In this document: positions 1-64,000 of the stretch, one piece after another
Position numbering within the stretch: position 1 is the first letter of the stretch
How the letters are laid out: every line of letters begins with the position of its first letter
Assembly (NCBI GenBank): GCA_039803205.1
Contig: JBDRYB010000002.1
Span: 56,880-120,879 of the forward strand
Reading direction: 5' to 3'
Source of the DNA: a candidate division WOR-3 bacterium
Lineage (GTDB): Bacteria > Hydrothermota > Hydrothermia > JBDRYB01
Length of the DNA: 64,000 nt
Program-made: the position numbers and the translations under genes
The notes under the pieces: model-generated
Database searches by the model: none
What the model was told of the DNA's origin: nothing
What the model saw: the letters and a program-made list of their open reading frames with translations, nothing else

Positions 1-927
1 GATGAGAGCGAGAACATCGTGGTGGCCGAATGGGGTGAAAAACCCAGGTTCTCATTCAAGCCAGCCGCTCACTGGGACCTTGGCCCTGCGCTCGGCATAA
101 TGGACTTTGAGGCTGCGGCGAGGCTATCCGGCTCCCGTTTCGTCCTCTTCAGGGGCGTGGGTTCAAGGCTCGTCAGGGCCCTCATGAATTTCTTCCTTGA
201 TGTCAACACAACCGAATACGGGTATACCGAGATATGGCCCCCTGCGCTCGTCAGGTCAGAAGCCGCGCTCGGCTCCGGCCACCTCCCGAAGTTCCGGGAG
301 GAGATGTATTACACGGGGGACGAGGATGGGCTTTACCTCATTCCCACAGCAGAACTCCCCCTCGCTAACCTTCACATGGGCCAAACCCTCCGGGAGGAGC
401 AATTGCCCTTAAAATACACGGCTTATTCTCCCTGTTTCCGGCGTGAGGCCGGCAGCTACGGGAAGGATGTGAGGGGGATGATAAGGGTTCACCAGTTTGA
501 CAAGGTTGAGCTCTTCAGGTATGTTTTGCCTGAGAATTCTTTCCAGGCCCTGGAGGAGATGCGGGCAGAGGCCGAGGGGCTTCTTCAGAGGCTATGCCTA
601 CCGTATAGGGTTGTTGAGCTATGCACGGGGGACCTGGGTTTCGCTTCTGCCAAGACATACGACCTTGAGGTTTGGGCGCCCGGGATTGAGAGGTGGCTTG
701 AGGTCTCATCAATAAGCAACACAACGGATTTCCAGGCGAGAAGGTCTGGAACGAGGCTACGGAGAAAGGACGGGACCATGAGCTGGCCCCATACCCTGAA
801 CGGCTCAGGCCTTGCCTTCGCGAGAGTGATAGTTGCCATTCTTGAGAACTATCAGCTTGAGGGGGGCCTGGTCAGGGTTCCTGACGCGCTAGTGCCCTAC
901 ATGGGAACCGATGTGATAGGGCCGTGA
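1..927 (+). CDS. serS: Seryl-tRNA synthetase, C-terminal catalytic part (5' end lies outside the window)
   Basis: Frame open from base 1; class II aaRS motifs CFRREAGSYGKDVRGMIRVHQFDKVE, EVSSISNTTDFQARR, HTLNGSGLA. Confidence 0.97.
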   Translation, partial: DESENIVVAEWGEKPRFSFKPAAHWDLGPALGIMDFEAAARLSGSRFVLFRGVGSRLVRALMNFFLDVNTTEYGYTEIWPPALVRSEAALGSGHLPKFREEMYYTGDEDGLYLIPTAELPLANLHMGQTLREEQLPLKYTAYSPCFRREAGSYGKDVRGMIRVHQFDKVELFRYVLPENSFQALEEMRAEAEGLLQRLCLPYRVVELCTGDLGFASAKTYDLEVWAPGIERWLEVSSISNTTDFQARRSGTRLRRKDGTMSWPHTLNGSGLAFARVIVAILENYQLEGGLVRVPDALVPYMGTDVIGP

Positions 928-1906
928 TGAGGACAAAAAAGATAATAATCCTTTTTTCGTTTTTCTCGGAATCCTGTGCTTTGGTATTGTAGGATACATG
1001 ATCATAGAGGGCTGGGGGTTTCTTGATTCACTCTATCAAACTGTGATAACCATTTCAGCGGTTGGCTTTGAGGTTTATCCGCTTTCGGACGCCGGGAGGA
1101 TATTTACCATAGTGTTATTGATATTGGCGATAAGCTTCGTTGCTTATTCGGCGAGTCAATTTGTGAGCTTTATCGTGGAGGGGAGACTAAATGAGTTCTT
1201 CAGCAAAAGAAGGATGAAAAAGCTTCTGAGTGAGCTTAGGGATCACTTTATAGTTTGTGGCTACGGGAGAATGGGCGCGCTGGTCGCGAACAACTTGCGC
1301 TCAGAGGGCCAGTCCCTGGTGGTAATTGACGATGACCCCGAAATGGTTAGAAAGGCAACAGAAGAAGGATTCCTGGCCATAGAGGGGGATGCTACCCAGG
1401 AAGAGGTTCTCAAGCGCGCTGGAATAGAAAGGGCAAAAGCCGTTGCCGCGGTTCTCCGAGACGAACCGCAAAACCTCTATCTTACCATAACAGCTAAGGC
1501 CTTAAATCCCTCTGCTAGGGTAGTTGCCAAAGCCCTTACCGAGGAAGGAAAAGCCAGGCTTGAGAAGGTTGGAGCGGACACAGTTATCCTCATTTATAAC
1601 ATAGGAGGAGACAGGTTGTCTTTAGCGTTACTAAGACCGGAGGATCTTGATTTTGTGTATATTGCTCACGGGGCAGGTAAGCACATCGTAATAGGCGAGA
1701 CAAGGCTTCCTCCAAATTGTAGGATCCTCGGGAAAACGGTTGGGAAGGCAGGACTGAAAGAGCAGTATGGAATAGACCTCCTTCTCATCAAGCGGGAAAA
1801 CAATATAATCCTTCCGGGCCCTTCTGACACCCTTGCAGAAGGAGATGTGCTTTTTTTGATGGGCGAAAGAGAGCAGGTTATGAGGTTCTTAAGGGATAGG
1901 CTCTAA
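927..1906 (+). CDS. MthK-like 2-TM channel with TrkA-N/TrkA-C (RCK) domains; 5' end frameshifted, possibly a pseudogene
   Basis: EGWGFLDSLYQTVITISAVGF pore helix; HFIVCGYGRMG Rossmann motif; GDATQEEVLKRAGIERA. The ATG at 927 is out of frame with ORF 998-1906, while TM1 residues continue upstream of 998. Confidence 0.85.
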
Positions 1907-2517
1907 CAACCCAGTTTCACCTCCACTATCTCCCCTCTCGGCTCTGTCTCCTGGAATATCTGGCCAGTGAATCGGAAAACCTTGCAATCAGGGTGCATCC
2001 ATGTGTCCCGGGGCATCCCAGCCTTCATGCATGTATAACCCAGAAACTCATCAATCCCCCAGCCGTTCTCAACCGGAACCTGCGGTAGCAAGAGTCCAGC
2101 CCTCCCTGTTATGTATCTCACGAGAAGGCCGTGGACCCCTATCTTTATCCCGTTTCTTATCTCATCTGGGGTATTGCCCGGAACGGGCTCAGGGGGGCTG
2201 AGCACCGTTAGTTCAACCACGAGGCTGTCCATTTCATCTTTTGAAACCGGGGTGAAACGGGGATCTTTGAAGGCCGCGGCAAGGGCCGCGTTCAGGACAG
2301 CGTCCAACAGGGGTAGAGATGGCTCAGGAAAACCTATACAGCCCCTCAGATTGTGATCCGGATGGGTTTTTAGGGTAACGAAAACCCCCCTCGGCTCCTT
2401 GAAGGCCAGCGGGAACCCCCCCTCCGGACCAAGAGCCTCACCTGAGAGCCTGGATTCTATTGCCTTTCTCGCAAGGCGAACCAAAATTTGGCCTTCCTCG
2501 GCCGAAAGGGAGTTCAT
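1903..2517 (-). CDS. AMMECR1-domain protein (AmmeMemoRadiSam protein A-like)
   Basis: RGVFVTL...LRGCIG, DPRF, GLLLPQV, CMKAG signature motifs. Confidence 0.93.
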   Translation of the reverse strand: MNSLSAEEGQILVRLARKAIESRLSGEALGPEGGFPLAFKEPRGVFVTLKTHPDHNLRGCIGFPEPSLPLLDAVLNAALAAAFKDPRFTPVSKDEMDSLVVELTVLSPPEPVPGNTPDEIRNGIKIGVHGLLVRYITGRAGLLLPQVPVENGWGIDEFLGYTCMKAGMPRDTWMHPDCKVFRFTGQIFQETEPRGEIVEVKLGC

Positions 2518-2543
2518 GTCGCCCTCCTGGAACCTGGGATCCC

Positions 2544-3782
2544 TTATTTAGGCTTTACTTCCTTCCCTGTTCTTATCGGGGTTTCTGTTTGGGGGGTCTC
2601 TGCCTCAGGGGTCTCGGTGGCCTTAGCTGCGCTCTTGTATGGGGAGAGTATGAACTTCTTGTAGAAGGAGAACTTGGCCCCCTCCATCTTCACGACTACC
2701 GTTGCTTTTGCGGAGGGCTCATACTGCTTTCCGAACTCTATCTTGCCGGTTGAGCCCTCATATGCAACGAACTGCATTTGGTCCCTGAGCCCTTCCCTTG
2801 TTATGCTCTGTGCCTTGGATAAGACATTATAGAGGACCATGTAAGCATCGTAACCGAGAGCGCTAAAGGATGAGGGGCTCTCAGAGTATCTGGCCGTGTA
2901 TCTCTCCACAAACGGCTTTATGCTGGGATCATCTGGAGAGAAATGCGTCACGAAGTAGCATGCTCCGGGAACATCACCAACCAGAGCAGGGAGTTTCCTT
3001 GAGTCCCAGCCATCGCCGCCTATTATCGCCCCCTTGTAGCCAGCCTTTCTGAGAGCAACGATCGCCCGTGCCGCGTCCTCGTAATAGAGGGGCAGGAATA
3101 TACCCGTTTTCTCCTGGGGAGCCTTGAAGGACTTGAGAATATCCTTGACGGTGTTCTCATCGCATATGGGTTCCCCTGGCTTGCGTATAACGGTCTTGGT
3201 TATCTTTATGCCAGCATCACCGGCAAACCCGCTGAAGTTGGAGGCAAGCTCCTCGCTGTATGGGTTGCCGTCAAGCTCGACTATGGCTACTTCTTCAAGT
3301 CCAAGGCCCTCAGGGCCAGCCAGGTGAGCCGCGGCCTGGCCTATGTGCTTGTTTGAGGCGCAGACGCGCCAGAGATAGTTGCTTCCCTCAATTACATTGT
3401 TGTATGTGGCCGAAGGTGTCAGGGTGGGGAGGGACATGGCGTTCACCGTTGCCTTTATGGCCAGGGCATCCGTACTGGTCACGGGGCCTATCACAGCAAC
3501 CACGCCCTCTGCTTCCAGCTCCTTGAGTATAGCCTCAAGTTTGGAAGGATCGCCAGCATAGTCCTTCTCTATGATCTTTATGGTAGCGCCCTGGACCTTG
3601 TCTCCGGTCTCAGCTAGGCCCATATATACGCCGTTCAGTATGTCCCTGGCGTAGCCGGAGAGCTCCCCTGATGCGCTCAGCGGGAGAAGGACTCCTATCT
3701 TCACCTCCTTGGGCTTCTGTGGGCAACCTATGCTCATGAGGCCCAGAACTCCCAACGCGGATATTCCTATCCTCTTCAACAT
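2544..3782 (-). CDS. Branched-chain amino acid ABC transporter substrate-binding lipoprotein (LivK/PBP1-like)
   Basis: KIGVLLPLS, AVIGPVTS, IIGGDGWDS, SALGYDA; lipobox-like SIGC; GGAGG SD before ATG 3782. Confidence 0.88.
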   Translation of the reverse strand: MLKRIGISALGVLGLMSIGCPQKPKEVKIGVLLPLSASGELSGYARDILNGVYMGLAETGDKVQGATIKIIEKDYAGDPSKLEAILKELEAEGVVAVIGPVTSTDALAIKATVNAMSLPTLTPSATYNNVIEGSNYLWRVCASNKHIGQAAAHLAGPEGLGLEEVAIVELDGNPYSEELASNFSGFAGDAGIKITKTVIRKPGEPICDENTVKDILKSFKAPQEKTGIFLPLYYEDAARAIVALRKAGYKGAIIGGDGWDSRKLPALVGDVPGACYFVTHFSPDDPSIKPFVERYTARYSESPSSFSALGYDAYMVLYNVLSKAQSITREGLRDQMQFVAYEGSTGKIEFGKQYEPSAKATVVVKMEGAKFSFYKKFILSPYKSAAKATETPEAETPQTETPIRTGKEVKPK

Positions 3783-3899
3783 GTTAAAACCTCCTCGTTT
3801 TTGGTTAAGGGGCAAATTATAGGGGCCTCATTCAAGGGGTTTCAAGATCATTGGCTAAGGAAGGGTATCCCATTAGGGACCGATTCCGGAAGATTTTCG

Positions 3900-6248
3900 C
3901 TACTTGAACCACTCCTTCTTTTTCTTCTCCAGCTCCTCCTTGGCCTTTTTCTTCTGTTTCTCTGCCTCCTCTTGTGCTTTCTTCTTAGCTTTCTCGGCCT
4001 CTTCCTGGGCCTTCTTCTTTGCCTTCTCAGCTTCCTCCATTACCTTTTCCTTGCCCTTCTCCAGCTCTTTGCCCACCTCTTCCTCTATCTGCTTTCCTAC
4101 ATCTGTCCCGGTTATCTTTATCTCAGGGGAATCCATTGTCCCGCCCAGCTCAAAGTAAAATGTCGCGGCCTGCATGTTCGGAATTATGAGGTTTGAAAGC
4201 CGTGGCGAAAGCGCTTTAACCTTTGTCAGATCCACATCCAGGCTCAGATCAAGGTCAAGCTCCTTCTGGAAAGAGGCCCTGCCAACGAAAGCAAGCCCTA
4301 CATCTTCGGATGAGAATGTGAGCCTCCTGCAACTGACCCATCCGTCTTTGACCATGAAACCCGTCTCGCAAGAGCTGTAGGCGTATGAACCGAGTGAGGC
4401 TATGCCTGTAAAATCCGCCAGTTGTCTCATCAGGGCTGAACCCTGAACCCTGCCTCCGGATGACCAAACCCTTCCCTCAAGTGTTATGGTGGCCAGAGGG
4501 TCCGCGACCCGGAATTCTCCGGAGACCGAAAAAGAAGCCCTACCGGAGAGCTTAGCACCAAGAGGATCGTGCTTCTTGGAGAACTCGGATAGGTCAAATC
4601 CGGAAAGCGTTATATCCATCCTGACAAGCTGGGGCCTCGCGTGGGATATGCTGGCTCTGCCTGAGAGAGTCCCCCCGTAGAGGGAGGCCCTGAGGCCCTC
4701 GCCATACAGCCCATTTTCGTCAGAGAGAACGCTCACTTGGAGGTTCCGGATCTCCTCGCCCCTTAGCCCTACCCAGTCCGCGTGAAACTCAAGCCTGCCC
4801 CTGGGGATGATGTCCGGGGTAAAGTCCCCCGCGCCGCCTGTTCCGCCTTTTGGCAGGAGCGCGTCAAGGTCAATCCTCTGCGCCCTCACGGAGAAATATC
4901 CCTCCTTCCGGATGGGATAAGCGATGCCTGATGCGGAGAGGGAAAGGTAGGAGGAGGAGACGCTGAGATGGTTGAGCTTGGTAGAATCAGGGGTGTAGAT
5001 GATCTCTGCTTCCGCGAGGTCGATCTCCTCAGGGAGGCCCTTTGTCCTAAAGTTCTTGAGGGTAGCCGATGCCTTCACCGATGGATTTTCCGGAGTCCCG
5101 GAGGCCCTGAATGTGAACTCAGCCCTGCCGCTCACCTCCGGGAGAAAGTCCTCAAACCAGAGCGAGGCCTGACCGTTTATGAAATAGGCTATTCTGGGCA
5201 TGAAGATTACGGTCCCTTCAAGGGAGCCCTTTGTCCTGCCGGATGAAGCGGCAACATCCAGGTTGACCCTATCCCCAGCAAGACCAAGCCTAAGCCTGTA
5301 GAAATTCACTGGCTCAGGGGCCGCATCTGTTTTCACGGAAAGCCCGGAGGCATCAAGAGAACCCCAAGCCCCCGCGAGCTTCACCGAGGTATCCTTTTTC
5401 GCTAGCTCAACCCGGAGGCTGTCTATCTTTATCTCGCCTTTCAGAGACACCTGGCCGGATAATCCACCCATGTCAAGGGACTGAGCGGGGAGAATGAGGG
5501 TATAGGATGAGGAATCACCGGAAAGCCCCCTCGCAGAGAGCATAAATACGGCCCCCATTTTGTCAACCGAAACCCTTGATTCTCCTAGGGAAAGCGAGTC
5601 TCCGCCCTGATCGTAAAAACCAGAGACCTTCCACGCAAGGGGCTTGTTGACCAGGCCTGGCGCGAGAACGAGGCCAATTGCCTTGCCCTCTGATCTCAGC
5701 CTCACCTCGGTTTTCTTTGAAACCGAGGCTGAGAGGGACATGTTTATCTCAGAGAGGGCGAGGGTTGTCTCCCTTTCGGCTGATAGCAGGGTAAGTGAGC
5801 CGTTCTTGACCCTGAGGCCGCCCATCTCAAGGGCAAAGGGCAGTTCCTGCTCCTTTTCGGGTTTCCTGGAGGGCTTTGATGGCCCAGATATGAGGGTTAT
5901 CTCAGGGTTTTCAATATCTATCCCGGCAAAGGAAACCTGGCCCCAGAACAGGGGCAGGATTTTTACATTCAGGCGGGCCCTTTTTACCTTTGCCAGAGGC
6001 GGATCCCCCTCTCTTTCTCCAGCGATGAAAACGCTGTCTATATTAACGCCTATTCCCGTAAGACCTATGCCCAGGCTTGCCTTACCTATCTCAACCTTCC
6101 TGTTCAGCTCACGAGAGGCCCTCGCGGAGACCGCACGCGCGACGGTTGTGGGGTTCACGATGGCCCTGAGATAGAAGAAGCCTCCAACCAGAAGCATGAT
6201 AACCGCGCCAGCGATAACGCATATGGTTATAAGCCATTTCCTCTTCAT
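3900..6248 (-). CDS. AsmA family protein
   Basis: N-terminal TM anchor, LPLFWGQV, LDLDALLP, LYGGTLSG, GGTMDSPEI; charged repeat tail. Confidence 0.8.
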   Translation of the reverse strand: MKRKWLITICVIAGAVIMLLVGGFFYLRAIVNPTTVARAVSARASRELNRKVEIGKASLGIGLTGIGVNIDSVFIAGEREGDPPLAKVKRARLNVKILPLFWGQVSFAGIDIENPEITLISGPSKPSRKPEKEQELPFALEMGGLRVKNGSLTLLSAERETTLALSEINMSLSASVSKKTEVRLRSEGKAIGLVLAPGLVNKPLAWKVSGFYDQGGDSLSLGESRVSVDKMGAVFMLSARGLSGDSSSYTLILPAQSLDMGGLSGQVSLKGEIKIDSLRVELAKKDTSVKLAGAWGSLDASGLSVKTDAAPEPVNFYRLRLGLAGDRVNLDVAASSGRTKGSLEGTVIFMPRIAYFINGQASLWFEDFLPEVSGRAEFTFRASGTPENPSVKASATLKNFRTKGLPEEIDLAEAEIIYTPDSTKLNHLSVSSSYLSLSASGIAYPIRKEGYFSVRAQRIDLDALLPKGGTGGAGDFTPDIIPRGRLEFHADWVGLRGEEIRNLQVSVLSDENGLYGEGLRASLYGGTLSGRASISHARPQLVRMDITLSGFDLSEFSKKHDPLGAKLSGRASFSVSGEFRVADPLATITLEGRVWSSGGRVQGSALMRQLADFTGIASLGSYAYSSCETGFMVKDGWVSCRRLTFSSEDVGLAFVGRASFQKELDLDLSLDVDLTKVKALSPRLSNLIIPNMQAATFYFELGGTMDSPEIKITGTDVGKQIEEEVGKELEKGKEKVMEEAEKAKKKAQEEAEKAKKKAQEEAEKQKKKAKEELEKKKKEWFK

Positions 6249-6323
6249 AGTGCTAGATTATAAAACAGGGTCAGGCTTCCGCGCCTGTTCTGGTTAGACC
6301 TGGACTATCGCGCTCCGGTTAGC

Positions 6324-7820
6324 CTACCTTATCAGCTTCACCGTCCTCGTTCCTCCTTGATACCTCAGGACGGCCAGGTGGACGCCCCTTATCCCTGTTT
6401 TTGGGATAAATGTGTGGGTTCCGGGAGCCAGGAGGCCATCATAAAGATTCTGGATCAGACGGCCCCCCGCGTCGTAAAGCGAGAGGGAGACCCATGCCTC
6501 CGCGGGCAAAAAGAGGGATACGCCTCGTCCCCATGGGCGGAACTCAATTGCGTTCAGGCCCCCATTTTCTCCTGCGCCCAGAGCCCCACAGCCCGTTGCA
6601 TTGATAGGGTCATCAAGCGCATAGAGGTAATAGTCCGCTGTCCCTACTATCACCTCTATACAGCCATCGCCGTCTATGTCCCCAGGGAACGGAGAATGAA
6701 CATCCCAGCCAACAGCCCTTTTCCAGCAGAGGGTGCCGTTTTCGGCGTTGAAGCAGTAAAGCGTGTCAGGCCCCATCTCCACATTCGGGACCATGACCTC
6801 AAGCCTGTCATCCCCGTCAACATCCGCGAGGGAAACCGCGGTGTGGAGCCATACTCCACTGGTAGGGGAAGCCCATTCTGCCGCGCCGGATGAACCATCC
6901 AGACAATACATGTTCATGTCATAACTGCCTATGAAGACCTCAAGCTGGCCGTCTTCATCCGCATCCGCTATCGCGGGGGATGATACCACGACATTCCCTG
7001 TTACAAAGAGCCATTCCTGCGCGCCAGTTGCACCATCAACGCAATAGACATTGTAATCGGTTGAACCAAAGACAGCCTCAAGAACGCCATCGCCGTCAAG
7101 GTCTGCGACCGCTGGGGATGATATTACGGTGTTGCCCGTGAGAAACGACCACTCCAGCGCGCCAGTTGCACCATCAACGCAATAGACCCTATAGTCCTTT
7201 GAGCCGAAAACAACCTCCATGTCTCCGTCCGCATCAAGATCCGCGACCGCAGGGGCACAGACTACATCTCCGCCGGTGAGAAAGCTCCATTTCTGGCCAC
7301 CTGAGCCATTAAGGCAGTAGAGCCTGTCATCAGAGGAACCGAAAACGATCTCAGGCAAACCATCGCCGTCAAGATCCGATATTGTAGGATGGGAATCAAC
7401 ATAATTTCCGGTGGTGAAAGACCATTCCAACGCGCCATTTGAGCCAGTAAGGCAATAGAATTTGTAATCATCAGAACCGAAGACAACCTCCAAGGAGCCA
7501 TCACCGTCAACATCCGCGACAGCAGGGGACGAGTATATCCTGTTGCCGGTCGGGAAGCTCCATTTCTGAGCGCCTATCGCGCCGTTCAGGCAATACATCT
7601 TGTAGTCGCAGCTCCCGAAAACGATCTCGGTCAGGCCATCACCATCAACATCAACTATGGCGGAGTTCTGCCACTCCACATAATGCCCCGTCAGAAAGCT
7701 CCATTTTACAACAGGCGCTGTTGTCATGGCGCCTTTCATGTTTTGCACGGAGCTGTGTTCGGGGTCAGCGCCCCACATGGGCCATGTCCCATAGACAGAA
7801 AAAAGCAGACAAATGAACAT
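6324..7820 (-). CDS. Secreted PQQ/FG-GAP beta-propeller repeat protein with T9SS-like C-terminal domain
   Basis: Repeats SSPAVADxDGDGxLEVVFGSxDxxxYCL..G..W; C-terminus LYDAGGRLIQNLY...GVHLAVL...KLIR. Confidence 0.85.
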   Translation of the reverse strand: MFICLLFSVYGTWPMWGADPEHSSVQNMKGAMTTAPVVKWSFLTGHYVEWQNSAIVDVDGDGLTEIVFGSCDYKMYCLNGAIGAQKWSFPTGNRIYSSPAVADVDGDGSLEVVFGSDDYKFYCLTGSNGALEWSFTTGNYVDSHPTISDLDGDGLPEIVFGSSDDRLYCLNGSGGQKWSFLTGGDVVCAPAVADLDADGDMEVVFGSKDYRVYCVDGATGALEWSFLTGNTVISSPAVADLDGDGVLEAVFGSTDYNVYCVDGATGAQEWLFVTGNVVVSSPAIADADEDGQLEVFIGSYDMNMYCLDGSSGAAEWASPTSGVWLHTAVSLADVDGDDRLEVMVPNVEMGPDTLYCFNAENGTLCWKRAVGWDVHSPFPGDIDGDGCIEVIVGTADYYLYALDDPINATGCGALGAGENGGLNAIEFRPWGRGVSLFLPAEAWVSLSLYDAGGRLIQNLYDGLLAPGTHTFIPKTGIRGVHLAVLRYQGGTRTVKLIR

Positions 7821-7832
7821 CTCTAAAGCCTC

Positions 7833-9323
7833 TTATCTTACCATCTTTATCCTCTTAATTCCCCCCGGATATCTCAGAACCGCCAGATAGACGCCCCTTC
7901 CTTCCGGTTTCGGAATAAAGGTATGCGCGCCAGCCGAGACTATGCCCTCGTAAAGGTTCTGAACGAGCCGGCCCCCAGCGTCATAGAGGGATAATGAAAC
8001 CTGGGTTTGGATCGGCGCAAAGAGGTAAAGCCCCCTGCCCATGGGCCTTAACTGAAAACCCCCCAGCCCAATCTCGTCCAGGCCGAGCTCAGAGCAGGTA
8101 GTATCTCCGGGGTCATCCAGGGCGTGAAGCCGGTAAAGCGCCATTGAATATATGCCAACCGTTATCTCGGAACAGCCATCGTTGTCAATGTCGCCTACCG
8201 ATGGGTCCCGAAGCCGGGTGCCAGTGAGGGTCTTTGCCCAAAGCTGAGACCCAGATTCCGCGTTAAGGCAGTATAGGGTGTTGGAAAGAGGCGCGACCAG
8301 GACCTCAAGGAGGCCGTCGCCATCAAGGTCAGCTATGGCTGGGTCAGCTCGGATAGCCGCGTTCGCGGCGAAGGACCACTTTTGCGCGCCCGTAGCGCCG
8401 TTGATGCAATATAGCTTGAGGTCATAACTGCCGACCAGCACATCAAGAACCCCATCTCCGTCGCAATCCGCTATTGCCGGGGAAGAGAATACATCCCCTC
8501 CGGTCGGAAAGGCCCACTTTTGTGTCCCTGATGACGAAACGCAGTAAAGGGTATCATCCCGAGAGCCGATGACCGTTTCCTGCTGGCCATCGTCATCAAG
8601 GTCTGCGACCGCTGGGGATGAACGAATCGTGTCCCCGGTGTTGAAGGCCCACATTTGGATTCCTGTGCCAGAAACGCAATAAAGATAGCCATCATAACTG
8701 CCAACCAGTATCTCCAACGAGCCATCCCCATCAAGATCAGCAACAGCAGGGGAAGATTCTATGCCTCCGCTGGTTGGAAAAACCCATTCCCTGATGCCTG
8801 GCGAGGAGATGCAATAGAGGGTATCGTTGTAGCTTCCAAAGATGATCTCAAGAACCCCATCCCCATCGCAATCCGCCACAGCGGCTGAGGAACGAATCAG
8901 GGTATCAGTTGTGAAGAAGGCCCACTCCTGGGTTCCCGCATCAGATATGCAATATAGATTCCCATCATAGTTCCCGGCGAGAACCTCAAGACCTCCATCG
9001 CCATCAACATCAGCCACAGCGGGTGTTGCCTGAAACCAGTCCCCAGCTGTGAAACGCCATTCCTCCGCGCCGGTTATCCCGTTCAGCGCGGCCAGCCTGG
9101 TTGAGAAATCCCCGGAGAGGACCTCTGGTATCCCGTCACGGTTAACATCGGCTATTGCTGGTGCTCGGATGTCTATATTGCTCCAGACATATGTCCACTT
9201 TACAACAGCGCTGTCGTCCATGTAACCAACCATGGGTTGAAGGTGGGTGTGCTCCCTATCGCCGCCATAGCAAGGCCACTGGCCGTATGGGGCGGCTCCA
9301 AAAAGAACCAAGCTTATCATCAT
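7833..9323 (-). CDS. Paralogous secreted PQQ/FG-GAP repeat protein with T9SS-like C-terminal domain
   Basis: Same repeat and CTD architecture; GGAGG SD. Confidence 0.85.
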   Translation of the reverse strand: MMISLVLFGAAPYGQWPCYGGDREHTHLQPMVGYMDDSAVVKWTYVWSNIDIRAPAIADVNRDGIPEVLSGDFSTRLAALNGITGAEEWRFTAGDWFQATPAVADVDGDGGLEVLAGNYDGNLYCISDAGTQEWAFFTTDTLIRSSAAVADCDGDGVLEIIFGSYNDTLYCISSPGIREWVFPTSGGIESSPAVADLDGDGSLEILVGSYDGYLYCVSGTGIQMWAFNTGDTIRSSPAVADLDDDGQQETVIGSRDDTLYCVSSSGTQKWAFPTGGDVFSSPAIADCDGDGVLDVLVGSYDLKLYCINGATGAQKWSFAANAAIRADPAIADLDGDGLLEVLVAPLSNTLYCLNAESGSQLWAKTLTGTRLRDPSVGDIDNDGCSEITVGIYSMALYRLHALDDPGDTTCSELGLDEIGLGGFQLRPMGRGLYLFAPIQTQVSLSLYDAGGRLVQNLYEGIVSAGAHTFIPKPEGRGVYLAVLRYPGGIKRIKMVR

Positions 9324-9496
9324 ACCAAAACCTCCCTACTCTCAGACTATATTATTATAAAACAAAGTGTTTCTCGGAATGTATCCCATAAGGGGGCTCC
9401 GGTTAAAACAATGCGTCTAGACATGGTTCATATTCTGCGGAAAAAGCTCACAACGAGCTCACAGCCTAGATCTGGTTCCCTGTCCTTTGCTGGGTA

Positions 9497-10387
9497 TCAA
9501 AACATCTTTCGCCTGAATTCCTCTATTCGCTTGTTTGCTAGCTCTAAGTAGCCTTTATCTATCTCATACCCTACATAACGACGCCCAGTGGCTAGGGCCG
9601 CTATGGCTGTCTGGCCAGAGCCCATGAACGGGTCAAGGATGACCTCTCCTTCAAATGTGTAAAGAAGAATGAGCCTCCTCGGCAATTCAACCGGGAATGG
9701 CGCTGGATGGCCAACCTGTTTCGCTGAGGCCGCGGGGAATGTCCAGAGGCTCTTTGTGTATTCTAGGAATTCCTCTCTGGATATATTGCTCTTTTTGCCT
9801 CGGGAAGGCCTGCTGAAGCCCTCCTTTGAGAAAACCAGGATATACTCGTGGACATCACGGAGGATTGGGTTCGCCGCGCTCATCCAGCTCCCCCAAGCAG
9901 TTGATGAACTGGCGCTTTCCGCCTTGTTCCAGATTATCTCCCCGCGCATGAGAAAGCCGATATCCAGCATGTCTTGAATAATGTAAGCGTGCAAAGGGAT
10001 ATATGGCTTCCTGCCAAGGTTGGCAACATTCACACAAGCCCTGCCCCCCGGAACCAGGACTCGGTAAACCTCCTTCCAGACCCTCTTTAGTAATCCGAGA
10101 TACTCGCTGAGGCTGAGATCTTCATCGTATTCCTTGCCAACATTGTAAGGGGGCGAGGTCACCATGAGGTGGACAGAGCGATCCGGCAGCTCGTCCATCT
10201 CCTCTGAGGACTTCAGAAATATCCTGTTGAGGTTCTCAGACGGAATAGGGTTCTCCGCGTATCTGACCCCTTTCTCAGCTGGGAGGCCCTCGTATAGCTT
10301 GCTGGCGTAAAACCTCGATGAATCATGCCCTATCCTTCCGGGGGAACCGAAGGGGCTGGTTCTAGTGGACTTCCTTTTCTTGGCCAG
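9497..10387 (-). CDS. Site-specific DNA methyltransferase (N4/N6 family, beta motif order), orphan
   Basis: VTSPPY (motif IV) precedes HPAPFP and ILDPFMGSG (motif I); start uncertain, see findings. Confidence 0.92.
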   Translation of the reverse strand: MAKKRKSTRTSPFGSPGRIGHDSSRFYASKLYEGLPAEKGVRYAENPIPSENLNRIFLKSSEEMDELPDRSVHLMVTSPPYNVGKEYDEDLSLSEYLGLLKRVWKEVYRVLVPGGRACVNVANLGRKPYIPLHAYIIQDMLDIGFLMRGEIIWNKAESASSSTAWGSWMSAANPILRDVHEYILVFSKEGFSRPSRGKKSNISREEFLEYTKSLWTFPAASAKQVGHPAPFPVELPRRLILLYTFEGEVILDPFMGSGQTAIAALATGRRYVGYEIDKGYLELANKRIEEFRRKMF

Positions 10388-10490
10388 ATAAAGATTATAT
10401 CTCCTCCAGGGGAGCAGATTCAATCGCGCAACCAAAGGGCAAAGCCAGGCCTGAGTGCAAAAATTCGTTGCCGCCCGATATAATTTCCCC

Positions 10491-12155
10491 GTGCGCGAAC
10501 TATCCGCGAAGGCCCTTATAACAGGCATCCTCCTTTCGGTATTCTTCGGGGTCGCAAACGCTTACCTCGCCCTTCGTATGGGGATGACTGTCTCGGCATC
10601 CATACCCGCCGCGGTCATGGCGGTCGCGCTCTTCAGATTAATCCGCGGCAGCATAGGCGAATCCAATATGGTCCAGACGATCGCCTCAGCCGGGGAATCC
10701 CTCGCGGCTGGCATCGCTTTTACCATACCCGCTTTCTTCATACTCGGGGCGAAGCCGCATATCGCGCTCATCGTCCTCATAGCCCTCACTGGCGGCTCAG
10801 TTGGGATACTCGCCCTTTCCGTGGTTAGGCGCCATTTGATAGAGGAAGAGAAATTGCCGTTTCCGGAGGGAACCGCGTGCGCGCAGGTCCTGAGGGCAGG
10901 GGAGCGCGGGGGCGCGGGCGCTATAGCCATCTCAGGGGGTTTTGCTTTTGTATACAGGATCATGGGAGCGATGGGCTTCTTCTCCGACAAGCCGGGTCTT
11001 CCCGCGAGCTGGACATACCTGAGCGCTGATCTGAGCCCAGCTGTCTTTGGCGCTGGCTACATCCTGGGGCCGAGGCTCTCGGGGTTCGTCCTATCAGGGG
11101 GGATTCTTGGCTGGCTGGTTATAGTGCCGCTCATTTCCCTTTTCAACAAAACGCCGGTCACATCCGCGGAGGTGGCTGATGGGATATGGGCAAATTACCT
11201 CAGGTTCATAGGCGCTGGGGCGGTTCTGGTCGGAGGGATTATCGGCCTTCTCAGGGTGATAATCCCGGTTTTCAGGGGCCTGGTGGGGAGCCTGAGGGGA
11301 GGTCGGGACATCCCCCTTCCTTATGTTTTGGCGGGCCTCATCGTGATATTTCTGGTTCTATGGCTTGTTCCCCCTGTGGCAATAGGGCCCGTAGGAGCCA
11401 TCCTAGCCCTCACCCTCTCTTTCCTCTTCGCTGTGGTTTCCGCGAGGGTCGTTGGAATAGTTGGCTCATCATCTAACCCCGTTTCAGGGATGACAGTGGC
11501 CGCGGTCCTCCTCTCCGCTCTAGTGATGAAATTGCTCGGCGCGGGAACGCTCTGGACAGCCCTAGCGCTGGCTGGGGTTGTCTGTATATCAGCCGCGATT
11601 GCCGGAGACACATCCCAGGACCTCAAGACCGGGTTTTTGGTCGGCGCGACGCCCGTAAAACAGCAATTTGGAGAACTGCTTGGCGTTCTGTTCTCGTCCC
11701 TGGCAGTAGCCTGGGCCATGTTCCTCTTTAACCAGGCCTGGGGATTTACTGGGGGCGAGCTCCGGGCTCCGCAGGCAAATATCATGGCGATAATAACTCA
11801 GGGCGTTTTCCAGGGGACCGTTCCCTGGCACCTTCTCTTTATCGGCGGGGCCGCGGCGCTTGGAGTTGAAGTCCTCGGAATAGGCTCACTCCCCTTCGCG
11901 GTTGGACTTTACCTCCCCCTTGACCTCTCAACCGGTCTCTTTCTTGGGGGCCTACTATCGTGGGCCTTCCGGGCAAGGGGACAGAACCTCGCGGCCTCCG
12001 GCCTCATTGCTGGAGACGCTTTTTCTGGGCTCCTGGTTGCTGGTTTGGCCGCAGTGGGCGTTGGCCTTCCGCAGATCCTCAATTTCGGGGCCTGGGGAAC
12101 GCCAGTCGCTCTAGCGGCCCTTTGTCTGGTCCTGTGGTTCCTGAGAGGGAAGTAA
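10491..12155 (+). CDS. OPT family oligopeptide transporter
   Basis: NAYLALRMGMTVSASIPAAV, LPFPEGTACA, GSSSNPVSGM, QDLKTG, APQA; start GTG 10491 follows TATAAT-N6. Confidence 0.95.
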   Translation: MRELSAKALITGILLSVFFGVANAYLALRMGMTVSASIPAAVMAVALFRLIRGSIGESNMVQTIASAGESLAAGIAFTIPAFFILGAKPHIALIVLIALTGGSVGILALSVVRRHLIEEEKLPFPEGTACAQVLRAGERGGAGAIAISGGFAFVYRIMGAMGFFSDKPGLPASWTYLSADLSPAVFGAGYILGPRLSGFVLSGGILGWLVIVPLISLFNKTPVTSAEVADGIWANYLRFIGAGAVLVGGIIGLLRVIIPVFRGLVGSLRGGRDIPLPYVLAGLIVIFLVLWLVPPVAIGPVGAILALTLSFLFAVVSARVVGIVGSSSNPVSGMTVAAVLLSALVMKLLGAGTLWTALALAGVVCISAAIAGDTSQDLKTGFLVGATPVKQQFGELLGVLFSSLAVAWAMFLFNQAWGFTGGELRAPQANIMAIITQGVFQGTVPWHLLFIGGAAALGVEVLGIGSLPFAVGLYLPLDLSTGLFLGGLLSWAFRARGQNLAASGLIAGDAFSGLLVAGLAAVGVGLPQILNFGAWGTPVALAALCLVLWFLRGK

Positions 12156-12272
12156 AACCTTTTGACACCCCATTTTCTAAGCGGATCACCACCCGCCAGA
12201 TCCTTGGACAAATCTGAGCGAGGTCAGCGCGCGGCCTTGAAGCTCCAGGGGTCAAACCATTATAATATTATG

Positions 12273-13235
12273 GTGATGAACGGATTGGTTTTGATGATGG
12301 CCCTCGTGGCCCAGCAGGTTGAAACCGATCCATCGCTTTTTGCCGACAGCTTTAATCTCCGCACCATAGCCCAGTGGGCAAGAGGAAACACTCATTACAT
12401 AATCTACGATGGCCAATATGTCTACGCGAGCACCCTTGAGAGGGAGATCTCCATAATTGATGTCTCTGTTCCGGATGACCCTATTGAGATAGGGAGCATC
12501 AGCGTGAGCAATGTGCCCCTTGGCCTCGCCAAGAAAGGGGAGTTCCTCTTTGTGGCCCTCGGGGATAAAGGGCTCTGCTCCATACAGATAACCGACCCCT
12601 CAATACCTGAGATGGTCTCGTGCGCTGATACGCCGGATTCCGCTATAATCGTCTGTATCCAAGGAAATTACGCCTATGTCGCAGATGGTGACTCCGGGAT
12701 AAGGGTGATAAGCATCGCTGACCCATATAACCTCAAGGAGGTTGGTTTTTACGATACTAAAGGCTTCGCCAGGAGCATCGTGGTTTCCGGAAAATACGCT
12801 TATGTCGCTGATGGAAACGAAGGGCTTGTTATCCTTGATGTCACGAATCCGACATCGCCGAAGTTCGTGAATTCCCTCAAGCTTGAGAGCTTCGCGAATG
12901 ATGTTGAAATAAGCGGTAAATACGCATATGTGGCTATCGGAAAGGATGGGGTAAGGGTCGTTGACATAACGAACCCCAGGGATCTAAAGGTCGTTGGTCA
13001 CTGGACTGGGCCTGGCGCGGCTATTGGCGTAAGGGTTCAGGGTGACAAGCTTACAATAGGAGCCGCATCCGGTGGGGTCCGTCTGATGGACCTCCGGCAG
13101 GAGCGTGAGCTAGCGCACTACACCCCTCCGAGATACACCAGGGATTTCGTATTTGAGGTCATACTATGCGGGAACTATCTCCTGGCGGCCTCTCGTTCAG
13201 GGCTTATTGTCTATGAATACACGCCGCAAAACTAG
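12273..13235 (+). CDS. Secreted LVIVD-repeat beta-propeller protein
   Basis: Repeats GxYAYVAxGxxGLxIxDVxNP; promoter TTGAAG-N18-TATAAT immediately upstream. Confidence 0.88.
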   Translation: MMNGLVLMMALVAQQVETDPSLFADSFNLRTIAQWARGNTHYIIYDGQYVYASTLEREISIIDVSVPDDPIEIGSISVSNVPLGLAKKGEFLFVALGDKGLCSIQITDPSIPEMVSCADTPDSAIIVCIQGNYAYVADGDSGIRVISIADPYNLKEVGFYDTKGFARSIVVSGKYAYVADGNEGLVILDVTNPTSPKFVNSLKLESFANDVEISGKYAYVAIGKDGVRVVDITNPRDLKVVGHWTGPGAAIGVRVQGDKLTIGAASGGVRLMDLRQERELAHYTPPRYTRDFVFEVILCGNYLLAASRSGLIVYEYTPQN

Positions 13236-13611
13236 GGGAGCCAGAAAGCCCTGCCACGCCATAAACACCTGTCCTGCCTGCGGGTCTGATATGATCGTCA
13301 CGCAGCTTACATGCCCATCTTGCGGAACGGAGCTCAGGGGCAATTTCCGTCCGAACGAGTTCGCCTTCCTCACGGATGATAAGCTGGAGTTTCTCAGGCT
13401 GTTTCTCAGGCTCAGGGGGAACCTCACGGAGCTCGCGAAGGAGATCGGGGTTTCTTATCCTACCGCGAGGGTGAGGTTTGACGAGCTCATGGAGGCGCTG
13501 GGTTACGCGGAGAGAACTGGACCCCGGCCTGAGGTTGAAAGGGTTCTCAGCATGCTTGAAAGGGGCGAGATAACCGCTGAGGAGGCTGAGAGCCTGCTTA
13601 GAGGGCTATGA
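13213..13611 (+). CDS. DUF2089 family protein (Zn ribbon + HTH + SHOCT-like tail)
   Basis: CPACG...CPSCG, RGNLTELAKEIGVSYPTAR, LERGEITAEEA. Confidence 0.88.
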   Translation: MNTRRKTRGARKPCHAINTCPACGSDMIVTQLTCPSCGTELRGNFRPNEFAFLTDDKLEFLRLFLRLRGNLTELAKEIGVSYPTARVRFDELMEALGYAERTGPRPEVERVLSMLERGEITAEEAESLLRGL

Positions 13612-13680
13612 ATTGATAGCGAGTCTTCGGGTTCTCACGAGATATGACGAGGAAGATGTCCCGAAGATTTTAACTCCACC

Positions 13681-15771
13681 ATGAATCCTGTTATTTTTCT
13701 CATCTTCTTCACAGATGGAGCCTCTGTCTCGTGTCCTAGGGTTGATCGCTCGCCTGCTATAGACGGCATCCTTGAGGAATGCTGGTCAAAAGCGGATTCC
13801 GTGAGGGAATTTAAGGCTTTCAGGCCCTACTATGCTTCTGAGCCTTCAGAATCAACAACAGCATATCTGATGCACGATGATGAGAATCTATATATCGCTT
13901 TTAGGTGCCAGATAAAGGGAAGGGGGCCGGATATCCGCTTGACCATGAGGGATGGCGGGACTGGCGATGAGGTCAAGGTCATGCTTGATACTTACGGAAC
14001 CGGAATAACGGGATACCGATTCGCTGTCTCCGCGGCAGGAACCCAATCTGACGCGAGGGTAACCGATGATGCCAGGTCCATGGACTTCTCGTGGGATGGG
14101 GTCTGGCGCCGAGGGGTTTGCCTGACGGATTCCTCGTTCACGGTTGAGATAGCGATTCCTTTCAAGGCCATAAGATACGGCCCCGGCCCTTGGGGAGTGT
14201 GCTTCATAAGGTCAACCCCCTCCCGGTCCGAAACAGCGATGTGGCCCCTGATGCCCCAGAACACGGATCTCAGGATGTCCCTCTTGGCGAGGGTTGATAT
14301 AGAGCCTCCGAGACACAGGGGGCTTCACCTTGAGCTTTATCCGGTCGCCCTGGCCGGCAACTCATTTGTTTCCTCGGAGGATTACTCTTGGGAGAACCAA
14401 GGCTTTGACATCCGATACCAGCGCAAGGGCTTCTATTCCGAGGCCGGGCTTGATATGACATGGTCCCCTAGTCCATCAACGAGCCTTCAAGCAACCTTAA
14501 ATCCTGATTTCGCGCAGATTGAGGCTGACCCTTTCCAGCTGAACCTCACCAAATACGAGCTCTGGTTAGCCGAAAAGAGGCCATTTTTCATAGAGGGAGC
14601 TGACATATTTGACTCACCCATAAAGGTATTCTACTCCCGGAGGATAGGCCCTGGGTTATCCACGGGGGCAAAGCTATCCTCGTCCGGAAGCCGCTTTGAA
14701 TACGGCGCTCTTCTCGCGAGAACCGAGCCTTACACTGAAATGATCTCAGGGGACACCCTGGATTACCCATCAGGGCTTTACTATGTTGGGAAGGCGAAGA
14801 TCAGGATATTCTCCAATTCAAATACCGGCCTCATGGTCTCAGGCGCGGAGAGGGAAACCACATACAACAGGGCAGGTTGTCTTGGTTTGGCATTGAGGGG
14901 AGCATCCTGGGCCTTCAAGAACGGCCTCGCCTTCTCTGATAGGGATGGGAAGACAGGAAAGGCTTTTACCAGCACCTTCAACCTCAGCGGAAAAACGCTT
15001 TACGCGGGCGCGGAGCTCAACTGGTCCGAGGAGAGCTTTGATGTCTCGGAGATAGGTTTTTACCCATACTCAGGCTCAAAGAACCTGAATTTATATGCTG
15101 GGCCAGTTTTCTATCCGGAGAGAGGCCCTTTTTCCGAGATAAGGCTTGCCGGATCAGGGGGGTTGGGGGAGGAGAAAGGAGAGGATACCCTATCTTGGGG
15201 AATGGGGCCCGTTGGGGAGATAAGCCTAAGAGGAGGGCAGGGCCTCGGTTTTCAGTGCATATGGAACAAGGGCTACGAACAGGGAAGGGTTTTCTGGGCC
15301 TGGAACCCCTCCATTGATTTTCACACTGATTGGCAGAAACCCGTTTATCTGTGGGCGATGGTTTGGCGGAGCTACGATTACAACTACATGAGGGGGTATT
15401 TCGCGCCCCAGCTTGGCGCTGAGCTCGCCATCAGATACACGATAAGGAGCGGCCTTGCCGTCTCCGCTAATATTAATATTTGGGCCGAAAAGAGGCCGGA
15501 CAATTCCCTTGAGGCCATAACAGTATCCCCAAGGCCCAAGCTCTCCTGGCTTCCCAAAAGCGGGATGAACATCTCCATTTACGCTGAGCCGGCTTTTACC
15601 GATGGAGATATTGAGAGAGTGGTCGGGGGCGCCCTATTTTCCTGGGAGTTCGCGCCTAAATCCTGGCTCTACCTGGTCTATAATCATGAAGCCGAGGATG
15701 ACGGCACGGGCCGGATGATCGCAACGGGCTCCGCTTTCCAGATGAAGGTGAAGTATCTGTTGGTCATATGA
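13681..15771 (+). CDS. CBM9-like / DUF5916 outer-membrane protein
   Basis: PAIDGILEECW, DDENLYIAF, WDGVW, EIAIPF, NPDFAQIEAD, EKRPFFIEG, YSRRIG. Confidence 0.85.
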   Translation: MNPVIFLIFFTDGASVSCPRVDRSPAIDGILEECWSKADSVREFKAFRPYYASEPSESTTAYLMHDDENLYIAFRCQIKGRGPDIRLTMRDGGTGDEVKVMLDTYGTGITGYRFAVSAAGTQSDARVTDDARSMDFSWDGVWRRGVCLTDSSFTVEIAIPFKAIRYGPGPWGVCFIRSTPSRSETAMWPLMPQNTDLRMSLLARVDIEPPRHRGLHLELYPVALAGNSFVSSEDYSWENQGFDIRYQRKGFYSEAGLDMTWSPSPSTSLQATLNPDFAQIEADPFQLNLTKYELWLAEKRPFFIEGADIFDSPIKVFYSRRIGPGLSTGAKLSSSGSRFEYGALLARTEPYTEMISGDTLDYPSGLYYVGKAKIRIFSNSNTGLMVSGAERETTYNRAGCLGLALRGASWAFKNGLAFSDRDGKTGKAFTSTFNLSGKTLYAGAELNWSEESFDVSEIGFYPYSGSKNLNLYAGPVFYPERGPFSEIRLAGSGGLGEEKGEDTLSWGMGPVGEISLRGGQGLGFQCIWNKGYEQGRVFWAWNPSIDFHTDWQKPVYLWAMVWRSYDYNYMRGYFAPQLGAELAIRYTIRSGLAVSANINIWAEKRPDNSLEAITVSPRPKLSWLPKSGMNISIYAEPAFTDGDIERVVGGALFSWEFAPKSWLYLVYNHEAEDDGTGRMIATGSAFQMKVKYLLVI

Positions 15772-15775
15772 TTGG

Positions 15776-17845
15776 CTACCCTTGCCTCACAACAGTGTTC
15801 CTCTCAAACTGCAAGGAATAGAGGTAATAGTAAAATCCCTTTCTTTGAATGAGCTCCTCGTGGTTTCCCTCCTCAACAAGCCTGCCGTTCTGGATTACCA
15901 AGATCTTATCCGCCTCCCTTATTGTTGATAGCCTGTGAGCGACCACAAAAGATGTCCTGCCCCGCAGGAGCTTCCTGAGGGAACGCTGAATTATCTCCTC
16001 TGTCTCCTGGTCTATGTTGGCTGTTGCCTCGTCGAGGAGGAGTATTTTCGGGTCAAAGGCCAAAGCCCTGGCAAACGCGAGGAGTTGGCGTTGACCCTGG
16101 GAGAGGGTTGACCCTCTTTCGGCCACCCTGGCTTTGTATCCGCCATCAAGGCGCTCTATGAACCTGTCCGCGTCAACTGCTTTTGCTGATTCTATGACCT
16201 TCTCAATGGGGATGTCCGATCTGAGCCTTATGTTTCCCTCTATTGTCCCAGAGAAAACGAATATGTCCTGCTGGACAAGGGCCATCCTTGACCTGAGCTC
16301 CCGAAGGGGGATGTCCCTTATGTCCGTCCCGTCTATGAGGATCCTTCCCCTCTGGGGGTCGTGGAAGCGCAGGAGAAGCTTTATTATGGTGGTCTTGCCA
16401 GCCCCGGTTGGCCCGACTATGGCGATCGTCTGACCGGGGAGGGCCTCAAAGCTTATATCCCTGAGAACCCAGTTCTCGCCCTCGTATGCGAACCAAACCC
16501 CTTCAAACCTTACTTGGCCCTTCACATCAGAGGGCATGATTTTGCCTCCGGATGGCTCTTCGGGCCCATCCATTATCTTGAATATCCTCTCGCCCGCCGC
16601 GAACGCGGATTGCATTATGTTATATTTTTCAGAGAGGTCCCTTATTGGTGCGAACAGCATCTCTATATATGAGAGAAAGGCTACGAGCGCTCCAAAGGAG
16701 AGGGCCCCCCGGATTATCTCCCCTCCGCCATACCAGAGGATTATGGCCACTGCAATTGCATCCGAAAGGTCCATTAGGGGCCTGAATGTTCCGAAAACAT
16801 AGAGCTGTTTTATGAATGCCTTGTATAGGTCGTAGTTTATCCGCCTGAACTTCTCCGTCATCCTGCCCTCCTGGACAAAAGCCTGGATCACGGATATTCC
16901 GGACACTGATTCCTGAAGGGTCGCGTTGACCTGCGCGAGGTATTTCCTTACCTCTCGGTAAGCCTCCCTCGCGTAGCGCCTGAAGAGAAAGGTTGATACA
17001 CCGAGAAGGGGAACTATTGCCATCATAGCCCCGGTGAGCCGGATGTTCATTCTGATCATTATCACTATTATCCCAATAACGAGGAGAGCGTCCTTGATGA
17101 GATACACGAGCACAGAGGAGAAGAACTCGTTTATGGATTCAACATCGTTCGTTGCCCTGGTGACGAGCCTGCCAACCGGGTTCGCGGAGAAAAACTCAAC
17201 TGGGCTCCTCAGGAACTTGCTGAAGATGTCCTGACGGAGGTCCGCCATTCCCCTCTGACTAACCTTCTGCAGGGTATAGACCTGGCCGAAGTTCAAAATC
17301 AGATTAAGCGTTAGTATGAGAAACAGAGCCAGGCCTATCCAGCCAACCCCCCTGAGGTGTCCAGCCCTAACCCTTGATATCAGGCTCCTGTCGTATTCCT
17401 TTAGCCTTGAGTAAGCGATAAAGCTCCCCTCTTTTAGGACGATCAGGTCCCCCTTTTGGAGGCTCTCTGAGAGCTCAGGTGGCACAGGGATGTATCGCTC
17501 AGAGCTGAGAAGCCCCCTTGCCTCAAGCTCGCGCCTCTGAGACTGGGGAATCTCAGGAAGGTTCACCATGAACCCGCCCTCAGGAATGGGGATAAGCCGG
17601 GCGCCGCGCAGGAGATCGGGAGGCGCGTTTTCGCTTATTATTGCCCATGAGGGCATTATGTAGCGGTCAACAGCGATCCTGGTCAAGAGAGGCGGAACAA
17701 GTTCTCCCAGTGTGAGCAATCCCATGAAAAGGAGGGACAGCAGAAGCAGGGGCCAGTATGGCTTCAGATACCTGGTGAGCCTCAGCATTAGCCTGGTGTC
17801 CATGGCCTGCGGAGCGTCGTCGGTGAAGGTGGGATGGTAGCTCAT
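15776..17845 (-). CDS. ABC exporter, fused permease/ATP-binding subunit
   Basis: TM domain, GPTGAGKTT, LSQGQRQ, LLLDEAT, AHRLST. Confidence 0.95.
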   Translation of the reverse strand: MSYHPTFTDDAPQAMDTRLMLRLTRYLKPYWPLLLLSLLFMGLLTLGELVPPLLTRIAVDRYIMPSWAIISENAPPDLLRGARLIPIPEGGFMVNLPEIPQSQRRELEARGLLSSERYIPVPPELSESLQKGDLIVLKEGSFIAYSRLKEYDRSLISRVRAGHLRGVGWIGLALFLILTLNLILNFGQVYTLQKVSQRGMADLRQDIFSKFLRSPVEFFSANPVGRLVTRATNDVESINEFFSSVLVYLIKDALLVIGIIVIMIRMNIRLTGAMMAIVPLLGVSTFLFRRYAREAYREVRKYLAQVNATLQESVSGISVIQAFVQEGRMTEKFRRINYDLYKAFIKQLYVFGTFRPLMDLSDAIAVAIILWYGGGEIIRGALSFGALVAFLSYIEMLFAPIRDLSEKYNIMQSAFAAGERIFKIMDGPEEPSGGKIMPSDVKGQVRFEGVWFAYEGENWVLRDISFEALPGQTIAIVGPTGAGKTTIIKLLLRFHDPQRGRILIDGTDIRDIPLRELRSRMALVQQDIFVFSGTIEGNIRLRSDIPIEKVIESAKAVDADRFIERLDGGYKARVAERGSTLSQGQRQLLAFARALAFDPKILLLDEATANIDQETEEIIQRSLRKLLRGRTSFVVAHRLSTIREADKILVIQNGRLVEEGNHEELIQRKGFYYYLYSLQFERNTVVRQG

Positions 17846-17859
17846 GCGAGTGCTCCTAC

Positions 17860-17888
17860 TTGATCGTTCCTGGCAAAAACACTATAAT
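17860..17888 (+). promoter_or_regulatory. Sigma70-type promoter for the RNA leader/NYN gene
   Basis: TTGATC (17860-17865)-N17-TATAAT (17883-17888). Confidence 0.65.
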
Positions 17889-17894
17889 ATAGGC

Positions 17895-17978
17895 CTGCGT
17901 TAGAAGCTTTTAGAACCGGGGGGGCAGTGTCGGCTGTGGCTTCTGCCTCAGTTTCGGCTGCCCCCGAATTTTTTCTTG
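17895..17978 (+). ncRNA. Candidate structured RNA leader/attenuator upstream of the NYN gene
   Basis: G7...C5G closing stem around CAGTGTCGGCTG-T-GGCTTCTGCC-T-CAGTTTCGGCTG, followed by a T-tract. Confidence 0.45.
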
Positions 17979-17979
17979 T

Positions 17980-18507
17980 ATGGAAAAACGGACGATTATC
18001 TTCATAGACGCCCAGGCACTTCTCAAGGGGGCATGGAAAGCATGTAAAAAAGATTTTCGTGTGAATCACTTCAATCTGATCAAGGACCTCTCCCTGAACA
18101 GGGACCTCATAAGGGTCTACATGTATGACGGCATATATCCTGAGGAAGCTATCCAATTTGCTGAGGAGAGAAGAAAAAAGCTTGCCTGGGCCAGCGAATT
18201 CTGGGGCAGGGGGATAACTGTCAAACTCATTGATATGAGAGAATCCGGGAGGGGAACATACAGACAAAAGGGTGTTGATGTGCGTATTGCCTCGGATATG
18301 CTCACCCTCGCGTTCCGAGACGCGTATGATGTTGCTGTTCTCGTTTCCGGAGACGGGGATTTCGGCGAGGTCATTGACGAGATAAAGGGCATGGGAAAGA
18401 GAGTTGAGGTGGCCTATTACAGAGAAGGTTTTTCTGAGCGGCTTAAGGAATCCGCTGATAAAATAATCTACCTCCAGGATCTGCCCAGCTTCAAGGGATG
18501 CTCCTGA
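17980..18507 (+). CDS. NYN-domain (LabA/DUF88, PIN-fold) ribonuclease
   Basis: IFIDAQ, QKGVDVRIASDM, VLVSGDGDF, GKRVEV, LKESADK. Confidence 0.93.
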   Translation: MEKRTIIFIDAQALLKGAWKACKKDFRVNHFNLIKDLSLNRDLIRVYMYDGIYPEEAIQFAEERRKKLAWASEFWGRGITVKLIDMRESGRGTYRQKGVDVRIASDMLTLAFRDAYDVAVLVSGDGDFGEVIDEIKGMGKRVEVAYYREGFSERLKESADKIIYLQDLPSFKGCS

Positions 18508-18515
18508 CCAGCAGA

Positions 18516-18875
18516 TCATACCCTCATCCTCCAGGCCGCATATAACCCTATTGCCCCGTGGGGAAGATACTCCGCCCACCACTTGCCGCAGAAAGAGGCG
18601 AATACCCCTATTACCAGCACGAAGCCCACAACCGCCACGGCCAGGATCATATGAAAGAGCCTCGGCAGTTTCGCCATCCTGAGGAATCCAACCGTGTATT
18701 TGCCGATCATGTATATCATGAATGAGACGAGGGCAAGCCCTATCCTCAGGTAGGCGAAGCTGTCATCTATCTCAAGGGGCCTCTCCCTGAAAATGGGGAA
18801 CAAGACCGGCGCCGGCAGGGCGCTCAGACCACCGAGCACGATCTTGAAGATGGTTTCAGTTTCCAATTTCGCCAT
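18516..18875 (-). CDS. Small hypothetical membrane protein (3-4 TM)
   Basis: Several hydrophobic segments; co-oriented with and overlapping the upstream gene's stop. Confidence 0.6.
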   Translation of the reverse strand: MAKLETETIFKIVLGGLSALPAPVLFPIFRERPLEIDDSFAYLRIGLALVSFMIYMIGKYTVGFLRMAKLPRLFHMILAVAVVGFVLVIGVFASFCGKWWAEYLPHGAIGLYAAWRMRV

Positions 18876-19509
18876 GGGCAAGAAGGGATTCGGGCAAGTA
18901 GAGCTCCTGAGCGGACGCGTTGAATTCGTGCTTGAGGTTCACCTTCAGGTTCTCAAGGGTGTATATCTCATAAGATACGGGAACAAAGAGGTTTTCTCCT
19001 TCTTTTTTCATTCCGAAAGCCACGAGAATATGCGGCGCATCCTTGGTGATCTTGAAGTCCTCAGAGGGGGAGAGATAGAAAACTCGTAGCCCGCCACCCC
19101 TTTCCTCTTCGGAATTAAAGGTTTTACATTCAAGATAAACCGGAATACCTTTCCATTCTAATTCAAAGTCCGGATACCCAGCGGGTTTCTTCCTTCCTGA
19201 TCTCGCAATCGGCCTCTGAGCCGGGATCTCCACAGATCTCAAGCCTTCAAGAACAAAATCCTCTATTTTATTACCAGCTTCGTTTGGTCTTTTTGTCTTT
19301 ATGCCTTCTTCTTTAGCCTTAGCGCCGGCTATCTGGATTGCTCTTTCAAGATTACTGATGAAATCTTCGGCCCAATCCATGCTTTCGTAAATCGGGAGTA
19401 TCCTGTGACCGGAGAGAACCTTGATAACAACTGTAAAAGGAATATCTCTGACAGGAGACAGAAATTTCTTCAGGGTTTCCTCCAATTGTTTAATGTATTC
19501 CTCTTGCAT
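18856..19509 (-). CDS. Putative type II restriction endonuclease (PD-(D/E)xK)
   Basis: NEAGNKIE...GYPD...VYLECKT catalytic pattern; directly downstream of an MTase. Confidence 0.78.
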   Translation of the reverse strand: MQEEYIKQLEETLKKFLSPVRDIPFTVVIKVLSGHRILPIYESMDWAEDFISNLERAIQIAGAKAKEEGIKTKRPNEAGNKIEDFVLEGLRSVEIPAQRPIARSGRKKPAGYPDFELEWKGIPVYLECKTFNSEEERGGGLRVFYLSPSEDFKITKDAPHILVAFGMKKEGENLFVPVSYEIYTLENLKVNLKHEFNASAQELYLPESLLAHGEIGN

Positions 19510-20757
19510 TTAACCCTCCTTCAAGAAAATAAGGATGTTCTCCCTTTGCATCACATTGTAAAGCCCAAAGATTATCTTGTCTATGTTTTTTATCAGTCTG
19601 AGGCCGCACTTCTCGCACTCTCTGATTACAAATTCCACGGTATTGATGAGCTTTCCCTGATAAGTCGCATTGCCTATGACCAGGCTCGCGTATTTACCCG
19701 GTTTGAGAACTCTAGCCATCTCCTTGATTGCTTCCTTCATATCCTCGTTGTAAAGTCTAACCCTCTCGTCTCCTCGGCCTCTGACACCTATAACTGATTC
19801 CCTGAATAGGGTTACATCCTTGCCGAGATACTTTAGGGCATGCGCGTCATTAGCTACATAATCCAGAGCGATGGAATAGGGGGGCGAAGTTATGATCCCG
19901 TCCACGGAATCATCCTTCAAGGGCAAGCGCCTAGCATCAACCTCGCAGATTTCAGTTTTGCCAAGCCTGATTCCAAGCTCCTGAACCACATCCTGGTAGT
20001 CCTCAACCGAAGAAAGCATCAGGGAGATGCCCTTGAGAAAGGACGGGATAAAGGGCCTTCTCCTTCTTTCCGTGTCGCTTACAGCCAGTAGGAAACCCAT
20101 CAGGTAAAAGTTGCGGACGGGTTCTTTCTCTATGTTCATTATGAAATCCAGCATGTCCTTCTCGTGGTTTCCCCTGAGTAGCCTGTTGGCCTCGGCCTGG
20201 ATATCCCGAAAGAACTCTTTTATCTCCCGAAGGAACAGAACGGATTCGGTTTTAACCCTGGTCTGGAGAACGCAAAGGGGCGATATATCAAGACATACTG
20301 AGTTTATACCCAACAACTGGGCTTCCAGGGCAAGGGTTCCGGAGCCGACAAAAGGATCGAGGACGGTTTGGCCCTCAGAGAGCCCCATTATGTTCAGAAG
20401 AGCTCTTATCATCTGGGGATGGAACTTGCCCTTGTAGGGGTATATCCAGTGAGTCAGATACTGGTTTATGGACCTGGTTCGGTTCTTACTAACGATAAAC
20501 GGATAAACGCTTTCCTTGTCCCCTATGGACTGGAAATAGGCTGTGCGCTTGCAGAAGCGTTCATCATCTCCTCCCCATGCTCTTATCCTTCTCAGGCTGT
20601 TCTCAACTAGGAACTCATAACCAAAAGCAGAGAGCTCAAGTTGCGCGAGCGCGAGCTCGTAAATGAACTGCACATTGGGCATGAGAACAGCCACAGTTCC
20701 TGTCTGAACATCAGGGGGGTTCGCCCTCTCGGAGAAATGCCAGCTCCTCATTTCCAA
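19510..20757 (-). CDS. DNA methyltransferase (probably m4C) of a type II R-M pair
   Basis: HWIYPYKGKFHPQM, VLDPFVGSGT (motif I) before ITSPPY (motif IV). Confidence 0.9.
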   Translation of the reverse strand: MEMRSWHFSERANPPDVQTGTVAVLMPNVQFIYELALAQLELSAFGYEFLVENSLRRIRAWGGDDERFCKRTAYFQSIGDKESVYPFIVSKNRTRSINQYLTHWIYPYKGKFHPQMIRALLNIMGLSEGQTVLDPFVGSGTLALEAQLLGINSVCLDISPLCVLQTRVKTESVLFLREIKEFFRDIQAEANRLLRGNHEKDMLDFIMNIEKEPVRNFYLMGFLLAVSDTERRRRPFIPSFLKGISLMLSSVEDYQDVVQELGIRLGKTEICEVDARRLPLKDDSVDGIITSPPYSIALDYVANDAHALKYLGKDVTLFRESVIGVRGRGDERVRLYNEDMKEAIKEMARVLKPGKYASLVIGNATYQGKLINTVEFVIRECEKCGLRLIKNIDKIIFGLYNVMQRENILIFLKEG

Positions 20758-22193
20758 TCCATATACTCAGCCTCGGGATACCCTTCCAGCTTGAACGATG
20801 TATCCGCTACCACGACCAAAACGAAGTTCTCCGGATCAAAGTATGACCTGGCCGCGGAATTGACCTCATCAAGGCTCAGGTTTGATATGGCGAGGATGTC
20901 CTCTATCCAGTATAGGTCCGGTAGTCCAAAAACCTTGCCTTGCATCACGAGGCCAGCGACCTGGCCGTATGTCTCGCCTGAGCGGGCTATTGATCCCCGG
21001 TAATACTTCTTCGCGGCCTCGAGCTCTTCCTGGGTGAAACCCTTGTTCCTCGCGTCCGCTATGAGGGAGAGGAGCTCGGATATCGCTTGATTCCCTGACG
21101 AGGTTTTGGTCTCAAGCCCAGCATAGAATATTCCCGGATAAACGCTATCGCCAAAGACGAACCCAGGGCTATAATAGCCGAATACGGAGTAAGCGAAGCC
21201 CAGCTCAACCCTTATCCTTTTGGTTATTCGGGATGAGAAGCCCGATCCACCCAGGATGTAATTCGCTGTCCTCAGAGCGTTGTAATCCGGCGATGTCCTC
21301 GTTATGCCCCTCGCGCCGAGGGCTATGTAGCACTGGTTTATCTCCGGCATCCTGACAACCTTAACACGCTTCCCCTCTATTTTTGGTGGAGGGGCAAGCG
21401 TTGGAAGGGGCTTTCCTGGGTTCTTCCATCCCCCAAGATGCCTCTCAACGAGGGAGACAGCCGAATCAGGAGGGAGGTCTGAAACCACTACAACCCTCGT
21501 TCTGGCAGGGCAATACCAATCCTTGTAAAACCCCTTCACATCCTCAAGGGTTATCCTTGAGACCGTGGAATCATAGCCTATGACAGGGTGAGCAAGGGGA
21601 TGTCCATCGTAGACTGTCTCATCAAAGCTCCAGTCTAGGACCGTGTTCGGGTCGCTCTTAGCTGAGTATATTGATGATACGGTCCTCTTTCTGAGCCTCG
21701 TGAACTCATCCTTCTTGAAGTCAGGTGAAGTGATAATTTTTGCAAGGACGCCGAGGAGCGCGTCCGTGTCCGTAGAAAGGCATTTAAGGGACAGCTCCGT
21801 GGATGCCTTTCCCACATTTATCCAGAACCTCGCGCCAACGCTCTCAAAGGTATCAGCTATATCCTCAGAGGAAAGTCCGCCAGCCCCCTCGTCAAGCATG
21901 TCTCCGGTCATCCCGGCCAGCCCCTCCTTACCAAGGGGATCCAGCACGCTCCCGGCCTCTATCTCCATCTCAAGGTGGAATATGGGGAGTTTTGATTTCC
22001 TGACGGCTATCACCAGAAGGCCATTATCAAGGGTTTTCTCCGTCTTCTCAAGCGTGAAGCGCTGAGGATCTAAACTCCAGGCCTTCGTCATATGGACCTC
22101 CGTCTTTTCGGGCCCGCAGGCCAGAAACGATCCGAGAAAAATGAAGGGCCAGAGCCGCATCAAGGCTTTTTCCGCAGGTTTTTCCTTCGTCAT
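20748..22193 (-). CDS. M16B peptidase, non-catalytic subunit (probable lipoprotein)
   Basis: M16 motifs GSVLDP, GLA, ILGGSGFSSR, RVELGFAYS; no HxxEH; FLAC lipobox-like. Confidence 0.9.
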   Translation of the reverse strand: MTKEKPAEKALMRLWPFIFLGSFLACGPEKTEVHMTKAWSLDPQRFTLEKTEKTLDNGLLVIAVRKSKLPIFHLEMEIEAGSVLDPLGKEGLAGMTGDMLDEGAGGLSSEDIADTFESVGARFWINVGKASTELSLKCLSTDTDALLGVLAKIITSPDFKKDEFTRLRKRTVSSIYSAKSDPNTVLDWSFDETVYDGHPLAHPVIGYDSTVSRITLEDVKGFYKDWYCPARTRVVVVSDLPPDSAVSLVERHLGGWKNPGKPLPTLAPPPKIEGKRVKVVRMPEINQCYIALGARGITRTSPDYNALRTANYILGGSGFSSRITKRIRVELGFAYSVFGYYSPGFVFGDSVYPGIFYAGLETKTSSGNQAISELLSLIADARNKGFTQEELEAAKKYYRGSIARSGETYGQVAGLVMQGKVFGLPDLYWIEDILAISNLSLDEVNSAARSYFDPENFVLVVVADTSFKLEGYPEAEYMDWK

Positions 22194-22201
22194 GGTGCTC
22201 C

Positions 22202-23557
22202 TTAGTATTTGAACTCCTTCTTCTGTCCCTCCTCCATCATCTTTATATATTCTCCTATGTCTTCTGGCGCCTTGGGCAGTAGGACTACGACTGACCTGTT
22301 TTCCTGGGTTAGATATTTCCTCGCCACATTCATGATCTCTTCGGCCGTCACAGCGGCAACCCTTTCCGGATAACGATTTATGTAATCAGGATCCCCCTGT
22401 ATAGCGGCAGCGTTCCCTATTGAGAAAGCCGTGCCAGCCGCGGATTCCTGCTCATAGATGTTTTCGGCTATGGCCTGCCTTGCGGCCTTCCTCAGCTCCT
22501 CCTCAGAAACCCCTCCCTCTTTGATCCTGATGATCTCCTTATCTATGATCTTCTCAACATCCTTTGGGTCCTTGCCCTGCTGGAGCACGGCGCCGACGAC
22601 AAGGAGCCCTGGGTCCACGCTCTCATCCGTATATGCCCAGACAGATGTGGCTAGCTCCTGATCCCTCACTATCTCTCTGTATAGACGGGAGCTCTTTCCG
22701 CCGCCAAGAAGGGTGGCCAGCACATCAAGGGCAGGTATGTCCGGATGGGTGGCCTCAGGGATATGGTATGCGGAGAGGTAGATGCTCATGAACCCCTCTT
22801 TGTGGACAACAGTCCGCCTCTCGCCTTTCTGCGGAGGTTCCTTGGCTGTGACTGGGGGAACTGGAACCAAAGGCCTCGGTATCTTCCCAAAGTGTTTCTT
22901 CGCCATCTCAAACGCGTCCTCGGCCCTCACATCTCCAGCTATGACTAGGATGGCATTGTCGGGCCTGTAGAATGTCTCGTAAAATCTCCTTGTATCATCA
23001 AGGGTAATTGAGGCTATGACAGAACCCCAGCCAATAACAGGATGCCTGTATGGGTGAACCATGTATGCCGTTGCCCAGAGGTTTTCCCAAGCGGTTCCGA
23101 AAGGGCTATTGTCCGTTCGCCACCTCCTCTCTTCCATGACCACATCGCGCTCCGCGAGGAATTCGTTAAATACCAGGTTGACCATCCTGTCGGCCTCCAT
23201 CATGAGGGGCACATCCAAGGCATCCGCGGGCACAACGCAGTGATACACCGTGACATCCCTATCAGTGAAAGCATTATCCGAGCCACCAAGCTGATCTATT
23301 ATCTCCGAATAATTGCCCTGAACCCCGGCTGATCCCTTGAACATCATGTGCTCGGTCAGGTGAGCGAGGCCTGTCTCATTGTAGCTTTCGTTCCTGGAAC
23401 CAACTTTATACCACACCTGGACAGCCACAACCGGCGCGGAGTGATCCTCCACCACTATGACCATAAGGCCATTATCGAGGGTCTTTGTCTTGAACCTTAC
23501 AGGCAAAACCTCAGGTAGCTCTGTTGCCGCGATCATCATAAAAATTGCTCCTGTCAA
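22202..23557 (-). CDS. M16B zinc peptidase, catalytic subunit
   Basis: GLAHLTEHMMFKG, NAFT, ERDVVMEERR, HPYRHPVIGW. Confidence 0.95.
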   Translation of the reverse strand: MTGAIFMMIAATELPEVLPVRFKTKTLDNGLMVIVVEDHSAPVVAVQVWYKVGSRNESYNETGLAHLTEHMMFKGSAGVQGNYSEIIDQLGGSDNAFTDRDVTVYHCVVPADALDVPLMMEADRMVNLVFNEFLAERDVVMEERRWRTDNSPFGTAWENLWATAYMVHPYRHPVIGWGSVIASITLDDTRRFYETFYRPDNAILVIAGDVRAEDAFEMAKKHFGKIPRPLVPVPPVTAKEPPQKGERRTVVHKEGFMSIYLSAYHIPEATHPDIPALDVLATLLGGGKSSRLYREIVRDQELATSVWAYTDESVDPGLLVVGAVLQQGKDPKDVEKIIDKEIIRIKEGGVSEEELRKAARQAIAENIYEQESAAGTAFSIGNAAAIQGDPDYINRYPERVAAVTAEEIMNVARKYLTQENRSVVVLLPKAPEDIGEYIKMMEEGQKKEFKY

Positions 23558-23653
23558 AGCAGGACCTCCTATGGCTTGAAATTATAAAGCTTTTAGCCTG
23601 GACAGGCCAATTGCCATGCAAATGTCCGGACCCTAGCTTTATCCTTTTGGGCT

Positions 23654-24379
23654 ATGAACTGGCAGGACCTATCCACTTACGAGCATGGGAAGCTCAGGTT
23701 TGAGGCCGCAATATTGCCCATAGGAACCCTTGAGGCCCACGACGGCGGGCCTGTTGGAACGGACAACTTCATTCCGGATGCCATATGCGAAAGGCTCTCT
23801 GAGCGCCTCGGCATCCCCAAGCTTCCCCTCATGCCCTATGGGGTAACGAATTCCCTGTTGTCCTATCCTGGCAGTTGTTCACTCACCGATCCGGTTCTTG
23901 AGGGCTTCATCTACGAGCTGGGGAAGACCTTAGCCAGGAACGGGCTCAGGTATCTCTTTGTCATAAACGGGCACGGCGGCAACACCGACCCACTGAGAGC
24001 GGGCGCGCGAAAGGTATTCCGTGAGGCAGGGCTCTTTGTTGCGGTAATAGACTGGTGGGTTGAGACCAGGCGACACGCTGAGGAGATATTCGGCAAGGAA
24101 GGCATGGGCCACTCGGCCATTGACGAAATGGGCGCCCTTTTGGGATTCTGCCCGCGGTTCAGGGATTCTCTGCCAAAGGGAGAAGTTCCCGCTTACTACT
24201 ACTGGCAAGGGGTGAGGGTGTATCCGGTTCCGAGGCCTGTTATAGTCTACGAGAACCCAGAGGAAAGGGTGGATTTTTCAAGGCTTAGTCCAGAAAGGTG
24301 CTCTGAGTTCGCTGATAGGATAACGGATGTGATGGAGAGGGTGATAAGGGACATACTCGCGGGTTGGAGGGAGATATGA
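23654..24379 (+). CDS. Creatininase/amidohydrolase family protein
   Basis: LPIGTLEAH, GTD, INGHGGN, GHSAIDE. Confidence 0.9.
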   Translation: MNWQDLSTYEHGKLRFEAAILPIGTLEAHDGGPVGTDNFIPDAICERLSERLGIPKLPLMPYGVTNSLLSYPGSCSLTDPVLEGFIYELGKTLARNGLRYLFVINGHGGNTDPLRAGARKVFREAGLFVAVIDWWVETRRHAEEIFGKEGMGHSAIDEMGALLGFCPRFRDSLPKGEVPAYYYWQGVRVYPVPRPVIVYENPEERVDFSRLSPERCSEFADRITDVMERVIRDILAGWREI

Positions 24380-25491
24380 AGGTTGAGTTCTTCAGGCACT
24401 CTTTGGGCGAGGATGAGAAGAAGGCCGTTCTCGAGGCCTTGGATGGCATATTTCTCACAACCGGCCCGGCGAACGCTGAGTTTGAGAGATTGTTCTCGGA
24501 GTATCTCGGCGTCCCGTATACCGTAACGGTCAACTCGTGCACTGGCGGCCTTCACATTGCCCTTCTGGCTTTGGGTCTGAGGCCCGGAGACGAGGTCATA
24601 ACAACCCCCATGAGCTTCATCGCGACTTCAAACGCGGTTCTACATGCCGGCGGAATCCCTCGTTTCGTTGATGTTGAGCCAGAGACCGGGCTTATTGATC
24701 CGGATCTGATAGAGGAGGCAATAACCCCAAAGACTAAGGGTATTATCCCGGTGCACTTATACGGCCAGATGGCGGACATGAAAGCGATTAGGGAAATAGC
24801 GGACAGGCACGGGCTTTTCGTGCTTGAGGACTCAGCGCATGCCATTGAAGCGGAAAGGGATGGGGTAAGGCCAGGCCAAAAAGGGGACATGGCCGCGTTC
24901 AGCTTCTACGCTACAAAGGTCATAACCTGCGGGGAGGGAGGTGCGATAACGGCGCACACCCGCGAGCAAGACGATCTCCTCCGGAAGCTCAGGCTTCACG
25001 GGATGAGCGCTGGAGCGGCAGACAGATACTCAGGCCTATACAAGCACTGGGAGATGGAGCTCCTCGGCTGGAAGTATAACATGACGAACTTTCAGGCCGC
25101 GATGCTCATCCCTCAATTGCCGAAGATGGAAGCCTGGCGGGCGAGGAGGGAGGAGATCTGCCGGAGATACGAAGAGGCCTTCTCAAAAGCCGGTATAGGT
25201 TTTCCCGAGGTTGTTCCCGGCTCAAGGTCATCTCGGCACCTATTCACGATATGGGTTGAGGATAGGGACAGGGTTCTCTCGGAGCTCGGAAAGCGAGGGG
25301 TTGGCGTCGCGGTCAACTACAGAGCCATTCACCTGAGGAAATACTACACGGAGCGCTTCGGCTACAAACCAGGGATGTTCCCTGTGGCCGAGAAGATAGG
25401 GGACATGACAATAAGCCTTCCCCTTTATCCGGACCTGAAGGATGAGGAGGCCGATTATGTGATTGATTGTGTGAGGGAGGTTGTGGGGTAG
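24376..25491 (+). CDS. DegT/DnrJ/EryC1/StrS PLP-dependent aminotransferase
   Basis: NSCTGGLHIAL, PVHLYGQ, EDSAHA, FSFYATKVITCGEGG, SLPLYP. Confidence 0.95.
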   Translation: MKVEFFRHSLGEDEKKAVLEALDGIFLTTGPANAEFERLFSEYLGVPYTVTVNSCTGGLHIALLALGLRPGDEVITTPMSFIATSNAVLHAGGIPRFVDVEPETGLIDPDLIEEAITPKTKGIIPVHLYGQMADMKAIREIADRHGLFVLEDSAHAIEAERDGVRPGQKGDMAAFSFYATKVITCGEGGAITAHTREQDDLLRKLRLHGMSAGAADRYSGLYKHWEMELLGWKYNMTNFQAAMLIPQLPKMEAWRARREEICRRYEEAFSKAGIGFPEVVPGSRSSRHLFTIWVEDRDRVLSELGKRGVGVAVNYRAIHLRKYYTERFGYKPGMFPVAEKIGDMTISLPLYPDLKDEEADYVIDCVREVVG

Positions 25492-25501
25492 TTTAAGCGC
25501 T

Positions 25502-26854
25502 TTATTGCCAAAATAGTCTCAGTCCCCCTTTGAAAAACAATCCTGATACCCCATTTCCATCTATATGTAACCAGTTTTCTATCCTTCTGTATCCCACCAT
25601 GAGGTCAGACCCCATGGGCCCCCTGATCCAAGAAGCCCTGACCCATCCCCTCGCCTCGGTTTGAACCGGAGGCACGAGGAAGTTCTCCTTTGGAAAGCCC
25701 AGGTAATATGGCATTTTCTCGTGGACAGAGCCAGCCCCGTCCTGGGTGAAGGATAAGCCGAGCGTAATCCTGGTCACGGGCCTCGCCTGCCACTCCAGCT
25801 CAGCCAGAAACCTCTGAAAATCAGAGCCGAGGGGGTGACCGTATGGCCAGGCTCTGTAGATGGCCTTTGTGGTCCTCAGCCTTGAGTTGAATGTCCAGCG
25901 CGTTGCCGCCGAGTAATCCATTCTGAGGATGAGAGGGCCCGCGGACTTCATGGCGCCAAAAGCAAGAGCGAATTGATTGGGGTCCCATATGGTATCAGGA
26001 ACATACTGGAAATCATCAATGTAGAACTCGCCATACAGAAGGAGGCCGGGAAGGCTGAGGGTTGCGTCCAGGTCCCACGCGTAGTCGTCCTCGTGCTGGA
26101 AGGAGCCGGTCCAGGAGTAGGCGTAGTATATGGGAAATGGGTTGAAGTATTGGAGCGAAGGTCCGCCCTCCTCCCTCGCGTATCTGACCGTTTCTGACCA
26201 CGCCATGTTTAGCCTTCCGAGAATGAGAAACTCAACCCTATGGCCGTTTATGAAGCGCTGGTATTCGGTTCTATGCTGGAGGTTCTCCGAGGTGTCTATG
26301 ACATCCTCTATGGGATAGGGGTCCAAAACGCCGAAGAATAGTGAAATCCTCATGAAAGAACATCGCCACGCTATCTCGCCGCAATCAAATGGAGGGAAAT
26401 TTCCTCCATCAAACATCAGCCTGTTGGCCAGAGGCGGTCCCCAGGAAACAGGCGCCCTTCCCCAGTAGCCTGATAGGTTCCCGTTTTGAAAGCCGACAAA
26501 AGCCCTCATCCAATCAGAACGGATCCCCTTCCACCTCGCCGGATATAGGGAATCGTTTCCAATCCAGATGAATGGCTCAGCAGAAGCGAAAAGGGCACCA
26601 TTTTCGTGGGAAAGCGATGCTGTGCCTGAGAGGCGTTGGAATGTGTCGGATTCGTAACCAGCGGCCGCAGAGAATCTCGGCGAGGCACACCTGAGCTCTT
26701 CCCACAGAGAGCCTTCTCCAATCACGGTATCAGGGAGGACAAAAGGCATGGTCCAGTAGAAACCAGGGGGCAGTTCTCCTGAGAGGATGAGCCTCGCGAT
26801 CTCAGCATCCCCGTGTCCAGGTGTTATTACCAAAGCCAAAAGCAAAACCTGCAC
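25502..26854 (-). CDS. Capsule assembly Wzi-like outer-membrane protein
   Basis: GRAPVSWGP, GHRVEF, WSETVRY, YFNP, YGEFYIDD, GHPLGSD; aromatic C-terminus. Confidence 0.7.
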   Translation of the reverse strand: MQVLLLALVITPGHGDAEIARLILSGELPPGFYWTMPFVLPDTVIGEGSLWEELRCASPRFSAAAGYESDTFQRLSGTASLSHENGALFASAEPFIWIGNDSLYPARWKGIRSDWMRAFVGFQNGNLSGYWGRAPVSWGPPLANRLMFDGGNFPPFDCGEIAWRCSFMRISLFFGVLDPYPIEDVIDTSENLQHRTEYQRFINGHRVEFLILGRLNMAWSETVRYAREEGGPSLQYFNPFPIYYAYSWTGSFQHEDDYAWDLDATLSLPGLLLYGEFYIDDFQYVPDTIWDPNQFALAFGAMKSAGPLILRMDYSAATRWTFNSRLRTTKAIYRAWPYGHPLGSDFQRFLAELEWQARPVTRITLGLSFTQDGAGSVHEKMPYYLGFPKENFLVPPVQTEARGWVRASWIRGPMGSDLMVGYRRIENWLHIDGNGVSGLFFKGGLRLFWQ

Positions 26855-26921
26855 TCCAAGATTTTAAGGCAACGGCCCCCCCTGTTGCCACAGCAGAGGC
26901 CGAGGGATTAAAATTATCGTT

Positions 26922-27749
26922 ATGAGCAAAGGGTTCTGGTTCCAGGAGATGCACTCGGGTTCGTCCGGGCTCATTCTGGGCGTCTCAAGGCTTATTTTCT
27001 CTCACGAATCCCGTTACCAAAAGATAGAGATATTTGAGAACGACTTCTTCGGTAGGGTTCTCGTTCTTGATGGCTATGTCATGACAACTGAGCGAGATGA
27101 GTTCATATACCACGAGGCCCTCGTTCATCCTGCCATGCTCGTCCATCCAAATCCCCAGGAGGTCCTCATCATAGGCGGAGGTGATGGGGGCGCGCTCAGG
27201 GAGGTTCTCAGGTATCCTGTCCGGAAGGCCGTTCTCGTTGAGATAGACCAGGCCGTTGTTGATTCCGCAAAGGCTTATCTACCAAAGCTCTCCTTGGGAT
27301 TCTCCGATCCGAGGGCCCTTGCCCTATACGAGGATGGGTTTGAGTTCATGCGCCGAACCCCGCCGGAGTCATACGATGTGATAATCGTTGATTCGCCGGA
27401 TCCGGTTGGCTCGGCCAAATCCCTTTTCACCAAGGAGTTCTACAGGGAGGCCCAAAAGGTTCTCTCAAAGCCTGGCGCCCTGGTTGTTCAGGCCGAATCC
27501 CCATTTTATCATATGGAAACCATAAAGGAAATGAAGAGGTCCCTGCTTGCTGTCTTCGGGGAGGTCAACTTCTACACATCTCCCGCGCCGAGCTATCCTG
27601 GGGGCTGGTGGTGCTATGCTCTTTGTCTCAAGGGCATAGATGGGCTTGAACCGAAACGCGAGCCTCCTGAGGGGCTTCGCTATTACAACCACCGTGTTCA
27701 CAGGGCTGGCTTTGCTCTGCCGGAATTTCTCAGGAAGGACTTGATGTGA
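26922..27749 (+). CDS. speE: Polyamine aminopropyltransferase (spermidine synthase)
   Basis: LVLDG, DEFIYHE, LIIGGGDGG, VEID, IIVDSPDP, PSYPGG. Confidence 0.95.
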   Translation: MSKGFWFQEMHSGSSGLILGVSRLIFSHESRYQKIEIFENDFFGRVLVLDGYVMTTERDEFIYHEALVHPAMLVHPNPQEVLIIGGGDGGALREVLRYPVRKAVLVEIDQAVVDSAKAYLPKLSLGFSDPRALALYEDGFEFMRRTPPESYDVIIVDSPDPVGSAKSLFTKEFYREAQKVLSKPGALVVQAESPFYHMETIKEMKRSLLAVFGEVNFYTSPAPSYPGGWWCYALCLKGIDGLEPKREPPEGLRYYNHRVHRAGFALPEFLRKDLM

Positions 27750-27759
27750 GAGAAAAAGT

Positions 27760-28209
27760 ATGAGCAGTTCTTCACAGGAAGAGCTTCTGGATGAGGTCAA
27801 GAGGTTGGGGGAGAGAATCAGATCCGCTGACAAGCATCTGCCGGCGGATTTTTACGAGGTTCTCCAGGCGCTCGAGGAGGAGGGAGAGTATGAACAAACA
27901 TTCTCTATTACCATTGAAGGCGAGGAAATAACGCTTCGTCTCAACATCAGGGCAAAAGACAAGAAAAGGCCATCATCTTGGCAGGTAGCCCTGAAATTCC
28001 ATAATAAGCGAGTGGATTGCATTGATTATGAGCCCGGGCTTGGCTGGCACCAGCACGGATGGAACAGGGAAACCCTGGCCGAAAAAGAGAAAACTTCTCT
28101 CCCTGAAATGACTAACAAAATGTCTGACCGTTACCAAGCCACACTTGAAAACTGGCTTCGCCTGGCATTATCATTAATGAAAATAACCACAAGGAGGCTG
28201 AGGACATGA
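27760..28209 (+). CDS. Hypothetical protein with WHxHxW motif, partner of the DUF1828-like gene
   Basis: Clean 149-aa ORF; ATGA-coupled to the next gene. Confidence 0.65.
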   Translation: MSSSSQEELLDEVKRLGERIRSADKHLPADFYEVLQALEEEGEYEQTFSITIEGEEITLRLNIRAKDKKRPSSWQVALKFHNKRVDCIDYEPGLGWHQHGWNRETLAEKEKTSLPEMTNKMSDRYQATLENWLRLALSLMKITTRRLRT

Positions 28210-29066
28210 TCGGAGAGGCCATCAGGATCAGCCTGGAAAGGGCCAGGAAGCTTGTCGGAAAGCTTAATTGCTTTAAGCTCCACGAGGAGTGGTGGGGCAT
28301 CCATATTCTGACCGGCATCCCCACCTTTGATGAGGAGATTTCTCTGCTCCTAGAAGAGGTGGCGACCCAGGATCTTTTCAGAGGCAAGAACATGCTTAAA
28401 GTCTCGGATGGGGGCGCGACCCTGGCCTCACTTTTTGTGCGAGGGCTTCATTTGGATCCGGCAAGGGTAAGGAAGCTCAACATCATCTTGGAGCATTTCG
28501 GGATCAAGCAAGGTTCTGGAGACGAACTCTATGTGTTCACTTCAGAGGAGGAACTAGAACCTTCAATCAAGAGGCTCCTCGCGGCTATCCTTACCGTTCA
28601 CGCCCTTTACCTGGAACATATCTTGAAGCCTTATGAAAAAGAGGAACGGGAGCTGACTATTGCCTTCCGTGGGTGGTATGAAGATAAACCTGAGCCGTTC
28701 AGGAAAGAGAACCAGCTCATTATTCCGGAGCATCACCGGGAGATAATCGGAACCCAGAGCAGAACCCCCCACAGGATTGATTATGGCCTCTGGAGTAGCA
28801 AACCGGTTTTTGTGGCCAGGGTTGTTCAACCCTATGATTACAGCTACAACGGGTTCTGGTTCTTCAGCCTTGATGTACAGGAGGTTCCGAAGATGGCAAT
28901 TCTCCTCCAGCCAGAGAAGTGGCGAGGCAGGGCCCTTGAGGTTTTGGAAAATCTCTCCAAGCAGGATTTGATAAACGCAGTGGTGAGGTGGGAAGGAGCG
29001 GAAAGCACGGGGGAGCTCCGTGAGAAGACTGATGAGATCCTGGAGATCGTAGGGAAAAGAATTTAG
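28206..29066 (+). CDS. DUF1828-like N-terminal domain plus restriction-nuclease-like (DUF1829-type) C-terminal domain
   Basis: KVSDGGATLASLFVRG; ILEHFGI; IIGTQSRTPHRIDY. Confidence 0.6.
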   Translation: MIGEAIRISLERARKLVGKLNCFKLHEEWWGIHILTGIPTFDEEISLLLEEVATQDLFRGKNMLKVSDGGATLASLFVRGLHLDPARVRKLNIILEHFGIKQGSGDELYVFTSEEELEPSIKRLLAAILTVHALYLEHILKPYEKEERELTIAFRGWYEDKPEPFRKENQLIIPEHHREIIGTQSRTPHRIDYGLWSSKPVFVARVVQPYDYSYNGFWFFSLDVQEVPKMAILLQPEKWRGRALEVLENLSKQDLINAVVRWEGAESTGELREKTDEILEIVGKRI

Positions 29067-29087
29067 AGGATACAGAGGCCAAAAAAC

Positions 29088-29556
29088 ATGGCATCGCGGG
29101 CAATGAGAAATCCTAAAGAGAAACCGAAGGATGTTGATGAAATCATAGGTGCGCACGGGGCATTAACTGGCGGCAGAGTGGGTACGCCGCTAGGAAAAAG
29201 GGGGAGCGTTGACAAGAGCAGGCGTTATTTTATTTGCGGCCACTACGGGAGCTTTTGTTGAAGAGCGTGACGAAGAGGCCGCTCCATTGATACTGACTGG
29301 TGCAACTTCCAATCGGTTGAATTCACTGTTTGAGAACGCCAACAAAAAACTCAATAACGCTGGTGCCCACAAAACCAACATGCTTTACCTTAATCTTGGT
29401 ATACCATGGATATTAAACAGGAGTAGGTGGCTAAGATTCTCAAATAACAGGTTCCAAACAAGCTTGGAAAGACTTGTGGAAACAATAGGGCAAATTGCCT
29501 ATCGTGGAAGCTCGCGTCTAGACTTATGGCGCTTATGGGTTGGAAAACATGGTTAG
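29088..29556 (+). pseudogene. Degraded HEPN-domain gene
   Basis: ATG 29088 frame (DVDEIIGAHGALTGG) shifts near 29195-29205 into GALTRAGVILFAATTGAFVEE...; R-x4-H position reads I-GQIA-Y. Confidence 0.55.
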
Positions 29557-29648
29557 TCATTACGCAGAAAGGATAGAGAAGACTGTGGCCGACCACATAG
29601 AGCAACAAACGGGGGTTAGGTCTAATTGGTAAAACAGGAGGCAAAACC

Positions 29649-29942
29649 ATGTCCCTGAAACCCCCTAAGTATGTGAGGACAGTCCGCGAGCTTATTTACG
29701 GGCTCTACGCGGAGGGTTTTGGGGGCAATTACGGTTTTGTCGTGTCCCGGTTCAAAAAGCTGAAATCCGGGGAGAACTCAAGGGATTGGCAGAAGGAACT
29801 TGAGAAGGGGAAGATATGCGCCTACTGCGGAACTGATAAGAACCTCACGCTTGATCACATAATCCCCATATCAAGGGCAATTGGGGTCATGGACATATAC
29901 GACCTGGGGGTGGTGATAACATATAAAAAGGGCAAAAAATGA
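29649..29942 (+). pseudogene. HNH endonuclease, truncated/internally deleted
   Basis: CAYCG...LTLDHIIPISR present; the N and CxxCN half of the HNH site is missing. Confidence 0.65.
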
Positions 29943-30679
29943 CCAATCTTTTCGGAATCCCTTATGAGGGAAGGGTCAACTTCACCAGAGGGGCCTTCCT
30001 CGGGCCCGCTCATACCCGTTTCTGGCTTGAGTCTCTTGAGGATTTCAGCCCGTATCAAGGAAAGGATCTGGAATATTCTGAGCTCGGCGACCTTTATCCG
30101 CCATCCGGATTATCCGGGGAGGAATTCACGGCCTGGTGCGCCGAAGCCCTCAACTCGTGGGCCGTAGAGCCCCCATTCCTCGCGCTCGGAGGGGACCACA
30201 CCATAACCCTGCCACTTTGCCTTTATCTGAGGGAAAAGCTGGGGGGGTTCACGGTTTTATACCTTGATGCTCACCTTGACGCGAGGGATGAGTTCCAGGG
30301 CGAGAGGTTCTGCCACGCGACTGTTGGGAAGAGGCTCTCGGACGAGGGATTTGAGGTTCTGGCCCTTGGTTGGAGGTCCTTGGCTCCGGGGGAGGAGGGC
30401 CCTAATGAGAATGCCGTGTTTGAAAGGCTATCTTCCCTGAAGAAATGCTATCTGAGTCTTGATCTTGATGTCCTTGATCCATCGGTTTTCCCAGGGGTCT
30501 CAAACCCCGAGCCAGGGGGAATGTCCTTTGGGGAGCTAATTGGTTTGATCCAGGGCCTCAGGGGCAAGATAATATCAGCCGACATGGTTGAGTATAACCC
30601 GAGGGAGGACCCCGGGCCTGCCTCAGGAGGCATAGCCGCAACCATCGCCAGGGAGGTCCTCATATCGCTATCACGATGA
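29939..30679 (+). CDS. speB: Agmatinase (arginase/ureohydrolase family)
   Basis: LGGDHTIT, DAHLD, SLDLDVLDP, PEPGG, VEYNP; downstream of speE. Confidence 0.88.
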   Translation: MTNLFGIPYEGRVNFTRGAFLGPAHTRFWLESLEDFSPYQGKDLEYSELGDLYPPSGLSGEEFTAWCAEALNSWAVEPPFLALGGDHTITLPLCLYLREKLGGFTVLYLDAHLDARDEFQGERFCHATVGKRLSDEGFEVLALGWRSLAPGEEGPNENAVFERLSSLKKCYLSLDLDVLDPSVFPGVSNPEPGGMSFGELIGLIQGLRGKIISADMVEYNPREDPGPASGGIAATIAREVLISLSR

Positions 30680-31131
30680 AGTTCCTCGTTGATCAGCATG
30701 CGGGGAAGCTCTGTCGTTGGCTCAGGTTTCTGGGATTTGACGCGGAGATGGCAGGGGGCTCGCTTTACGATTTGGCGGCAAGAGCAATTAGGGAAGGGAG
30801 GGTTCTTCTCACTAGGAACAGAAGGGCGCACGATCTGCCCATCGTCAAGGCCCTGGTCCTGCTCTCCGATGATCCGGATGAGCAATTGAGGCAGGTCCTC
30901 TCAGAGCTCAACCTAAAAACCAAGGCCAACCCGTTTACCCGTTGTCCTGTTTGCAACGAGGAGCTGGTGGATGTGGAGAAAGAAGAGGTCAAGCACCTTG
31001 TCCCCCCTCACACATATTCAACCCACGAGGAGTTCTCCAGGTGTCCATGCTGCGGCAGAGTCTACTGGGAGGGTTCGCATGTTGAGAGGATGAGGGCAAC
31101 CTTGGAGGAGTTGCTGGGAGAGCACGAATGA
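30676..31131 (+). CDS. Mut7-C RNase domain protein (PIN + Zn ribbon)
   Basis: KFLVD...GKLCRWLRFLGFD, LLTR, RCPVCN, CPCCGRVYWEGSH. Confidence 0.92.
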   Translation: MKFLVDQHAGKLCRWLRFLGFDAEMAGGSLYDLAARAIREGRVLLTRNRRAHDLPIVKALVLLSDDPDEQLRQVLSELNLKTKANPFTRCPVCNEELVDVEKEEVKHLVPPHTYSTHEEFSRCPCCGRVYWEGSHVERMRATLEELLGEHE

Positions 31132-31169
31132 GTGCGCATGGGCTCGCTTTTGGTTTATAATTTCAGTCC

Positions 31170-31242
31170 GGGCCGTTAGCTCAGGCGGTAGAGCACCGGA
31201 TTTTTAATCCGGGTGCCGAAGGTTCAACTCCTTCACGGCCCA
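31170..31242 (+). tRNA. tRNA-Lys (anticodon UUU), CCA not encoded
   Basis: Acceptor GGGCCGT/ACGGCCC, D arm GCTC/GAGC, anticodon arm CCGGA-TTTTTAA-TCCGG, T arm GAAGG-TTCAACT-CCTTC; TATAAT 8 nt upstream. Confidence 0.96.
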
Positions 31243-31355
31243 GTTTATTTTATGCGGGTTTCCAAGATTTCACCCCCTAACGAAAAAGCGTGAAAAACAC
31301 TCCATTTTCGGTCAGTTATGGTCGGTTGGGAAATGGGGCAGGAGTAAAACATCTT

Positions 31356-31921
31356 TCACCTGACACATTTCATACCCCCACAGATTGAAGATTTGGCCAG
31401 CGTTTCCTCGTAAGCCCTTGTGGCACAAGGGGATCGCAATCTATCCAGGTCTCTGAGAGTAATGCTTATGTAGCCTCTCAGAAACTCTCTAACCAGGGGG
31501 TCATCCTGGGAGAGGAGTCCCTTAACGAGGGCATATAGGCCTCTGAGAAAAAGTAAGAGCCAGGAAAGCATGATAAGGGTGATGAGCCCTTTCCTGACCA
31601 GGGGGTCTCTTATCCTTCTCAGAACCTCCCTCATCCCAAAGAGGCCTTTCAGGTCCCTGAAGAGATGCTCTATCCTCATCCTCTTCTTGTAGGCCTTTAT
31701 GGGATTGTTTTCCTCGTAAATGGCAAAGACCAGGAGCCTCTCTTCTGTCTCTCTCAGGTATGTTGGCTCCATGAGGCAAACGGTGTCCTCATCCCCACCG
31801 GTGAATATCCTCGCAAGCTCAGCCATTATCTCCTCTTAGATTCTGTCCGGATTTCCGGGCACCTTAGGGGCCACTCTCCAACCTGAGGGATTAAATTATA
31901 AACTCATAGAGGCTCGTCAGG
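31356..31921 (-). mobile_element. IS4-superfamily transposase remnant (C-terminal part)
   Basis: Y-x2-R-x3-E-x6-K type signature AYKKRMRIEHLFRDLK in ORF 31356-31826; N-terminal DDE region absent; boundaries approximate. Confidence 0.75.
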
Positions 31922-31981
31922 GCACAAGGCGCTGACGAGCCGTAGCCCTGCAAGACTTAAGGAACCTCTCGTTCTGCCTAG

Positions 31982-32495
31982 CTATGGTCGTCCTCCTTGT
32001 TGAAGCCCTTCCCTGGCTTTTACGAGTGTATCCCTGAACAGATTCCACATCTGAGGGAAGTATTCGTCTCTCAGGCTCTCTATCCAGGATGCACCGTCTC
32101 CGATGACCACCCCCTTCGTGTTCAGGTCAACCAAGTATTTGCGCCTTATGAGCTCAGCTGGCTCAACTGAGGCATATACCACCCTATTCATGAGCTTGTG
32201 GTCCTTTCTCTCTGTGAAAGCGAGGAGTATCTTGGCCTCAGCCCTTCTGGATTTCTCCCTTTGAAGGGCTATCTGCGTTCCATCAGCTTCTACAACAACA
32301 TGCTCAGATTGGTGGGTGCCTTTGAGGTTATTATCCTCTGGAAGGCCTCAGAGGCCATATCCCTGCCTGCTTCTCCTCAACGAGTTTCATCCAGACCTCA
32401 GGTTGATCTATACTTATCTCACCCAGCTCTATCTGGATGCTCACGGTCCTAGTGATCGCGATGGGCCATCTCCTTTAATCTTTCTTTTTTCCATA
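31982..32495 (-). mobile_element. ISLre2/UPF0236-like transposase pseudogene
   Basis: Fragments VVVEADGTQIALQ...EAK and VVIGDGASWI; frameshifts and deletions. Confidence 0.7.
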
Positions 32496-32627
32496 CCTCT
32501 CAGAGGAGGTGGCCCATATTCTAATCCAAAGGCCGAATCCGGGCCGGTTGTGCCCGGAAAACCGGACTGAACCCTTTCAAGGAACTCATGTGAATGGGCC
32601 CATGATTGTCCGGTATAATTTCAAGCT

Positions 32628-33761
32628 GTGAAGACCCTTGACAGGATGATCCTGAGGCAGGTCATCGCGCCATTCGTTGGCTCACTTGCTACATTCTCGG
32701 TAATAATGCTCCTGGATAGGATGTTTGACCTCATGGACCTCTTGATCCGCAAAGGCGTTCCTCCTGGAACGGTTGGCCTCGTAGTCGCATATACCATGCC
32801 CTTCATCCTCTCCTTCACAGCCCCTATGGCGGTCCTTGTTGCCATACTCGTTGCTTTCGGGAGGATGGCGCAGGACAACGAGGTTCTTGCCGCGAAGGCC
32901 CTTGGCATATCAGTGAAACGCCTCGCTTTCGGACCTTTTGTTGGAGCGATTGTTCTCGTGGGAGTCCTGTTCTGGGCTAACAACTACCTGGTTCCCGAGG
33001 CAAACCATCGCCTCAAAACCCTTCTCGTTGAAATAGGCCAGAAACGCCCCACCGCGCAGATAAAGAAGGGGCTTTTCACCCAGATTGAGGGGTATCTGGT
33101 CTATGTTGAGGACAAGGATGACAGGACGGGGAGAATAGAGGATGTAAAGATACAGGAGATGGGCGGCAGTGAGCCGAAGACAATAATTGCCAAGAGGGGC
33201 AGGGTTTTTGTATCAGGTGATACGGTCATGGTCTTCGCCCTTGAGGACGGAGAGATCCACCAGGCAATAGGCCCCAGAAAGGATGTCTACAGGCTCATCT
33301 CATTTGAGAGATACAAGATGAAGATCCCCATAAATCCAGAGATGCTGAGGGAGGAACGCAAGTTTCGCGCGGACAAGGAAAAGCTCCTCTCTCATCTGGC
33401 CAAGGACCTATCCGAACAGGAGAAAAATCTCGGGAAACCAGGACTGGACCCTGGCGCGAAGAGGTCGGTTTTGATCCGGATCGCTCAGATATGGGTTGAG
33501 CTTCACAAGCGTTTTGCCTTGCCCGTCGCGGGGCTCATATTCGTTCTTCTCGGGGTTCCCGTTGCTGTAATGACGAGGCGGGGCGGCTACGGGACAGCGT
33601 TTGGGATATCCTTCTTCATCTTTGTCCTTTATTACATAATGCTTCTCTCTGGCGAACAACTCTCCACGAGGGGCATTTTGCCCCATCCGGTTATCTGGGT
33701 TCCCAACCTGCTATTCGTTGGCCTCGCGATCTGGCTCATTAGAAAAGAAGAGAGAAAATAG
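32628..33761 (+). CDS. lptF: LPS export permease, LptF/LptG family
   Basis: LDRMILRQ, PMAVL, FGRMAQDNEVLAAKALGIS, HKRFALP, WVPN. Confidence 0.88.
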   Translation: MKTLDRMILRQVIAPFVGSLATFSVIMLLDRMFDLMDLLIRKGVPPGTVGLVVAYTMPFILSFTAPMAVLVAILVAFGRMAQDNEVLAAKALGISVKRLAFGPFVGAIVLVGVLFWANNYLVPEANHRLKTLLVEIGQKRPTAQIKKGLFTQIEGYLVYVEDKDDRTGRIEDVKIQEMGGSEPKTIIAKRGRVFVSGDTVMVFALEDGEIHQAIGPRKDVYRLISFERYKMKIPINPEMLREERKFRADKEKLLSHLAKDLSEQEKNLGKPGLDPGAKRSVLIRIAQIWVELHKRFALPVAGLIFVLLGVPVAVMTRRGGYGTAFGISFFIFVLYYIMLLSGEQLSTRGILPHPVIWVPNLLFVGLAIWLIRKEERK

Positions 33762-33764
33762 CCC

Positions 33765-34484
33765 CTACCACCTTAAAGCGCGTCCGTTTTCCCTGAACCA
33801 GCGCCTTCTTTCCTTGTGATCGGGGATGAAATCAGCCACGAAATTCCAGAAATCCTTTGAGTGGTTTCTGTGCCTGAGGTGCGCGAGCTCGTGAACAACC
33901 ACATAATCAACCATGGGCTCAGGGGCCATTATCACCCTGAAGTTGAGGTTTATGTTTCCGCGCCCCGAGCAGCTCCCCCAACCGCTTTTCTGATCCTTTA
34001 TGAAGACCCTCTTGGGTTTCACCCGCATCCTCCTGGCCCAGGCCTGAACCTTGCCGAAAAGGAAAACCCTTGCCTCTTCCCTATACCACTTGATGAGCAC
34101 AGACCTTATCTGATCCGAGCGCATGTCCGGCGGACCCTCAACCACTATCATCCTGGGGGTCTTGAAGACCTTGATGTGCCTGGCTTTCGGTTTTCTCTTG
34201 ATTGAGAGCCTGAGGCCTTTGCCCAAATAAGGAAAGGTCTCGTTGTCGGCGAATCGTTTCTTGGGTGGCACAACTTTGTTTAAGATCTCAACGATCTGGT
34301 CAATGTTCCTGAGAAGGACCCTCTTTATCTGCTGGAGCGAGGCGCCTTTTGGCGCTGATACCAGAAGTCCCTCTTTGGTATACTTGACCCCTACGGAGAC
34401 CCTCCCCTCCTCCCTCACGAGCCAATAGATTATCGTTCTTCCGGGTATCTTTAGCTTGTGCTGAACGGGTTTGGCCCCCTTCAT
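33765..34484 (-). CDS. YgjP/DUF45-like M48 metal-dependent hydrolase
   Basis: WGSCS, INLN, DYVVVHELAHL...HSKDFW; start chosen at the ATGA overlap with the upstream USP. Confidence 0.9.
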   Translation of the reverse strand: MKGAKPVQHKLKIPGRTIIYWLVREEGRVSVGVKYTKEGLLVSAPKGASLQQIKRVLLRNIDQIVEILNKVVPPKKRFADNETFPYLGKGLRLSIKRKPKARHIKVFKTPRMIVVEGPPDMRSDQIRSVLIKWYREEARVFLFGKVQAWARRMRVKPKRVFIKDQKSGWGSCSGRGNINLNFRVIMAPEPMVDYVVVHELAHLRHRNHSKDFWNFVADFIPDHKERRRWFRENGRALRW

Positions 34485-35305
34485 TCCTTTACCACTATCA
34501 ACGGCCAAGGAGACATCTTTATCACCCTTTCCGTTGTGCTGCCGAGAAGCCACCTCTCAAGCCCCGTTGCCCCGCGACTGCCCATTATCGTGAGGGGAAT
34601 GTTGTGCTTCGTTATGTATCTGGCTATGCCGTCGCCGGATTCCGGGTGGCTTATTACCTCTGGCTTTACCTCGCCCTCGGAAAGCCCCTTTGCTTTTAAG
34701 GCGTATCTCAGCTCATCCAGGGCCTTGTCCATCTCCTCCGCAGTGGGAGGTATGTCCGCGAACTCATATACGAAAAGGAGGTGGACGGGCGCTGAGAAGG
34801 CCCTTGCTATGGGCAAAGCAAAGTCCAGAGCCACGAAAGAGGCATCCGAGAGATCTGTTGGAACAAGGAGCCTATCTATCTTCGGGATCATGTCCTTGGC
34901 CCTCGCGATGAGCACGGGTCTCCGGGTGCCATGTAGGACCTGCCTCGCGGTTGAACCAGCGTATTTCTCCTCTCCGGGCACTCCGGCCCTGCCCAAGGCT
35001 ATCATATCCGCGTGGAGGCTTTCAGCGGCGTCCAACAAGCACCTCCCCGTGGCCTCTGATTCGGCTATCTCGTATGATACCCCGATGCCCATTTTGGCGA
35101 GGCCGCCCGCTATTTCCTCCAGCTTCGCGCTCACGGTGTTTTTCCTCTCAAGATACCTCGCCTTGTCCGTCTCGTGCCTGGAAGGCGGCCTCATTATGTA
35201 TATGGCGTGAATGGTCGCGCCGGTGCGCTTCGCTATCTCAGCGGCTATCTGCCCAGCAAAAATGCTATCCTCGTAAAAATCACAACCCCAAAGGATCCGC
35301 TTCAT
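34481..35305 (-). CDS. Universal stress protein (tandem USP domains)
   Basis: RILWGCDF, GSTARQVL, LLVPTDLS, MGSRG...LLGSTTERV. Confidence 0.92.
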   Translation of the reverse strand: MKRILWGCDFYEDSIFAGQIAAEIAKRTGATIHAIYIMRPPSRHETDKARYLERKNTVSAKLEEIAGGLAKMGIGVSYEIAESEATGRCLLDAAESLHADMIALGRAGVPGEEKYAGSTARQVLHGTRRPVLIARAKDMIPKIDRLLVPTDLSDASFVALDFALPIARAFSAPVHLLFVYEFADIPPTAEEMDKALDELRYALKAKGLSEGEVKPEVISHPESGDGIARYITKHNIPLTIMGSRGATGLERWLLGSTTERVIKMSPWPLIVVKE

Positions 35306-35383
35306 GAACAAATTATATTGCAGGGGAAGGGCCCCGTGCCTCTTGATTTACCCGAACCCCTCTCCTGCCTTATGCTTTGTGCC

Positions 35384-36640
35384 TTGAGGAAGCTCATTCT
35401 GGTCTTCGGGATAGCTATATGCTTCAAGGCCCTGGTTTCCGCTCCGGCTCTCCTCAACCCTCAAAGGGCCTATGGCATGGATACCAAGGGCTACATATCC
35501 ATAGCCGAAAACCTCTTTCTGGGGCGCGGGTTCTCCTGGGACGATTCTCCGCCATACCACCAAAACATCGTGAGGACGCCCCCGTATCCCTTGGTTCTCT
35601 CCGTGCTATACTGCCCTTTTCGGGACGAGAGGCCTGTTCTCATCTTTCAAATCCTGCTCGGCGCTTTCCTCGCTACCCTCGTTTTCCTTCTGGGCCAGAG
35701 GGTCTCTGGAAACGGTCTTGTTGGGGGGCTTTTGGCCGCCTGCGACCCGTTTACAGCCCTCTTCGGTGCCATGCTTTACTCGGAAACCCTTTTTGCCGTG
35801 CTCCTGGCTCTTGGCGCGCTCCTGCTTTTCAGCCGGAGGAACACGCTAGCCGGGCTAATAATGGGACTCGCTTGCCTGACGAGGCCAGCTGGGATAGCGC
35901 TCGTGCTCGGAGGGATATATCCGGCCTGGAGAAAGGACTGGCGAGGCCTGCTGAACTTTCTCTGGGGATTTCTCGTTTTGCCCATCATGTGGGCGCTGAG
36001 AAACTACATGGTATCAGGGATCTTCACCCTCTCATCCGTCTCTGATGTCAACATGTATGTCTTTCTCGGCCCCATGACAAAGGCAGAGGCTTTTGGGATA
36101 ACATATCAGGAGGCCTGGGGATCATCACGCTCAGACCTTTATCTCAAATATGACAAGGATCCGTGGCGAGCCGCGAACGATCCGGATTTCGTGCGTGAAG
36201 CAAGGGCAGAGGGACTCCGGGAGATAAAGGGACATCCATCAGCGTTCGTGAAAATATATCTGAAGGGGCTCCTCAAAGGCCTCGGCGGCCTTGATTTCAA
36301 CCTTCCCTCGCATGTCCTCGCTGAGCCGCAGAAAACCCATGGTTCCCTCACGGCCGCAGTTTTTGCGCTTGTCCGTGGGGATCTCAGGGGGTTTTGGGAA
36401 GGGCTTATCCAAAGATTATCAGGAACCCATCCCATTGCTCTCGTCTACACAATATATTCCTGGATATTTTTGATATTACTGTATGTTCTTGTTGCCAGGG
36501 GGATCAGGATGAAGCCAGAGGAGATAACATGCCTCGCGATTAGCATTGGGCTGATCTTCGTCGCCGGTCCACTTGCCTCATTCAGGTTCAGGACCCCTGC
36601 GCACCCCCTGCTAGAGGGAATATCTAGGTGGAGGCACTAA
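35384..36640 (+). CDS. ArnT/GT39-like membrane glycosyltransferase
   Basis: DTKGY...AENL, RTPPYP, YSETLF, LTRP, WALRNY, RFR; start approximate (35372 or 35384). Confidence 0.8.
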   Translation: MRKLILVFGIAICFKALVSAPALLNPQRAYGMDTKGYISIAENLFLGRGFSWDDSPPYHQNIVRTPPYPLVLSVLYCPFRDERPVLIFQILLGAFLATLVFLLGQRVSGNGLVGGLLAACDPFTALFGAMLYSETLFAVLLALGALLLFSRRNTLAGLIMGLACLTRPAGIALVLGGIYPAWRKDWRGLLNFLWGFLVLPIMWALRNYMVSGIFTLSSVSDVNMYVFLGPMTKAEAFGITYQEAWGSSRSDLYLKYDKDPWRAANDPDFVREARAEGLREIKGHPSAFVKIYLKGLLKGLGGLDFNLPSHVLAEPQKTHGSLTAAVFALVRGDLRGFWEGLIQRLSGTHPIALVYTIYSWIFLILLYVLVARGIRMKPEEITCLAISIGLIFVAGPLASFRFRTPAHPLLEGISRWRH

Positions 36641-38184
36641 CCTTGAGGAAGAACCTGCCCGCAATCATCACCTTCGTGCTCTCGGCCGTCATCGGTATTA
36701 CCCTCTCTGTGATGGGCTCTCTCCGTTATCAGGCTGGGAACGCTGGCTTCTATGACCTCGGCATAATGGAGCAAATAGCCTGGAACCTTGGTTTTCGGTA
36801 TGACCTTTCTTTTCTCGTTAAAGGACACCTGCGGCCTCTGTTTTTAATCATTGCCATTGTTTACCGCGCGTTTCCTCGTGCGGAGACCCTTATTGTAATA
36901 GGCTCTATCTCGGTTGCGGCAGGAGGCATCTCCTTCTATTTCCTCGGCAAAAGGGCGATCGGCCCCTGGGCTGGGTTTTTCCTTTCCGTTTTCTATCTGC
37001 TCCATCCGGGGACATGGTATCTCGCTCTTTTTGACTTCCATCCGGATGCCCTTTTTCCCCTTATTGTCAGCATAGCCCTAATCTTCCTTGAAGGGAAGAG
37101 GCCTTGGCCCTTCCTCGCTTTTTCGCTAAGCCCTCTTCTTCTCAAGGAAACCCTTGCTCTGCCGATCGCAGTGCTCGGAATCGTGGCTTTTATTAAGGGC
37201 CTCAAGAAGCAAGGGGCCATCATTGCGGCTGTGGCTCTCGTCTGGTTCCTGATTGCCAGCTTCTGGCTTGTTCCAGCCTTCAATCCCCAAGGTCCATACA
37301 CGAGGTTCTTTGGGCCTCCCTCGCTAAGCTGGGCAAAGGTGACATATTGGCTCTTTCTCATGTTGCCCTTGGGCTTACTGCCAATTCTGAGGCCCCTTGA
37401 ACTCCTCCCAGGATTGGTCCACTCAGGCCTCATTGTATTCGCGGCATTCCCCGGCTACTACGGGATTGAGACCCAGTATGCCGCGCAGTTCCTTCCCTTT
37501 GGGTTGTGGGCTACAGCCGTCCTTATGTCAAGGGTCAACTGGAGAAAAATAGCGCCATTAATCCTCGGGTTCTCCTTTCTTGGCCACGCGCTTTTCGCGC
37601 CAACGCCTTTCGGGATCGTGTTTTACAGGCCGGATAAACCGTTTAATCTCTGGATATATCAAGTAACCAAGAGGGACCAAGAGGTTACGAGGGCAATATC
37701 TGAGCGCGTTCCTCGCGATGTCTCCCTTTGCGCGCAGATAAACCTGATAACGGGCGGCGTTCCGCAGAGAGCGAGGCTCTGGCCCTTTCCAGAAGGGCTC
37801 GAGGAGGCTCAGTATGTCCTCCTGGACACGGCAACCGGAAGATGGGTTGGAATGAATAGGGACGAGGAGGGATACAGGTCCTGGGCAAGCAAGGTCCTGA
37901 GCGATCCCGCATGGGAGATAATATATCAGGATGGGGAGGGGCTTTTTGTTCTGAGGAGGATAAGGTCAGAGCCGTCAAGGTTGAGCGAAACCCTGCGGGC
38001 GCGACACGGGCACGGGCAGTTTTCCCTTGAGCATCTCCTTTGCCTTATCCGACACCTCAAGAAGCCTCCTGCCCGCCTCAGAAGCGCTTATTCCAGCATC
38101 CTCTTCCCTCTCAAGATAAACCAGGCACCTCGAGAAGGGCTTCGGGATCATGAACCGGTCCCAGGAACCGATCTCCCAGTATGA
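36628..38184 (+). CDS. DUF2079-family membrane protein (GT-C-like)
   Basis: YDLGIMEQ, GHLRP, FDFHPD, LKE, QY motifs; 3' ~70 codons overlap the opposite gene. Confidence 0.8.
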   Translation: MEALTLRKNLPAIITFVLSAVIGITLSVMGSLRYQAGNAGFYDLGIMEQIAWNLGFRYDLSFLVKGHLRPLFLIIAIVYRAFPRAETLIVIGSISVAAGGISFYFLGKRAIGPWAGFFLSVFYLLHPGTWYLALFDFHPDALFPLIVSIALIFLEGKRPWPFLAFSLSPLLLKETLALPIAVLGIVAFIKGLKKQGAIIAAVALVWFLIASFWLVPAFNPQGPYTRFFGPPSLSWAKVTYWLFLMLPLGLLPILRPLELLPGLVHSGLIVFAAFPGYYGIETQYAAQFLPFGLWATAVLMSRVNWRKIAPLILGFSFLGHALFAPTPFGIVFYRPDKPFNLWIYQVTKRDQEVTRAISERVPRDVSLCAQINLITGGVPQRARLWPFPEGLEEAQYVLLDTATGRWVGMNRDEEGYRSWASKVLSDPAWEIIYQDGEGLFVLRRIRSEPSRLSETLRARHGHGQFSLEHLLCLIRHLKKPPARLRSAYSSILFPLKINQAPREGLRDHEPVPGTDLPV

Positions 38185-38610
38185 GGAATAAGCAACCCCC
38201 ACATAGAGAATGGGGGCCTTGAGTCCGGTCGCCAAGCGCCAAGCCCCCTCCTTGAACTCATACCGGGGGCCCCGTGGGCCATCTGGGGTTATCGCAACCG
38301 AGTTGCCCCGCCTTATTCCCTCAATTGCCGCACGAACCGCCTTGCCTCCTTCCCTTGTTGCTGAGCCCCGGGCCAGGCCAAACCCGAATATCCTGAGGAC
38401 CCCCGCAACAAGCTCCCCATCCTTGTGGGTTGAGACGAGGACGACAACCCCCCTTCTCCTGTGGGTGAATATGAGGGGAAAAAGCCTGTTGTGCCAGAAG
38501 AGATAGACTACGGGATCGAAGAAAGCGTCTGCCCCACAGAAACGAACCCTAATCGTGCGGAGCCAAAGGTAATAAATGGGAGCTATAAGATAAGGAAGGA
38601 TCCTTCTCAT
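37975..38610 (-). CDS. DUF374 / lysophospholipid acyltransferase family protein
   Basis: FWHNR, STHKDGE, RGSA, ITPDGPRGP, SWDRFMIPKPF. Confidence 0.92.
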   Translation of the reverse strand: MRRILPYLIAPIYYLWLRTIRVRFCGADAFFDPVVYLFWHNRLFPLIFTHRRRGVVVLVSTHKDGELVAGVLRIFGFGLARGSATREGGKAVRAAIEGIRRGNSVAITPDGPRGPRYEFKEGAWRLATGLKAPILYVGVAYSSYWEIGSWDRFMIPKPFSRCLVYLEREEDAGISASEAGRRLLEVSDKAKEMLKGKLPVPVSRPQGFAQP

Positions 38611-39662
38611 CTCTGAAAAACGCTGAAAGGAACTGGGGTTATGGTAAGAATAAAAAGAACAAGTGAGAGAAGTCCGAGGAGGATGCGCTTGGGGTCAGGC
38701 GCTATGGCATCAACCAGGGTAGGAGGATGTTTTATCCCGAATATCAGGATCAGGAGGGCCCACCACCACCAGCCTGGCCAGAATATTCCCGCGACTATGA
38801 GAACTGCCCAGAAGGCCCACGCGAACGGCTTGTGCCACTTGCCCATCAACGCATACGCTATGTGGCCTCCATCCAGCTGGCCAACGGGGATTAGGTTCAG
38901 GGCAGTGACGAAGAAGCCTATCCAGCCAGCAAAGGCAACAGGGTGCAGCATTACATCGTAGCCCTCCGGGGGCCTACCTATGGCTATGAGGCTGATTAAC
39001 CTAAAAAGGAGGGAGTCCCCGAGAATAAGCGCGGCGCCCATGTCGCTCTTTGGAACAAAAGAGGAGAGCTTGAGGCCGATGAATGTAAGGGGCAGGGCCG
39101 CAATGAGGCCCGCTATTGGGCCCGCTGAGCCGATGTCAAGGAGTGCCTTACGGGTTGGTATTGGGCTCTTTATCCTTATGACAGCGCCCATGGTCCCGAT
39201 TATGGTAGGGAATGGAATAAAATACGGCAGGGTTGCCTCAACCCCGTGGAGGCGTGAAGCTATATAATGGCCCATCTCGTGGATGAGCAATATGCCCATT
39301 ATGGACAAGGAAAACGGCAGACCCTTCCAGATCATCCAGGGCTCCTGTAGGATTTTAACCTGCTCATACATGGCCCCAACAGCTAAGGTTGTGAGCAGAG
39401 TGAGAACAAAAAGAGCGATGTTTATCCAAACCCGGGTGCCTTTCGTTTTAACCCTCGGGAGGAGAATAGCCCTTACGGTCCCGTCCTCCTTCTGGTTTAT
39501 GTGGAGGTAGAAACCCCGGTGGTTTGCTTCCACGACGAACATCTCAGCGTTTTCCTTCTGAGGCGGCCTCATATAACCCTCAAAGATGAGCATACCATCC
39601 GGAAGGGCCTCCTTGTAAATGATCTCCATGAACCTACCAACGAGGGTTTCTATCTCTTCCAT
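38607..39662 (-). CDS. Site-2 (M50) intramembrane metalloprotease
   Basis: HEMGH, LPYFIP, AGPIAG, NLIPVGQLDGGH. Confidence 0.95.
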   Translation of the reverse strand: MEEIETLVGRFMEIIYKEALPDGMLIFEGYMRPPQKENAEMFVVEANHRGFYLHINQKEDGTVRAILLPRVKTKGTRVWINIALFVLTLLTTLAVGAMYEQVKILQEPWMIWKGLPFSLSIMGILLIHEMGHYIASRLHGVEATLPYFIPFPTIIGTMGAVIRIKSPIPTRKALLDIGSAGPIAGLIAALPLTFIGLKLSSFVPKSDMGAALILGDSLLFRLISLIAIGRPPEGYDVMLHPVAFAGWIGFFVTALNLIPVGQLDGGHIAYALMGKWHKPFAWAFWAVLIVAGIFWPGWWWWALLILIFGIKHPPTLVDAIAPDPKRILLGLLSLVLFILTITPVPFSVFQR

Positions 39663-40399
39663 ATGACCTCAACTATGTCCCCAACAGAAAGCCCAAGAGC
39701 CGCGGAGGCATCCCCTTCCCTAACAGATAACTCGAGAAATCCGCCTGAGCCTATCAGGGCTAGTGGCTGGCCCCTCTCAGCATCCCCGTATGTCCTCGCA
39801 GGGTGAATCTCCACTCCACCAGCGAGAACGACAAAGCCCTTACCCTCAACCATGCTGGCTGGCACATCGGTTATCAGGTTCCCGAACCTGTCCCTCATTA
39901 TCACCCTTCCCCTTATTCCCCCCTCTGTCTCCCTGGGCGACAGGAAAGCGCAATGGAGAGGTGAAGGGCATGGGTGGCCGAGATTTTCGGGTTTCTCTCC
40001 CAAGGCAAGCGCCCGGGCCGCTGGAGCAAAGACATCCCTCGCGTGGAATGTAGGGGAGGCAGTAGGGGGGACCGGGATCTCAAAAGCCCGGAAATTCTCA
40101 TCCATGAATGGAGATAGTATCCCATTATCCGGAGCCACGAAAAAATAATCGTGCCACGACGCGACAAGGGCCTTTCTGGATGTTCCAACCCCCGGATCAA
40201 CGACAGCTAGAAAGACCGAACCAGCCGGAAAATACCTCCAGGATGTAAAAAGCACATAAGCACCAGCCCTTATGTCCTCAGGGGGAATCTCGTGGCACAG
40301 GTCTATGACGGGAATACCCGAGAGCACGCCCTTTACCTGACCAACGTACGCGCTGGCGGGCCCGAAATCCGAGAGGAAGACCACAAACCTGTCTGACAC
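39650..40399 (-). CDS. SAM hydroxide adenosyltransferase / chlorinase-fluorinase (DUF62) family
   Basis: SDFG, VVDPGVGT, APDNG, TFHARDVFAP, DRFGN, GSGGFLE. Confidence 0.93.
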   Translation of the reverse strand: MSDRFVVFLSDFGPASAYVGQVKGVLSGIPVIDLCHEIPPEDIRAGAYVLFTSWRYFPAGSVFLAVVDPGVGTSRKALVASWHDYFFVAPDNGILSPFMDENFRAFEIPVPPTASPTFHARDVFAPAARALALGEKPENLGHPCPSPLHCAFLSPRETEGGIRGRVIMRDRFGNLITDVPASMVEGKGFVVLAGGVEIHPARTYGDAERGQPLALIGSGGFLELSVREGDASAALGLSVGDIVEVIWKR

Positions 40400-40564
40400 A
40401 CTCATATTATAAGGCACGCGAGGAAGGCTACGTCAACCACGGATTTTAGGGAGGCGGTCTATGACCTCTGGCCATGCAGAAACATCCCGGGGGGTTGGGG
40501 CTAGCCATTTTGTTAACCAGGCACCAGGCCTTTGACTTGCATTATAATATTCCCCGGAGGAAAG

Positions 40565-50171: not shown

Positions 50172-52034
50172 CTATTTGGATTTCCTTCTCCTCCTGCCCA
50201 CCCTTCTCCCTCTTTTACCCTGCCTGAACTGGTCCTTGTAGAAGAGAGGGGTATCTTGCGGAACAGAGGCTTTAAGCTCATCAGCCTTCGCCTCAAAGGC
50301 CGCGAGCTCGCGCTCAAAAGGCCCCCAAAACTCGTGCAGGACATCCTGCCAGGAGATCTCACCCTCCTCTACTCTGTCAAGGTCCTCCTCCATCTTGGCA
50401 GTGAAATCCTCCCTGAATACCTCAGAAAAATTGGGAGTGAGGATGTCAGAGACAAGGATTCCCAAGGGGGTTGCGACCAGCGCTCGCTTTTCTCTCTGCG
50501 CGTATCCCCTGAGAAACAGGGTTGAGACGATAGTAGCGTATGTTGAGGGCCTTCCTATGCCTTTTTCCTCAAGGGTTTTTATCAGGGACGCCTCCGTGAA
50601 CCTGGGCGGGGGCTCGGTCTCCCTTTCCTCGGTCTCAAGGCTGAGCAATTTCAGTATATCACCTGGTTTCATGATGGGCAAAGGTTCTGCCTTTACCTCC
50701 TCACCCGTTATCCTGTAGAAACCCTCAAAAAGGAGCTTCCTCCCGGCCGCTTGGAATGTAATCTCAGGAAGCCCATCGGGATGCAATTTCGCTGAATAAG
50801 TCTCAAATAGCGCATCCTTGGCCTGGCTAGCGACGGCCCTCCTCCAGATTATGCTGTAGATTCTGAACTGATCCTCGGAAAGGTGGCCCCTTATGCTCTC
50901 AGGGGTGCGTCTGGGATCCGTTGGTCTTATGCACTCGTGCGCGGCCTGAACCCCTTTGGCTTTATCCTGATAAACCCTGGGTTTCTCCGAGAGAAAGGCC
51001 TCCCCCCATGTCTCTGAAATCAAATCCCTTATCTCCTTGACTGCCTTATCCGCCATCCTGACCGAATCCGTCCTCATGTAAGTTATGAGGCCAGTTCTCC
51101 CCTCAGGCAGATCGACGCCTTCATAGAGGCTTTGGGCTATGGACATGGTCTTCGCGGGGCTGAATCCGAAAATGTTTGAGGCCTCCTGCTGAAGGGTGCT
51201 TGTCTTGTGGGGAGGCGGAGGCGAGGACTTCCTCTTTGCCACCCTAAACTCGTCAACAATGAAGTTTCTCTTCCCTATCCTCTCAGCCATCTCTTTGGCC
51301 TCTGAGAAGTTCTTTATGCGCTCAGGGTGCCTTGCCTGAAACCTGGCCTTTTTGTGTTCCAGCTCAGCCACCAGTATCCAGTATTTTTCGGGAACAAATG
51401 CCTTTATCTCCTTCTCCCTGTCCACCAGCATTTTCAACGCGACGGTCTGAACCCTGCCAGCAGAAAGACCCCCGCGGATTATCTTCCACAGGAATGGAGA
51501 GACCTTATAGCCAACCAATCTATCAAGTATGCGCCTTGCCTGTTGACTGTTGACCTTGCGCATGTCTATATCGGTCGGGTTGGCCATGGCCCTCTGAACC
51601 TCCTCCCTTGTTATCTCGTAAAAGAGAACCCTTTTTATGGGAGCCTGGGTGTATTTTGATATGTCCTCAGCAATGTGATAGGCTATTGCCTCACCCTCAC
51701 GGTCAGGGTCGGTTCCCATGAATATCTGGCTGGCGTTCTGCGCGGCTTCCCTCAGGGCCTTCAGTATCCCTGCTTTTCCTCTTACCACGATGTATTTGGG
51801 TTCAAAGTTGTTCTCTATCTCAACCCCAAGAGCGCTCTTCGGAAGATCAATAAGGTGGCCCTGAGAAGCGAGAATCTGGTAATCCTTTCCCAGGTATCCG
51901 CTGAGGGTGTGGGCCTTTGTCGGGGACTCAACTATGAGGAGCTTTTTCCTGTCGGCGGCGCCACCCTTGGGCTTCTTTATGCCGGTTGGCAATCTCGGCG
52001 AAGACCTTCTCTTTCTCGTCGGTATGCCAGCCAT
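50172..52034 (-). CDS. topA: Type IA DNA topoisomerase
   Basis: IVESPTKA, TDPDREGEAI, SAGRVQ, LITYMRTDS, AHECIRPT, GIGRPSTY. Confidence 0.97.
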   Translation of the reverse strand: MAGIPTRKRRSSPRLPTGIKKPKGGAADRKKLLIVESPTKAHTLSGYLGKDYQILASQGHLIDLPKSALGVEIENNFEPKYIVVRGKAGILKALREAAQNASQIFMGTDPDREGEAIAYHIAEDISKYTQAPIKRVLFYEITREEVQRAMANPTDIDMRKVNSQQARRILDRLVGYKVSPFLWKIIRGGLSAGRVQTVALKMLVDREKEIKAFVPEKYWILVAELEHKKARFQARHPERIKNFSEAKEMAERIGKRNFIVDEFRVAKRKSSPPPPHKTSTLQQEASNIFGFSPAKTMSIAQSLYEGVDLPEGRTGLITYMRTDSVRMADKAVKEIRDLISETWGEAFLSEKPRVYQDKAKGVQAAHECIRPTDPRRTPESIRGHLSEDQFRIYSIIWRRAVASQAKDALFETYSAKLHPDGLPEITFQAAGRKLLFEGFYRITGEEVKAEPLPIMKPGDILKLLSLETEERETEPPPRFTEASLIKTLEEKGIGRPSTYATIVSTLFLRGYAQREKRALVATPLGILVSDILTPNFSEVFREDFTAKMEEDLDRVEEGEISWQDVLHEFWGPFERELAAFEAKADELKASVPQDTPLFYKDQFRQGKRGRRVGRRRRKSK

Positions 52035-52125
52035 AAGGGGCAAATGATAAAGGAAGTTTCTGGCTGAGCGCAAGTTCGGATTCAGAATCTCCAAATCGCA
52101 CTCAACTTGCGCACGGCCATATCAT

Positions 52126-52692
52126 ATGCAACCTAAAGTGCACCTTAGAAAGGCAATTCACGCCCTATCCGGCCTAATCGGCATAGGGGTTCTCGTTTTC
52201 CCCAAACCCGCAATGGTGGCACTTTGCTCGTGCGGGCTTGCGCTCGCGGGGCTCATTGATATAATAAGGCTCAGATGGGGATTCAGGGGGCCGATAAAGG
52301 GGCTCTCCCGTCTCTTCAAAGAAAAGGAAGGCCAAACCATATCCGGATCAACCGCTCTCCTTGCCAGCTACCTGTTTCTCGTAGCGTTGTTTCCTGCCCC
52401 GGCCGCGGCTTTCGCTATTTTGTTCTTCTCGCTCGGCGACCCCCTCGCATCCCTTTTCGGCAAATACTTCCCCATATGGAGATTCAGGGAGAAGAGCGTG
52501 GGTGGGGCACTTGCTTTTATCCTCGTGGGGCTTGCCCTGAGCGCGACTTTACCCGGCTTGAGCTTTTGGATTAAAATATGCGCCTCGGTTATCGGAGCCT
52601 TGGCCGAGTTTCTGGCCGGGGATGTGGATGATAACCTGACGGTGCCAATAGCTGTCGGGGTAATTATGCTTGTTGCTAACAAGGTTTTCTAG
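52126..52692 (+). CDS. CTP-dependent polyprenol/diacylglycerol kinase family membrane protein
   Basis: RKAIH, GDPLASLFG, KSVGG, DDNLTVP. Confidence 0.85.
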   Translation: MQPKVHLRKAIHALSGLIGIGVLVFPKPAMVALCSCGLALAGLIDIIRLRWGFRGPIKGLSRLFKEKEGQTISGSTALLASYLFLVALFPAPAAAFAILFFSLGDPLASLFGKYFPIWRFREKSVGGALAFILVGLALSATLPGLSFWIKICASVIGALAEFLAGDVDDNLTVPIAVGVIMLVANKVF

Positions 52693-52705
52693 GAGGTTAA
52701 CAGAA

Positions 52706-54757
52706 ATGAAGAGGTCGCTTCTTTATCTTGTTGGAACGATGATCGTCGGATGCACGCCAGGCTTGGTGAGGAACCCCGATCTCAGCCTGAAGTATCCTGA
52801 GGCCGCAAAAGCGAAGTCCTCTGAGATGAAGGAGGACTATTCCGGAGCTGAGCAGGCATACAAGAGCCTCGCGCAGAAAAACCTGCCCGGGATAGAGAGG
52901 TTCTGGGTCCTCGTGAACATGGCTGACCTATACTACGACAAGCTTGGCCAGCCGGAGAAGGCAGCTGAGGCACTTGAGGAGGCCGGAAAGATATTGCCCG
53001 AAAGAAATCCCCTCCAAGACGAGGTTCTTTATCGGAAAGGGCTTTGCCTTGAGATGATGGGGAAGACAGTTGACGCGGCAAAGGCCTTTGAGCAGGTTGC
53101 GACCCAGTTCAGACAGAGCCCGTGGTCCCAGGATGCCCTTGATGGGGTTGAGAGGGTCTTTGAGCGCAACTTCAAGGAGTATGCCGCGGCCATGGTTGAT
53201 CCCAGAACCGGGGATACCATTTACATAACGAAGCTACAGGTTGACAAGGCCCTTGACCAGATACCACCTATGTATCGCCCGAGGTATGAGACCCCTGAGG
53301 GAAAGGTGGAGCTGGTTGAGCGCTTGCTGGACGAGGAGCTGTCCCTCCTTGAGGGCGCGGTTCTCAGGCTGGACACCCTTCCTGATGTCATTAAGGAAAT
53401 AAAGAGGGCAAAGGTGAGCGCTCTCCAGAGGGTCTATTACACGGAGGAGATCCAGGCCAAGGTTGAGATAGCTGACAAGGAGATAAAGAAGTATTACATG
53501 GACCACAAGGAGGAGTTCAAACAGCCCGGTCAGGCAAGGGTCAAGAGGGTTGTCCTCAAGAGCCAGGATGAGGCAAACCAGGTTGCAGAAAGGATAAAGG
53601 CTGGCGAGAGCGTGGACTCCCTCGCTAACCAGATGACCCTCTTCAAACACGAGGCAGGCAGGGGTGGCGAGTTCATAGTCTATTCAACCCAGGACGCCTA
53701 CAAGCTCTTCTACGACGGCGTGATGGCGCTCAAGGACTCGGTCGGGGTCGTGCAGGTTGACGATACCCTCTGGGCCGCTGTCAGGGTTCTTGAGAAAAAG
53801 GAGCCCGGATACAAGACAGTGGATGAGGTGAGGTCCCAGATAATCCGCAATATCAGAAGCGACAAGGAGCGCGCCGCGTGGGATGCCAGGAAGGCCGATC
53901 TCAGAAAGAAATACGGCGTGAAGGTGATGATAGATACCCTCACCCAGGAGCTCCCTGAGACCCTCGCGGTGATAACCCTCATGGAAAGGGCTATAACCAA
54001 AAAGGACTTTGAGGACAAGCTCTCAGAGATACCCCCCATGTTCAAGGCTCGCTATGAGCAACCATCGGGCAGGCTCATGCTGGTGGAGAACATGATTGAT
54101 GAGATAATCGTCACTGCTGACGCGAACGAGAAGAAGATGTATCTGAAGTCCTCTGTTGTGTCTGAAATGAACACTGCCAGGAAGAGGGCGCTCATGGGGG
54201 GCTATTACGCCACCCAGATAAGGGCAAATGTGCAGGTGAGCCAGGACGAGATAGCCAAGTATTACAAGGATCACAAGGAGGACTTCAGGGTTCCAGCACA
54301 GGTCAAGTGTCAGAGGATAGTTGTGAGGGACAAGAGGCAGGCGAACGAGGTCCTCGCTATGGTCAAGAAGGGGGATCTGAGCTTTGACTCCTTGGCCATA
54401 AAGTTCTCCATACTTCAGGGCGAGGCACGAAGGGGCGGCGAGGTCACGGTCTTTGAGAAGCAGGAACCCATCAACTTCTACAACGAGGTCTCAAAGAAGA
54501 AGGCCGGATGGCTTGGGATTGTCCCGTTCGCGGATACTGCTTGGGCTGTGGTGAAGGTGAAGGAGGTCCAGAAGGCGAGCTACAGGCCCCTTGAGGAGGT
54601 TTCCCCCCAGATAGAAAGGACAATAAGAGCCGAGAAGGAAAAGGACCTCGCTTTCAGGCGCAAAGACGAGCTCAAGAAGAAGTATTCGGTCGTGCTATAC
54701 ATAGAGCCAACCCAGGGGACAGAGGAAAGCCCCCAACCAACGCCACCGGAAAAGTAG
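52706..54757 (+). CDS. TPR + duplicated PpiC/SurA-type peptidyl-prolyl isomerase lipoprotein
   Basis: AGGAGG SD; IVGC lipobox; TPRs; two EIxKYYxDHKExF / LAxx(S/T)...GGE modules. Confidence 0.82.
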   Translation: MKRSLLYLVGTMIVGCTPGLVRNPDLSLKYPEAAKAKSSEMKEDYSGAEQAYKSLAQKNLPGIERFWVLVNMADLYYDKLGQPEKAAEALEEAGKILPERNPLQDEVLYRKGLCLEMMGKTVDAAKAFEQVATQFRQSPWSQDALDGVERVFERNFKEYAAAMVDPRTGDTIYITKLQVDKALDQIPPMYRPRYETPEGKVELVERLLDEELSLLEGAVLRLDTLPDVIKEIKRAKVSALQRVYYTEEIQAKVEIADKEIKKYYMDHKEEFKQPGQARVKRVVLKSQDEANQVAERIKAGESVDSLANQMTLFKHEAGRGGEFIVYSTQDAYKLFYDGVMALKDSVGVVQVDDTLWAAVRVLEKKEPGYKTVDEVRSQIIRNIRSDKERAAWDARKADLRKKYGVKVMIDTLTQELPETLAVITLMERAITKKDFEDKLSEIPPMFKARYEQPSGRLMLVENMIDEIIVTADANEKKMYLKSSVVSEMNTARKRALMGGYYATQIRANVQVSQDEIAKYYKDHKEDFRVPAQVKCQRIVVRDKRQANEVLAMVKKGDLSFDSLAIKFSILQGEARRGGEVTVFEKQEPINFYNEVSKKKAGWLGIVPFADTAWAVVKVKEVQKASYRPLEEVSPQIERTIRAEKEKDLAFRRKDELKKKYSVVLYIEPTQGTEESPQPTPPEK

Positions 54758-54784
54758 TCTTACTGGGTTTTAAGGGACGAGAAA

Positions 54785-55666
54785 ATGAGCATATTGGTTG
54801 ATGAGAACACGAGGGTTGTTATCCAGGGTATAACCGGAAGGGACGGTTCCTTTCACGCTAAGGCCATGTTGGACTATGGGACAAAGGTCGTCGCGGGTGT
54901 AACGCCCGGAAAGGGGGGCCAGAAGGTTGAGGGGATCCCAGTGTTCAACACCGTTGCTGAGGCAATAAGGGAAACCGGCGCCAACACATCCTGCATATTC
55001 GTTCCTGCTCCGGCTGGTTATGACGCCATACTTGAGGCCGCGGACGCCGGGGTAAAGCTCATCGTAGCCATAACAGAGGGCATCCCATCAGGGGACATGG
55101 AGAAGGCCATTCGGTTCCTGGATCAGAGGGGCGCAAAGCTTATAGGCCCAAACTGTCCAGGAATAATCTCCCCCGGAAAGGCAAAGGTCGGGATATTGCC
55201 GGGCCACATTTTCACCCCAGGGCCTGTTGGCCTCGTTTCCAGGTCAGGAACCCTCACATACGAGGTCGTTTCCCACCTTACAAATCAGGGACTCGGCCAG
55301 ACAACCGCGATAGGCATGGGAGGAGATCCCATAATTGGCCTGAAGTTCACGGATTACCTTGAGATGTTTGCGGCTGACCCTGAGACAGAGGCGGTTGTCA
55401 TAATCGGCGAGATAGGCGGGACTGATGAACAGGATGCCGCGCTCTACATAAAGGAGAACTTCAAGAAGCCAGTTGTTGCTTTCATAGCGGGAAGAACCGC
55501 GCCGCCCGAAAAGCGCATGGGCCACGCTGGGGCGATAATATCCGGGTCTGAAGGAACGGCTGAGGAAAAGATAAAGGCCTTTGCTGAGGCGGGCATTCCG
55601 ACAGCGGCACTCCCTGAGGAGGTCCCTCTTCTCCTCAAGGAAAGAATGAAAGCGAAGGGGCTTTGA
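54785..55666 (+). CDS. sucD: Succinyl-CoA synthetase alpha subunit
   Basis: [41 protein letters not shown]. Confidence 0.97.
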
Positions 55667-56247
55667 TCTGGCTGATCCTCATCTCGGCAGATACCCTCGG
55701 ACCATGGTCTCAGGTCCAGGCTAAATATAACAAAGTTTTTTCTCTTTCCGCGTCCTTCATCGAATCAATCACATACTCAGAAGGATACTCTGAGCGCTAC
55801 GCGGGCAGGCTATACATAGAGCGCCCCGACAAGGTCCGCCTTGAGGCATACGAACCGGATACCCAGCTCATTGTCTCCGATGGCAAGATCGCTTGGCTTT
55901 ACCTCCCAAAATCAAAAGCCGCGATGCGCCAGCCGGTTTCAGAGGTATCAAAGGCATGCGACCCAAGACTGTTTCTCCTTGAGCGCCCACCGGGGTTCAG
56001 GGTCTCTTACCAGCTAAGGGATTCGGCCCATATCTACACATTCATCCCGCCTTCCGGTGATGTTTATCCGTATCAGAAGGTAATGGTGGAGCTGGGGCCA
56101 GGCCTGGATATAAGGGTTGTGTCCGTGGTTGATCCATTAGGTAATCTTTATGCCTTTGCTCTCAGGGACATCGTCCTGAATCCAGGCCTTAACCCCGAGC
56201 TCTTCAGGTTCACGCCACCAGAGGGAACGGAGATCTTCGGACAGTAG
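55663..56247 (+). CDS. lolA: Outer-membrane lipoprotein carrier LolA family
   Basis: [39 protein letters not shown]. Confidence 0.85.
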
Positions 56248-56307
56248 GGATACAACGCAGGCGCCCTGTATTCGCAAATAGGGAGGATCCTGGTTTATAA
56301 TTTCTCC

Positions 56308-57435
56308 GTGCCAATAGCGATCTTGGTTATAGCGACAAGCCCTCGTCTCGCTCATGATCCAGGAGAACTCTGCAATCCCATGCTCTATATGAGCCCTGGA
56401 GCTGATACCTTTGATCTGAACGCCTTTATTGAGCGCGAGCTCTCTTGGAGGCCAGGCTATTGGCGCAGGGGTTTGGAGAATTCGCGGCTATATTGGCCCA
56501 TGATCTCCAGAAAGGTCAAGGATGCTGGACTCCCTGAGGAACTGGTTTGGCTCCCACTAATAGAGAGCGCTTTTGAGCCGCAGGCCCTTTCCAGAAAGGG
56601 CGCGCTCGGTCTTTGGCAATTCGTTCCCTCCACCGCAAAGGCAGAGGGCCTCGTGGTGAACATGTGGGTTGACGAGCGACTTGATCCCGTAAAATCAACG
56701 GACGCGGCCCTGAGACATTTGAGAAGCCTTTACGCGCTTTTCGGGGATTGGAACCTGGCGCTTGCCGCTTATAACGCTGGCTCAGGAAGGGTATGGTGGG
56801 CGCTTTATCAAGCCTCTCTCGGAGGAAAAAAGAGAAGGAGAAGGATTCCCAGGCAGGTCAAGGAGATGTGGCTCAGACAGGGGGATGTCTGGGACTTTTG
56901 GTTAGCGCAAGAGTATTTTCCAAAAGAAACGAGAAGGTATGTTCCCCTGTTTTACACTGGCCTCGCGGCTGTTGAGCGAGCGGGCCAGTTCGGGGTGAAC
57001 CTCTCAGACACCCTCTCATACCCACTTGCTTCTGACACCGTGCTGGTTGATTATCCCACGGATCTGGCTCTGGTCGCGGAATTGCTTGGTTTGCCAATAG
57101 ATTCAATATCACTTCGGAATCCGGAGCTCGCGGTCGGGCTTACGCCACCGGATACGCTTTGGCCCCTCAGGGTTCCGCCCGGAATGGGCCAGGGCCTTGA
57201 TTCGGCTTTGAAGACAATAGAACCAAGGGAAGTCACCATTTGGATAAGCTATAAGGCACAGAGGGGGGACAACCTCTGGAAACTGGCAAAGCGCTACGGA
57301 ACAACCCCCGAGCACCTCGCTGAGGTTAACGGACTTTCCCTCAAAAAGAAGCTCAGGCTTTATCAGAGATTGAAGATCCCGAAGAAGGTAAAAGCCCGGT
57401 CAAGGAGGGATGAAATATGCATGGGAAAGGGGTAA
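56308..57435 (+). CDS. mltD: MltD-like lytic transglycosylase with LysM
   Basis: IESAF, GLWQF, DERLDP, LAAYNAG, PKETRRYV, C-terminal LysM. Confidence 0.88.
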   Translation: MPIAILVIATSPRLAHDPGELCNPMLYMSPGADTFDLNAFIERELSWRPGYWRRGLENSRLYWPMISRKVKDAGLPEELVWLPLIESAFEPQALSRKGALGLWQFVPSTAKAEGLVVNMWVDERLDPVKSTDAALRHLRSLYALFGDWNLALAAYNAGSGRVWWALYQASLGGKKRRRRIPRQVKEMWLRQGDVWDFWLAQEYFPKETRRYVPLFYTGLAAVERAGQFGVNLSDTLSYPLASDTVLVDYPTDLALVAELLGLPIDSISLRNPELAVGLTPPDTLWPLRVPPGMGQGLDSALKTIEPREVTIWISYKAQRGDNLWKLAKRYGTTPEHLAEVNGLSLKKKLRLYQRLKIPKKVKARSRRDEICMGKG

Positions 57436-57778
57436 AAGAGACCCCGGCCGCACTTTTAATCCGTGGATCTTGAGGTTGTTGATCCAGTTGTCGCACTGGG
57501 ATGATAATATGGCTCTGAGGATGCGGTATCCCGAGAAAGCTTTCAGAAAGGCTTGCCGTGAAGCAGGAATCCGCGACTTTCGCTTTCACGATCTCAGACA
57601 CACATACGCGAGCTGGAAGGTTATGGATGGGGTTGACCTCAGGAGCGTGGCCGAATTGCTTGGCCATAGAACACTAGCCATGGTAATGCGCTATTCGCAC
57701 CTTTCCCCGGATCACCTGGACAAGATCAGGGAGAAGGGGGTTATGGTGAGATTGCAGCCAAAGGAGTTTAAGCTATGA
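57410..57778 (+). pseudogene. Tyrosine integrase C-terminal remnant
   Basis: FRFHDLRHTYAS, LLGH, RYSH catalytic motifs; N-terminal domains absent. Confidence 0.88.
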
Positions 57779-58764
57779 AAAAGGTAGTGCAGTTTTTGCA
57801 TCCTGGGCCGGAATACGAGGGAAAAGACTGGCATCCAGCAGATAAATCACACGGAAGGCGCTTTATTTTTACAAAGGGAAGGGTAAAAAACTCTCGCGGC
57901 CAATGGGAATGGCTTCCCGTAACGGCATGGGTGGAGTGGGAGGCAAACGCAAAACTTTATCCCAACCGGACTGTTGGGACAGCCATGCCCAAAAATATCC
58001 ACCTACCATACCTACCCAATAAGGGAATTCCAGGCCCAAAGGAACGGCACAGCACTGATCCATGCGTATTTGGTGATCGTTTCCTATATACGGTCTGCAG
58101 GCAGATCAACCGGAAAGGTAATCCCACTAAGATGCAAAGCCTTGAAGAAGGTTCGGTAATCCTGTTTGGCTCACGGATAAAATACCCGGACGGCTATCAT
58201 TTCGTGCTGGACACACTTTTTGTTGTGTCTGAGGATCGGGTTCACCACTCGCGTGAGAGCCAATTGAAACCCCCTGAAGTGCCCGACTGGTATTTCAAGT
58301 TGACCCTGGAGCAAGTATATGCCCTCCCCCATCGTTATACCCTATTAAAGGGCTATACCCCTGAGGAACAGCCTGAATTTTTCAGCTGGATACCCTGCAA
58401 GGTCTGCAATGATAGTGCTCCAGTGCCTTTTGAGAGGCCTAAGATAAAGTTGCGTGGTATCAGACCCAAAATGACGCAAGGTTTTTCTTTGCGCATAGCT
58501 ATGGAACCAAAAGAAGCCTGGGATGAGGTCGTTAGGCAGGTAAAGGAACAAGGCTGTGAATTATGTGCTGGTCTTGAAGTGCCCACAAACCAGCCCAATC
58601 CGCATTTTGAAAACCTGATGGAGAAGTTTCTGAGCGGTAAATGAGCTGTTAGTTATTTATTATTTTCCCTCGGCCACAGGACCCTTGCCATGGTAATGCG
58701 CTATTCTCACCTCTCCCCGGATCACCTGGACAAGGTCAGGGAGAAGGGGGTTATGGTGAGATTG
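57659..58764 (+). repeat. 96-bp imperfect direct repeat (57659-57754 and 58669-58764) encoding the integrase tail
   Basis: Manual alignment 88/96 identical; both copies read LGHRTLAMVMRYSHLSPDHLDK(I/V)REKGVMVRL. Confidence 0.92.
57775..58644 (+). CDS. Hypothetical cargo protein (289 aa)
   Basis: Intact, AT-richer ORF with AAGGAG SD, ATGA-coupled to the integrase tail. Confidence 0.75.
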   Translation: MKKVVQFLHPGPEYEGKDWHPADKSHGRRFIFTKGRVKNSRGQWEWLPVTAWVEWEANAKLYPNRTVGTAMPKNIHLPYLPNKGIPGPKERHSTDPCVFGDRFLYTVCRQINRKGNPTKMQSLEEGSVILFGSRIKYPDGYHFVLDTLFVVSEDRVHHSRESQLKPPEVPDWYFKLTLEQVYALPHRYTLLKGYTPEEQPEFFSWIPCKVCNDSAPVPFERPKIKLRGIRPKMTQGFSLRIAMEPKEAWDEVVRQVKEQGCELCAGLEVPTNQPNPHFENLMEKFLSGK

Positions 58765-58819
58765 AGCCCTTCAGAAGACTGAGGGCAAAGCTCGGCCTCT
58801 CAGCTCTATAATCTTGGCC

Positions 58820-59203
58820 ATGGATAAAGAGGTCGCAAATTGGCTAGCGGGCGCCAAGTATGACCTGGAGACAGCGGGCTCTCTTTATAGGAGCAAGAGA
58901 TACATCTATGTGGTCTTCATGTGCCACATGGCTATTGAGAAGGGATTCAAGGCGCTCGTCAGGCAGACAACCGGCAAAACCCCGCCGAAGATTCACGACC
59001 TCATTCGCCTGGCAGAAATGGGCGGTGTGGAACTTGAGCCTGAGACAAGAAAAACCCTTATTGACCTCAACAACATGGGGGTGGTCACCAGATACCCGGA
59101 TGACCTGGCAAAGCTGAGTAAGCTCATAACTAAAGAAAGGGCATCCTCCGTCCTCAGGTTCACCAGGAGGTTCATACCTTGGATAGAGAAACGCTTGAAA
59201 TAG
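58820..59203 (+). CDS. HEPN domain protein of a HEPN-MNT toxin-antitoxin pair
   Basis: AKYDLETA, CHMAIEKGFKA, PPKIHDL, TRYPD. Confidence 0.92.
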   Translation: MDKEVANWLAGAKYDLETAGSLYRSKRYIYVVFMCHMAIEKGFKALVRQTTGKTPPKIHDLIRLAEMGGVELEPETRKTLIDLNNMGVVTRYPDDLAKLSKLITKERASSVLRFTRRFIPWIEKRLK

Positions 59204-59511
59204 TCAAAAAACTTGCTGAGGCCCTCAGGGCAAAAGGCCTGAGGGTTGAAGGTATAGTTGTTTTCGGGTCAGCCCTCAGGGGCAATCTCAGCCCTGATAG
59301 CGATATTGACATAGCGGTTATCTCTCCTGATTTTGAGGGCCTTGACGCAATAGAGCGCATGAGGATCATCTCTGAGGCAAGAATAGAGGCACACCTTCTT
59401 CAGAGGGCCATGGACGCCTTCGGCTACACCCCTGAGGAGTTCCGAGAGGCTTCTGAGGGCACATTCCTCGGGGATGAGATAAAAGTAAAGGGAACCCTAA
59501 TTCCAGTCTGA
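59179..59511 (+). CDS. Minimal nucleotidyltransferase (MNT) antitoxin
   Basis: FGSALRG...DSDIDIAVIS, YTPEEF; overlaps the HEPN gene. Confidence 0.92.
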   Translation: MDRETLEIVKKLAEALRAKGLRVEGIVVFGSALRGNLSPDSDIDIAVISPDFEGLDAIERMRIISEARIEAHLLQRAMDAFGYTPEEFREASEGTFLGDEIKVKGTLIPV

Positions 59512-59622
59512 TTCTCAGCGAGATCAGTGAGGTCCAAATGGTCATTTTTCGGTCAGTTGGATTAACATTTGTATCCCTGAATTGGTTGTCAGAAAAGGGT
59601 TATACGGATTTGGGGTGTTAGC

Positions 59623-59660
59623 TTTTTAATCCGACGGCCGCAGGTTCAAGTCCTGCCGGG
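59623..59660 (+). other. att-like 3' fragment of tRNA-Lys
   Basis: TTTTTAATCCG identical to 31201-31211, then an intact T arm GCAGG-TTCAAGT-CCTGC; no 5' half. Confidence 0.75.
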
Positions 59661-59970
59661 GGTGTCCTCAAAACCCTACTCAAAACAGGGTTTTCACGGA
59701 TTAGAGCTTTCTCCCCAGAATCCCCCAATACCCCTAAAATACCCCAAAATTTGTCCACCAGAACCCCCGGCCTCAGAAACCAGCTCTCAGAGGCCGGAGG
59801 ATAACACAGAAGGGCTTTTGAGCCTTCAAGGGGAATAAATAAACCCTCCCGGAGGCCACGGAAACTCAGAGCCCCCGGCCCAGGCCCTTTGCATTCCCGG
59901 CCATGAGGCGGTTATTTTCCCGGAGCGGGCCGTTAAGGAGTGTTCAACTTGGAAAGTCTGGATTGGAGCG

Positions 59971-60429
59971 TTGAACAAGCTGGCAGGCTTTGACCCTCTC
60001 CTTGTTGCTACATGGGCACAGCTTCACTGGAAAACCTTTGAGACTTTCACAGAAAAGGGCCGCGCGGTTATCATGGGCAGGCTCCGGCCTTTCAGGGAAT
60101 ATACCGAAAAAGCCCAGGATATTATACGAGGCGCGCACGAGGCCAGAGAGGCACACTTAAGAGATGGGCACCGGACCCAATCAGAAAACAGGGAAAATAC
60201 CTCTATATTTGAGCCTCACGGAGAAGGTGAATACCTTAGGCCTCCGGGAATAGGAGGCCCTCGGCCCCCCGAGTTAAAGGCCCAGGCGCGCGAGCTATGG
60301 GAGAACAACTCCCTCACGGCGCGACAAATAGCCGAGAGGCTTGGAATACCCCCGGAGAGAGCGAGGATTATCACTGATTGGGTTTACTTTCAAGGCTGGA
60401 AGCTGACCCTTACCCAAAACCTTCCCTAA
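59971..60429 (+). pseudogene. Mobile-element-like hypothetical gene with a C-terminal HTH, cut by an IS end
   Basis: LTARQIAERLGIP HTH; last codons come from the IS terminal repeat. Confidence 0.45.
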
Positions 60430-60717
60430 TCCTCATAATTTGTCTCCTATGGAAGGACTCATTGAATATCTTTCACCACTGATGGAAGTCTTGGGAGACA
60501 GCAGGCGTTATGCAATGGTGAGGGATGCTGTCTCAGGGGTAATCCAATGCGGTAAGCTCTCGGTCATAACCAGAGGCCTCATGTGGCTCACGGTATCAGT
60601 GAGCGTGGATGAGGAGCCGGTTACGAGTGGATAAACAGAAGCTCTGGCGAGCTATCATGTGGGGCACGGATAACCCTGATGAAATCCCCGAGAGGTGAGG
60701 AAATGGGTAAGGGCCAG
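60403..60717 (+). mobile_element. Internally deleted IS4-like element (MITE-sized, 315 bp)
   Basis: TIRs CTGACCCTTACCCA (60403-60416) and TGGGTAAGGGCCAG (60704-60717), 13/14 match; transposase N-terminal fragment at 60449-60634. Confidence 0.72.
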
Positions 60718-60765
60718 CCAATACCCCTTGATCGTTCGGGTCTATTCCATTATAAGAATACAGAT

Positions 60766-61209
60766 ATGTTTGGGGCTTTGATCTTTGGGCTTCTCGTTCC
60801 TCCTGATTCGGTCACCCCTCTCAATCTTCACTGGATTGATACCATAGAGGACTGGAAATGGGGATACATGAGGAAACTGGAGGCCAGAATAAGGGTCATA
60901 TATTGGACCGCGAGACCCAGAGCAAGGGGGTTCTATAGGTTATCGCCTGATGAAGTTTTCATCTCCTATTCCGTATCAGAAAGGTTTGTAACCCGTGTTA
61001 GTGAGGGAGTAATGATCTGGACCCGGTGGATGTGTCGCGAAGACAGCGGGGTAGTTGTATCCTTAGAAGGTCCTTGGAAAACCGAATTCCTGATATGCAA
61101 CAAAAAGACCCGGAAATACACCAACTTCTATGTGATAGTATCCCCTCCTCGGGGTTCTCTGGACCTAAAGGGCAGGAAGATGGAAAGTCCCAGCGTGCTA
61201 TCCAAGTAG
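60766..61209 (+). CDS. Hypothetical exported protein
   Basis: Short hydrophobic N-terminus MFGALIFGLLV; the upstream part of the ORF-track call lies in the IS. Confidence 0.55.
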   Translation: MFGALIFGLLVPPDSVTPLNLHWIDTIEDWKWGYMRKLEARIRVIYWTARPRARGFYRLSPDEVFISYSVSERFVTRVSEGVMIWTRWMCREDSGVVVSLEGPWKTEFLICNKKTRKYTNFYVIVSPPRGSLDLKGRKMESPSVLSK

Positions 61210-61246
61210 GGAAACAGGACGCTTTTTGGGGATATAATCTAGTCCT

Positions 61247-63397
61247 GTGAAATTCGCTCGGGTTGCCATCCCAGATGCAGGCGCTACCCTGACCTACCGG
61301 GTTCCTTTGGAGATGGGCCTCGGCAGGGGCGATGTGGTTCTCGTTCATGTCAGGGAAAAGACCTACACCGGCCTGGTTCTCGGAGAGGATGACCCCTTCC
61401 CGGGCGCGAGGCCCATCTACGGCAAGACTGGCATAAAGATCCCCGAGGGCCTCGTCGCGCTCTCTGAGTGGATAGCCATATACTATCTCTCGCCCATCCA
61501 CGAGGCCGCGAGGCTCATCCTTCCGCCTGGAATGCCGAAAAAGGAGCGGATTGAGATAAGGATGAGGAGGGACCCTCCGCTGGTTAAACCGAGGGGAAGG
61601 GTCCAGAGGGAGCTTTTGGCTTATCTTTGGGAAAGGAGAGGGCGGTGGCTCAGCTTGGATTGGCTTTACAGGAAATTCGGGCAACCTGGAAGGGGGTTTC
61701 TTGAGAGGCTCATTGAGGAAGGGGCTTGCCAAGTGAGATCAAAAATGCCAGAAGCGAGAACCGAGGAAGGGGAAAGGTTTGTGGAGGAGGGAGGGGATGT
61801 CTTCTTTCCGGAAAAGCCCACCTCTCAGCAGAGAAGGGTCCTCAGGAGCCTGAGGGAAGTTTTGAAAAAAAAGGAGTTTAGAGTCGCTCTCCTCCACGGA
61901 GAGACAGGCTCTGGAAAGACCGCTGTCTACGCCTGGCTCGCGAGGGAGGCCCTGATGAGAGGCAAATCAGCGATAATTCTGGTGCCTGAGATAAGCCTAA
62001 CCCCCCAGCTCGCGGCTGTTTTCAGAAAGGCACTGGGGAAAAGGATCGGCGTGTATCACAGCGCTTTCAGCCCATCAGAAAGGATGTGGGTTTGGAGGCA
62101 GGCCGAGGCTGGAGACATAAGGGTTGTGCTTGGGCCAAGGTCAGCGCTCTTCCTTCCCGTGAGGGATCTTGGGCTTATCGTTGTTGACGAGGAGCACGAT
62201 GACTCATATAAATCCCAGAGGCTTCCTCATTATCACGCGAGGGATGTTGCCACTGTGAGGGCGAAGGCCGAAGGAGCGCTTCTTGTCCTTGGCTCCGCCA
62301 CCCCATCAGCCGAATCCTACTACAACGCGAAGCGCGGAAAATACCTGTATCTCAGGATGCCTGAGAGGGTTCCCGCATACACGGAGCCAGTTGTCAGGAT
62401 AATAGACCTAAAAGAGACCGAGGTCTCAGGGGTTTTCTCGGTTCCGCTTCTTGACGCGCTCAGAGAAACGATTTCATCAGGTTACCAGGCAATACTCTTC
62501 CTGAACCGACGAGGCTACGCTCCGTATATCCAGTGTTTGAGATGCGGGATCGTTTTGGACTGTCCTTTTTGCTCCATTTCATACACATTCCACAAGGACA
62601 CCGGAGTCCTGGTCTGCCACCTCTGCGGCAGGACAGCGAGGGTTCCAACCCTATGCCCCTCTTGCGGAAGCCCGTCCCTTGTTCCGATGAGATACGGGGT
62701 CCAAAGGGTCCAGGAGAACCTGGAGGCCCTTCTCCCAGGAGTAAGGATCCTCAGGCTTGATAGGGATATATCCAGAAGGAGAGAGGGACCTGAGGGGGTC
62801 TTCAGGGATTTCGCCTCAGGAAACGCCAAGGTTCTCGTTGGAACCCAGCTAGTAACAAAGGGCCTGGATTTTCCGGGCGTGAAGCTCGTCGGGGTTCTCA
62901 TAGCGGACATGGGGCTTTTCAGGCCGGATTTCAGGGCAAGCGAGAGAACATTTCAATTGCTCTCGCAGGTTACGGGAAGACTGAGAACAGGGGGGATGGT
63001 TATGATACAGGCTGTTAACCCTGAGGAAGGAGCAATAAGGTTTGCCAAGCTTAAGGATTACGAGGGATTCATGGCTCAGGAGCTCGCGGAGCGGAAGAGA
63101 TACGGCTACCCACCGTTCTCCAAGCTAGTTCTCGTTGAGGCAAAAGGGAAGGATAGGGCCAAGGTAATCCAATTTCTTGAGGGGCTCGCGATGCAAACCG
63201 CTTCTTGGCTCGGGGGGAAGGGACTGATCCTGGGGCCGTCGCCATCCCCATATGAGCGGGTGGGAGGGCTTTTTAGGGCGAGATTTCTGATAAAGACCAA
63301 AAAGGGCCTCAGCCCAGAGCTGGACTTTCTGGCTGGGTATCAAACGCCCTCAGGGATCGAGCTCAGAGTGGATGTTGACCCAGTGGATATGATGTAG
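61247..63397 (+). CDS. priA: Primosomal protein N' (replication restart helicase)
   Basis: HGETGSGKT, LVPEISLTPQ, VDEEHD, LNRRGY, four CxxC pairs, KGLDFP. Confidence 0.97.
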   Translation: MKFARVAIPDAGATLTYRVPLEMGLGRGDVVLVHVREKTYTGLVLGEDDPFPGARPIYGKTGIKIPEGLVALSEWIAIYYLSPIHEAARLILPPGMPKKERIEIRMRRDPPLVKPRGRVQRELLAYLWERRGRWLSLDWLYRKFGQPGRGFLERLIEEGACQVRSKMPEARTEEGERFVEEGGDVFFPEKPTSQQRRVLRSLREVLKKKEFRVALLHGETGSGKTAVYAWLAREALMRGKSAIILVPEISLTPQLAAVFRKALGKRIGVYHSAFSPSERMWVWRQAEAGDIRVVLGPRSALFLPVRDLGLIVVDEEHDDSYKSQRLPHYHARDVATVRAKAEGALLVLGSATPSAESYYNAKRGKYLYLRMPERVPAYTEPVVRIIDLKETEVSGVFSVPLLDALRETISSGYQAILFLNRRGYAPYIQCLRCGIVLDCPFCSISYTFHKDTGVLVCHLCGRTARVPTLCPSCGSPSLVPMRYGVQRVQENLEALLPGVRILRLDRDISRRREGPEGVFRDFASGNAKVLVGTQLVTKGLDFPGVKLVGVLIADMGLFRPDFRASERTFQLLSQVTGRLRTGGMVMIQAVNPEEGAIRFAKLKDYEGFMAQELAERKRYGYPPFSKLVLVEAKGKDRAKVIQFLEGLAMQTASWLGGKGLILGPSPSPYERVGGLFRARFLIKTKKGLSPELDFLAGYQTPSGIELRVDVDPVDMM

Positions 63398-63415
63398 GCA
63401 AAGGAAACCGGGCGC

Positions 63416-63445
63416 TTGACCGGCCACGGCCTATAAGGTTATAAT
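63416..63445 (+). promoter_or_regulatory. Sigma70 promoter of a leaderless gene
   Basis: TTGACC-N18-TATAAT-N6-ATG. Confidence 0.7.
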
Positions 63446-63451
63446 TTAGCC

Positions 63452-63856
63452 ATGGCTGAAACAGAAACCCTACCTCCACAGGCTGATGAGAAGGAGTGGG
63501 AAGGCTTCGCTCGCGAGCTCAGGCTGGCCCGGCCGTGGATCATGGCCATGGGCGTTATAGACATAGTTATCGGCGCTTTGTCCCTTCCTCTTGGTGCTGG
63601 GAACATTGTGATTGGAGCCATGCTCCTTCTCCTTGAATCCAGGCTCAAGAGATTTCTTAATGGCGAGGCTAATACCCTCAAGGTATTTGCTTCCCAGCTC
63701 AGGCTTTACTTCGTCATATCTGTCATAGTGTTCATCGCTACGATGGTCTTCTATTTCATATTCGTCCTTCTCTATGTGGTTCTCGTGATCCTATTTGCCA
63801 TAATCCTCACCCTCATAACCACCGCGGGTAGCACGGCAACCCAGAGCCTACTGTGA
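63452..63856 (+). CDS. DUF5362-like small membrane protein
   Basis: WxxxxGV..IVxGAL..L.G pattern, 3 TM segments. Confidence 0.6.
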   Translation: MAETETLPPQADEKEWEGFARELRLARPWIMAMGVIDIVIGALSLPLGAGNIVIGAMLLLLESRLKRFLNGEANTLKVFASQLRLYFVISVIVFIATMVFYFIFVLLYVVLVILFAIILTLITTAGSTATQSLL

Positions 63857-63862
63857 GAACCC

Positions 63863-64000
63863 TTATCCCCAAAGAATCATCCTCAAAGCGAGGAGGATGT
63901 AAAACCCCAGCATTACCAAGAGCGTGCTCCTCTCGGACCTGAGAGCAGACCGCCACTTCCCCCCTCGCCAGCTGGCCCTTTTCGGGATAATGAGAAATCT
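63863..64000 (-). CDS. 3' end of a membrane protein (possibly isoprenylcysteine methyltransferase-like), partial
   Basis: Open frame RFLIIP...WRSALRSERST + TM, stop at 63863. Confidence 0.4.
   Translation of the reverse strand, partial: RFLIIPKRASWRGGKWRSALRSERSTLLVMLGFYILLALRMILWG

Follow-up and report, generated by a model that had tools for sequence, protein, structure and literature searches.

The NYN nuclease gene at 17980–18507 is part of a single insertion/deletion cassette of 667–674 bp that comprises promoter, leader and NYN gene (17846–18512, or to 18519 with its repeat) and lies in the 64-kb window, the whole stretch of DNA analysed. The cassette has defined boundaries, occurs in absent, full and decayed alleles and leaves the host-strand reading frame open; its leader contains a hairpin of a strength rare in this genome, and a second lineage carries cassettes of the same kind. 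We give roughly even chances to the reading that the leader hairpin is an attenuator keeping a potentially harmful nuclease, and its antisense transcription, at a low level. The cassette has the appearance of a selfish or defence gene under tight restraint, rather than that of a known RNA–antitoxin system.

The cassette and its alleles

The features are given below in window coordinates.

15776–17845, minus strand: ABC transporter gene, 689 aa, host gene downstream of the cassette (Pfam ABC_membrane 3.9e-50, ABC_tran 1.9e-31)
17839–17845: left copy of a 7-nt imperfect direct repeat at the cassette boundary, AGCTCAT on the plus strand, ATGAGCT on the host strand
17842–18519, minus strand: bridging ORF of 225 codons, antisense to the whole cassette (ORF scan)
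17853–17857, minus strand: Shine-Dalgarno (SD) site AGGAG for the ABC gene, supplied by the cassette (sequence)
17860–17888, plus strand: sigma-70-type promoter TTGATC-17-TATAAT (motif scan and sequence)
17897–17979, plus strand: predicted 5′ leader of ~83 nt without an SD (from promoter spacing in this genome's leaderless genes)
17918–17924, plus strand: G7
17920–17965, plus strand: long imperfect hairpin of 9 bp, 3x3 internal loop, 5 bp, 1x1 mismatch, 3 bp and UUCU loop (minimum free energy)
17925–17936, plus strand: first 12-mer, CAGTGTCGGCTG
17938–17947, plus strand: GGC-TTCT-GCC
17949–17960, plus strand: second 12-mer, CAGTTTCGGCTG
17961–17966, plus strand: C5G
17966–17977, plus strand: tail GAAUUUUUUCUU, with the U-tract 3 nt past the stem (sequence; hairpin+T scan)
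17967–17977, plus strand: AATTTTTTCTT
17980–18507, plus strand: NYN gene, LabA/COG1432-type, PF01936, 175 aa (Pfam E 1.6e-21)
18513–18519: right repeat copy at the cassette boundary, AGATCAT on the plus strand, ATGATCT on the host strand
18516–18881, minus strand: 121-aa host gene upstream of the cassette (present in G001, G002 and L120)
18856–19509, minus strand: type II restriction endonuclease (PADLOC REase_II 1.6e-31)
19510–20757, minus strand: DNA methyltransferase (PADLOC MTase_II 9e-29; Pfam N6_N4_Mtase)

The cassette protein scored 77.8 bits against the Pfam NYN model (gathering cut-off 24.2), with residues 4–165 covered, and a Pfam scan at E values up to 0.01 detected nothing besides PF01936; PADLOC returned only partial NYN-type models. 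Residues D10, D100, D125 and D127 are invariant or nearly so in a 24-sequence alignment, and a passage of Matelska 2017 (PMC5499597) gives a four-acidic-residue rule for the NYN domain. Excerpts of the same source describe the PF01936 NYN, or LabA/COG1432, family as numerous in bacteria and of largely unknown function. HEC-09, a NYN candidate of PADLOC, gave no phage defence according to the part of Payne et al. 2024 that deals with it.

The repeats flanking the cassette agree at 6 of 7 positions. The right copy contains an ATGA in which the stop of the 121-aa gene and the start of the bridging ORF overlap, and at the left end the TGA of the bridging frame overlaps the ATG of the ABC gene (17845–17843). 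The congener G001 has an empty site with a single repeat copy, ...CTATGAGCTACC..., from which 17846–18512 is cleanly absent and at which the ABC ATG is joined by an ATGA overlap to the stop of the 121-aa gene; its ABC gene uses another SD, GGAGGA, located inside the 121-aa gene. No Pfam family was detected in the 121-aa protein. We found no terminal inverted repeats at the cassette and no copies of the leader elsewhere in the genome, where it is single-copy. Plasmids and phages searched for the cassette DNA gave no match, and viral contigs contained only NYN relatives at ≤36% identity.

The congener G002 has a decayed allele: the NYN body is gone, the start codon reads ACG instead of ATG, and what is left is the leader together with the final ~60 nt of NYN. 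The 32-nt block at 17872–17903, which includes the −10 box, is identical at 32 of 32 positions in G002. The hairpin there is degraded (−17.7 kcal/mol, 25 of 49 columns identical) and the counterpart of the U-tract tail reads GAAUCUUCUCUC. Because hairpin and U-tract have decayed in this NYN-less genome while the promoter block is intact, the hairpin appears tied to NYN; G002 is the only informative close relative of this hairpin. A minus-strand terminator within the NYN 3′ end was considered as the cause of the G002 retention and set aside, the folds being ambiguous. The proposal in the initial annotation that leader and NYN belong together is upheld at the level of inheritance, with both missing from G001 and a remnant in G002. 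Beyond these genomes, protein P0002 is 78% identical to NYN and is known as a protein only, and a metagenome scan yielded one contig with a 91%-identical NYN, L120, which begins inside the gene. The restriction-modification pair, previously taken as a hint of defence, is indeed adjacent to NYN, but linkage is not borne out: G001 has the pair without NYN, and G002 has the NYN remnant with only a 179-nt methyltransferase fragment.

The host-strand frame across the cassette is open for 921 nt in this genome, with 0, 16 and 8 antisense stops in the three registers. The NYN gene contains no TTA, CTA or TCA codons, the antisense stops in its register; 175-codon windows free of all three account for 112 of 2948 in the long ORFs of this genome, and 544 of 5000 leader shuffles are open in the host-strand frame. 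The bridging ORF matched no Pfam family. The frame is also open in the G002 remnant and, in L120, over the 67 codons available. In all, an open host-strand frame accompanies the insert in G000 (the genome of the window), G002, L120 in part, G053 and G045. Since the cassette is free of stops on the host strand and ATGA overlaps are restored on both sides, host translation can cross into the ABC gene, and the bridging frame would then be translated.

Full, remnant and empty states recur in a second lineage. In G053, TTGACT-17-TATAAT is followed by two hairpins, the second succeeded by UUUUCUUUU, and then by NYN; this cassette lies antisense, in frame and stop-free within a solute-binding-protein gene, and the same site is empty in G007 and G018. 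G045 retains promoter, hairpins and U-tract intact and has lost the NYN body, with the frame still open; one hairpin is duplicated, and a C-G pair has undergone a double change to U-A. No DNA homology was detected between the G000 and G053 cassettes beyond the NYN core. That these elements persist intact in G045 without NYN is explained no less readily by an RNA that has its own role than by an attenuator acting purely in cis.

Promoter, leader and hairpin

Promoter, G7, 12-mers, C5G and ATG, as listed in the initial annotation, are all present at their coordinates. The promoter motif by itself is not above chance, with five matches in 6 kb against 4.6 expected. Conservation of the −10 box in G002 and the recurrence within the 64-kb window of TATAAT boxes 7–9 nt ahead of start codons nevertheless make a cassette promoter credible, and it resembles the promoter of a leaderless gene at G000:C10. 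From the spacing in this genome's leaderless genes, transcription would start 8–9 nt past the −10 box, leaving only ~23 nt of RNA ahead of the hairpin. The ATG of NYN is at 17980 and no GGAG-type motif precedes it, which agrees with the SD-less leader previously described, here predicted to be ~83 nt long. The accompanying description of leaderless genes as the norm is only partly sustained: among 52 ORFs of at least 180 aa, 11 have TANNNT just upstream and 21 an SD-like motif. Rfam 15 covariance models gave no match to 17846–17979 at E values up to 10.

The minimum free energy of the leader hairpin is −33 kcal/mol (z-score −4.3), and 1 of 200 shuffles folds equally well. Two folds had been proposed for the RNA, a four-way junction and a single long stem, and it is the latter that survives (−33.0 versus −19.7 kcal/mol at 37 °C); the four-way junction, or three small hairpins, was rejected as 13.3 kcal/mol worse. 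The long hairpin (17920–17965) is still stable at 70 and 80 °C (−15.9 and −10.9 kcal/mol), and the four-way fold is unstable at 70–80 °C (+0.3 kcal/mol at 80 °C). Hot-spring metagenome is the label of the sequencing runs in which this DNA occurs, and contigs from the DNA runs show no variants within the hairpin. The two 12-mers are direct repeats identical at 11 of 12 positions, as claimed; this repetition is due solely to their self-complementary ends and to their position, one in each arm of the larger palindrome. Tandem Repeats Finder (TRF) at a minimum score of 30 detected no tandem array in 17500–18600, where the 12-mers sit inside the hairpin arms.

In a hairpin+T-tract scan of both strands of the window the leader element was the strongest, at −31.4 against −23.4 for the next, and it ranked sixth of 516 across the 2.3-Mb genome. 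By rough gene calling, only 3 other genes out of ~1963 have a 5′-leader hairpin+T of −18 kcal/mol or lower and no same-strand gene upstream, all three at −20.9 or weaker. The U-tract lies beside the hairpin on the NYN strand only, and the opposite strand has none. U6CUU starts 3 nt past the last base pair, after a GAA spacer; a long hairpin followed 3 nt on by U6CUU resembles an attenuator or intrinsic terminator. An offset of 3 nt between stem and U-tract weakens termination in the E. coli model.

No competing antiterminator fold was found in the RNA ensemble of the leader. A candidate 5′ antiterminator, an inverted repeat, was discarded because it is no competitor in the ensemble and would leave the 9-bp stem at the base in place. 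Pairing of the terminator 3′ arm and U-tract with the NYN ORF (−22.4) was likewise dropped, since 422 of 1000 shuffled ORFs pair as strongly, as do 69 of 239 real chunks; also dropped was an 8-nt match between the leader 5′ end and the ABC coding region, which is at chance level. A contig from an RNA library covers 17931–18167, crossing the U-tract into NYN; with a depth of 2.3, strandless and possibly derived from DNA carry-over, it is weak evidence, compatible with partial read-through.

The expectation that NYN homologs at large share a conserved upstream RNA failed. A leader hairpin+T was found in 6 of 89 NYN genes and 4 of 157 control genes (p 0.18) in a uniform scan that is noisy, since it missed L008, L064 and L085, seen by eye, and took in the 3′ half of a tRNA at L094. 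The first leader scan had given 7 of 90 loci on the gene strand versus 4 of 90 on the opposite strand, with 4 within 60 nt of the start. A family-wide tie of hairpin leaders to NYN genes was abandoned. In the closest resident homologs (47–49% identity, five genomes) the leader is short, includes an SD and lacks a hairpin; the leaders of three PNPase-linked NYN homologs showed no hairpin either, and a search of the class, 64 genomes, found no NYN above 49% identity. Hairpins with directly adjacent U-tracts end the leaders of G053, G045 and L091.

Proposed attenuation and alternative readings

We infer that the hairpin terminates transcription and that NYN is harmful to the host when de-repressed. 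Under attenuation, most cassette transcripts would stop after ~80 nt at the hairpin and U6CUU, and NYN would be made from the read-through fraction alone; with no SD ahead of its AUG, which follows the hairpin by 14 nt, poor translation is expected as well. Attenuation could thus hold a harmful RNase at a low level and curb antisense transcription into host genes, and, because the cassette lies backwards within a host operon, the hairpin would serve both ends. Weighing on this reading are the 3-nt spacer, the strandless RNA contig crossing the terminator, the fact that a hairpin leader is not general for NYN, the intact promoter and hairpins of the NYN-less G045, the restriction to one informative close relative (G002) and, as to harm from NYN, the result for HEC-09.

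A doubtful alternative is that the hairpin acts mainly as a structure at the mRNA 5′ end (stabilising the mRNA, blocking translation or serving as a processing site) and not as an efficient terminator. The spacer between stem and U-tract and the continuation of the RNA-library contig into NYN speak for it, as do the leaderless mRNAs clearly in use here, with TATAAT 7–9 nt ahead of starts: because the organism uses such mRNAs, a NYN transcript processed to a 5′ AUG should be translatable and one with a long SD-less leader should not. Against it, the element is among the best terminator-like sites of the genome, and in G053, G045 and L091 the U-tracts directly adjoin the hairpins. The same analogous leaders, each ahead of NYN, also tell against a palindrome with no RNA function, whether a relic or site of insertion or recombination or a mere part of the bridging ORF. 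That reading is improbable: it draws on the cassette being an indel with 7-nt end repeats and on the hairpin being read in the open host-strand frame as GAAETEAEATADTAPP, but the hairpin lies 75 nt inside the cassette and not at its boundary, its U-tract is confined to the NYN strand, and terminal inverted repeats and further copies were not found.

An independent small RNA gene, with promoter, 5′ seed, terminator hairpin and a target of its own and with NYN downstream incidentally, seems very improbable. The block conserved at 32 of 32 positions in the NYN-less G002 includes the first ~7 transcribed nt, and the NYN-less G045 keeps promoter, hairpins and U-tract intact. However, the conserved block may be an outward ABC promoter or reflect constraint on the promoter itself, the RNA body is strongly diverged in G002, the single-copy leader is found only with the NYN cassette, G001 lacking both, and the sole seed match (8 nt, ABC mRNA) is at chance, with ~4 such 8-mer repeats expected in 760 nt by our estimate. 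It is also improbable that the locus is a type III-like module in which an ~80-nt terminated RNA would bind and inhibit NYN, the terminator setting the excess of RNA over nuclease. The order of promoter, terminator and nuclease gene is the type III layout as outlined in a section of Blower 2012 (PMC3401426); the nuclease body has been deleted and promoter and hairpin RNA kept in two independent lineages, G002 and G045, toxin-first loss being the decay order expected of an addictive pair; and G045 has two tandem C6/G6 hairpins with a compensatory C-G to U-A change. Yet toxin-first loss is equally expected under a cis attenuator of a harmful gene, the hairpin is decaying in G002, no tandem repeat array was detected by TRF in either G000 or G045, the hairpin is preceded by only ~23 nt of RNA, leader and ORF are no more complementary than expected by chance (422 of 1000 shuffles), and the protein is NYN/PIN-like and not ToxN, CptN or TenpN.

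Returning to the attenuator, a wider and rather unlikely proposal is that the cassette represents a previously undescribed "stealth" class of selfish or defence genes, each with its own promoter, a terminator-hairpin leader, a nuclease ORF free of antisense stops and a backwards insertion that preserves host translation. Host translation would be kept through ATGA-coupled bridging ORFs or in-frame loop insertions, and restraint of the nuclease would come from the leader RNA, acting in cis and perhaps, as an antitoxin, also in trans; the nuclease would then be lost first and orphan leader RNAs would remain. The nuclease might aid retention or spread of the cassette. A host strand free of stops that continues translation, with ATGA coupling across a backwards gene, may be a new design feature; if general, it would be a new route for selfish or defence genes into operons, and even into coding sequences, without polar damage. 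The locus is a concrete, testable case of a bacterial NYN gene whose strong terminator hairpin, lack of a ribosome-binding site and convergence with host transcription make it look tightly restrained, and the cassette acts as a presence/absence unit from which the nuclease is lost first. In genome annotation, such cassettes may show up as a long "antisense ORF" covering a NYN gene or as an odd insertion in a solute-binding protein.

Comparison with known systems

The type III toxin–antitoxin likeness drawn in the initial annotation holds for the layout of promoter, terminator-type hairpin and RNase gene and not for membership, given no tandem array and no ToxN-type family. Shared features are a constitutive-type promoter and a palindromic terminator, predicted in the cassette, immediately upstream of an endoribonuclease gene; in toxIN, cptIN and tenpIN, according to part of PMC3401426, the terminator should keep the short RNA at a high level relative to nuclease mRNA. 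The type III array of ~34–36-nt tandem repeats is absent here, and the nuclease of the cassette has an NYN/PIN-like fold and does not belong to the ToxN, CptN or TenpN families. With intrinsic terminator attenuators the leader shares a GC-rich stem-loop and U-tract between promoter and first codon and the strand asymmetry; it differs in the 3-nt offset of its U-tract and in an exceptionally long stem of 17 bp, interrupted by two internal loops, and showed no sign of an antiterminator fold, a leader peptide or a ligand-binding aptamer.

The product scores well over the Pfam threshold for NYN proteins of the LabA/COG1432 type and shares their conserved acidic residues. Resident NYN homologs of the same class have SD leaders and stable contexts (beside genes for HU and a phosphoesterase, or downstream of a PNPase-like gene with an S1 domain), whereas the cassette is sporadic. 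Rickettsia palindromic elements (RPEs) and intragenic MITEs also leave the host frame open and the host gene working, as described in part of PMC10969869. Unlike those elements, the inserts here are 670–750 bp long and carry a complete opposite-strand nuclease gene with promoter and leader, and neither terminal inverted repeats nor multiple copies were found for the cassette. Free-standing homing-endonuclease genes of phages are likewise small nuclease genes in or between host genes, patchy among relatives and restrained in expression by 5′ hairpins. Homing endonucleases are DNA endonucleases and NYN domains are predicted RNases, and the NYN cassette is chromosomal instead of phage-borne.

Promoter, leader and neighbouring genes

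The ORF at 17980–18507 encodes an NYN protein, as the initial annotation had it (PF01936, E = 1.6e-21), with acidic residues conserved across 24 aligned relatives. The promoter TTGATC-17-TATAAT proposed for it is present at 17860–17888, and the sequence upstream of its ATG at 17980 indeed lacks a Shine-Dalgarno (SD) motif. The leader elements match their earlier description, and minus-strand genes lie on both sides:

17918–24, plus strand, G7
17925–36, plus strand, 12-mer CAGTGTCGGCTG
17938–47, plus strand, GGC-TTCT-GCC
17949–60, plus strand, 12-mer CAGTTTCGGCTG
17961–66, plus strand, C5G
17967–77, plus strand, U-tract tail AATTTTTTCTT
left of NYN and divergent from it, minus strand, ABC transporter gene (domain search)
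first minus-strand gene right of NYN, 121-aa gene without a known family
right of the 121-aa gene, minus strand, type II restriction enzyme (PADLOC, E = 1.6e-31)
right of the restriction enzyme, minus strand, DNA methyltransferase (Pfam/PADLOC)

Two minus-strand ORFs right of the methyltransferase read, from their sequence, as putative M16-type peptidases; between them and the ABC transporter gene lies a small hotspot where genes have been gained and lost.

A promoter consensus scan was not significant by itself (5 sites vs 4.6 expected). TATAAT boxes recur at the following window genes, including positions 7–9 nt before start codons:

6248 (minus), 32628 (plus), 42974 (plus), 56308 (plus) and 61247 (plus), TATAAT 7–9 nt before the start
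31155–31160, TATAAT just before tRNA-Lys (31170–31242)
9323, 45339 and 23557 (all minus), examples of TATAAT followed by an ~30-nt leader with GGAGG

A leaderless gene elsewhere in the same genome has a similar promoter, TTGACA-17-TAGAAT-ATAGGCCT-ATG, which together with the recurrent boxes makes the cassette promoter appear credible. TANNNT stands close upstream in 11 of the 52 window ORFs and an SD-like motif in 21; the spacing of TATAAT near start codons and the SD-like motifs suggest that the organism uses leaderless and SD-led mRNAs alike. An ~83-nt SD-less leader that a hairpin blocks is unusual for this organism.

Folded with ViennaRNA, 17915–17975 forms a single long imperfect hairpin (9 bp, 3x3 internal loop, 5 bp, 1x1 mismatch, 3 bp, UUCU loop) of −33 kcal/mol (z = −4.3), equalled by 1 of 200 shuffles. 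At 70–80 °C, −15.9 and −10.9 kcal/mol remain; public runs with this DNA carry the label hot-spring metagenome. The pseudo-twofold four-way junction offered in the initial annotation was rejected as energetically worse, reaching only −19.7 kcal/mol at 37 °C vs −33 kcal/mol for the hairpin and being unstable at 70–80 °C. The 12-mers are direct repeats as described, only because their ends are self-complementary and each palindrome arm holds one 12-mer; the separate multi-hairpin fold proposed for them gives way to the single palindrome, which folds better. TRF found no tandem repeat around the leader, and Rfam gave no match for it at E up to 10. Hairpin plus T-tract is the strongest such element in the window, both strands compared; across the 2.3-Mb genome it is 6th among 516 candidates. 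The U-tract occurs on the NYN strand only and starts 3 nt past the stem.

Outside the window, this genome also carries a multi-copy hairpin family of ~45–50 nt and the form GGGCCGGCC...GCACCTCCCG...GGCCGGCCC (for example C1:247280-247328, C5:43985-44035, C3:62922-62968, C3:66152-66198, C16:40831-40883, C14:46899-46947, C4:119800-119847 and C38:4060-4104). On the opposite strand its loop is GGAGGTGC, resembling an SD site, and a T-rich tail often follows; this family is the prevailing one among the genome's strongest terminator-like sites, and it may represent either a conserved type of terminator or a repeat resembling REP or MITE elements.

A cassette antisense to the host genes

A DNA search of two congeners, G001 and G002, gave three allele states. 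G001 (86% complete) has the ABC, 121-aa, restriction enzyme and methyltransferase genes at 78% identity and wholly lacks window positions 17846–18512; at its junction, the 121-aa gene stop and ABC gene start overlap as ATGA. In the window, a 7-nt imperfect repeat borders the insert on both sides (host strand, i.e., minus, ATGATCT ... ATGAGCT). On this comparison, leader and NYN gene are one indel cassette. G002 (98% complete) retains the leader, including a 32-nt block around the −10 box that is identical at 32/32 positions, with a shorter and weaker hairpin (−17.7 kcal/mol; 25/49 columns identical) and a degraded U-tract. ACG replaces its NYN ATG, and NYN codons ~2–156 are deleted, leaving the last ~60 nt. 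Its methyltransferase is reduced to a 179-nt fragment, and this DNA query found no restriction enzyme there. NYN thus does not invariably accompany the restriction–modification pair: G001 has the pair without NYN, and G002 has the leader and NYN remnant with only a methyltransferase fragment.

The pair itself (18856–20757) varies within the genus, being intact in G001:C331 and reduced in G002:C14. The conserved block, 17872–17903, contains a nearly palindromic −10 (TATAATATA), and its flanks are ~76–80% identical in G002, where NYN is dead. The insertion cut the ABC gene off from its operon, and the block may double as an outward minus-strand promoter (TATATT or TATTAT) for that gene.

On the host strand, the frame ending in the TGA that overlaps the ABC gene ATG is open for 921 nt and covers the whole cassette. 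The bridging ORF (18519..17842, minus; 225 codons) begins at an ATG overlapping the 121-aa gene stop (ATGA), and no Pfam family was found for it. TTA, CTA and TCA, which are stops when read on the antisense strand, do not occur among the NYN codons; in the long ORFs of this genome they account for 2.3% of codons, and just 112 of 2948 windows (175 codons each) are free of them. The leader was open in the bridging frame in 544 of 5000 shuffles, and the other two antisense registers contain 16 and 8 stops. The bridging frame is still open throughout the G002 remnant and, in a 91%-identical metagenome contig (L120), from the ATGA overlap over the 67 codons covered. Nine of 90 NYN loci lack antisense stops, seven of them from genomes with GC of at least 0.54; the two at GC ~0.5 are the window cassette and that of G053.

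G053, from another family of the same class, has an NYN gene 42% identical to that of the window, preceded by TTGACT-17-TATAAT and a two-hairpin leader; the second hairpin is CCCCCCG...CGGGGGG, with UUUUCUUUU after it, and there is an SD as well. The unit lies antisense, in frame and without stops, within a solute-binding-protein gene (937 aa), with the N- and C-terminal parts of SBP_bac_1 flanking the insert. The insert (G053:C239, 1049–1816; ~250 codons) sits in a variable loop of that protein. The same gene is uninterrupted in G007 and G018. G045 carries a remnant (G045:C51, 1540–1850) with promoter TTGACG-17-TATAAT, hairpin 1 (8/8 pairs unchanged), hairpin 2 with a C-G to U-A double change and a duplicate of this C6/G6 hairpin followed by U6; the NYN body is gone, the final ~36 nt are kept, and the solute-binding-protein frame is open across the remnant. 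These alleles and those of the window genome and its congeners make two unrelated insertions, each with empty, full and nuclease-deleted states. By sequence, the host translation frame appears kept in 4/4 insert-bearing alleles. No DNA similarity was found between the window and G053 cassettes outside the NYN core.

Hairpin leaders across the NYN family

A conserved RNA upstream of NYN homologues, as the initial annotation envisaged, was not borne out: the hairpin leader is no family trait. In the closest resident homologues (47–49% identity, 5/5 genomes of one family), a promoter and short SD leader precede the gene, and HU and phosphoesterase genes adjoin it; in another NYN group the gene comes after one encoding a PNPase-like S1 domain. 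A uniform scan of 80 loci from GTDB genomes and 10 from relatives, omitting one without a start codon (L112), sought a strong hairpin plus T-tract in leaders with no same-strand gene upstream and scored 6/89 NYN genes vs 4/157 other genes (Fisher p = 0.18). Comparable leaders were recognized by eye in Phycisphaerae (L091), Brocadiales (L064) and Methanolinea (L085). Hairpins also lie ~31–90 nt upstream of NYN in an uncultured archaeon (L066) and ~80–108 nt upstream in a Parvarchaeota locus (L118), sharing a similar CCC(C/T)GCC(T/A)TTGCTTCGGCAACGGC(G/A)GG with a UUCG loop. A narrow literature search found no published RNA motif upstream of NYN genes.

Proposed attenuation and comparison with known systems

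The best-supported reading is that the hairpin would act in cis as a terminator-type attenuator of a nuclease gene held very low. Its strength and strand asymmetry, the missing SD and the analogous leaders in other sporadic cassettes fit this, as does G002, where NYN is lost and hairpin and U-tract have decayed while the promoter block has not. The very low NYN level would be maintained by the cell or by the cassette itself. Since the cassette points against the host operon, stopping transcription early would also shield host genes from antisense transcription, and the stop-free host-strand frame with its restored ATGA overlaps could let ribosomes cross the insert. Transcript termination at the hairpin, a toxic NYN and a translated bridging frame are inferred here. 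A 237-nt metatranscriptome contig (17931–18167; depth 2.3, two differences from the window) runs from within the hairpin over the U-tract into NYN; strandless, without end information and possibly DNA, it weakly hints at read-through. A minority reading, kept alive by the order of loss in two lineages (nuclease first) and by the orphan RNA element still intact in G045, makes the leader RNA the antitoxin of NYN. The locus is more than a plain terminator, its interest lying in the cassette behaviour and in the frame-preserving antisense insertion, which recurs in a second lineage.

The order promoter, terminator, RNase gene resembles that seen in type III toxin–antitoxin systems, as had been pointed out; membership fails on two defining features, since this locus has no repeat array and its nuclease is not of the type III toxin families. 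An excerpt of PMC5499597 describes PF01936 NYN proteins as functionally uncharacterised. The window NYN matches the PADLOC NYN candidate HEC-09 in its C-terminal half only, and HEC-09 gave no defence in phage tests, according to an excerpt of Payne et al. (2024). Keeping the host frame is shared with Rickettsia palindromic elements and intragenic MITEs, as portrayed in passages of PMC10969869, whereas the cassette described here holds a whole gene, in opposite orientation.
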